32,000 bases of DNA from Nitrosomonas europaea (GCF_900167395.1 NZ_FUWK01000019.1:14797-46796); one strand, 5' to 3'; positions 1 through 32,000 are shown, counted from the stretch's first letter. The notes: generated by a model from the sequence alone, not told the origin. Made by a program: numbers and translations.

Positions 1-488
1 AGATGAAATCAACCGGTGAGGTGATGGGAGTGGGTAAAAATTTCGCTGAAGCATTTGTCAAATCACAGCTTGCAGCAGGCGTTCAATTGCCGGTATCGGG
101 TAATGTACTGATCAGTGTAAGAGACAGTGATAAACTGGAAGCCGTTTCAATCGCTATCAAGCTGGTTGAACTGGGGTTTTCACTTTATGCTACGCGTGGT
201 ACGGCTCGAACTCTGCAGCAGGCTGGATTGCCGGTTATTGCTGTAAATAAGGTGGCTGAAGGCCGGCCGCATATCGTGGATATGATCAAGAATGGAGAGA
301 TTGTCTTGATCATCAATACAGTTGCCAATAAACGTAGTGCTGTGCGTGATTCTTATTCGATCCGGCGTGTGGCTTTGCAGGCCAGGATAACTTATTACAC
401 AACAATTGCCGGTGCGCGTGCTGCCTGTGCCGGTATGGCCAGTCGCCAGGAATTGCAGGTTTACCGTTTGCAAAATCTTGCCATCTAG
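1..488 (+). CDS. carB: carbamoyl-phosphate synthase large subunit, C-terminal fragment (5' end lies outside the window)
   Basis: The reading frame is open to the window start. The translation MKSTGEVMGVG...ATRGTA...VAEGRPHIVDMIKNGE...INT matches the C-terminal MGS-like allosteric domain of CarB as remembered from E. coli. Stop TAG at 486-488. Confidence 0.9.
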   Translation, partial: MKSTGEVMGVGKNFAEAFVKSQLAAGVQLPVSGNVLISVRDSDKLEAVSIAIKLVELGFSLYATRGTARTLQQAGLPVIAVNKVAEGRPHIVDMIKNGEIVLIINTVANKRSAVRDSYSIRRVALQARITYYTTIAGARAACAGMASRQELQVYRLQNLAI

Positions 489-585
489 GCAACAATAATC
501 TTCCCTCCCAAGCTTGATGAACTTCCAATCTGGAGAGATTGGTATTTGTTTACGAGCTCTTTTTAGCCAGACAGTCAACTATCGT

Positions 586-603
586 GCATCATTCGAATGA
601 TGC
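586..603. promoter_or_regulatory. perfect 18-bp palindrome GCATCATTCGAATGATGC between carB and greA (hairpin or operator)
   Basis: Read directly from the sequence; it is its own reverse complement. It lies 98 nt after the carB stop and 65 nt before the greA ATG. A moderately T-rich stretch (GTTGAGTGTCTGTTGTTTGATG) follows. Confidence 0.3.
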
Positions 604-667
604 GTTGAGTGTCTGTTGTTTGATGAATATTGTTTTATTGTTTTTCCATGGAAAGAGAAATCAAGTT

Positions 668-1144
668 ATGAATGCCATTCCCATTACCCAAGCTGGTGCA
701 GAGAAATTGCGCGCAGAGTTGCATGAGATGAAAACGGTCCATCGCCCTGCTGTCATTGCCGCCATTGCGGAAGCACGTTCCCACGGTGACCTGTCTGAGA
801 ATGCCGAATATGATGCTGCAAAAGAAAGGCAAGGGTTCATAGAGGGACGTATTGCAGAATTGGAGAGTAAACTGTCCAACGCACAGATTATCAATCCCGC
901 AACGCTGAATGCAGATGGTGCGTGCGTATTCGGTGCCACTATCGATCTGATGGATCTGGGCAATAATACAACCGTGACTTATCAGATCGTAGGGGATGAT
1001 GAAGCCGACATCAAACAGGGTAAAATTTCTATCAGTTCACCCATTGCCCGGGCATTGATTGGCAAATATGCGGGGGATATAGCTGAAGTTCAGGCACCTG
1101 GTGGTGTTCGAGAATACGAAATTCTGGATGTTAAATATATCTGA
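668..1144 (+). CDS. greA: transcription elongation factor GreA
   Basis: 158 aa starting [22 protein letters not shown]. It has a GreA-type coiled-coil N-terminus and a C-terminal [14 protein letters not shown] motif. ATG 668 was chosen rather than ORF start 539 because the upstream extension is not GreA-like and 158 aa is the canonical length. Confidence 0.93.
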
Positions 1145-1147
1145 GAG

Positions 1148-2149
1148 CTAATTTTCCAGATTCTCCGAAATCAGGGTCGGAATGCCATTTCTGGCCCGAA
1201 TTGCCGATTCCAGTGCTTCAGGGCTGATTCTGGTATTCCTTGTCATTCTTCCATCAGGATCTTTGGCTGTTTTTTCAAGGAATTCTGCAATTGCACTATG
1301 AACTTTTTGCTCATAGTCATAGGGTGTGGTGTCATCTTCTTCCAGTGGCGGGTGAAGTTCGATGAATAAAAGGTTTTCCTGCCACCCCAGCTTGACAGGC
1401 TGGTTGACGATTTGTACTGGTGTACCTGTAGGTACAAGATTGAACAGTTCTTCGATATCTTCAGGGTACAGACGCATGCAGCCGTGCGTGACACGCATGC
1501 CTACACCAAATGGCTTATTGGTACTGTGGATGAGATAGCCAGGCAGACCGAGATACAGCGCATATCGTCCAAGAGGGTTATCCGGGCCAGGCGGAACGAC
1601 ATCCGACAGTGGAGGTTTACCCTCTGCTATTGCCTCAGCTTTGAGAGATTGGGGCGGTGTCCACGTCGGGTCTTTTTGTTTTCTGACAATGGTAGTTCTG
1701 CCTAGTGGTGTATTCCAATCCATTCTGCCGATACTGACAGGATGAGTAATGATCTCCGGCTTTTGTCCCTTTGCTGGTTTGGGAAAATAATAGAGCCGCA
1801 TTTCCGGCAGATTGATGACAAGGCCGATTCGTTCAGCCTGCGGGATTATAAAACGCAGTGGCAATACAACCTCGGCTCCATCTTCAGGCAGCCAGCGGTT
1901 TGTATTGGGGTTGGCCAGCACCATTTCATCCTGGCCGATACCATAGTGGCGTGCCACATCAAGTAGCGTTTCTTCGCGGCTGGCGGTTACTGTTTGCATC
2001 TGGCCGAAGATATCAATGTCATCGGGCGGACGTACCCAACTCCCGGCATAAACATGGACCACTGCTGGTAATGTCGTAAACAGCAGTAATAAACTGATTC
2101 CAAGCTTTTGCTTATCTTTATGCCTCATTTCATATCGTGTTGTGAACAA
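1148..2149 (-). CDS. L,D-transpeptidase (LysM + YkuD domain; ErfK/YbiS/YcfS/YnhG family)
   Basis: Signal-like N-terminus (LGISLLLLFTTLPAVVHVYA), a LysM-like segment (TLLDVARHYGIGQDEMVLANP) and the YkuD catalytic motif VTHGCMRLYPEDI. The start could instead be the internal Met at 2128. Confidence 0.85.
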   Translation of the reverse strand: MFTTRYEMRHKDKQKLGISLLLLFTTLPAVVHVYAGSWVRPPDDIDIFGQMQTVTASREETLLDVARHYGIGQDEMVLANPNTNRWLPEDGAEVVLPLRFIIPQAERIGLVINLPEMRLYYFPKPAKGQKPEIITHPVSIGRMDWNTPLGRTTIVRKQKDPTWTPPQSLKAEAIAEGKPPLSDVVPPGPDNPLGRYALYLGLPGYLIHSTNKPFGVGMRVTHGCMRLYPEDIEELFNLVPTGTPVQIVNQPVKLGWQENLLFIELHPPLEEDDTTPYDYEQKVHSAIAEFLEKTAKDPDGRMTRNTRISPEALESAIRARNGIPTLISENLEN

Positions 2150-2317
2150 TTTATAATGCCGATGATTTTATCCGGCATGAAATTCAAAAGCTAATGATTT
2201 TAGCTTTTTACAGACGAAGTAGCGGTATTGTTGCGAGCAAGAATCATTATCGAAGGCTAATTGTGTTTGGTGTTTTTTTATGATTGTTGCTATAAAACAA
2301 CAGAAAGTAATGTTTTC

Positions 2318-2344
2318 TTGACAGTTAAGGGGCCCTCCTATAAG
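2318..2344 (+). promoter_or_regulatory. candidate sigma70-type promoter for the acyl-AMP ligase operon
   Basis: TTGACA at 2318-2323 and TATAAG at 2339-2344. The spacer is only 15 nt, which is short. This would give a leader of about 165 nt before the TTG start at 2517. Confidence 0.25.
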
Positions 2345-2516
2345 CTCGCAGCCCATATATACCATGGAATAGAGACTACGCATTTGTCGGAAGCGTAAGG
2401 TTCTCAGACTGTGAATTATTGGTTGATTGGTTGCTGCTTATAAACAGGTTGAGTGATCACAGTATCCGTTCAGTCCATTCAGTAAATTGGCCAGAAAATA
2501 TTTCTAGGGGAAGATT

Positions 2517-4349
2517 TTGAGTTCGACAATAGCCAAGTTGGGCGTTCCGCCAGTACAAAAAAGTAATTCCCTGTCTTCCAGAATAGATGTCGTTGTGCCA
2601 ACGCCTACAGTTAATTCATCGCCTCAGAAAAGAGCGGATTTTACAACTTTGGTGGAGTCGCTCGAGTATGCTGCACAAGGGGAAACTGGGTACAATTTCT
2701 ACGATTCGAGAGGTAATCTAAAATCTGTACTTGCATACAAAGACTTGTGTGCCAACTCGAAAATAATCGCAAGACGGTTATCCGGTCTTGGATTGGCGCG
2801 TAACAGTCGGGTTGCTCTGATTGCCGATACTACTCCGGAGTTCATCGAGCTGTTTTTTGCATGCCGGTTTGCAGGCCTTGTTCCATTTGCGATGCCGGTA
2901 CCTGTAAATCTTGGCAGTCGTGCAATCTATGTACAGCAACTGAGAGGTATGCTTGAGAGCAGTAAGGCAAGCGTTGCAGTCGCCAATCTTGATTTCGTTG
3001 AATTTCTCAATGAGGCGGTTGGCAGTCTGGTAAGTAGCGAACTTAAATGGAGCGGTACACCTGAACAGCTTGATTTGCTGCCGGAAGCTGACGTAGTGTT
3101 TTCCCCCAATACACCAGATGAAACCGCCTATCTGCAATTTACTTCCGGCAGCACTCGTTTGCCAAGAGGGGTGGTCATTACCGAGCGAGCTTTGATGACC
3201 AACTTGCGCGGTATCGTTTGCAATGGTCTTGATGTTCGGCTGGGTGACCGATGCGCTTCATGGCTTCCTTTTTATCATGATATGGGCTTGGTTGGTCTGG
3301 TATTGGCCCCTTTGGCGGCCCAATTATCTGTAGATTATCTGGCAACCCGGGATTTTGCAGTCCGCCCCCTGCAGTGGCTTAAGTTAATCAGTCGTAATCG
3401 CTGCACTATTGCTTTCAGCCAACCATTTGGTCTCAAGTTATGTACGCTGCGTGCCCGTGAATCAGATTTGGCTGATCTGGATTTGAGCTGCTGGCGAGCG
3501 GCCGGTGTCGGTGCTGAGATGATCCGAATGGATACATTGAAAAGCTTTGCAGCTAAATTTGCTGCTGCGGGTTTCGATGAGCGTGCTTTTCTACCATGCT
3601 ACGGGTTGGCTGAATCGACCCTTGCCGTCTCTTTCCCTGATATCAGCCGGGGAGCAAGGAGTTTGCGTGTGGATGCCAGAACCCTGATCGAGAAAAAGAT
3701 TGCGGTGAGAGTCCAGGCAGAGGGTAGAAAATATAATGAATTCGTGAATTGTGGTCGCCCATTACCAGGCCATGAGGTCAGAATAGTCGATGACACGGAT
3801 CATGAGGTCCCTCACATGACGGTGGGAAGTATTCTAGTCAGGGGGGGGAGTGTAATGAACGGGTATTTCAACAACGCAGAAGAGACCGCGAGAGCGATCA
3901 GACCGGATGGTTGGTTGGATACGGGTGATATTGGCTTTCTGTTCGAGGATGATTTATATATTACAGGCCGGCGAACGGATGTCATTATCGTCAATGGTAG
4001 AAATATACGAGCTCAGGATGTGGAAGAGCTGGCTGAACAACAGCCGGAAGTAAGGGCACGTGAAGCTTCTGCATTTGGAATCAGTAATGAGGATGGTTCG
4101 ACATCGGTTGTGCTGGTTGTTGAATGCAGACTCGCATCGGCAGTAGACCGGCAATCGCTTATCAATAGACTTCAGCAGATGGTATATATGGCATTCGGGG
4201 TAAGCTGTCTGGTTGAGTTAGTACCGCCGCATACATTGCCCCGGACATCTTCAGGAAAGTTGTCACGCTTTGCAGCACGTCAGGGATTCCTGCGGCGCGC
4301 AAATCTGGAACAGCCCACTGCAGCAACGACTATTCATACCGCTGGCTGA
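2517..4349 (+). CDS. fatty acyl-AMP ligase / acyl-ACP synthetase (adenylate-forming family)
   Basis: AMP-binding core YLQFTSGSTRLPRGVVIT, plus WLDTGDIGF and the C-terminal SSGKLSR lysine motif. Apparent TTG start with AGGGGAAG just upstream. No in-frame ATG exists before conserved sequence. Confidence 0.8.
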   Translation: MSSTIAKLGVPPVQKSNSLSSRIDVVVPTPTVNSSPQKRADFTTLVESLEYAAQGETGYNFYDSRGNLKSVLAYKDLCANSKIIARRLSGLGLARNSRVALIADTTPEFIELFFACRFAGLVPFAMPVPVNLGSRAIYVQQLRGMLESSKASVAVANLDFVEFLNEAVGSLVSSELKWSGTPEQLDLLPEADVVFSPNTPDETAYLQFTSGSTRLPRGVVITERALMTNLRGIVCNGLDVRLGDRCASWLPFYHDMGLVGLVLAPLAAQLSVDYLATRDFAVRPLQWLKLISRNRCTIAFSQPFGLKLCTLRARESDLADLDLSCWRAAGVGAEMIRMDTLKSFAAKFAAAGFDERAFLPCYGLAESTLAVSFPDISRGARSLRVDARTLIEKKIAVRVQAEGRKYNEFVNCGRPLPGHEVRIVDDTDHEVPHMTVGSILVRGGSVMNGYFNNAEETARAIRPDGWLDTGDIGFLFEDDLYITGRRTDVIIVNGRNIRAQDVEELAEQQPEVRAREASAFGISNEDGSTSVVLVVECRLASAVDRQSLINRLQQMVYMAFGVSCLVELVPPHTLPRTSSGKLSRFAARQGFLRRANLEQPTAATTIHTAG

Positions 4350-4427
4350 TAACATAGTTTCCATCGGTAAGGCCAGATCTTCGCACGAGAAGGAGATGGA
4401 AGTTCCTTCTCATGTTCAGTACGCTTC

Positions 4428-5348
4428 ATGTTTAGAACTGTCGCATTAACGGGCGCCACAGGGTTTATCGGCCGAGTTCTTATCGCCAAGCTGGCAGCGT
4501 CCGGATGGAAGGTTCGTGCGTTGGCCAGGCGAGTACCTTTCAGACAGGATCTTCCACTCGTAGAATGGATTTGTGGAGATATGAATTGTGACAGTGTATT
4601 GTGTGACCTCGTTTCTGGTACCGAAGCGGTTATACACTGTGCAGGAGCAATCAGAGGAAAATCCTGGGATGATTTTTCCCGAACCAACGTGACTGGAACA
4701 AGAAATATATTAAGAGCTGCTTCCGGAGCACCTTCCTGTTCAAGATTCCTATTTATTTCTTCACTGGCTGCGCGTGAACCCCATCTCTCCTGGTATGCAC
4801 GGAGTAAATTCGAGGCTGAGCAGCTGATCCCGGGATTCTCCGGACTGGCATCGACTGTATTCAGGCCGGCAGCGGTTTACGGTCTGGGTGACAAAGCGAT
4901 GCAGCCATTTTTTCAGGCGATGCGCTATGGTATTCTCCTCGTGCCGGGAGATCCTGGTAACCGTTTCGGCCTGATACATGTGGACGATATGGTTGCTGCC
5001 ATTCATAACTGGCTCGAGGCCGGGCAGCCTGTGAAGGGTACTTATGAAATAGATGATGGAACATCAGGCGGATATGACTATACGTCCATCGCTGCGCTTG
5101 CTGAACAAGTTCTGAGCAGGCCGGTGCATTGTCTCCAGATACCTTTGGGCGGTATACGTATGCTAGCCCGTTTTAATTTATGGCTGGCGCATCTCCTGAA
5201 TTATGCTCCGATACTGACACCGGGCAAAGTGATGGAATTTCAGCATCCAGACTGGACGTGCGATATTTCTTCTCTGAAGAGAGAACTGGCTGGCTGGTCT
5301 CCGGTAACTAAACTGGAAACGGTGTTGCCCCTGCTTGTCAGAATGTAA
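4428..5348 (+). CDS. NAD(P)-dependent epimerase/dehydratase-family SDR (CerR-like ketoreductase candidate)
   Basis: Rossmann motif LTGATGFIG at the N-terminus and catalytic YxxxK (YARSK). 306 aa. It lies between the ligase and the ACP/Spt-like genes on the same strand. Confidence 0.75.
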   Translation: MFRTVALTGATGFIGRVLIAKLAASGWKVRALARRVPFRQDLPLVEWICGDMNCDSVLCDLVSGTEAVIHCAGAIRGKSWDDFSRTNVTGTRNILRAASGAPSCSRFLFISSLAAREPHLSWYARSKFEAEQLIPGFSGLASTVFRPAAVYGLGDKAMQPFFQAMRYGILLVPGDPGNRFGLIHVDDMVAAIHNWLEAGQPVKGTYEIDDGTSGGYDYTSIAALAEQVLSRPVHCLQIPLGGIRMLARFNLWLAHLLNYAPILTPGKVMEFQHPDWTCDISSLKRELAGWSPVTKLETVLPLLVRM

Positions 5349-5492
5349 CGGATATTTATTCTTGAAGCATTCCAAATGTTCGTCGACAATATATTGCTTT
5401 CGCGGGTATCACTTCTGTTTTGATACCGGGTATTTTCATATTCCCTGATCCGGGAATGATTTGTCGATATGAACTGTTCAGGGATTGATCTC

Positions 5493-5750
5493 ATGTCTGA
5501 AGTAACTCAAGAGCAAATTACAGCACTGCTTTGCCAGCGCCTGGCAAATTTTACGGAGATTGAAACGGAAGTATCTCCGGAAACGAACCTCATCACGCAT
5601 TTAGCGATTGATTCGGTCAAACTGTTGAATCTAGTGATGGAAATCGAGGATCAGTTTGATATATCCGTTCCACTGAACACACTCGTAGATGTTCTGACGG
5701 TACAGGACCTCGCCAATCTGATCTACAAAATAAAATCATTATCACAATGA
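5493..5750 (+). CDS. dedicated acyl carrier protein
   Basis: 85 aa with the phosphopantetheine attachment motif LAIDSVKLLNLVMEIEDQF. ATG 5493 is preferred over 5469 because of AGGGA about 9 nt upstream and typical ACP length. Its stop overlaps the next gene's start (ATGA at 5747-5750). Confidence 0.8.
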   Translation: MSEVTQEQITALLCQRLANFTEIETEVSPETNLITHLAIDSVKLLNLVMEIEDQFDISVPLNTLVDVLTVQDLANLIYKIKSLSQ

Positions 5751-6931
5751 GTCTGCTGGAAAAACTTGATGCAGCCGCAGCGGCAAGGAAAGCACAATTA
5801 CCCGAAGGTATTGGGGCTTTTGGCATTCCTATAGAAGAATCCTACTCGGCAACCGAAGCAAGAATCGGCAAACGTCGTGTATTGATGCTGGGAACCAACA
5901 ATTACCTCGGGCTCAGTTTCGCACCAGAATGCAGAGAAGCCGCTCATCAGGCCATTGATCAGGAAGGTACCGGTACCACCGGTTCGCGCATGGCCAATGG
6001 CAATTACTATGGTCATCGAGCACTGGAGCGTGAGTTTGCAGAATTTTATAAATATCGTGAATGTATTGTTTTTACAACAGGTTATCAGGCTAATTTAGGA
6101 ACGATTTCTGGATTGGTAGGGGCGGGTGATATCGTGCTGATCGACGGGGATGCCCATGCCAGTATTTATGATGGCTGTATTTTGAGTGGGGCGGATATCA
6201 TTCGCTTCCGGCATAACGATCCGGCTGATCTTGAAAAACGGCTTCGTCGGTTGGGTGATCGCAGTCGAAATACACTGATCATTATCGAGGGTATTTACAG
6301 CATGCTAGGAGATCAGGCTCCTTTGGCTGAGATTGTGCAAATAAAAAATACCTATCAGAGCACTTTACTGCTTGATGAAGCTCATTCACTCGGTGTTCTG
6401 GGAGAAACCGGTCAGGGGTTAGTGGAGAAAACCGGGATGAATGATGAGATCGACTTCATAACTGGAACTTTCAGTAAGAGTTTATGTGGTATCGGTGGTT
6501 TTTGTGTCAGCAATCACCCTCAGCTTGACCAGCTCCGGTATGTAAGCCATCCCTATATATTCACTGCTTCTCCTTCACCGGCAACTATTGCTTCCACACG
6601 TGCTGCTTTGAAACTGTTGCAAGAGGGGCGTTTATTACGTGAACGTTTGTGGCAGAATGCTCATCGGCTTTATTCCAGCCTTGAAAAGAGCGGATATCGT
6701 CTCGGTCCGCAACCCGGCCCCATCGTGGCCATCTTGCTTGATAATCCCAGGCAGGCACTTACACTGTGGAATGGACTGATGGAGCATGATATTTATGTGA
6801 ATCTGGTATTGCCCCCTGCTGCACCGGAAGGAAAGTCACTGGTGCGTTGTAGCATCAATGCAGCCCATACGACTGAACAGATTGATCAGGTGTGTGATGT
6901 TTTTTCTAAACTGCATCCTATCGTAGCGTAA
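5747..6931 (+). CDS. spt: alpha-oxoamine synthase, serine palmitoyltransferase-like (PLP-dependent)
   Basis: 394 aa with DEAHSLG and the PLP-lysine motif GTFSKSL. It is translationally coupled to a dedicated ACP and follows an acyl-AMP ligase. That context favours Spt over BioF or Kbl. Confidence 0.75.
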   Translation: MSLLEKLDAAAAARKAQLPEGIGAFGIPIEESYSATEARIGKRRVLMLGTNNYLGLSFAPECREAAHQAIDQEGTGTTGSRMANGNYYGHRALEREFAEFYKYRECIVFTTGYQANLGTISGLVGAGDIVLIDGDAHASIYDGCILSGADIIRFRHNDPADLEKRLRRLGDRSRNTLIIIEGIYSMLGDQAPLAEIVQIKNTYQSTLLLDEAHSLGVLGETGQGLVEKTGMNDEIDFITGTFSKSLCGIGGFCVSNHPQLDQLRYVSHPYIFTASPSPATIASTRAALKLLQEGRLLRERLWQNAHRLYSSLEKSGYRLGPQPGPIVAILLDNPRQALTLWNGLMEHDIYVNLVLPPAAPEGKSLVRCSINAAHTTEQIDQVCDVFSKLHPIVA

Positions 6932-6998
6932 GTGAGCAGATGTGGTTACCACTAGGCTTACGCTCATAAGAGTCGCTGGATGATAAAGGTTCTTACCT

Positions 6999-7763
6999 GT
7001 GATTGACTGGATTGTGCCAGATTGGCCTGCTCCTGCGAATGTTGACGCCATATTTACTACCCGGAATATTGGGGCTGCTGAGAACAGGGGAATTTATGCC
7101 GGTCTGAATTTGGCAAGCCATGTCGATGATGATCCGCTGATTGTTCAACAAAACCGTAACCAACTGCGTCAATATCTGCCTGACCATCCTCGCTGGCTGA
7201 CACAGGTCCATGGTTCACAGCCAGTCTGGGTGGATTCCAGTAATGAAACACTTGAACTTGAAGCCGATGCCGCGATGAGCCGTCGCCCTGGTGTGGTGTG
7301 TGCGGTTCTGGTGGCAGATTGTTTGCCGGTTTTATTGTGTGATATGGCTGGCAGTGTCGTGGGTGTTGCCCACGCGGGCTGGCGCGGACTGGCCGGAGGT
7401 GTTATCGAAAATACGGTCAGAGAGTTACGCAGGTTCAGTAGTAGCGATCGGATAATTGCATGGCTGGGCCCGGCAATCAGCTCACGGCACTTTGAAGTCG
7501 GAGACGAAGTGCGAGAGGTGTTTACTCAGTACGATCACCGGGCAGCATGTGCGTTCTTGCCTGGCAAGGAGGCTGGAAAATGGTATGCAAATCTCTTTGA
7601 TCTGGCGCGTCAGAGGCTATCTCATGCCGGGGTAAATCAGGTTTATGGTGGTGATTTATGTACGTTCAGCAATCCTGAACAATTTTATTCCTATCGCCGT
7701 GATGGAAAAACAGGAAGAATGGCTGGTTTGTTATGGATGACGCAGCCTGCGGGTATGCAGTGA
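6999..7763 (+). CDS. pgeF: YfiH/PgeF family (DUF152, Cu-oxidase_4) peptidoglycan editing factor / purine nucleoside phosphorylase
   Basis: Motifs LVADCLPVLL, HAGWRG and CTFSNPEQFYSYRRDG. GTG start at 6999. 254 aa. Confidence 0.85.
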   Translation: MIDWIVPDWPAPANVDAIFTTRNIGAAENRGIYAGLNLASHVDDDPLIVQQNRNQLRQYLPDHPRWLTQVHGSQPVWVDSSNETLELEADAAMSRRPGVVCAVLVADCLPVLLCDMAGSVVGVAHAGWRGLAGGVIENTVRELRRFSSSDRIIAWLGPAISSRHFEVGDEVREVFTQYDHRAACAFLPGKEAGKWYANLFDLARQRLSHAGVNQVYGGDLCTFSNPEQFYSYRRDGKTGRMAGLLWMTQPAGMQ

Positions 7764-7955
7764 CTGCGCCGTTAATGTCTGCCGGCTGAGTACGATAAAT
7801 AATACTCCCTTCCCCATTGCCTTCCTTGATGTAATTCAGTTCAGCTGGAAATCGTTATTAACCTCTTATCTTATCCTTTCCTGTTTGTACTGCGATCCGT
7901 AAGTAATCATGTGTGTAATTTCTGTCTGTTTCTGATTATCCTGGGTACGTAACTT

Positions 7956-8750
7956 ATGCCAGTATTAGCCTGGATCATTTTTGCCAGCCTAGCCAGTGGT
8001 TTACTGAGTATTGGACTGGCAGCACTATTTGCCCTGAATGTCCACAGTAATAAGTGGATTTCTGTATTAATTTCCTACGCGATCGGCGCACTTCTTGGTG
8101 CAGCATTTCTGAATGCATTGCCTGAGGCACTTGAGCTCACAGAGTCTCCCAAGCAACTGACGTTGATCCTGCTGCTTGGTATTCTTATTTTCTTTATTCT
8201 GGAAAAGCTTTTGTTATGGCGCCATTGTCATTTATCGGAATGTGAGGCGCATGAACCCGCTATACAGATAAAGTCATCAGATGTCCACGATCATGGTCGC
8301 AGTGGCATGATGATCGTGTTGGGTGACACCTTTCATAATTTTGTAGATGGTATCCTGATTGCAACGGCTTTTATGGCGGATATTCAACTCGGAATCGTTA
8401 CGGCCATTGCCATTACTGCACACGAAATTCCGCAGGAGGCAGGAGATTTCATCATTTTGCTCAATTCGGGTTTTACCCGGGCGCGTGCCCTCTGGCTCAA
8501 TCTGTTATCAGGTGCGGCGACACTGTTTGGCGGGTTGCTGGGTTATTTCATGCTATACCAGCTGGATCACATGATAGCGCCCATACTCGCTATTGCTGCG
8601 GCAAGCATGATATACGTAGCGATGTCCGATCTGATCCCCAGTCTGCATAAACGGCCGGAAATCAGAGCGACCATTCAGCAGGTCACACTCATCATCTTGG
8701 GAATCAGTACGATATGGCTGATAGGGTTGTTCTTTGGTCATAACCATTGA
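7956..8750 (+). CDS. ZIP-family divalent metal (zinc) transporter
   Basis: Multi-pass membrane protein with a His/Cys-rich loop (HCHLSECEAHEP...HDHGRSG) and the ZIP signature AITAHEIPQEAGDF. Confidence 0.85.
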   Translation: MPVLAWIIFASLASGLLSIGLAALFALNVHSNKWISVLISYAIGALLGAAFLNALPEALELTESPKQLTLILLLGILIFFILEKLLLWRHCHLSECEAHEPAIQIKSSDVHDHGRSGMMIVLGDTFHNFVDGILIATAFMADIQLGIVTAIAITAHEIPQEAGDFIILLNSGFTRARALWLNLLSGAATLFGGLLGYFMLYQLDHMIAPILAIAAASMIYVAMSDLIPSLHKRPEIRATIQQVTLIILGISTIWLIGLFFGHNH

Positions 8751-11382
8751 ACCTGACAATCTCAGGTGAATATTGCCTGGTTCTTGCATCGGCTGGCGCT
8801 GGTTGTGGGTTGAAGTTGCCACGATATCCTGCAGCCACCCTGTAATAAAGTGTCCGCAATAAAACGCCATCGTGTCGATAGATGGAGCGAGAATGTATCT
8901 TTCCCAGATTGATTAACCCGTTCTCAAAATTTCCCGTTGCATTACTGGATTCCAATGCCTGCTGTTTCATCCCGATCAGTAGTATCGGTTGATCAGAAGG
9001 AGGTTCGACACGATTCCAGAAGCTGTACATGGCGGCGTGTTGACCAAACAGGTTGCGTGACCGGATATCCAGGGCAGGCGTGTCCTTATAAAATGCAAGT
9101 GCACTGGCGGTCGACCACTTACTCATTCCGATCACGATTGGCATTTCTCCCGTTGTTTGCCTGATTTCATCAGCAATTTTCTCGACTTCTGCTGTAGCTT
9201 CTTTCCAGAAATAATGCTCGCTCAGGAACTGGTAAGGTAATCCTGGTATTCCCAGTGTGACGTAATGCAGGATGAAGGCATAAGTCAGTAATGACAGGAC
9301 GATCATCGGTTGCCAGGCAGCACGAAGTCGCGCAGAGAGGCCCATGGGCACATCATTCTGGCCGATCATCCAGGCCATGGTAGGTATCAGTGCCAGCCAG
9401 AGGGGGCTGGTCCAGTGAAAACGCAGAGGATCGAAAGTGCTGATTGCCAGAAAAACCAGTAAGGGAACCCCGGTGAATATGCCGATGAAGAGATATTTTC
9501 GGGGAGCCTGACAGTAACTCAGGGAAATGGATCGTAACGCAAATACAGCAGCAATCAGTCCAACCGGGGTAAGTACGGTTGCAATCTGGAGTATCAATAG
9601 ATGTGTGGCAAACGTATGTTGTGTATTCCCGACTCTGCCAGTCTGGAACAGGAAGGAAGCCCAGTCATTTTCCATGTTCCAGATAATTACCGGACTGAAC
9701 AGGATCAGTGCAATCAATATAGCGAGATAAGGGTGAGGACGGAGCAACCAACGGCGCGCAACAGGATCCAGGACAGCATAAATCAATGCGGCGATGCCAA
9801 GCAGACCAAGCGTATATTTGGATAAAATCCCCAGCCCGAAAGCAATGCCGACTCCAAGCCATGCCTGGCTCTGATTGGCAAGCAAGGCGCGTTCCATGTA
9901 ATAGAGTGTGGCAGCCCAGGCTGCAATCAGTGGAGCATCCGGTGTCATTGCCAGCCCTGTTGCAAAACCGAATGGTACGATGGCAAACAGCAGTACCGAA
10001 CGCATGGCAGTGGGTTTGTCGTAAAGGTTACGCGCAAGCGCGAATACATAAGCCATTGCAATCAATCCACACAGGAAAGCACCGATTCTGACTCCGAACT
10101 CATTATGGCCAGCCAGCGTGGTTCCCAGCCAGATCAACCAGGCAACCATCGGGGGGTGATCGAAAAAGCTCAGATCTATGTGTTGTGCATACTGCCAGTA
10201 ATAGGCTTCATCAGGTATCAGTTGCGCTACATCCATGTAGGCCAGGCGTAACAGGATGACAAAACAGACGATCCCCACAGAGGCAACGCGCCACCGTGTG
10301 TCAGTGGAAACGGGGGGCTCTGTCCGAGGGAATACATAAAAAGCAGAGCCGAGGTAGTTCACCATTGCTGTTGTCAGGATGGCAGGGAAAATTGCCCATT
10401 CAGCAGATATACCCCAGGTATAGACCAGCCAGGCCAGGATAGCGCCTCTCAGAAGCAGTGCAAATACACCAACTGTCAGGAAACGGATGAATTGCTGCCA
10501 ATGCAGATGACCCGCGTGATGCAGCCGGAACGACCATTTTGAATTTATGGTGTAGTTGAAGCTGGCGGCAGCAATGAAACTGGAAATATGTGCCGAAGCC
10601 AGGCTGGCTCCGTGCCCGGTCATCCACTGAAAAATCAGGACGTCGACGAAGACTCCCAGAAATCCGACAATGGCAAAGCGGCTGGCTGTGTGGAATGAGA
10701 CGGTTCCTCCCGCCAGGGTGATGAGTTGCAGTAAATAAACAAGATGGTGGGTGAGGGAAAGTTTGGAATTGCCATGCAGCCGATCGCGGAAACTGATGGG
10801 TATTTCCTTTACACGCAACCGGCCTTGTCCGGTCATCAGCAATTCCAGCAGGATCTTGTAGCCGCGAGCATTTTTTGTGATGTTTCCGATCAATTCCCGC
10901 CGGAAAGCAAAAAAACCGGAAGTTGCATCATTTACATCGCAAATGATGCGTGCGAGCCAGCCACCGGCTCGTGACAGCCAGAGCCGGTAAAAGGGCCAGC
11001 CAACAGTATTGCCGCCAGCGATATACCGACTGCCGATGGTGATGTCATGGGTACCATCCAGTATCGGCTGGATCAGTGCGGCCAGTTTGTCCGGCGGGTG
11101 GCTCAGATCAGCATCCATGACGGCAATGACTTCATACCTGGCGACCGCTGTTCCATCGAGAATGGAAGCGGTCAGATCAGGTTGTGCGCGCCTCTCGATC
11201 AGACGCACGTTATGCGTGTTTTGCCATTGTCTGACTTTGTCAGGCGTGCCGTCAGTAGAACCATCGTCCACGATAATGACTTCGAACTGGCTTCCCAGAG
11301 TATCAAGAGAAAAAATGCCTGATAACAGCGGATCGATATTTTCAGCTTCGTTCAGGGTGGGAATAATGAGTGAAAATGACAT
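8704..11382 (-). CDS. tripartite fusion glycosyltransferase: GT2 polyprenyl-phosphate sugar synthase + GtrA-like domain + GT-C (ArnT/PMT, GT39/83-like) transferase
   Basis: The N-terminus (LIIPTLNEAENI...VIIVDDGSTDGT...MDADLSHPP) is DPM1/ArnC/GtrB-like. The middle (FAIVGFLGVFVDVLIFQW...NYTINSKWSF...MVNYLGSAFYVF) is GtrA-like. The C-terminal ~530 aa are polytopic with a DEAYYW loop motif typical of ArnT/PMT GT-C enzymes. 892 aa, ATG at 11382. Confidence 0.8.
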   Translation of the reverse strand: MSFSLIIPTLNEAENIDPLLSGIFSLDTLGSQFEVIIVDDGSTDGTPDKVRQWQNTHNVRLIERRAQPDLTASILDGTAVARYEVIAVMDADLSHPPDKLAALIQPILDGTHDITIGSRYIAGGNTVGWPFYRLWLSRAGGWLARIICDVNDATSGFFAFRRELIGNITKNARGYKILLELLMTGQGRLRVKEIPISFRDRLHGNSKLSLTHHLVYLLQLITLAGGTVSFHTASRFAIVGFLGVFVDVLIFQWMTGHGASLASAHISSFIAAASFNYTINSKWSFRLHHAGHLHWQQFIRFLTVGVFALLLRGAILAWLVYTWGISAEWAIFPAILTTAMVNYLGSAFYVFPRTEPPVSTDTRWRVASVGIVCFVILLRLAYMDVAQLIPDEAYYWQYAQHIDLSFFDHPPMVAWLIWLGTTLAGHNEFGVRIGAFLCGLIAMAYVFALARNLYDKPTAMRSVLLFAIVPFGFATGLAMTPDAPLIAAWAATLYYMERALLANQSQAWLGVGIAFGLGILSKYTLGLLGIAALIYAVLDPVARRWLLRPHPYLAILIALILFSPVIIWNMENDWASFLFQTGRVGNTQHTFATHLLILQIATVLTPVGLIAAVFALRSISLSYCQAPRKYLFIGIFTGVPLLVFLAISTFDPLRFHWTSPLWLALIPTMAWMIGQNDVPMGLSARLRAAWQPMIVLSLLTYAFILHYVTLGIPGLPYQFLSEHYFWKEATAEVEKIADEIRQTTGEMPIVIGMSKWSTASALAFYKDTPALDIRSRNLFGQHAAMYSFWNRVEPPSDQPILLIGMKQQALESSNATGNFENGLINLGKIHSRSIYRHDGVLLRTLYYRVAAGYRGNFNPQPAPADARTRQYSPEIVRFNGYDQRTTLSAISY

Positions 11383-11472
11383 GTTAAGCTCAGGTTGCTC
11401 CCCGAAGCCCTGGTGATCAGGAATTGGGGCGTTTTCTCCAGGATGAACAGTGTATTGGCAGGAGGTTCGCTG

Positions 11473-12504
11473 TTAATGGACAGAATGCTTTATGGATGAT
11501 TTCTGATATTTCAGGACGGCACGATTATGCTCTTCAAGTGTGGATGAGAAGTGGGAAGTTCCGTCACCTCTGGCAACAAAATAAAGTTCATCAGTAATTG
11601 CAGGATTAAAGGCTGCCCGGATGGAAGCCAGGCCTGGCATGGCAATGGGAGTGGGCGGCAGGCCGAAGCGAGTATAAGTATTATATTCATGGTCGGTTTG
11701 AAGATCGATCTTGCGCAGGTTTCCATCAAATTTGTTACCCATCCCGTAGATTACAGTCGGGTCAGTCTGGAGTTTCATATTGTGACGCAGACGGTTGATG
11801 AATACACCGGCAATCTGGGTGCGCTCATTATCTGCTCCGGTTTCTTTTTCTATGATCGAAGCCAGAATCAGGCCATCATACTGATCTTTTAACGGGAGAA
11901 ATTCCTGTCGTGCAAGCCACACTGTTTCGAGGTGCTGCTGCATGGCCTGGTAGGCACGTTTCAGAATGGTCAGATCACTGCTGTTTCGGGTAAAGAAGTA
12001 AGTATCCGGGAAGAAAAGACCTTCAGCATGAGATTCTTTTGCTCCGATTGCGCGCAGTAATTCTGAGTCGTTGAGTTTGTCGGAGTCATGCCGGAGAGCA
12101 GGATGTTCGTCCAGAGCTTTTCTGAATTGAGAAAAGGTCCATCCTTCAAGAAAGGTGATCGCATATTGCCTGACCTTTCCCCGGGTGAGATATTTCAGCA
12201 GGTCTAACGGTGACAGCTTCTCGGTAAGCTGATAATCCCCAGCCTTGAGTGATGCGTTGTATCCGGTGATATGGGCAAGCAATATGAAAGACCATTCATT
12301 GGAAAGGATACCTGCTTCGGCCAATTGTCCGGCAATACGGTGTAACCCACTTCCGGGCTCAATTGAAAATTCACTGGGTACTGCAGGGAGATTCAACGGA
12401 GTTGTAGCCAGTCGATAGAACCATACTGAAAACAGCGTACTGCCAACCAGAATGACAATAAGAACGAAACTGGTGAGTTTCAGAAAACGTGTTGATTTAG
12501 GCAT
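11473..12504 (-). CDS. mltG: endolytic murein transglycosylase MltG (YceG family)
   Basis: N-terminal TM segment (LTSFVLIVILVGSTLFSVWF), LASIIEKE catalytic-Glu region and LPPTPIAMPG. It sits directly downstream of fabF, as in many proteobacteria. Confidence 0.9.
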   Translation of the reverse strand: MPKSTRFLKLTSFVLIVILVGSTLFSVWFYRLATTPLNLPAVPSEFSIEPGSGLHRIAGQLAEAGILSNEWSFILLAHITGYNASLKAGDYQLTEKLSPLDLLKYLTRGKVRQYAITFLEGWTFSQFRKALDEHPALRHDSDKLNDSELLRAIGAKESHAEGLFFPDTYFFTRNSSDLTILKRAYQAMQQHLETVWLARQEFLPLKDQYDGLILASIIEKETGADNERTQIAGVFINRLRHNMKLQTDPTVIYGMGNKFDGNLRKIDLQTDHEYNTYTRFGLPPTPIAMPGLASIRAAFNPAITDELYFVARGDGTSHFSSTLEEHNRAVLKYQKSSIKHSVH

Positions 12505-12631
12505 GTCAGCACACTCGGATGTTCGCTCAACTGGTTATGCCTTTACACCCCGGAGAAAGCATAACCAGTCATCCCAATCTGGAATTCGATTATTTCCAAA
12601 TAACATATTCCGAAAATTCCGGAAATGATAT

Positions 12632-13873
12632 TCAGATTTTTCTGAAGACTAGTGTGCCATTAGTTCCGCCAAACCCGAACGAGTTCGACAGAGCTGCATC
12701 AATTTTCATTTCTCTGGCATTGTTGGGCACATAATCCAGATCGCATGCAGGATCCGGGTCATCGAGATTGATAGTGGGAGGGGCAATCTGGTGATAAACA
12801 GCCAAAGCAGAAAAAATTGCCTCTACACCTCCTGCAGCACCCAATAAATGCCCGGTCATCGATTTGGTGGAGCTGACTGCCAGATCTTTTGCATGTTCAC
12901 CAAAGCAGCGCTTGACTGCAATCGTTTCTGCAATATCTCCCAATGGAGTCGATGTTCCGTGTGCATTGATGTAATGAAGCTCATCAGCGTGCATTTGCGC
13001 ATCAGACAATGCATTTGTCATGCAACGGGCTGCGCCTTCTCCATCTTCACAGGGTGCAGTCATGTGATGAGCATCTGCACTCATACCGAATCCGGCCAGT
13101 TCCGCATAAATCTTTGCACCACGTTTTCTGGCATGCTCCATCTCTTCCAGAACGAGAATACCTGCTCCTTCTCCCAGAACGAATCCATCTCTTTTGAGAT
13201 CCCATGGTCGACTTGCTGCCGCCGGGTCATCATTGTTCGATGACAAGGCACGTGCTGAAGCAAATCCACCGACAGCAAGTGGTGTAACACATGATTCCGT
13301 ACCCCCGCAGACCATGATATCAGCATCGCCATATTCGATCATTCTGGCAGAACTGCCTATACAGTGCGTGGCAGTTGTACAGGCAGTAACGATGGCAAGA
13401 TTGGGCCCTTTGTACCCGAACATGATAGACAGATTACCGGCTACCATGTTGATGATGGTACTAGGGATGAAGAAGGGGGAGATTTTCCGGGGGCCGCCAG
13501 CATGATAGGCAGCATCGGTATTTTCAATCATGGGCAGGCCGCCGATCCCGGAGCCGATGTTCACACCAATACGATCTGCGTTGAACCCGCTTACATCACT
13601 GATGCCGGCATCTCTGATAGCTTGGATGGCAGCCGCCATTCCGTACTGGATAAATATATCCATACGGCGCGCTTCTTTGGCGGAGAGGTACTCTGTTATG
13701 TCGAATCCGTTGACTTCTCCTGCAATTTTCGAGGAAAAGTCTGATGCATCGAAGCGCGTGATTCGTGTAATACCGGATTTTCCGGCAATGACGTTTTCCC
13801 ATGCTTCAGAAACCGTATTGCCGACGGGTGAAATTATGCCTAACCCGGTAATGGCTACTTTACGTTTGGACAA
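12632..13873 (-). CDS. fabF: 3-oxoacyl-ACP synthase II
   Basis: Starts [12 protein letters not shown]. Active-site Cys context [13 protein letters not shown], plus [11 protein letters not shown] and [12 protein letters not shown]. Apparent TTG start with GGAG 5 nt upstream. Confidence 0.95.
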
Positions 13874-13906
13874 AACGACTCCAATGAATCATTGAAAAAA
13901 CTGTTT

Positions 13907-14152
13907 TTACTGAGCTGCGTTGGCTGCTACGAAATCGATCGCTTCCTGAACCGTATTGATTTTTTCAGCTTGCTCATCAGGAATTTCGCATTCGAACTCT
14001 TCTTCGAGCGCCATGACCAGCTCAACAGTATCCAGTGAATCTGCACCCAGATCGCTGACAAAGGAAGATTCATTTTTGACATCTGATTCGTTGACGCCCA
14101 ATTGCTCGGCTACGATTTTTTTGATGCGCTGCTCTATTTCAGTAATTTCCAT
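13907..14152 (-). CDS. acpP: acyl carrier protein (housekeeping)
   Basis: [19 protein letters not shown] motif. The second ATG ([12 protein letters not shown]) was chosen as start. 81 aa. Confidence 0.95.
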
Positions 14153-14319
14153 TGATACACCCATCCTTTTCAGGTAAAGAAACTCTCACAAGTTTAACAA
14201 ATTTCAAACTACCGGCAATACCTGCCCAGTTCTGCAAGTAAAGCACTTTGTGTTGCTGCAAAAAATATTGAACCTTTCCCGGTTTTGAGAGGGCCTGGAT
14301 AAAAATGTCCATAACCCGC

Positions 14320-15063
14320 TCACTCCATATACATTCCGCCATTGACGTGAAGTGTGGCTCCAGTGATATAGTCTGCTGCCGGAGAAGCCAGAAAAACGAC
14401 AGCCGCAGCGACATCTTCAGGGCGCCCGAATCTTCCGAGAGGGATATGCTGAATCAGTGATTGTTGTTGATCTGGCGAAAGAGAACGGGTCATATCGGTA
14501 TCGATAAAGCCTGGAGCTACACAGTTCACAGTGATGTTTCTGCTGCCAATTTCTTTTGCGAGTGACTTGCTGAAACCGATCATCCCAGCCTTGGCCGCTG
14601 CATAGTTGGTTTGTCCAGGATTTCCGGTTGCGCCCACTACTGATGAGATATTGATGATCCGACCGCTGCGTGCTTTCATCATGGTGCGCAGTACGGCACG
14701 ACTGAGACAGAACACGGATTTCAAATCGGTCTGGATAACGTTATCCCATTCATCGTCCTTCATGCGGGCCAGCAGGTTGTCTCGTGTGATACCGGCGTTG
14801 TTGATCAGTATTGCAACATCTCCCAGTGATTGTTGTATGGTCTCAATACCACTCTTGATATGCTCGATGTTGCTGACATCCATGATCAGCCCCATCCCCG
14901 AAATGCGAGCTTCGCTGAGATACTGACTGATATGGCCGGCTCCAGTTTCGGAAGTGGCGGTTCCGATGACGGTAGCGCCATGCTTTCCCAGCTCAAGTGC
15001 GATAGCTTTGCCGATTCCACGGCTTGCGCCCGTTACCAGTGCGATTTTATGTTCCAGTAGCAT
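14320..15063 (-). CDS. fabG: 3-oxoacyl-ACP reductase
   Basis: VTGASRGIGKAIA Rossmann motif, YAAAKAG catalytic YxxxK, 247 aa, positioned between fabD and acpP. Confidence 0.95.
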   Translation of the reverse strand: MLLEHKIALVTGASRGIGKAIALELGKHGATVIGTATSETGAGHISQYLSEARISGMGLIMDVSNIEHIKSGIETIQQSLGDVAILINNAGITRDNLLARMKDDEWDNVIQTDLKSVFCLSRAVLRTMMKARSGRIINISSVVGATGNPGQTNYAAAKAGMIGFSKSLAKEIGSRNITVNCVAPGFIDTDMTRSLSPDQQQSLIQHIPLGRFGRPEDVAAAVVFLASPAADYITGATLHVNGGMYME

Positions 15064-15118
15064 CCGAGAATTTGTGAGTAATTGGAATGACTATTTCTGA
15101 TGGTATATTGCCGACGTA

Positions 15119-16057
15119 TTATTTCAACGTTTCTACCGTTTTGAGAAGTGAGCCGGAATCGGTCAGCGCGATATTTTCCAGATTCTTATCGATGCGCCGG
15201 TTCAGTCCGGACAGCACCTTACCCGGACCGCATTCCACGACATATTTTACATTCTGTGCCGCGATGGCCTGAATGGTCTCTGTCCAGCGAACCGGACGAT
15301 AGAGCTGGCGCACAAGTATCTCACGAATGGAAGCGGTTTCAGAATGTTGCTGGACGTCAGCATTATGCAAAATAGGAATGCGGGGAGGTTGCAGCGCAAT
15401 TTCTTCCAGTAGAAGAGCAAACTTTTCTGCTGCCGATTGCATGAGCGAGCAGTGTGAAGGAATACTCATTGGCAGTATGACCGCCAGCTTTGCTCCTTTT
15501 GATTTTGCGAGCACTACTGCTCGGGCAACTGCCTGGGAATGGCCGGCAATCACCACCTGGCCGGGCGCATTGAAATTTGCCGGTTCAAGCGATGTATCTG
15601 GCATCGCATTTATTACTTCGGTGCATACTGAAGAGACGATATCATCATCTAGTCCGACAATAGCTGCCATGCCTCCGGTTCCTTCGGGAACGGTTTCCTG
15701 CATGACTTTTGCACGATAACGAACCAGTTTCAGGGCATCAGTAAAAGTGAGTACTTCAGCTGCAACCAGCGCAGCGTATTCACCAAGACTGTGGCCGGCC
15801 AGATAATGCGGCTCAATTCCCCCTGCCTGTTGCCACGCCCGGTAAATGGATACATCTGCAGCCAGCATGACAGGCTGGGTATTGGTAGTGAGATTCAGAC
15901 TGTCTTCAGGTCCGTTACTGACCAGCGACCATAGATCCTGTTGCAGGATATCCGATGCCTCATTGAAAGTTCCACGTACCGATGGCAGCTCGGAATAGCT
16001 ATTCATCATACCAACTGACTGAGATCCCTGTCCGGGAAAAACGAAAGCGGCTTTCAT
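15119..16057 (-). CDS. fabD: malonyl-CoA:ACP transacylase
   Basis: FVFPGQGSQ N-terminus and active-site GHSLGEYAAL. 312 aa. Confidence 0.95.
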   Translation of the reverse strand: MKAAFVFPGQGSQSVGMMNSYSELPSVRGTFNEASDILQQDLWSLVSNGPEDSLNLTTNTQPVMLAADVSIYRAWQQAGGIEPHYLAGHSLGEYAALVAAEVLTFTDALKLVRYRAKVMQETVPEGTGGMAAIVGLDDDIVSSVCTEVINAMPDTSLEPANFNAPGQVVIAGHSQAVARAVVLAKSKGAKLAVILPMSIPSHCSLMQSAAEKFALLLEEIALQPPRIPILHNADVQQHSETASIREILVRQLYRPVRWTETIQAIAAQNVKYVVECGPGKVLSGLNRRIDKNLENIALTDSGSLLKTVETLK

Positions 16058-16060
16058 ATT

Positions 16061-17017
16061 TTACCAGCGTACCAGAACTGATCCCCAGGTGAATCCTCCT
16101 CCTACACCTTCCAGCACGATATGCTGGTCCGGTTGGATACGACCGTCACGTACTGCCTGGTCGAGTGCCAGTGGAACGGAAGCAGCCGAGGTGTTGCCGT
16201 GTTGTGAAACCGTTGCTACCACTTTTTCTTCAGGGATACCCAGTTTCTTTGCTGTCGAGGTAATGATGCGAATATTGGCCTGATGTGGAATCAGCCAGTC
16301 GATATCGGAAGGTTGCAGCTGATTCGCTTGCAGTGCTTCCAGTGCGGCTTCTTCCAGGACTTTGACCGCGAATTTGAAGACTGTACCGCCTTCCATGGTA
16401 ATGAAAGGGGTCCCTTGTATTTTACCGGAATGGATCGACGCAGGTGCTGTGAGAACCTGGCTGTAACTCCCATCTGCATGCAGATGGGATGAAAGGATCC
16501 CCGGTTTCTGATCACGAGTGAGAATCACTGCTCCTGCACCGTCACCAAACAGGACACAGGTACTGCGGTCGTTCCAGTCCATGATACGAGAGTAGACTTC
16601 AGCACCAACAACCAGCGCATTACGCGCTTTCCCGGAGCTGACAAACATGTCTGCCGTGGCCAGTGCATAAATGAATCCGCTGCAGACAGCCTGCACATCA
16701 AAGGCCGGCCCGTTGGACATACCAAGCTTGTTCTGCAGAATACAGGCTGTGCTTGGAAAGATCATGTCCGGTGTCGTCGTTGCGACGATGATCAGATCGA
16801 TGTCCTTTGCCTGGATATCTGCAGCCTCAATGGCATTCCGGCTCGCTTCCAGCGCAAGATCACTTGCCATCTGGCCTTCTGCAGCAATATGCCGTCGTTC
16901 GATACCGGTACGCGTCCGTATCCATTCATCGCTGGTATCAACCATCGATTCGAGGTCCTGATTGGTCAGAACTTTCTCCGGCAGGTAACTGCCGGTGCCA
17001 ATGATCCGTGAATACAT
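16061..17017 (-). CDS. fabH: 3-oxoacyl-ACP synthase III
   Basis: [19 protein letters not shown] parallels the E. coli FabH N-terminus. Active-site AVCSGF, plus HQAN and GNTSAAS. The ORF could also start at GTG 17029, which overlaps the plsX stop. Confidence 0.93.
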
Positions 17018-17025
17018 GGTCATGT

Positions 17026-18072
17026 TCACTCTATCGATACCGGTTGTGCGATGTTTTGTTCAATATTGTTTCGCAATGTCTCAATATGCTCGACGATGTT
17101 CCGTAACGTGCCACCACGTACTTCTTCTACCGCACGCCTGATGGCACAGCGGAAGGCGTAGCTGTCGGCTGATCCGTGACTTTTGATGACAACACCCCGT
17201 AACCCCAGCAGACTCGCTCCATTATACTGGCGGTGATCAACCCGCCGCCTGAAGGCATTGATCACCGGTAAGGCCACCAGTCCTGCCAGCCTGCTGAATA
17301 AGGAACGCCTGAACTCTTCACGCAGGTAACTTGCCAGCATTTGAGCCAGCCCTTCCGAAGTTTTGAGTGCGACATTGCCGACAAAGCCGTCGCATACTAC
17401 TACATTGGTCGTCCCGCGGTAAATGTCATCCCCCTCGATGTTGCCATAAAAGTTCAAACCGCTGGAACGAAACAACTCTGCTGCCCGCTTGACTACATCA
17501 TTACCTTTGATGTCTTCCTCACCAACGTTCAGCAGGCCGATACTTGGATTGGGTTTGTTCTCGACTGACGAAACCAGTGTTGCTCCCATTATGCCAAACT
17601 GAAGCAAATGTTCAGCTGTACAGTTTACGTTTGCTCCCAGATCCAGCACGTAGGTATGCCCTGAAATGGTTGGAAGGATAACTGCCAGTGCGGGTCGGTC
17701 TATTCCCGGGATGGTTTTGAGCACAAATCGGGAAGTGGCCAGTAATGCGCCTGTATTTCCTGCACTGATGCATGCCTGTGCTTCACCACTTTTAATCAGG
17801 TTGAGTGCTACACGCATCGAAGAATCTTTCTTGTTGCGCAAGGCAACAGCCGGGTGTTCATCCATGCCGACGACTTCGTTCGCCGGGTGTAATCTGAGCC
17901 GCGAGCCGGGCGATACCTTAAGCGCATCCAATTCTCTAGAAATGACCTCGGGTTTACCAACCAGAATAATGTTGGTTTCGCAGTCGTGATGCATGTATTC
18001 AACAGCTGATGGAACTGTGATATGCGGACCGTGATCGCCACCCATGCAATCAATTGCTACCGTTATATTCAC
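17026..18072 (-). CDS. plsX: phosphate acyltransferase PlsX
   Basis: N-terminal [12 protein letters not shown] motif, 348 aa, GTG start, canonical position between rpmF and fabH. Confidence 0.93.
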
Positions 18073-18122
18073 TTGTCAAGAAGGATCTGACAGCAGGGCT
18101 AATGCAGTATGGGCAGGTACCA

Positions 18123-18305
18123 TCAATCGTCGTTTTTGGTTTTGATTACTTTTTTGCCGCGATAATACCCGTTCGGGCTGATGTGATGCCGTAAATGGAT
18201 TTCCCCGGTAGTGGGTTCGATCGCGAGCGGAGGATTGGTCAGCGCATCGTGAGAGCGATGCATCCCGCGCTTGGAGGGGGATTTTTTGTTTTGTTGTACA
18301 GCCAT
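18123..18305 (-). CDS. rpmF: 50S ribosomal protein L32
   Basis: [22 protein letters not shown]. 60 aa. Confidence 0.95.
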
Positions 18306-18345
18306 GTTTAACTCCAGAGTAAAAACGACTTATAAAAGTACCGGT

Positions 18346-18852
18346 TCAATGTGATTGCTTCAGTGACGCCAACACGGTAAAAGGATGTTCTTTTACGGCG
18401 GCTTCATGTATTCCGGTTCCAGTTGACGGGTGACACCCGGCGGTATCTTCATGACGAGGGGAAACCGGCAGGCTCAGAATCACTTCATCCTCTATCAAAG
18501 CCAGAATATCGAGTTCATTCGAAGCATAAATCGCATCCACAAACATATCTTCGTCATAACGTGACAACTCATCCTCGTTTCGGGCCAGAAGCAGTGCTGT
18601 CTTCACATCGAGTGTGTATTCGATCTTTTCCAGACAGCGTTGGCAACTCAAGTCGATGATTCCGTTGACTGACATTTTCAGCAGCGGCCTGTCACGTTCA
18701 TCCAGTAATCCGGTGACCAGATAAGCCAATTCTCCCGCTGAGTTTGTCAGATAATCTCTTAGACGCTCAAGATTGAGCAGGGGGACATTTCCCTGAAGTG
18801 ATTTGCCACTGCGGACAAAATCCAGTGCATCTATGACAAGTTGGTCGAACAT
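18346..18852 (-). CDS. yceD: YceD (DUF177) family 23S rRNA accumulation protein
   Basis: 168 aa acidic protein with a CQRCLE motif, immediately upstream of rpmF as in the conserved yceD-rpmF-plsX operon. Confidence 0.85.
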   Translation of the reverse strand: MFDQLVIDALDFVRSGKSLQGNVPLLNLERLRDYLTNSAGELAYLVTGLLDERDRPLLKMSVNGIIDLSCQRCLEKIEYTLDVKTALLLARNEDELSRYDEDMFVDAIYASNELDILALIEDEVILSLPVSPRHEDTAGCHPSTGTGIHEAAVKEHPFTVLASLKQSH

Positions 18853-18920
18853 AAGGCGCGCATGTTATATTTTTTATAATAAAGTGTCAAAATCACAAAT
18901 CGGCATATTACTATAATATT

Positions 18921-19517
18921 TTGAAAAATCGCACGAATTACCCTCCGCTTATACTGGGTTCCAGCTCGGTTTACCGGTGTGAACTGCTGCAGCGTCTGCA
19001 GATACCTTTTGAAACCGCAAGTCCGGCCGTCGACGAGTTTGCTTTGCCTGGGGAAGCGCCTGGGACAACTGCGTTGCGTTTGGCAAAAGAAAAGGCACAT
19101 GCGGTAGCAAAGCTGTTTCCTGATGCACTTATCATCACAGCAGATCAGGTTGCAGCCCTGGGGGAAATACAACTGGGCAAACCATTGAGTCATGAAAATG
19201 CTGTCCAACAACTCCGTTTGATGCGTGGCAGGGAAGTCATCTTTCATTCGGCACTATGCCTGTTCAACAGTCGTACAACCCGTCTGCAGGCGCGTGTCAT
19301 ACCGTGTTCGGTAAAGTATCGCGAGTTGAGCGACAGTCAGATCGAGCACTATCTTGCAAAGGAACAACCTTACCATTGTGCCGGCAGTGCAAAAGCGGAA
19401 GGTCTGGGGATCGCTCTGATTGAACGCATTACCGGGGAAGATCCTAACGCGCTGATCGGACTGCCGCTGATAGCATTGGTGGAGATGTTGATGGAGGAGG
19501 AGGTGGAACTGTTTTAG
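18921..19517 (+). CDS. Maf-like nucleoside triphosphate pyrophosphatase (YceF type by position)
   Basis: [10 protein letters not shown] near the N-terminus and [14 protein letters not shown]. It is divergent from yceD as in E. coli. Apparent TTG start; no upstream in-frame ATG. Confidence 0.85.
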
Positions 19518-19603
19518 CGTTGCCAATCCTCTGTCCAAATGCTGAACCATTTTCCCTATTTTTCCATCTGGCTGTGGAATGGCCGGAATCCGTATTTTCA
19601 TGT

Positions 19604-19625
19604 TACATTGCAGCAGCCCAATGTA
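19604..19625. promoter_or_regulatory. 7-bp inverted repeat TACATTG-N8-CAATGTA upstream of the His-rich ORF and the czc genes
   Basis: Read directly from the sequence. It lies about 50 nt upstream of ATG 19673. It is a possible operator or a short hairpin. Confidence 0.25.
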
Positions 19626-19672
19626 GATACCTGTCGCTGTTTTCCAGATGAATAAACTTTCCGTTGGTGATA

Positions 19673-20044
19673 ATGAATAAACCTTCCTCTGCCAGGCTGA
19701 TCATTCTGGCATTTCTTGTCAGCATGCTGACAAATACGTTCGGATGGTCATTCAATGGTAAGGTGTTCACGCATGAACTGGCGCATCATCATTACAGGGA
19801 GTTGTTTCTGATGTATCCCGATGCGCATCTTGAGCTGCACCACGCGCTTGATGACAGTGTTGATCTGGATGCCGCTACTCACTTGTGTCTGCACGCTGCC
19901 GGCCAGTTTCAACCGTTTTACCTGCCCGCATCATTGCAGATAAATACTGCTGACGTGAGGGAGATGACACCGGAAATTGCTGACAGCTCTTTTCCGGAAA
20001 CGATTCCCGACCGTCTTTACCACCCTCCCCGATTACTTTCCTGA
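19673..20044 (+). CDS. small secreted histidine-rich protein (occupies a CzcI-like position upstream of czcC)
   Basis: ATG at 19673 gives MNKPSSARLIILAFLVSMLTNTFGWSF, which is signal-peptide-like. His clusters follow: HELAHHHY, HLELHH, THLCLH. Function is assigned only from context. Confidence 0.5.
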   Translation: MNKPSSARLIILAFLVSMLTNTFGWSFNGKVFTHELAHHHYRELFLMYPDAHLELHHALDDSVDLDAATHLCLHAAGQFQPFYLPASLQINTADVREMTPEIADSSFPETIPDRLYHPPRLLS

Positions 20045-20149
20045 TCCAGTCCTGGCTGGCTGAAACTGCAGCAGAGCCGGGTAGCCACCGGGTTGGCCGT
20101 TCGGCAATCCGGTTTATTCGCTGTGTCACGTTCGACGTGTTTTCACAGC

Positions 20150-21556
20150 ATGACTTCGTTATCAATCATCATGATGGAATATCAGGTAGAAAGAAGACCC
20201 GGGTCATTTCACCAGGGGGGGGCGATATTTTTCCTGGCGTTCGTACTGACAGGAATGATGTCTATCCAGAATTATGGCGTGGCGCTCGCAAATGCTGCAG
20301 CGCCGACCGCGGATGTACAGGCAGGTGGTATCAGTGAAAAAGGGGATCTTACCTTGCGACAGGTGCTGCAACTGGTTTTGCAGAATAACCCTGAGTTATC
20401 CGCTTTTTCCAGAGAAATAGCCGCTCATGAAGGTACGAAATTACAGGCCGGTCTGTTCAATAATCCGGAGTTCAGTATCGAAGCGGAAGACATCAACTCT
20501 TCCAATAGTGCCATTCAGAAATTTGCGACTTTCCGTATCAGTCAGTTGATTGAACTTGGCGGTAAGCGGCCGGCCCGGGTGAATGTAGCAACGCTTGGGC
20601 AGGAACTGGCCGATCAGGCTCATGCCGCCAAACGGTTGGAAATCATTGCACGTACCGCCAGTGCCTTTGTCGATGTGCTGGAAAATCAGGCGCAGGTGAG
20701 TGTAATGGACGATACCTTGCATCTGGTCCAGGTTGCGATGGAGACGGTGGTTAAACGGGTCGAAGCCGGGAAAGCACCGCCCATGGAGGCAATTCGTTCG
20801 AAAGTTGCGCTATCCACTGCAAGCATCGAGCTGGAACAGGCCCGGCGCAGCCTGTCAGCCGCCAGAACGAAGCTCGCCTTACTTTGGGGTGAAGCAGAAC
20901 CTCGATTCGACCGGGTGCTGGGAGAACTGGAATCATTCGTCGAGATACCGGAGTTTGATCAGCTGGTAAAGCGCCTCGAAGAAAACCCGGTCGTGCGGCA
21001 AAGTCTCAAGAATGTTGCACAACGCGAGGCGATGGTCGAGCTGGAAAAAGCGAGGAAAATTCCTGATATAACGGTCGATGCGGGTATTCGGCGTTATCTG
21101 GGAACGGATGATACTACTGCCGTGGTGGGGATGTCGATTCCCATTCCGATTTTTAACCGTAATCAGGGGAATGAGCTGGAAGCTCGCCAGCGCCTGAACA
21201 AGGCAATGGATGAACGGATGTCGGTCGAATTGCAGCTCAGGACTGAGTTTGTACGTAACTACGAGAGTCTGCTGGCAGCCCGGAATGAAATCAGGGTGTT
21301 ACATGATGCAGTGCTGCCGGGTGCACAGAATGCCTTCGAGATCACCAACCGGGGGTATCAACTGGGCAAATTCAGTTTTCTGGAAATGCTGGATGCTCAG
21401 CGTACTTTTTTTCAGAATCGCATTCTTTATGTGCGGGCGCTGGCCAATTATCAGCGCCTGGTCAACACGATCGAGCAGTTGATTGCAGCACCGCTTGCTG
21501 ATTCAGCTACGGATTCAACGAGACTCAACAATCAAGGGAAGGAGCATAATCAATGA
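20150..21556 (+). CDS. czcC: outer-membrane factor of a heavy-metal RND efflux system (CzcC/TolC family)
   Basis: About 468 aa with signal-like AIFFLAFVLTGMMSIQNYGVALANA and two coiled OEP-type repeats. The stop overlaps the czcB start (ATGA at 21553-21556). The start is uncertain; candidates are 20093 TTG, 20150 and 20171 ATG. Confidence 0.8.
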   Translation: MTSLSIIMMEYQVERRPGSFHQGGAIFFLAFVLTGMMSIQNYGVALANAAAPTADVQAGGISEKGDLTLRQVLQLVLQNNPELSAFSREIAAHEGTKLQAGLFNNPEFSIEAEDINSSNSAIQKFATFRISQLIELGGKRPARVNVATLGQELADQAHAAKRLEIIARTASAFVDVLENQAQVSVMDDTLHLVQVAMETVVKRVEAGKAPPMEAIRSKVALSTASIELEQARRSLSAARTKLALLWGEAEPRFDRVLGELESFVEIPEFDQLVKRLEENPVVRQSLKNVAQREAMVELEKARKIPDITVDAGIRRYLGTDDTTAVVGMSIPIPIFNRNQGNELEARQRLNKAMDERMSVELQLRTEFVRNYESLLAARNEIRVLHDAVLPGAQNAFEITNRGYQLGKFSFLEMLDAQRTFFQNRILYVRALANYQRLVNTIEQLIAAPLADSATDSTRLNNQGKEHNQ

Positions 21557-23046
21557 ACGTTACCGGACGGTTACCCATCGTAGCGGTTATTCTGGCCGGT
21601 ATCCTGCTGGGAACATGGCTGCTGATCGGCGGATCCGGATTGCCGGATATCGTAGAGCGATTTTCTTCTGCGGAGCCGGAAACTGAATCCGGATCAGCAA
21701 CCGGATCCAGGGGCGGGGAATTATTTACGAAAGACGATTTGAGCCTGGAACTGATCATCCATGAAGAGGGTGTGTTTCCACACTTCAGAATCTATCCATA
21801 CTGGCAGAAGCAATCCTTGTCACCCGCAGAGATGAAGGTAACGGTGGCATTGTCACGCCTTGGCAGGCCGGCGCAACTGTTTCATTTCCGGCCGGAAAGC
21901 GACTATCTGATCAGTGACCAGGAAGTGGAAGAGCCGCATTCTTTCGAATTGGTCGTCGCTGCTGAGTATCAGGGCAAGGCCTATCGCTGGAATCACAGCC
22001 AGGTCGAGGCACGAGTGGAAATGTCCGATACGATGATGCAAAGCAGCGATATCGAGCTGGCCACGGCCGGTCCTGCTGTCATCCGCTCGGAGATTACCCT
22101 GCCGGGTGAAATCATCTTCAATGAACATAATATTGTGCATGTAGTTCCTCGTCTGCCCGGTATGGTGGTGTCTATCAAACGCCACCACGGGCAGCGGGTG
22201 AAAAAAGGTGAGGTGCTTGCTGTCATGGAAAGCGCCATGCTGGCTGATCTGCACAGCCAGTACCTGCTTGCCCGCAGGCGACAAACATTGGCGCAAACGA
22301 TTTATGATCGGGAAGAACAGTTATGGCGGGAGAAGATTACTGCCAGACAGGATTACCTCACTGCCCGGCAGCAGCGGGAAGAAGCCAGTATTACCACCCA
22401 GCTGGCGGCTGAACGTTTGCTGGCACTGGGTGTGCAGCCGAAATCCGATTTATCCGGGAAAAATCTTGCCCGTTATGAAATCCGCTCTCCCATTTCCGGA
22501 ATTGTCATCGATGAAGCGATCGTTACCGGAGAAGTCGTCAAGGAGGATAAAACGGCATTTATCATCGCCGACATTTCCACGATCTGGGCGGCTGTCAGGG
22601 TTTTTCCCGGCAATCTGCACCAGGTTCATGTGGGCCAGCGTGCCGTCATCCGGGCAAATGCCTATGATCTGACGCGGGAGGGAGAAGTCACCTATGTGAC
22701 GACGCTGCTCGACGAACAGACTCGTACAGCGGTTGCACGGGTGCAGCTCGATAATCAGGATGAACGATGGCGGCCTGGCATGTTCGTCAAAGCTGATTTG
22801 CAGACCGAAGCAGCCGAAGTTCCGGTGGCAGTATCGCTGGAAGCGATTCAGACAATCGGTGACCAGTCAGTCGTATTTGGCCGTTATGGCGATTATTTCG
22901 AAATGCGTCCGCTCAAACTGGGGCGCAGTGATAACCGGATGGCCGAGGTGATCGAAGGTTTGTTCGCAGGCGAGCGTTATGCCGTAAGTAACAGTTTCAT
23001 CATCAAGTCAGAGCTGGGTAAAGCAGGAGCCGCGCATGATCACTGA
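21553..23046 (+). CDS. czcB: periplasmic adaptor (membrane fusion protein, HlyD/CzcB family)
   Basis: N-terminal TM segment, LPGEIIFNEHNIVHVVPRLPGMVVSI and a lipoyl-like GQRVKKGEVLAVMES hairpin region. 497 aa. It lies between the OMF and RND pump genes. Confidence 0.85.
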   Translation: MNVTGRLPIVAVILAGILLGTWLLIGGSGLPDIVERFSSAEPETESGSATGSRGGELFTKDDLSLELIIHEEGVFPHFRIYPYWQKQSLSPAEMKVTVALSRLGRPAQLFHFRPESDYLISDQEVEEPHSFELVVAAEYQGKAYRWNHSQVEARVEMSDTMMQSSDIELATAGPAVIRSEITLPGEIIFNEHNIVHVVPRLPGMVVSIKRHHGQRVKKGEVLAVMESAMLADLHSQYLLARRRQTLAQTIYDREEQLWREKITARQDYLTARQQREEASITTQLAAERLLALGVQPKSDLSGKNLARYEIRSPISGIVIDEAIVTGEVVKEDKTAFIIADISTIWAAVRVFPGNLHQVHVGQRAVIRANAYDLTREGEVTYVTTLLDEQTRTAVARVQLDNQDERWRPGMFVKADLQTEAAEVPVAVSLEAIQTIGDQSVVFGRYGDYFEMRPLKLGRSDNRMAEVIEGLFAGERYAVSNSFIIKSELGKAGAAHDH

Positions 23047-23099
23047 GGAAATACCGGTTGATCTTCCGTGCTGCCCGATTATTGTGTTTACCAGTCTGA

Positions 23100-26369
<3,270 letters not shown>

Positions 26370-26373
26370 GGAT

Positions 26374-26395
26374 TTCGGCCGCGTCGGAATTTTTT
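26374..26395 (+). terminator. possible intrinsic terminator after czcA
   Basis: An imperfect GC-containing hairpin (TTCGGC-CGC-GTCGGAA, one bulge) is followed by TTTTTT at 26390-26395. It begins 5 nt after the czcA stop. Confidence 0.35.
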
Positions 26396-26663
26396 CCACT
26401 TTCTGCCGTTGTGCAATGGCCGAATGAGCTGAGTCAGGGATAATCGGGAATTGTAGTGGTACAGAGCGTTCTTTTCCCGGCGAGCGGGCAGATGCTATGA
26501 GACAATGAATGTCGAATAATTTTACACTTTTGTGGATTACTGATCAGCCATGGCCGGGAGTGGTTTTTATCTTCATGTTTTTTATGGTATTAAATTATTC
26601 TTTACGGTATGGTACGAAATATGCATGTTAAAAGTACAACAGCAGACTTTATTGGCTTCCTGT

Positions 26664-26672
26664 TGTTATACT
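26664..26672 (+). promoter_or_regulatory. candidate extended -10 promoter element (TGtTATACT) for the four-gene cassette
   Basis: It lies in the AT-rich intergenic region about 50-60 nt upstream of the GTG starts at 26719 and 26728. No convincing -35 element was found. Confidence 0.25.
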
Positions 26673-26727
26673 GGCGATATTTTATTTCCCTAAGTTTTGT
26701 ATGTTTTTTACATGAAAGGTGATTAAC

Positions 26728-27153
26728 GTGACAGAAGAAAAAATTCAGGGACAAACAGCTGCTGCTCCTCAGCCGGCGCGCAGGCGATTGCTCAAGAGCA
26801 CGGTCGCCATTCCGGTCATCATGACGCTGCATAGTGGCGCTGCGCTGGCGCGGACGAGTAATCTCGCTGGGCCAGTTGAAGTTGGTGACGCAGTCAAATT
26901 TAATACTGGTGAACGAGAACAGCTTGTGTGTGTTAATTCGGGAGATGGGCCATTGGATGGTGGTCCAACTTATGACTTGGGGAAAACTCCTACTGCCGAT
27001 TTTGCTCCACTTTATGATTTAGATGGTAATCCAATGGATTTAGAGGGGCAGGCAGCAGCGTGCCGCGAGGGGGGGGCAGGTATTTTAATTTCGGCTGCAG
27101 CTTACACTTCTCTCCAAGGTAATGGGTTTCTTGGTAATCTTCCTCCTCTTTGA
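26728..27153 (+). CDS. small exported protein with twin-arginine (Tat)-like signal; candidate substrate of the downstream cassette
   Basis: The signal reads ARRRLLKSTVAIPVIMTLHSGAALA|RTSN: an RRxLLK motif, a hydrophobic core and an AxA site. The mature part is about 105 aa, rich in Gly/Asp/Pro/Ala, with 2 Cys. Start is GTG 26728 (AAAGGTGA upstream) or GTG 26719. The stop overlaps the next start. Confidence 0.6.
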   Translation: MTEEKIQGQTAAAPQPARRRLLKSTVAIPVIMTLHSGAALARTSNLAGPVEVGDAVKFNTGEREQLVCVNSGDGPLDGGPTYDLGKTPTADFAPLYDLDGNPMDLEGQAAACREGGAGILISAAAYTSLQGNGFLGNLPPL

Positions 27154-27470
27154 TATGGGTGAATAATTTAATCTCTGGATTTGATGGTATTTATTGGTAT
27201 CCAAACAGCTCGTTACTACGTATAGAAGAATGGGATGGAGAGTTTACCGTTTTCCAGCCAGAATCCGGTAAGACCCATTTCCTGAATGAGATGGGGTTGC
27301 GAATCCTCACGGTACTTGATCGATCTCCCGCTACGTTGGAAGCAATCTGCCAAGAATTATCAGCGTATTTTTCATTGCAGCTTGATGCGCAATTTCCCGG
27401 ACAAATCATCAGGACCTTGCAGCGCTACGAAGCACTTGGTTTGATCACACGGGTAAAAGAAAACGAGTGA
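27150..27470 (+). CDS. PqqD-family peptide chaperone (RiPP recognition element-like)
   Basis: About 100 aa with the PqqD pattern: EFTVFQPESGKTHFLNEMGLRILTVLDRSPATLEAICQELSAYF...LQRYEALGLI. Non-ATG start, TTG 27150 or GTG 27159. It overlaps both neighbouring genes by 4 nt. Confidence 0.75.
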   Translation: MIWVNNLISGFDGIYWYPNSSLLRIEEWDGEFTVFQPESGKTHFLNEMGLRILTVLDRSPATLEAICQELSAYFSLQLDAQFPGQIIRTLQRYEALGLITRVKENE

Positions 27471-28375
27471 AGGTTGAGCAACTTTCGCTGGATATATTCC
27501 ATACATTGATTACCGGGTCGGGTCTGCGTGTAAAAGCGGGGCCATTCAATTTATCTATCCAGACCTGCTTACCCTCACTCATCGACCAGCTCTACCGGAT
27601 GTATTCCCACTATTCGCTGGTGGATGAAACAGAAATTGCTGAATTTCATGTTCGAATAATTCCTAAACATTCGATCAGACGCCCGCTTGCCCAGTTCATT
27701 CAGTTCCAAATCGATGGCCGATCTCCGTTTCCGCCTGTGCCGGCAAAGCAGGCGTTGGCAACACTGGAATGGGGCATCAATCTGGCGATTGCCATGCGTA
27801 TCAATCATCTGTTGCTGTTTCATTCTGCTGCCGTGGAGCGCAATGGCCATGTACTGTTGCTGCCAGCCTGGCCAGGCAGCGGCAAGACAACCTTGTGCAC
27901 GGCACTGATTCACCGTGGCTATCGGCTGTTTTCCGATGAATTTGGGTTGATGGATCCGCAGTCGGGTGAATTTTTTCCGCTACCCCGGTTGATGCCGCTC
28001 AAAAATCAATCGATCGGGGTGATTCGTGATTATCTGCCGGAAGCAGTGCTGGGGCCGGAAATACCGGGTACATTGAAAGGAACGGTTGCCCATGTGCGCC
28101 CGCCGCAGGAAAGTATCGAACGGGCGGATGAAACTGCGAAACCACGCTGGATCGTTTTTCCGAAATGGTCAGCGGGTGCTGCTTTGCGGTTGGAATCTTT
28201 GCCGCAATCCGAGGCGTTTCTGTTGCTGGCAACCAATGCATTCAATTACGAAGTGCTGGGAGAAACCGCATTTGATGCGGTAACCAGTCTGGTTCGTAAC
28301 TGTGAGTGCCGCAAACTGGTTTATTCCGATTTCGATAGCGCTTTGGCCGCGCTGGATGAACTGACCGATGGCTAA
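27467..28375 (+). CDS. HPr kinase-like P-loop kinase (HprK-related)
   Basis: The HSAAVERNGHVLLLPAWPGSGKTTLCTALIHRGYRLFSDEF arrangement (active-site His region plus Walker A GSGKTT) resembles the HPrK/P C-terminal domain. GTG start in a GTGA overlap with the PqqD-like gene. Confidence 0.78.
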   Translation: MKVEQLSLDIFHTLITGSGLRVKAGPFNLSIQTCLPSLIDQLYRMYSHYSLVDETEIAEFHVRIIPKHSIRRPLAQFIQFQIDGRSPFPPVPAKQALATLEWGINLAIAMRINHLLLFHSAAVERNGHVLLLPAWPGSGKTTLCTALIHRGYRLFSDEFGLMDPQSGEFFPLPRLMPLKNQSIGVIRDYLPEAVLGPEIPGTLKGTVAHVRPPQESIERADETAKPRWIVFPKWSAGAALRLESLPQSEAFLLLATNAFNYEVLGETAFDAVTSLVRNCECRKLVYSDFDSALAALDELTDG

Positions 28376-29480
28376 GGTTGATACCAGGCCAGATCATCAC
28401 CGGTTGCTGCTGGAAACGATCGTTCAGCCTGCTTCCCTGACCGGATACGACAATCGGCAATGGGAATTACTACTGCGGCTGGCGAGACGGGCGCAGCTAT
28501 CCGGCTACCTTGCAGCCAAACTGGAAAAAGACGGGTTGCTGGATAGTATTCCGGCCCGTGCTTCCAATCTGTTGCGCTCTAGCTTAATTCAGGCAAGAAA
28601 ACAGCAGCAATCGGTCAGCTGGGAGCTGAACCGGGTGATGTGGGCGCTGGATGGCCAGGAGATCCCGGTTATCGTCCTCAAAGGAATGGCATATCTGTTG
28701 CAGGATCTGCCGAATGCTCCGGGGCGCATGTTTGCTGACCTGGATTTGCTGGTGTCGAAAGAGAATCTGGGTCAGATCGAATCCAGCCTGCTGAAGAAAG
28801 GCTGGCAGCATCATGCACTGACCGATTACGATGAGCGTTACTATCGTGAGTGGAGTCATGAAATTCCCGCATTGGTGCATCCTGAACGCAGTGTTGAAGT
28901 GGATGTTCACCATACACTTTCTTCACCGTTGGGCAAGCTGAAGATCGATCCACTGCCATTCCGGGAAGCAGCAGTCAAAGTGAAAGATGCAGGTATTTAT
29001 GTGTTGAGCCCGGAAGATATGGTGCTGCATTGTGCAGTCAACCTGTTTCAGAACAACGAGCTGGCCGACGATCTGCGGCATCTGCTCGATTTTCACGAGA
29101 TGATGCTGTTTTTCAGCAGTCAGCAGCCGTTTTTTCAACAAAAGCTGATCGAGCGCGCTAATCAGCTCGGATTAGGAAATCCGCTGTTTTACAGTTTGTA
29201 TTTCAGTCGCTTATTGCTGCGATCAGCGATTCCGGATGATCTGGAAAAACAGCTCGATCGGCAACCCGGTTGGCTGGCGCGGCGTGTCATGCATCATTGC
29301 GTACCGCTGGCATTACTGCCGCAGCATCCTGATCACCCTTCCAGGATGGCGGGATACGCGCGTATGTGGCTTTACTGGCGCAGCCACTGGCTGCGCATGC
29401 CGCTTTACCGTCTGGTACCGCACCTGGCCTATAAGTTTTATCTGTCCGTGTTTCCGGCCAGGGCTGAAACATCAAAGTAG
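28368..29480 (+). CDS. uncharacterised nucleotidyltransferase family protein (NTP_transf_5-like)
   Basis: VIVLKGMAYLLQDLPNAPGRMFADLDLLVSKENL...LLKKGWQ and the later VEVDVHHTL match my memory of the PF14907 pattern (KG..Y....R..D-D-L-V ... D-H). The ATG overlaps the kinase gene by 8 nt. Confidence 0.72.
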   Translation: MAKVDTRPDHHRLLLETIVQPASLTGYDNRQWELLLRLARRAQLSGYLAAKLEKDGLLDSIPARASNLLRSSLIQARKQQQSVSWELNRVMWALDGQEIPVIVLKGMAYLLQDLPNAPGRMFADLDLLVSKENLGQIESSLLKKGWQHHALTDYDERYYREWSHEIPALVHPERSVEVDVHHTLSSPLGKLKIDPLPFREAAVKVKDAGIYVLSPEDMVLHCAVNLFQNNELADDLRHLLDFHEMMLFFSSQQPFFQQKLIERANQLGLGNPLFYSLYFSRLLLRSAIPDDLEKQLDRQPGWLARRVMHHCVPLALLPQHPDHPSRMAGYARMWLYWRSHWLRMPLYRLVPHLAYKFYLSVFPARAETSK

Positions 29481-30902
29481 GAATAACGTAGCTAGGCCCA
29501 GGAAAATAAAGAAACCGCCACTATCAGTGACGGCAGTGATCAGGACACTGGAGCCGAGGGCAGGATCACGCCCGAACTTCTTGCGTGTCAGCGGGATAAG
29601 TACGCCGACGAATGCAGCCAGCAGCAGATTCAGCAGCATGGCGAGTGCCATGACTAGACCCAGTTGCATGTTACGGTAGATGGCGTAGGTGAATAGCCCT
29701 ACTACACTTCCCCATACGATGCCATTGACGATACCGACACCGATTTCCTTGCTGATCAGTTTCAAGGTGCTGTCCTGATTCACCTGTCCCAGCGCAATGG
29801 CCCGAACGATCATGGTGATGGTCTGATTACCGGAATTTCCACCTACCCCCGCTACAATGGGCATCAGCGCAGCAAGTGCAACCAGTTTCTCGATCGAGTT
29901 CTCGAATAATCCGATCACGCGAGAAGCAATGAATGCCGTGACCAGGTTGATCGCTAGCCAGGCCCAGCGGTTGCGTACACTTTTCCAGATGGGAGCAAAC
30001 AGATCTTCTTCTTCGCTCAGACCGGCTTGGCTGCGTGCTTCGAGATCTGCCTTCTCACGCATGAAGTCAATGACTGCGTTGACCGTTACTCGGCCCAGCA
30101 GCTTCCCTTCTGAAGAAATGACGGGGGCGGTTACCAGATCGTACCGTTCAAATGCATGAGTGGCTTGTTCAGCCTTATCGTCTGGAAGAAATTTGACCGT
30201 GTCGCGCGCCATGACTTCCATCACAGTGGCTTCAGGGTCACTTACCAGCAACTGGTTCAACAGCAAGACTCCCTGCAGTTGTTCAGTACGGTCGACCACG
30301 AACAGCTGATCAGTATGATCCGGCAATTCGCCAAGCCGGCGTAAGTAACGCAGCACGACTTCAATGCGCACATCCCCGCGTACGGTAATGACATCGAAAT
30401 CCATCAGTGCGCCTACCGCATCCTCGGAGTAGGACATAGCGGCACGCAGCTGCTCACGTTCTTCCATAGGCAATGCCTGGAAGACGTCTTCCATGACATC
30501 GCTGGGTAAATCAGGGGCCAGATCGGCAATTTCATCCGCGTCCAGTTGTTCTGCCGCAGCAACCAGCTCCTCGCTGTCCATGTCCTCGATCAGCGTTTGG
30601 CGAACGGCATCGGAGACTTCGAGCAGTACCTCACCATCCTGCTCGGCCTTGACCAGCCCCCAGATGATCAGCCGATCTTCGAGAGGCAAAGCTTCAAGGA
30701 TATGGGCGATATCCGCCGGGTGAAGCTTGTCCAGTGCCTGTCGCAGATTGGAGAGATTCTGTTTTTGTATGATCGATTCGATCAGTTCCGGCTCGGGCGT
30801 ATCCTGCAGACGGACGAAACCTTCGACCAGTTTGTATTTTTGCAGCAGATAGGTGACTTTCTGCAGCTTGTCTTCCAGGTTTTCGTGATTTTCTTCAGTC
30901 AT
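29472..30902 (-). CDS. mgtE: magnesium transporter MgtE
   Basis: MgtE_N region (LHPADIAHILEALPLEDRLIIWGLV), tandem CBS-like segment and C-terminal 5-TM domain (GNSGNQTITMIVRAIALG). 476 aa. Confidence 0.93.
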   Translation of the reverse strand: MTEENHENLEDKLQKVTYLLQKYKLVEGFVRLQDTPEPELIESIIQKQNLSNLRQALDKLHPADIAHILEALPLEDRLIIWGLVKAEQDGEVLLEVSDAVRQTLIEDMDSEELVAAAEQLDADEIADLAPDLPSDVMEDVFQALPMEEREQLRAAMSYSEDAVGALMDFDVITVRGDVRIEVVLRYLRRLGELPDHTDQLFVVDRTEQLQGVLLLNQLLVSDPEATVMEVMARDTVKFLPDDKAEQATHAFERYDLVTAPVISSEGKLLGRVTVNAVIDFMREKADLEARSQAGLSEEEDLFAPIWKSVRNRWAWLAINLVTAFIASRVIGLFENSIEKLVALAALMPIVAGVGGNSGNQTITMIVRAIALGQVNQDSTLKLISKEIGVGIVNGIVWGSVVGLFTYAIYRNMQLGLVMALAMLLNLLLAAFVGVLIPLTRKKFGRDPALGSSVLITAVTDSGGFFIFLGLATLFLL

Positions 30903-31404
30903 GACTGATCGGTAATCGAAGTTGTCGGTCGAGGGTGGTTATACAATCGAACTGGCGAGGCACACACCTGCCACGTGGTTGTCTGATGTCAGAAATACCG
31001 TTTAGAAGATGAAAAGAAAAAGATGATTCCGTGAAATTTTTCCGAATGATCGGAATACCGATCGGGGGTATAGCGTTTTTTTCACGGATCCAATCATCGT
31101 TGCAGCAGTAAAAAATGCATCTACTGGCTGTAAACGGTATATAAAAGACAGGGAAATCCGGATCAGTCGGAATCGGACCAGCACATTCAGCCTGTATCCG
31201 TTTTTCATTTTAGCATGGAATTTTTTACAGAAAAAAGACAGGGCGACGACATGGATGCTTGCGGAGGCGTGGTATTTTCGTTTTTGCAGCTGCGAAGTAT
31301 AGGGCTATCAACCAGGTCACCACATCACGAAAGAGTCAGGAAAAAGGGGATATGTACGAGGTGACACAGTTACCGCCATTGCGCAAGTAACCCGGGATTC
31401 GATT

Positions 31405-31683
31405 GTGAATATCGTACCTGCACCGGTTGATTCACGTGCTGTATTGTCTGGATACGTGCGTGCCCGGGTCGTTACACCGGAATTGCTGCTTTCACTGGCT
31501 GCTGTGGCCGGCAGCATCGGTCAGCAGGTCAGGGAACATGGTTCATTCGCCTGCCTGCCAGCGACTGTGATGGCCAACGTGTGTAACGGTATGTATCTTG
31601 CCTCGGAGACGATCCGTCATATCGAGAAAGAACCTTCACTGCATTTCGATGCGGACACTCGGGAAAATCTTAGGGCCTGTTAA
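31405..31683 (+). CDS. hypothetical ORF (92 aa) whose 3' end runs into the IS element; possibly a remnant of a disrupted gene
   Basis: This rests only on an ORF with a GTG start. No motif was recognised. The last ~14 nt overlap the transposase stop region. Confidence 0.2.
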   Translation: MNIVPAPVDSRAVLSGYVRARVVTPELLLSLAAVAGSIGQQVREHGSFACLPATVMANVCNGMYLASETIRHIEKEPSLHFDADTRENLRAC

Positions 31684-32000
31684 CACTAATTAGGTGATCT
31701 ACGATCAGAGCGAAATGGATGAAGAATCGGAAAACTGAATCCAACTTGTCAAAGCGAGAGAAGATTCTTCTGAAACCCTTCAGGCGACGAAACAGCCGTT
31801 CCACCTCATTACGCTTTTTGTACATTTCAACATCGTACTCCCAGGGCGACACACGATTTGCTTTTGGTGGCACCACTGGAATCATCCCCAGATCAAGTAC
31901 CAACTGTCGGGTTTCATCCCCTTCGTACGCTTTATCCATGATCACGTGAGTGTCAGAGAATCCCTTATTCTCCAGGGTTTTCAGCAACTTTCGTCCTTCT
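31655..32000 (-). mobile_element. IS5-family insertion sequence, partial (the inner boundary is approximate)
   Basis: The transposase stop is at 31670, and in this IS family the terminal inverted repeat usually abuts or overlaps the stop. The other end is outside the window, so the IR cannot be confirmed. Confidence 0.55.
31670..32000 (-). CDS. IS5-family (IS427/IS1031-like) DDE transposase, C-terminal part (5' end outside the window)
   Basis: The frame is open to the window end. MDKAYEGDETRQLV...VPPKANR...YKKRNEVERLFRRLKGFRRIFSRFDK contains the IS5-family Y-x2-R-x3-E-x6-K signature around the catalytic Glu. Confidence 0.85.
   Translation of the reverse strand, partial: EGRKLLKTLENKGFSDTHVIMDKAYEGDETRQLVLDLGMIPVVPPKANRVSPWEYDVEMYKKRNEVERLFRRLKGFRRIFSRFDKLDSVFRFFIHFALIVDHLISVNRP

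Follow-up and report, generated by a model that had tools for sequence, protein, structure and literature searches.

A PqqD-family protein and a kinase have been paired by NCBIfam/TIGRFAMs as the HPr-rel-A system (TIGR04353 and TIGR04352), as the first-pass annotation of the present DNA correctly stated. The named families are uncharacterised: the name is an annotation label only, with no substrate or function, and a literature search found no paper on the system and no biochemistry for any member. In lasso peptide pathways, HprK-type kinases phosphorylate a serine of the precursor ahead of leader removal (PMC6993621, PMC9266682). The pseudomycoidin cluster combines a B1-like RRE, the kinase PsmK and PsmN; the last of these, an uncharacterised NTP transferase by annotation, adds a hexose to the phosphoserine and depends on D134 and D136 (PMC6993621), whereas the paeninodin cluster has an RRE and the kinase PadeK without an NTP-transferase gene. 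Another pair of HprK-like and PqqD-like proteins is ScmC and ScmD of SynChlorMet. Exosortase (XrtA) systems are linked to a regulon of PrsK, PrsR, PrsT and RpoN through the PEP-CTERM box, a 17-nt motif that ends in TTTACA and is followed 32–92 nt on by a sigma-54 motif (Haft 2006, PMC1569441), and PEP-CTERM genes under RpoN control drive the formation of flocs (PMC9850573).

A cassette that resembles each of these systems in part lies at positions 26664–29480 of the window, which is the whole 32,000-nt stretch of Nitrosomonas europaea DNA analysed (GCF_900167395.1 NZ_FUWK01000019.1:14797-46796). Four plus-strand ORFs at 26719/26728–27153 (ORF1), 27150–27470 (ORF2), 27467–28375 (ORF3) and 28368–29480 (ORF4) overlap by 4, 4 and 8 nt, and this layout, reported in the first-pass annotation, was reproduced. 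ORF1 almost certainly begins at GTG 26728 (141 aa) and not at GTG 26719 (144 aa), because the former aligns with the ATG of its relatives and lies downstream of a GAAAGG Shine-Dalgarno sequence at 26714–26719. The overlap between ORF1 and ORF2 presupposes a TTG start at 27150, for which GTG 27159 is the alternative.

The ORF2 and ORF3 products match the adjacent HPr-rel-A families over their full length and above the curated cut-offs. ORF2 is a PqqD-family RRE ('HPr-rel-A system PqqD family peptide chaperone'), scoring 80.9 bits against TIGR04353 (cut-off 35) and 24.9 bits against PF05402 (cut-off 23.4). ORF3 is an HprK-related kinase A (TIGR04352, 349.6 bits, cut-off 200, model positions 2–280 of 280), a P-loop kinase of Pfam PF27840, the 'ScmC' family. 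ORF4 is an NTP_transf_5 protein of the nucleotidyltransferase fold (PF14907, 206.8 bits, cut-off 31.2, model positions 2–248 of 249) with a D124-x-D126 motif. The three enzyme and chaperone assignments made earlier from inspection are upheld by these profiles. PF07475, the HPrK C-terminal domain that had been proposed for ORF3, gave no match at E up to 1, and the HprK/P profile TIGR00679 reached 11.2 bits (E = 0.16) against a cut-off of 240. Foldseek searches with the AlphaFold2 model of ORF3 (pLDDT 94) retrieved HprK/P 3tqf (E = 3e-4) and ATP-PEPCK (E = 5e-6); judging from this model, the relation of ORF3 to HprK lies at the level of the PEPCK/HprK fold. H119, K140, D157 and E158 of ORF3, which we take to be the HprK/P catalytic His, the Walker-A Lys and the acidic pair, are invariant in 51 sequences. 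In lasso kinases, the counterpart of this set is the H-K-D-D motif (PMC9266682). ORF4 is likened to PsmN by its NTP-transferase annotation and DxD motif, not by the PF14907 profile. The SynChlorMet models TIGR04249 and TIGR04248 gave weak matches, with scores far below the cut-offs; the cassette pairs an HprK-like with a PqqD-like protein as SynChlorMet does, but has no radical-SAM partners.

ORF1 (26728–27153, plus strand) belongs to an unannotated family: Pfam and NCBIfam profile scans gave no matching model, and a PDB fold search with its predicted structure found no relative. The family comprises 469 clusters among 1.84 billion representatives, the best 150 of these 469 being 54–257 aa long. 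A variable N-terminus is followed by a conserved twin-arginine block and a predicted folded domain of about 95 aa, for which AlphaFold2 gives a pLDDT of 85–92 at residues 50–144 and low values at residues 1–45. The block RRRLLKSTVAIPVIMTLHSGAALA (26779–26850) exceeds every part of the mature domain in conservation across 81 sequences, each of RR, L, P, TL, SG(A) and A being kept in 90% or more of them. By inspection it reads as a signal peptide (RRRLLK-STVAIPVIMTL-HSGAALA) with the twin arginine, a short h-region and an AxA site, so that the earlier Tat-signal call stands on inspection but is below threshold in Tat-signal HMMs, an observation that counts against the substrate model set out below. 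Every weak HMM match of the family is nevertheless to a Tat-signal family: among 16 members, PF10518 matches 3 (best E = 0.16), TIGR01409 2, TIGR02811 4 and AmiA 2 (best E = 0.0019). The mature part has two cysteines that are invariant in the 81-sequence alignment. Near the C-terminus, the block G-[IL]-L-[IV]-S-x-x-A-x-x-S-[LF] has Ser at each of its two positions in 77 of the 81 sequences and sits 0–14 residues before the end; the codons of the candidate phospho-acceptors Ser125...Ser131 (144-aa numbering) span 27091–27111. Both serines map to a predicted strand-helix element inside the folded domain, whereas in lasso precursors the serine is C-terminal and disordered, and this too counts against the substrate model. 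The C-terminus GILISAAAYTSLQGNGFLGNLPPL, ending in NLPPL, carries no PEP-CTERM sorting domain (PEP motif, transmembrane helix and basic tail).

Strict co-conservation of the four genes is demonstrated by sequence comparison of 80 related genome loci and 6 metagenome places with Pfam labels. An ORF1 homologue lies directly upstream of the PqqD gene, and the ORF1, PqqD, kinase and NTP_transf_5 genes are contiguous on the same strand, in 79 of 79 informative beta- and gammaproteobacterial loci, many of which are from Nitrosomonas and therefore do not count as independent events. Over the whole set of 80, the PqqD gene is adjacent in 78 loci and the NTP_transf_5 gene in 77. In the reciprocal test, the trio came directly after the ORF1-family protein in all 6 places that were reached with the family's own profile. 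The cassette is found in Nitrosomonadaceae, Accumulibacter, Dechloromonas, Methylococcaceae, Chromatiaceae, Steroidobacteraceae and Lautropia, with kinase identities from 92% down to 48%, and on this comparative evidence it is a self-contained four-gene operon conserved in Nitrosomonas and many other Proteobacteria. Whether a homologue of the small ORF always precedes the trio had been posed as a check, and in these loci it does. Because of this adjacency in both directions, the cassette is not an orphan and ORF1 is the obvious candidate substrate. The description of the locus as an orphan set of tailoring enzymes without a RiPP core is therefore misleading: ORF1 is conserved, and no further conserved small ORF was found in the cassette. 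Like RRE-dependent RiPP-type systems, the cassette has a PqqD-like RRE and an adjacent, co-conserved, gene-encoded precursor, the latter as a candidate only. The HPr-rel-A entry has no model of the ORF1 family, and the NTP_transf_5 partner and the upstream control described below do not figure in its profile-library output.

The region upstream of the cassette has a conserved two-part element. A sigma-54-type −24/−12 element TGGTACGAAATATGCA (GG-N10-GC) at 26610–26625 on the plus strand was identified by a scan and by an alignment of Nitrosomonas sequences, in which its GG and TGC are invariant. Sites that match at least 8 of 11 specified bases occur on the sense strand of 63 of 80 upstream regions; the antisense strand has them in 5 of the 80, and shuffled sequences in 7.3 of 80 on average. 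At a spacing of 83 nt, it is preceded on the same strand by the activator-type site TGTCGAATAATTTTACA (TGTCG-N6-TTTACA) at 26510–26526, which corresponds to 'motif 1' of the PEP-CTERM box and is a predicted PrsR site. TTTACA is found within 140 nt upstream of the sigma-54 site in 46 of the 63 loci, almost always at 81–87 nt, whereas control hexamers in its place are found in 0–6. Of the 61 copies of the exact 17-mer in 1.31 Mb of loci, 47 lie upstream of ORF1 homologues, and together with a sigma-54 site the 17-mer precedes genuine PEP-CTERM genes in both informative cases (L065, 7543–8223, minus strand; L073, 3775–4548, plus strand). The match to the box was judged on the published description of the motif and not on its logo; the spacer of about 83 nt is longer than the reported mean of 63 nt and within the maximum of 92 nt (PMC1569441). 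The operon also differs from the described regulon in having four genes instead of one and in the missing sorting domain of ORF1. The best explanation of the predicted box is that the cassette belongs to the XrtA/PEP-CTERM regulon controlled by PrsK/PrsR and sigma-54. The first-pass annotation had pointed to a TGnTATACT element in an AT-rich leader ahead of the operon. This extended −10-like element, TGTTATACT (26664–26672, plus strand), is indeed present downstream of the sigma-54 site, but the main conserved control is the sigma-54 site with TGTCG-N6-TTTACA. All 8 aligned close relatives share the TATACT of the −10-like element, but overall no more than 13 of 63 loci have it, the element being invariant in the closest Nitrosomonas clade alone, and a sigma-70 scan found no two-hexamer promoter there. 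It may be a secondary promoter or a 5'-UTR element.

PrsK, PrsT and EpsB_2, which are XrtA/PEP-CTERM genes, adjoin the cassette in about 15 loci from several lineages, genes for exopolysaccharide (EPS) glycosyltransferases and sugar dehydrogenases often do so, and genes for trypsin-like proteases recur beside it. Genes for PEP-CTERM proteins are mostly located elsewhere in the genome. The XrtA/PEP-CTERM exopolysaccharide connection was absent from the first-pass annotation.

We favour the reading, with a probability of about 0.5, that the cassette makes a modified secreted protein within the PEP-CTERM regulon and that ORF1 is the substrate. We infer the course that follows as regards substrate, chemistry, the RRE–signal interaction, export by Tat and physiological role. 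The PqqD-type RRE would bind the twin-arginine block of ORF1 in the cytoplasm and hand ORF1 to the HprK/ScmC-type P-loop kinase, which would phosphorylate one of the two near-invariant C-terminal serines. The NTP_transf_5 enzyme may then extend the phosphate with a hexose, as PsmN does, or with a nucleotide. Once the RRE lets go of the signal, the folded and decorated ORF1 would be exported via Tat and, in the periplasm or the matrix, work alongside exopolysaccharide and PEP-CTERM proteins, perhaps in aggregation or floc formation. We propose that the twin-arginine block doubles as the RRE recognition sequence. A more specific version, possible but offered only tentatively, is that the RRE is a proofreading chaperone of the Tat signal peptide that retains ORF1 until the phospho-linked decoration is installed and then allows export. 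In TorD/DmsD/NapD-type chaperoning, a small cytoplasmic protein holds a twin-arginine signal until cytoplasmic maturation ends. By analogy, the proposed logic would be the same, although the PqqD winged-helix RRE has an unrelated fold, and maturation would be a covalent decoration here whereas it is cofactor insertion there. If true, the exosortase/PEP-CTERM floc-forming system would have in decorated ORF1 a component, or a signal, not recognised before, and RiPP logic would extend to a folded, Tat-exported protein.

The trio may instead modify another target, such as PEP-CTERM proteins, a different secreted protein or a sugar or lipid-linked EPS intermediate, with ORF1 as a merely co-transcribed exported protein of the same regulon. 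The predicted control shared with PEP-CTERM genes and the adjoining glycosyltransferase and dehydrogenase genes would fit such a target, as would the PEPCK-like fold, which also covers small-molecule kinases, and the position of the ORF1 serines in a predicted folded element. However, a PqqD/RRE protein implies a peptide ligand, PEP-CTERM genes mostly sit apart from the cassette, and ORF1 alone shares the phyletic pattern of the trio and a fixed place beside it, with translational coupling in the window; we regard another target as rather unlikely. Less probable still is that ORF1 is a true RiPP-style precursor, whose N-terminal block is a leader and no Tat signal, and whose short C-terminal peptide, once modified, is cut off by proteolysis to serve as an extracellular signal, perhaps the input of PrsK. 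The stimulus of PrsK is unknown (PMC1569441), the Ser block is C-terminal, proteases are at hand beside the cassette, and the leader-like block is conserved beyond usual signal peptides. The same block nevertheless has the full twin-arginine hallmarks (RRxLLK, a short segment of mild hydrophobicity, a basic c-region and AxA) and its weak HMM matches are exclusively to Tat families, while the mature part, a domain predicted with confidence, has two invariant cysteines and no conserved exporter or leader peptidase was found alongside the cassette.

Two further readings carry very little weight. It is highly improbable that the cassette represents an HPr kinase module of the carbon-regulation type, as the weak TIGR00679 similarity might suggest, or a phage-defence or toxin-antitoxin system, in which NTase-fold proteins are common: the HprK/P profiles do not match, PADLOC gave no match for any of the four proteins, and the surroundings are of the EPS/PEP-CTERM kind rather than those of PTS or defence islands. 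The reading of the cassette as the decayed remains of a phosphorylated lasso-peptide cluster, which draws on the co-occurrence of a B1-like RRE, an HprK-type kinase and an NTP-transferase gene in the pseudomycoidin cluster (PMC6993621), is effectively refuted. In related genomes, lasso enzymes do not recur beside the trio; the four genes are intact and conserved over two proteobacterial classes with invariant catalytic residues; and ORF1, at 141 aa with a twin-arginine-type signal, a folded domain, internal serines and a last residue other than Ser, is unlike a lasso precursor. The predicted sigma-54 and PEP-CTERM-box control also sets the cassette apart from lasso modules. Pfam searches of the 20 window ORFs of at least 105 aa outside the cassette found no lasso cyclase, transglutaminase-like (B2) peptidase, radical-SAM enzyme, YcaO or ABC exporter, in agreement with what had been noticed initially. 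Lasso or other RiPP core enzymes do not recur as neighbours in the 80 genome loci or the 6 metagenome places either, and the view of the cassette as a stand-alone system holds.

The immediate setting in the window is as first described. The czcCBA genes lie upstream, mgtE is convergent with its 3' end overlapping ORF4 by 9 nt, and a DDE fragment of the IS5 type is located 2.2 kb from the cassette. This setting is incidental: on sequence comparison, the position between czcA and mgtE reflects synteny and not IS5 insertion, the order czcCBA–cassette–mgtE being conserved genus-wide.

The small protein encoded by ORF1, which carries a twin-arginine-signal-like N-terminus, is the constant companion of the PqqD-like, kinase and nucleotidyltransferase genes of the cassette. 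The four plus-strand ORFs are ORF1 (26728–27153, with an alternative GTG start at 26719), ORF2 (pqqD/RRE, 27150–27470), ORF3 (kinase, 27467–28375) and ORF4 (NTP_transf_5, 28368–29480), and they overlap by 4, 4 and 8 nt as the first-pass annotation stated. Three of its four family assignments, those of ORF2, ORF3 and ORF4, hold at curated profile thresholds, while the HprK C-terminal domain PF07475 was not detected in ORF3. In profile searches, ORF2 scores 80.9 bits against TIGR04353 'HPr-rel-A system PqqD family peptide chaperone' (cut-off 35) and 24.9 bits against PF05402 (cut-off 23.4), ORF3 scores 349.6 bits against TIGR04352 'HprK-related kinase A' (cut-off 200), and ORF4 scores 206.8 bits against PF14907 NTP_transf_5 (cut-off 31.2). 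Because the kinase and PqqD families have already been named by NCBIfam as the 'HPr-rel-A system', catalogued and uncharacterised, the copy in the window is an ordinary member of a catalogued system. The 3' ends of ORF4 and of the convergent minus-strand gene mgtE share 9 nt (29472–29480), and no intergenic terminator separates the two genes.

A scan of a genome collection with the kinase alignment as the query confirmed at least 477 relatives. The analysis used the 80 top-ranking loci, which cover Nitrosomonas, Nitrosospira, Accumulibacter, Dechloromonas, Propionivibrio, Lautropia, Methylococcaceae, Chromatiaceae, Ectothiorhodospiraceae and Steroidobacteraceae. The kinase is flanked by a PqqD homologue in 78 of these loci and by an NTP_transf_5 homologue in 77. 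Homologues of ORF1 are found in 54 loci by single-sequence phmmer and in 79 by an iterated profile, and the single locus without a match begins within the kinase gene. The profile gives 80 matches among 9,936 ORFs, 79 of which lie directly 5' of pqqD on the same strand. The expectation that an ORF1 homologue always precedes the trio of enzyme genes is thus borne out in 79 of 79 informative loci. The sole exception to the adjacency is a second copy further upstream in the Thiorhodococcus drewsii locus L072, where two tandem ORF1-family paralogues (3099–3458 and 4106–4603, plus strand) stand upstream of one PqqD–kinase–nucleotidyltransferase trio; multiple precursors per enzyme set are a RiPP-like trait. 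In the reciprocal test, contig look-ups for three ORF1-family proteins found with the ORF1 profile gave the expected order in six of six places, namely ORF1, an ORF of 87–107 aa, PF27840 'ScmC' and PF14907, the last being cut short in L083, where the contig ends. In the gap between ORF1 and pqqD, no additional small ORF is conserved. Flank clustering shows that the four cassette genes are the only universally conserved ones. Among 1.84 billion representative proteins, the ORF1 family accounts for 469 clusters, of which the best 150 listed are 54–257 aa long; profile searches found no Pfam or NCBIfam model for the family. On this sequence evidence, the ORF1 family appears to be new as an obligate fourth gene and a candidate substrate of the system.

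Near its N-terminus, ORF1 has RRRLLK followed by a short segment of mild hydrophobicity and ALA, and its start is likely to be the GTG at 26728 rather than that at 26719. In an alignment of 81 sequences, the most conserved part is this N-terminal block, RRxLLKG..A..PVILTLxSGAALA. Beyond it, two cysteines are invariant, and a second block, G-[IL]-L-[IV]-S-x-x-A-x-x-S-[LF], is found towards the C-terminus. Both serines of the C-terminal block are present in 77 of the 81 sequences, 0–14 residues before the C-terminus. In the AlphaFold2 model (numbered over 144 aa from the GTG at 26719), residues 1–45 are predicted to be unstructured and residues 50–144 to fold into a small alpha/beta domain (pLDDT 85–92), for which Foldseek finds no PDB relative at E <= 0.001. 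Matches of ORF1 to Tat-signal HMMs are sub-threshold only, and all the weak matches are to Tat-signal families (PF10518, TIGR01409, TIGR02811 and AmiA). In members from Methylococcaceae, Accumulibacter and Chromatiaceae (e.g. L039, L041 and L048), the signal-like block ends in SGALAA(A/S)SCTG, whereas that of the Nitrosomonas clade ends in ALARTSN without a cysteine. The cysteine that immediately follows the AxA-like site in the former clades might represent a lipobox-like variant and imply a lipoprotein form.

The control region of the cassette links it to the PEP-CTERM genes. A sigma-54-type element, TGGTACGAAATATGCA, lies upstream of ORF1 at 26610–26625 (plus strand). Of 80 upstream regions, 63 have a comparable site, defined as GG-N10-GC with at least 8 of 11 matches, on the sense strand, compared with 5 on the antisense strand and a mean of 7.3 in shuffles. 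A further site, TGTCGAATAATTTTACA, lies 83 nt further upstream at 26510–26526 (plus strand). TTTACA occurs within 140 nt 5' of the sigma-54 site in 46 of the 63 loci, nearly always 81–87 nt away, whereas control hexamers give 0–6 in the same test. The 17-mer TGTCG-N6-TTTACA has 61 copies in 1.31 Mb of loci, 47 of them upstream of ORF1 homologues. Proteobacterial PEP-CTERM genes are preceded by a 17-nt motif ending in TTTACA, a 32–92-nt spacer and a sigma-54 motif (Haft et al. 2006, PMC1569441), and the control region of the cassette has exactly this architecture. The exact 17-mer and a sigma-54 site precede both PEP-CTERM genes with intact upstream regions in the compared loci (2/2). A PEP-CTERM box ahead of the cassette operon appears to be new.

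The TGTTATACT element (26664–26672) noticed earlier is genuine; it is invariant within the closest clade, is absent elsewhere and may be a secondary promoter. A sigma-70 scan found no plus-strand promoter upstream of ORF1, terminator-like matches are at chance level only, and Rfam gives no match across 26300–29700. An AT-rich stretch, TTATCTTCATGTTTTTTATGG (26540–26600, plus strand), between the 17-mer and the sigma-54 element contains several columns that are invariant in the Nitrosomonas alignment. IHF-type bending sites are common at sigma-54 promoters, and these columns would fit such a site. A second exact 17-mer, TGTCGATGCTGTTTACA, lies within the czcA coding sequence (24280–24296, plus strand) and is kept in the close Nitrosomonas relatives L001, L002, L004, L006 and L007; it probably reflects coding conservation or chance. 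In the N. eutropha-like clade, an exact plus-strand 17-mer, TGTCGGAATATTTTACA, is located within the pqqD coding sequence, 109 nt 5' of the kinase start (L002 4542; L003, L004 and L006 9892; L009 1596). This site, which the window lacks, may serve internal regulation or be coincidental.

The gene neighbourhood also connects the cassette with the XrtA/PEP-CTERM system, genes of which adjoin it in about 15 non-Nitrosomonas loci. EpsB_2 (TIGR03013, 10 members), PrsT (TIGR02917, 7), PrsK (TIGR02916, 5) and PrsR (TIGR02915, about 7) were found, the representative of each family scoring above its model cut-off. One flank cluster, c19, is not PrsR throughout: about 7 of its 12 members are PrsR-like and the member in L039 is NtrC. 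Because this cluster is mixed, EpsB_2, PrsT and PrsK are the basis for counting XrtA-linked loci. In these loci, the neighbours further include a Sel1/SLT protein, an NDP-sugar dehydrogenase and trypsin-like proteases, and the same neighbour block is seen in metagenome places. Flank clustering shows that the order czcCBA–cassette–mgtE is common to Nitrosomonas loci, which makes the position of the cassette an ancestral one within the genus that has no connection with the IS5 fragment. Recent horizontal insertion beside IS5 is ruled out by this conserved order and by a GC content of the enzyme genes equal to that of the flanks.

The phosphorylated lasso peptide tailoring module is the only characterised precedent for an RRE combined with an HprK-type kinase and an enzyme annotated as an NTP-transferase. 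The kinase of that module phosphorylates a serine of the linear precursor, and PsmN, the NTP-transferase of the pseudomycoidin cluster, attaches one or two hexose units to that phosphoserine and requires D134 and D136 (PMC6993621; PMC9266682). ORF4 carries D124-x-D126. His119, Lys140 (Walker A), Asp157 and Glu158 of ORF3 are invariant in 51 homologues and correspond to the H-K-D-D set, which is reported to be essential in lasso-peptide kinases (PMC9266682). The AlphaFold2 model of ORF3 is of high confidence (pLDDT 94) and matches ATP-dependent PEP carboxykinases at E = 5e-6 and HprK/P 3tqf at E = 3e-4 by Foldseek. PDB sequence searches with ORF3 and ORF4 gave no meaningful match. By analogy with this module, we infer that ORF2 would bind the conserved N-terminal block of ORF1 and recruit ORF3, which would phosphorylate Ser125 or Ser131 of ORF1; ORF4 would then cap the phosphate, and the folded product would exit via Tat. 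The bound RRE would hold ORF1 back from export until its modification is finished. The conservation of the N-terminal block is unusually high for a signal peptide, as expected if the block is read by both the Tat machinery and the RRE. Co-regulation with PEP-CTERM genes would place the ORF1 product in an exopolysaccharide/aggregation programme (PMC9850573).

Other readings of the cassette are less probable than such decoration of ORF1. That the trio has a separate substrate and ORF1 is a co-regulated bystander is unlikely, and still less likely is that the N-terminal block of ORF1 serves only as a leader from which a peptide signal is released. The pattern of conservation excludes a remnant of a lasso cluster. 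The first-pass annotation reported no lasso cyclase, leader peptidase, radical-SAM enzyme, YcaO or ABC exporter, and Pfam indeed detects none among 20 other window ORFs of at least 105 aa that were scanned. PTS-type regulation finds no support, as ORF3 lacks a PF07475 match and reaches TIGR00679 at no better than E = 0.16; neither does a defence system, as PADLOC gives no match for the cassette proteins.

Also apparently new is the model in which an RRE guides the decoration of a secreted protein of the Tat type. In the literature searched, no paper deals with the cassette or the HPr-rel-A names or links PEP-CTERM/exosortase with HprK and PqqD, and matches to ScmC/SynChlorMet are acronyms with other meanings. 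Comments by the NCBIfam curators on the HPr-rel-A families may already mention a PEP-CTERM association. If the model is true, RRE-guided tailoring would no longer stop at short peptides but would reach a folded protein that is secreted, and it would be coupled to Tat export. A functionless annotation present in at least 477 genomes gains a concrete candidate substrate and regulon, and the cassette would be a new testable player in the PEP-CTERM/exosortase system, which controls how wastewater bacteria, among them cassette-carrying ammonia oxidisers and Accumulibacter, form flocs and aggregates.

The scanned ORFs in the rest of the window are housekeeping genes: the plsX-fabHDG-fabF region, yceG, a ZIP transporter, a GT2-PMT fusion, czcCBA, mgtE and an IS5-type fragment. 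The IS5-family DDE transposase ORF near the window end (31670–31987, minus strand) is not conserved in related loci and, being only 105 aa long, is a fragment or split gene. Two adjacent minus-strand ORFs of 138 and 115 aa between yceD and czcC (18831–19247 and 19254–19601) have no Pfam match. The GT2-PMT fusion (8704–11382, minus strand; 892 aa) joins a GT2 glycosyltransferase domain to a GtrA-like and a PMT_2 (ArnT/dolichyl-phosphate-mannose transferase-like) domain. A possible small cluster for lipid or amino-lipid biosynthesis consists of three plus-strand genes at 2517–6931, whose products are a 610-aa acyl-activating enzyme of the AMP-binding type, a 306-aa SDR of the NAD-dependent epimerase/reductase type and a 394-aa protein resembling class I/II aminotransferases or alpha-oxoamine synthases.
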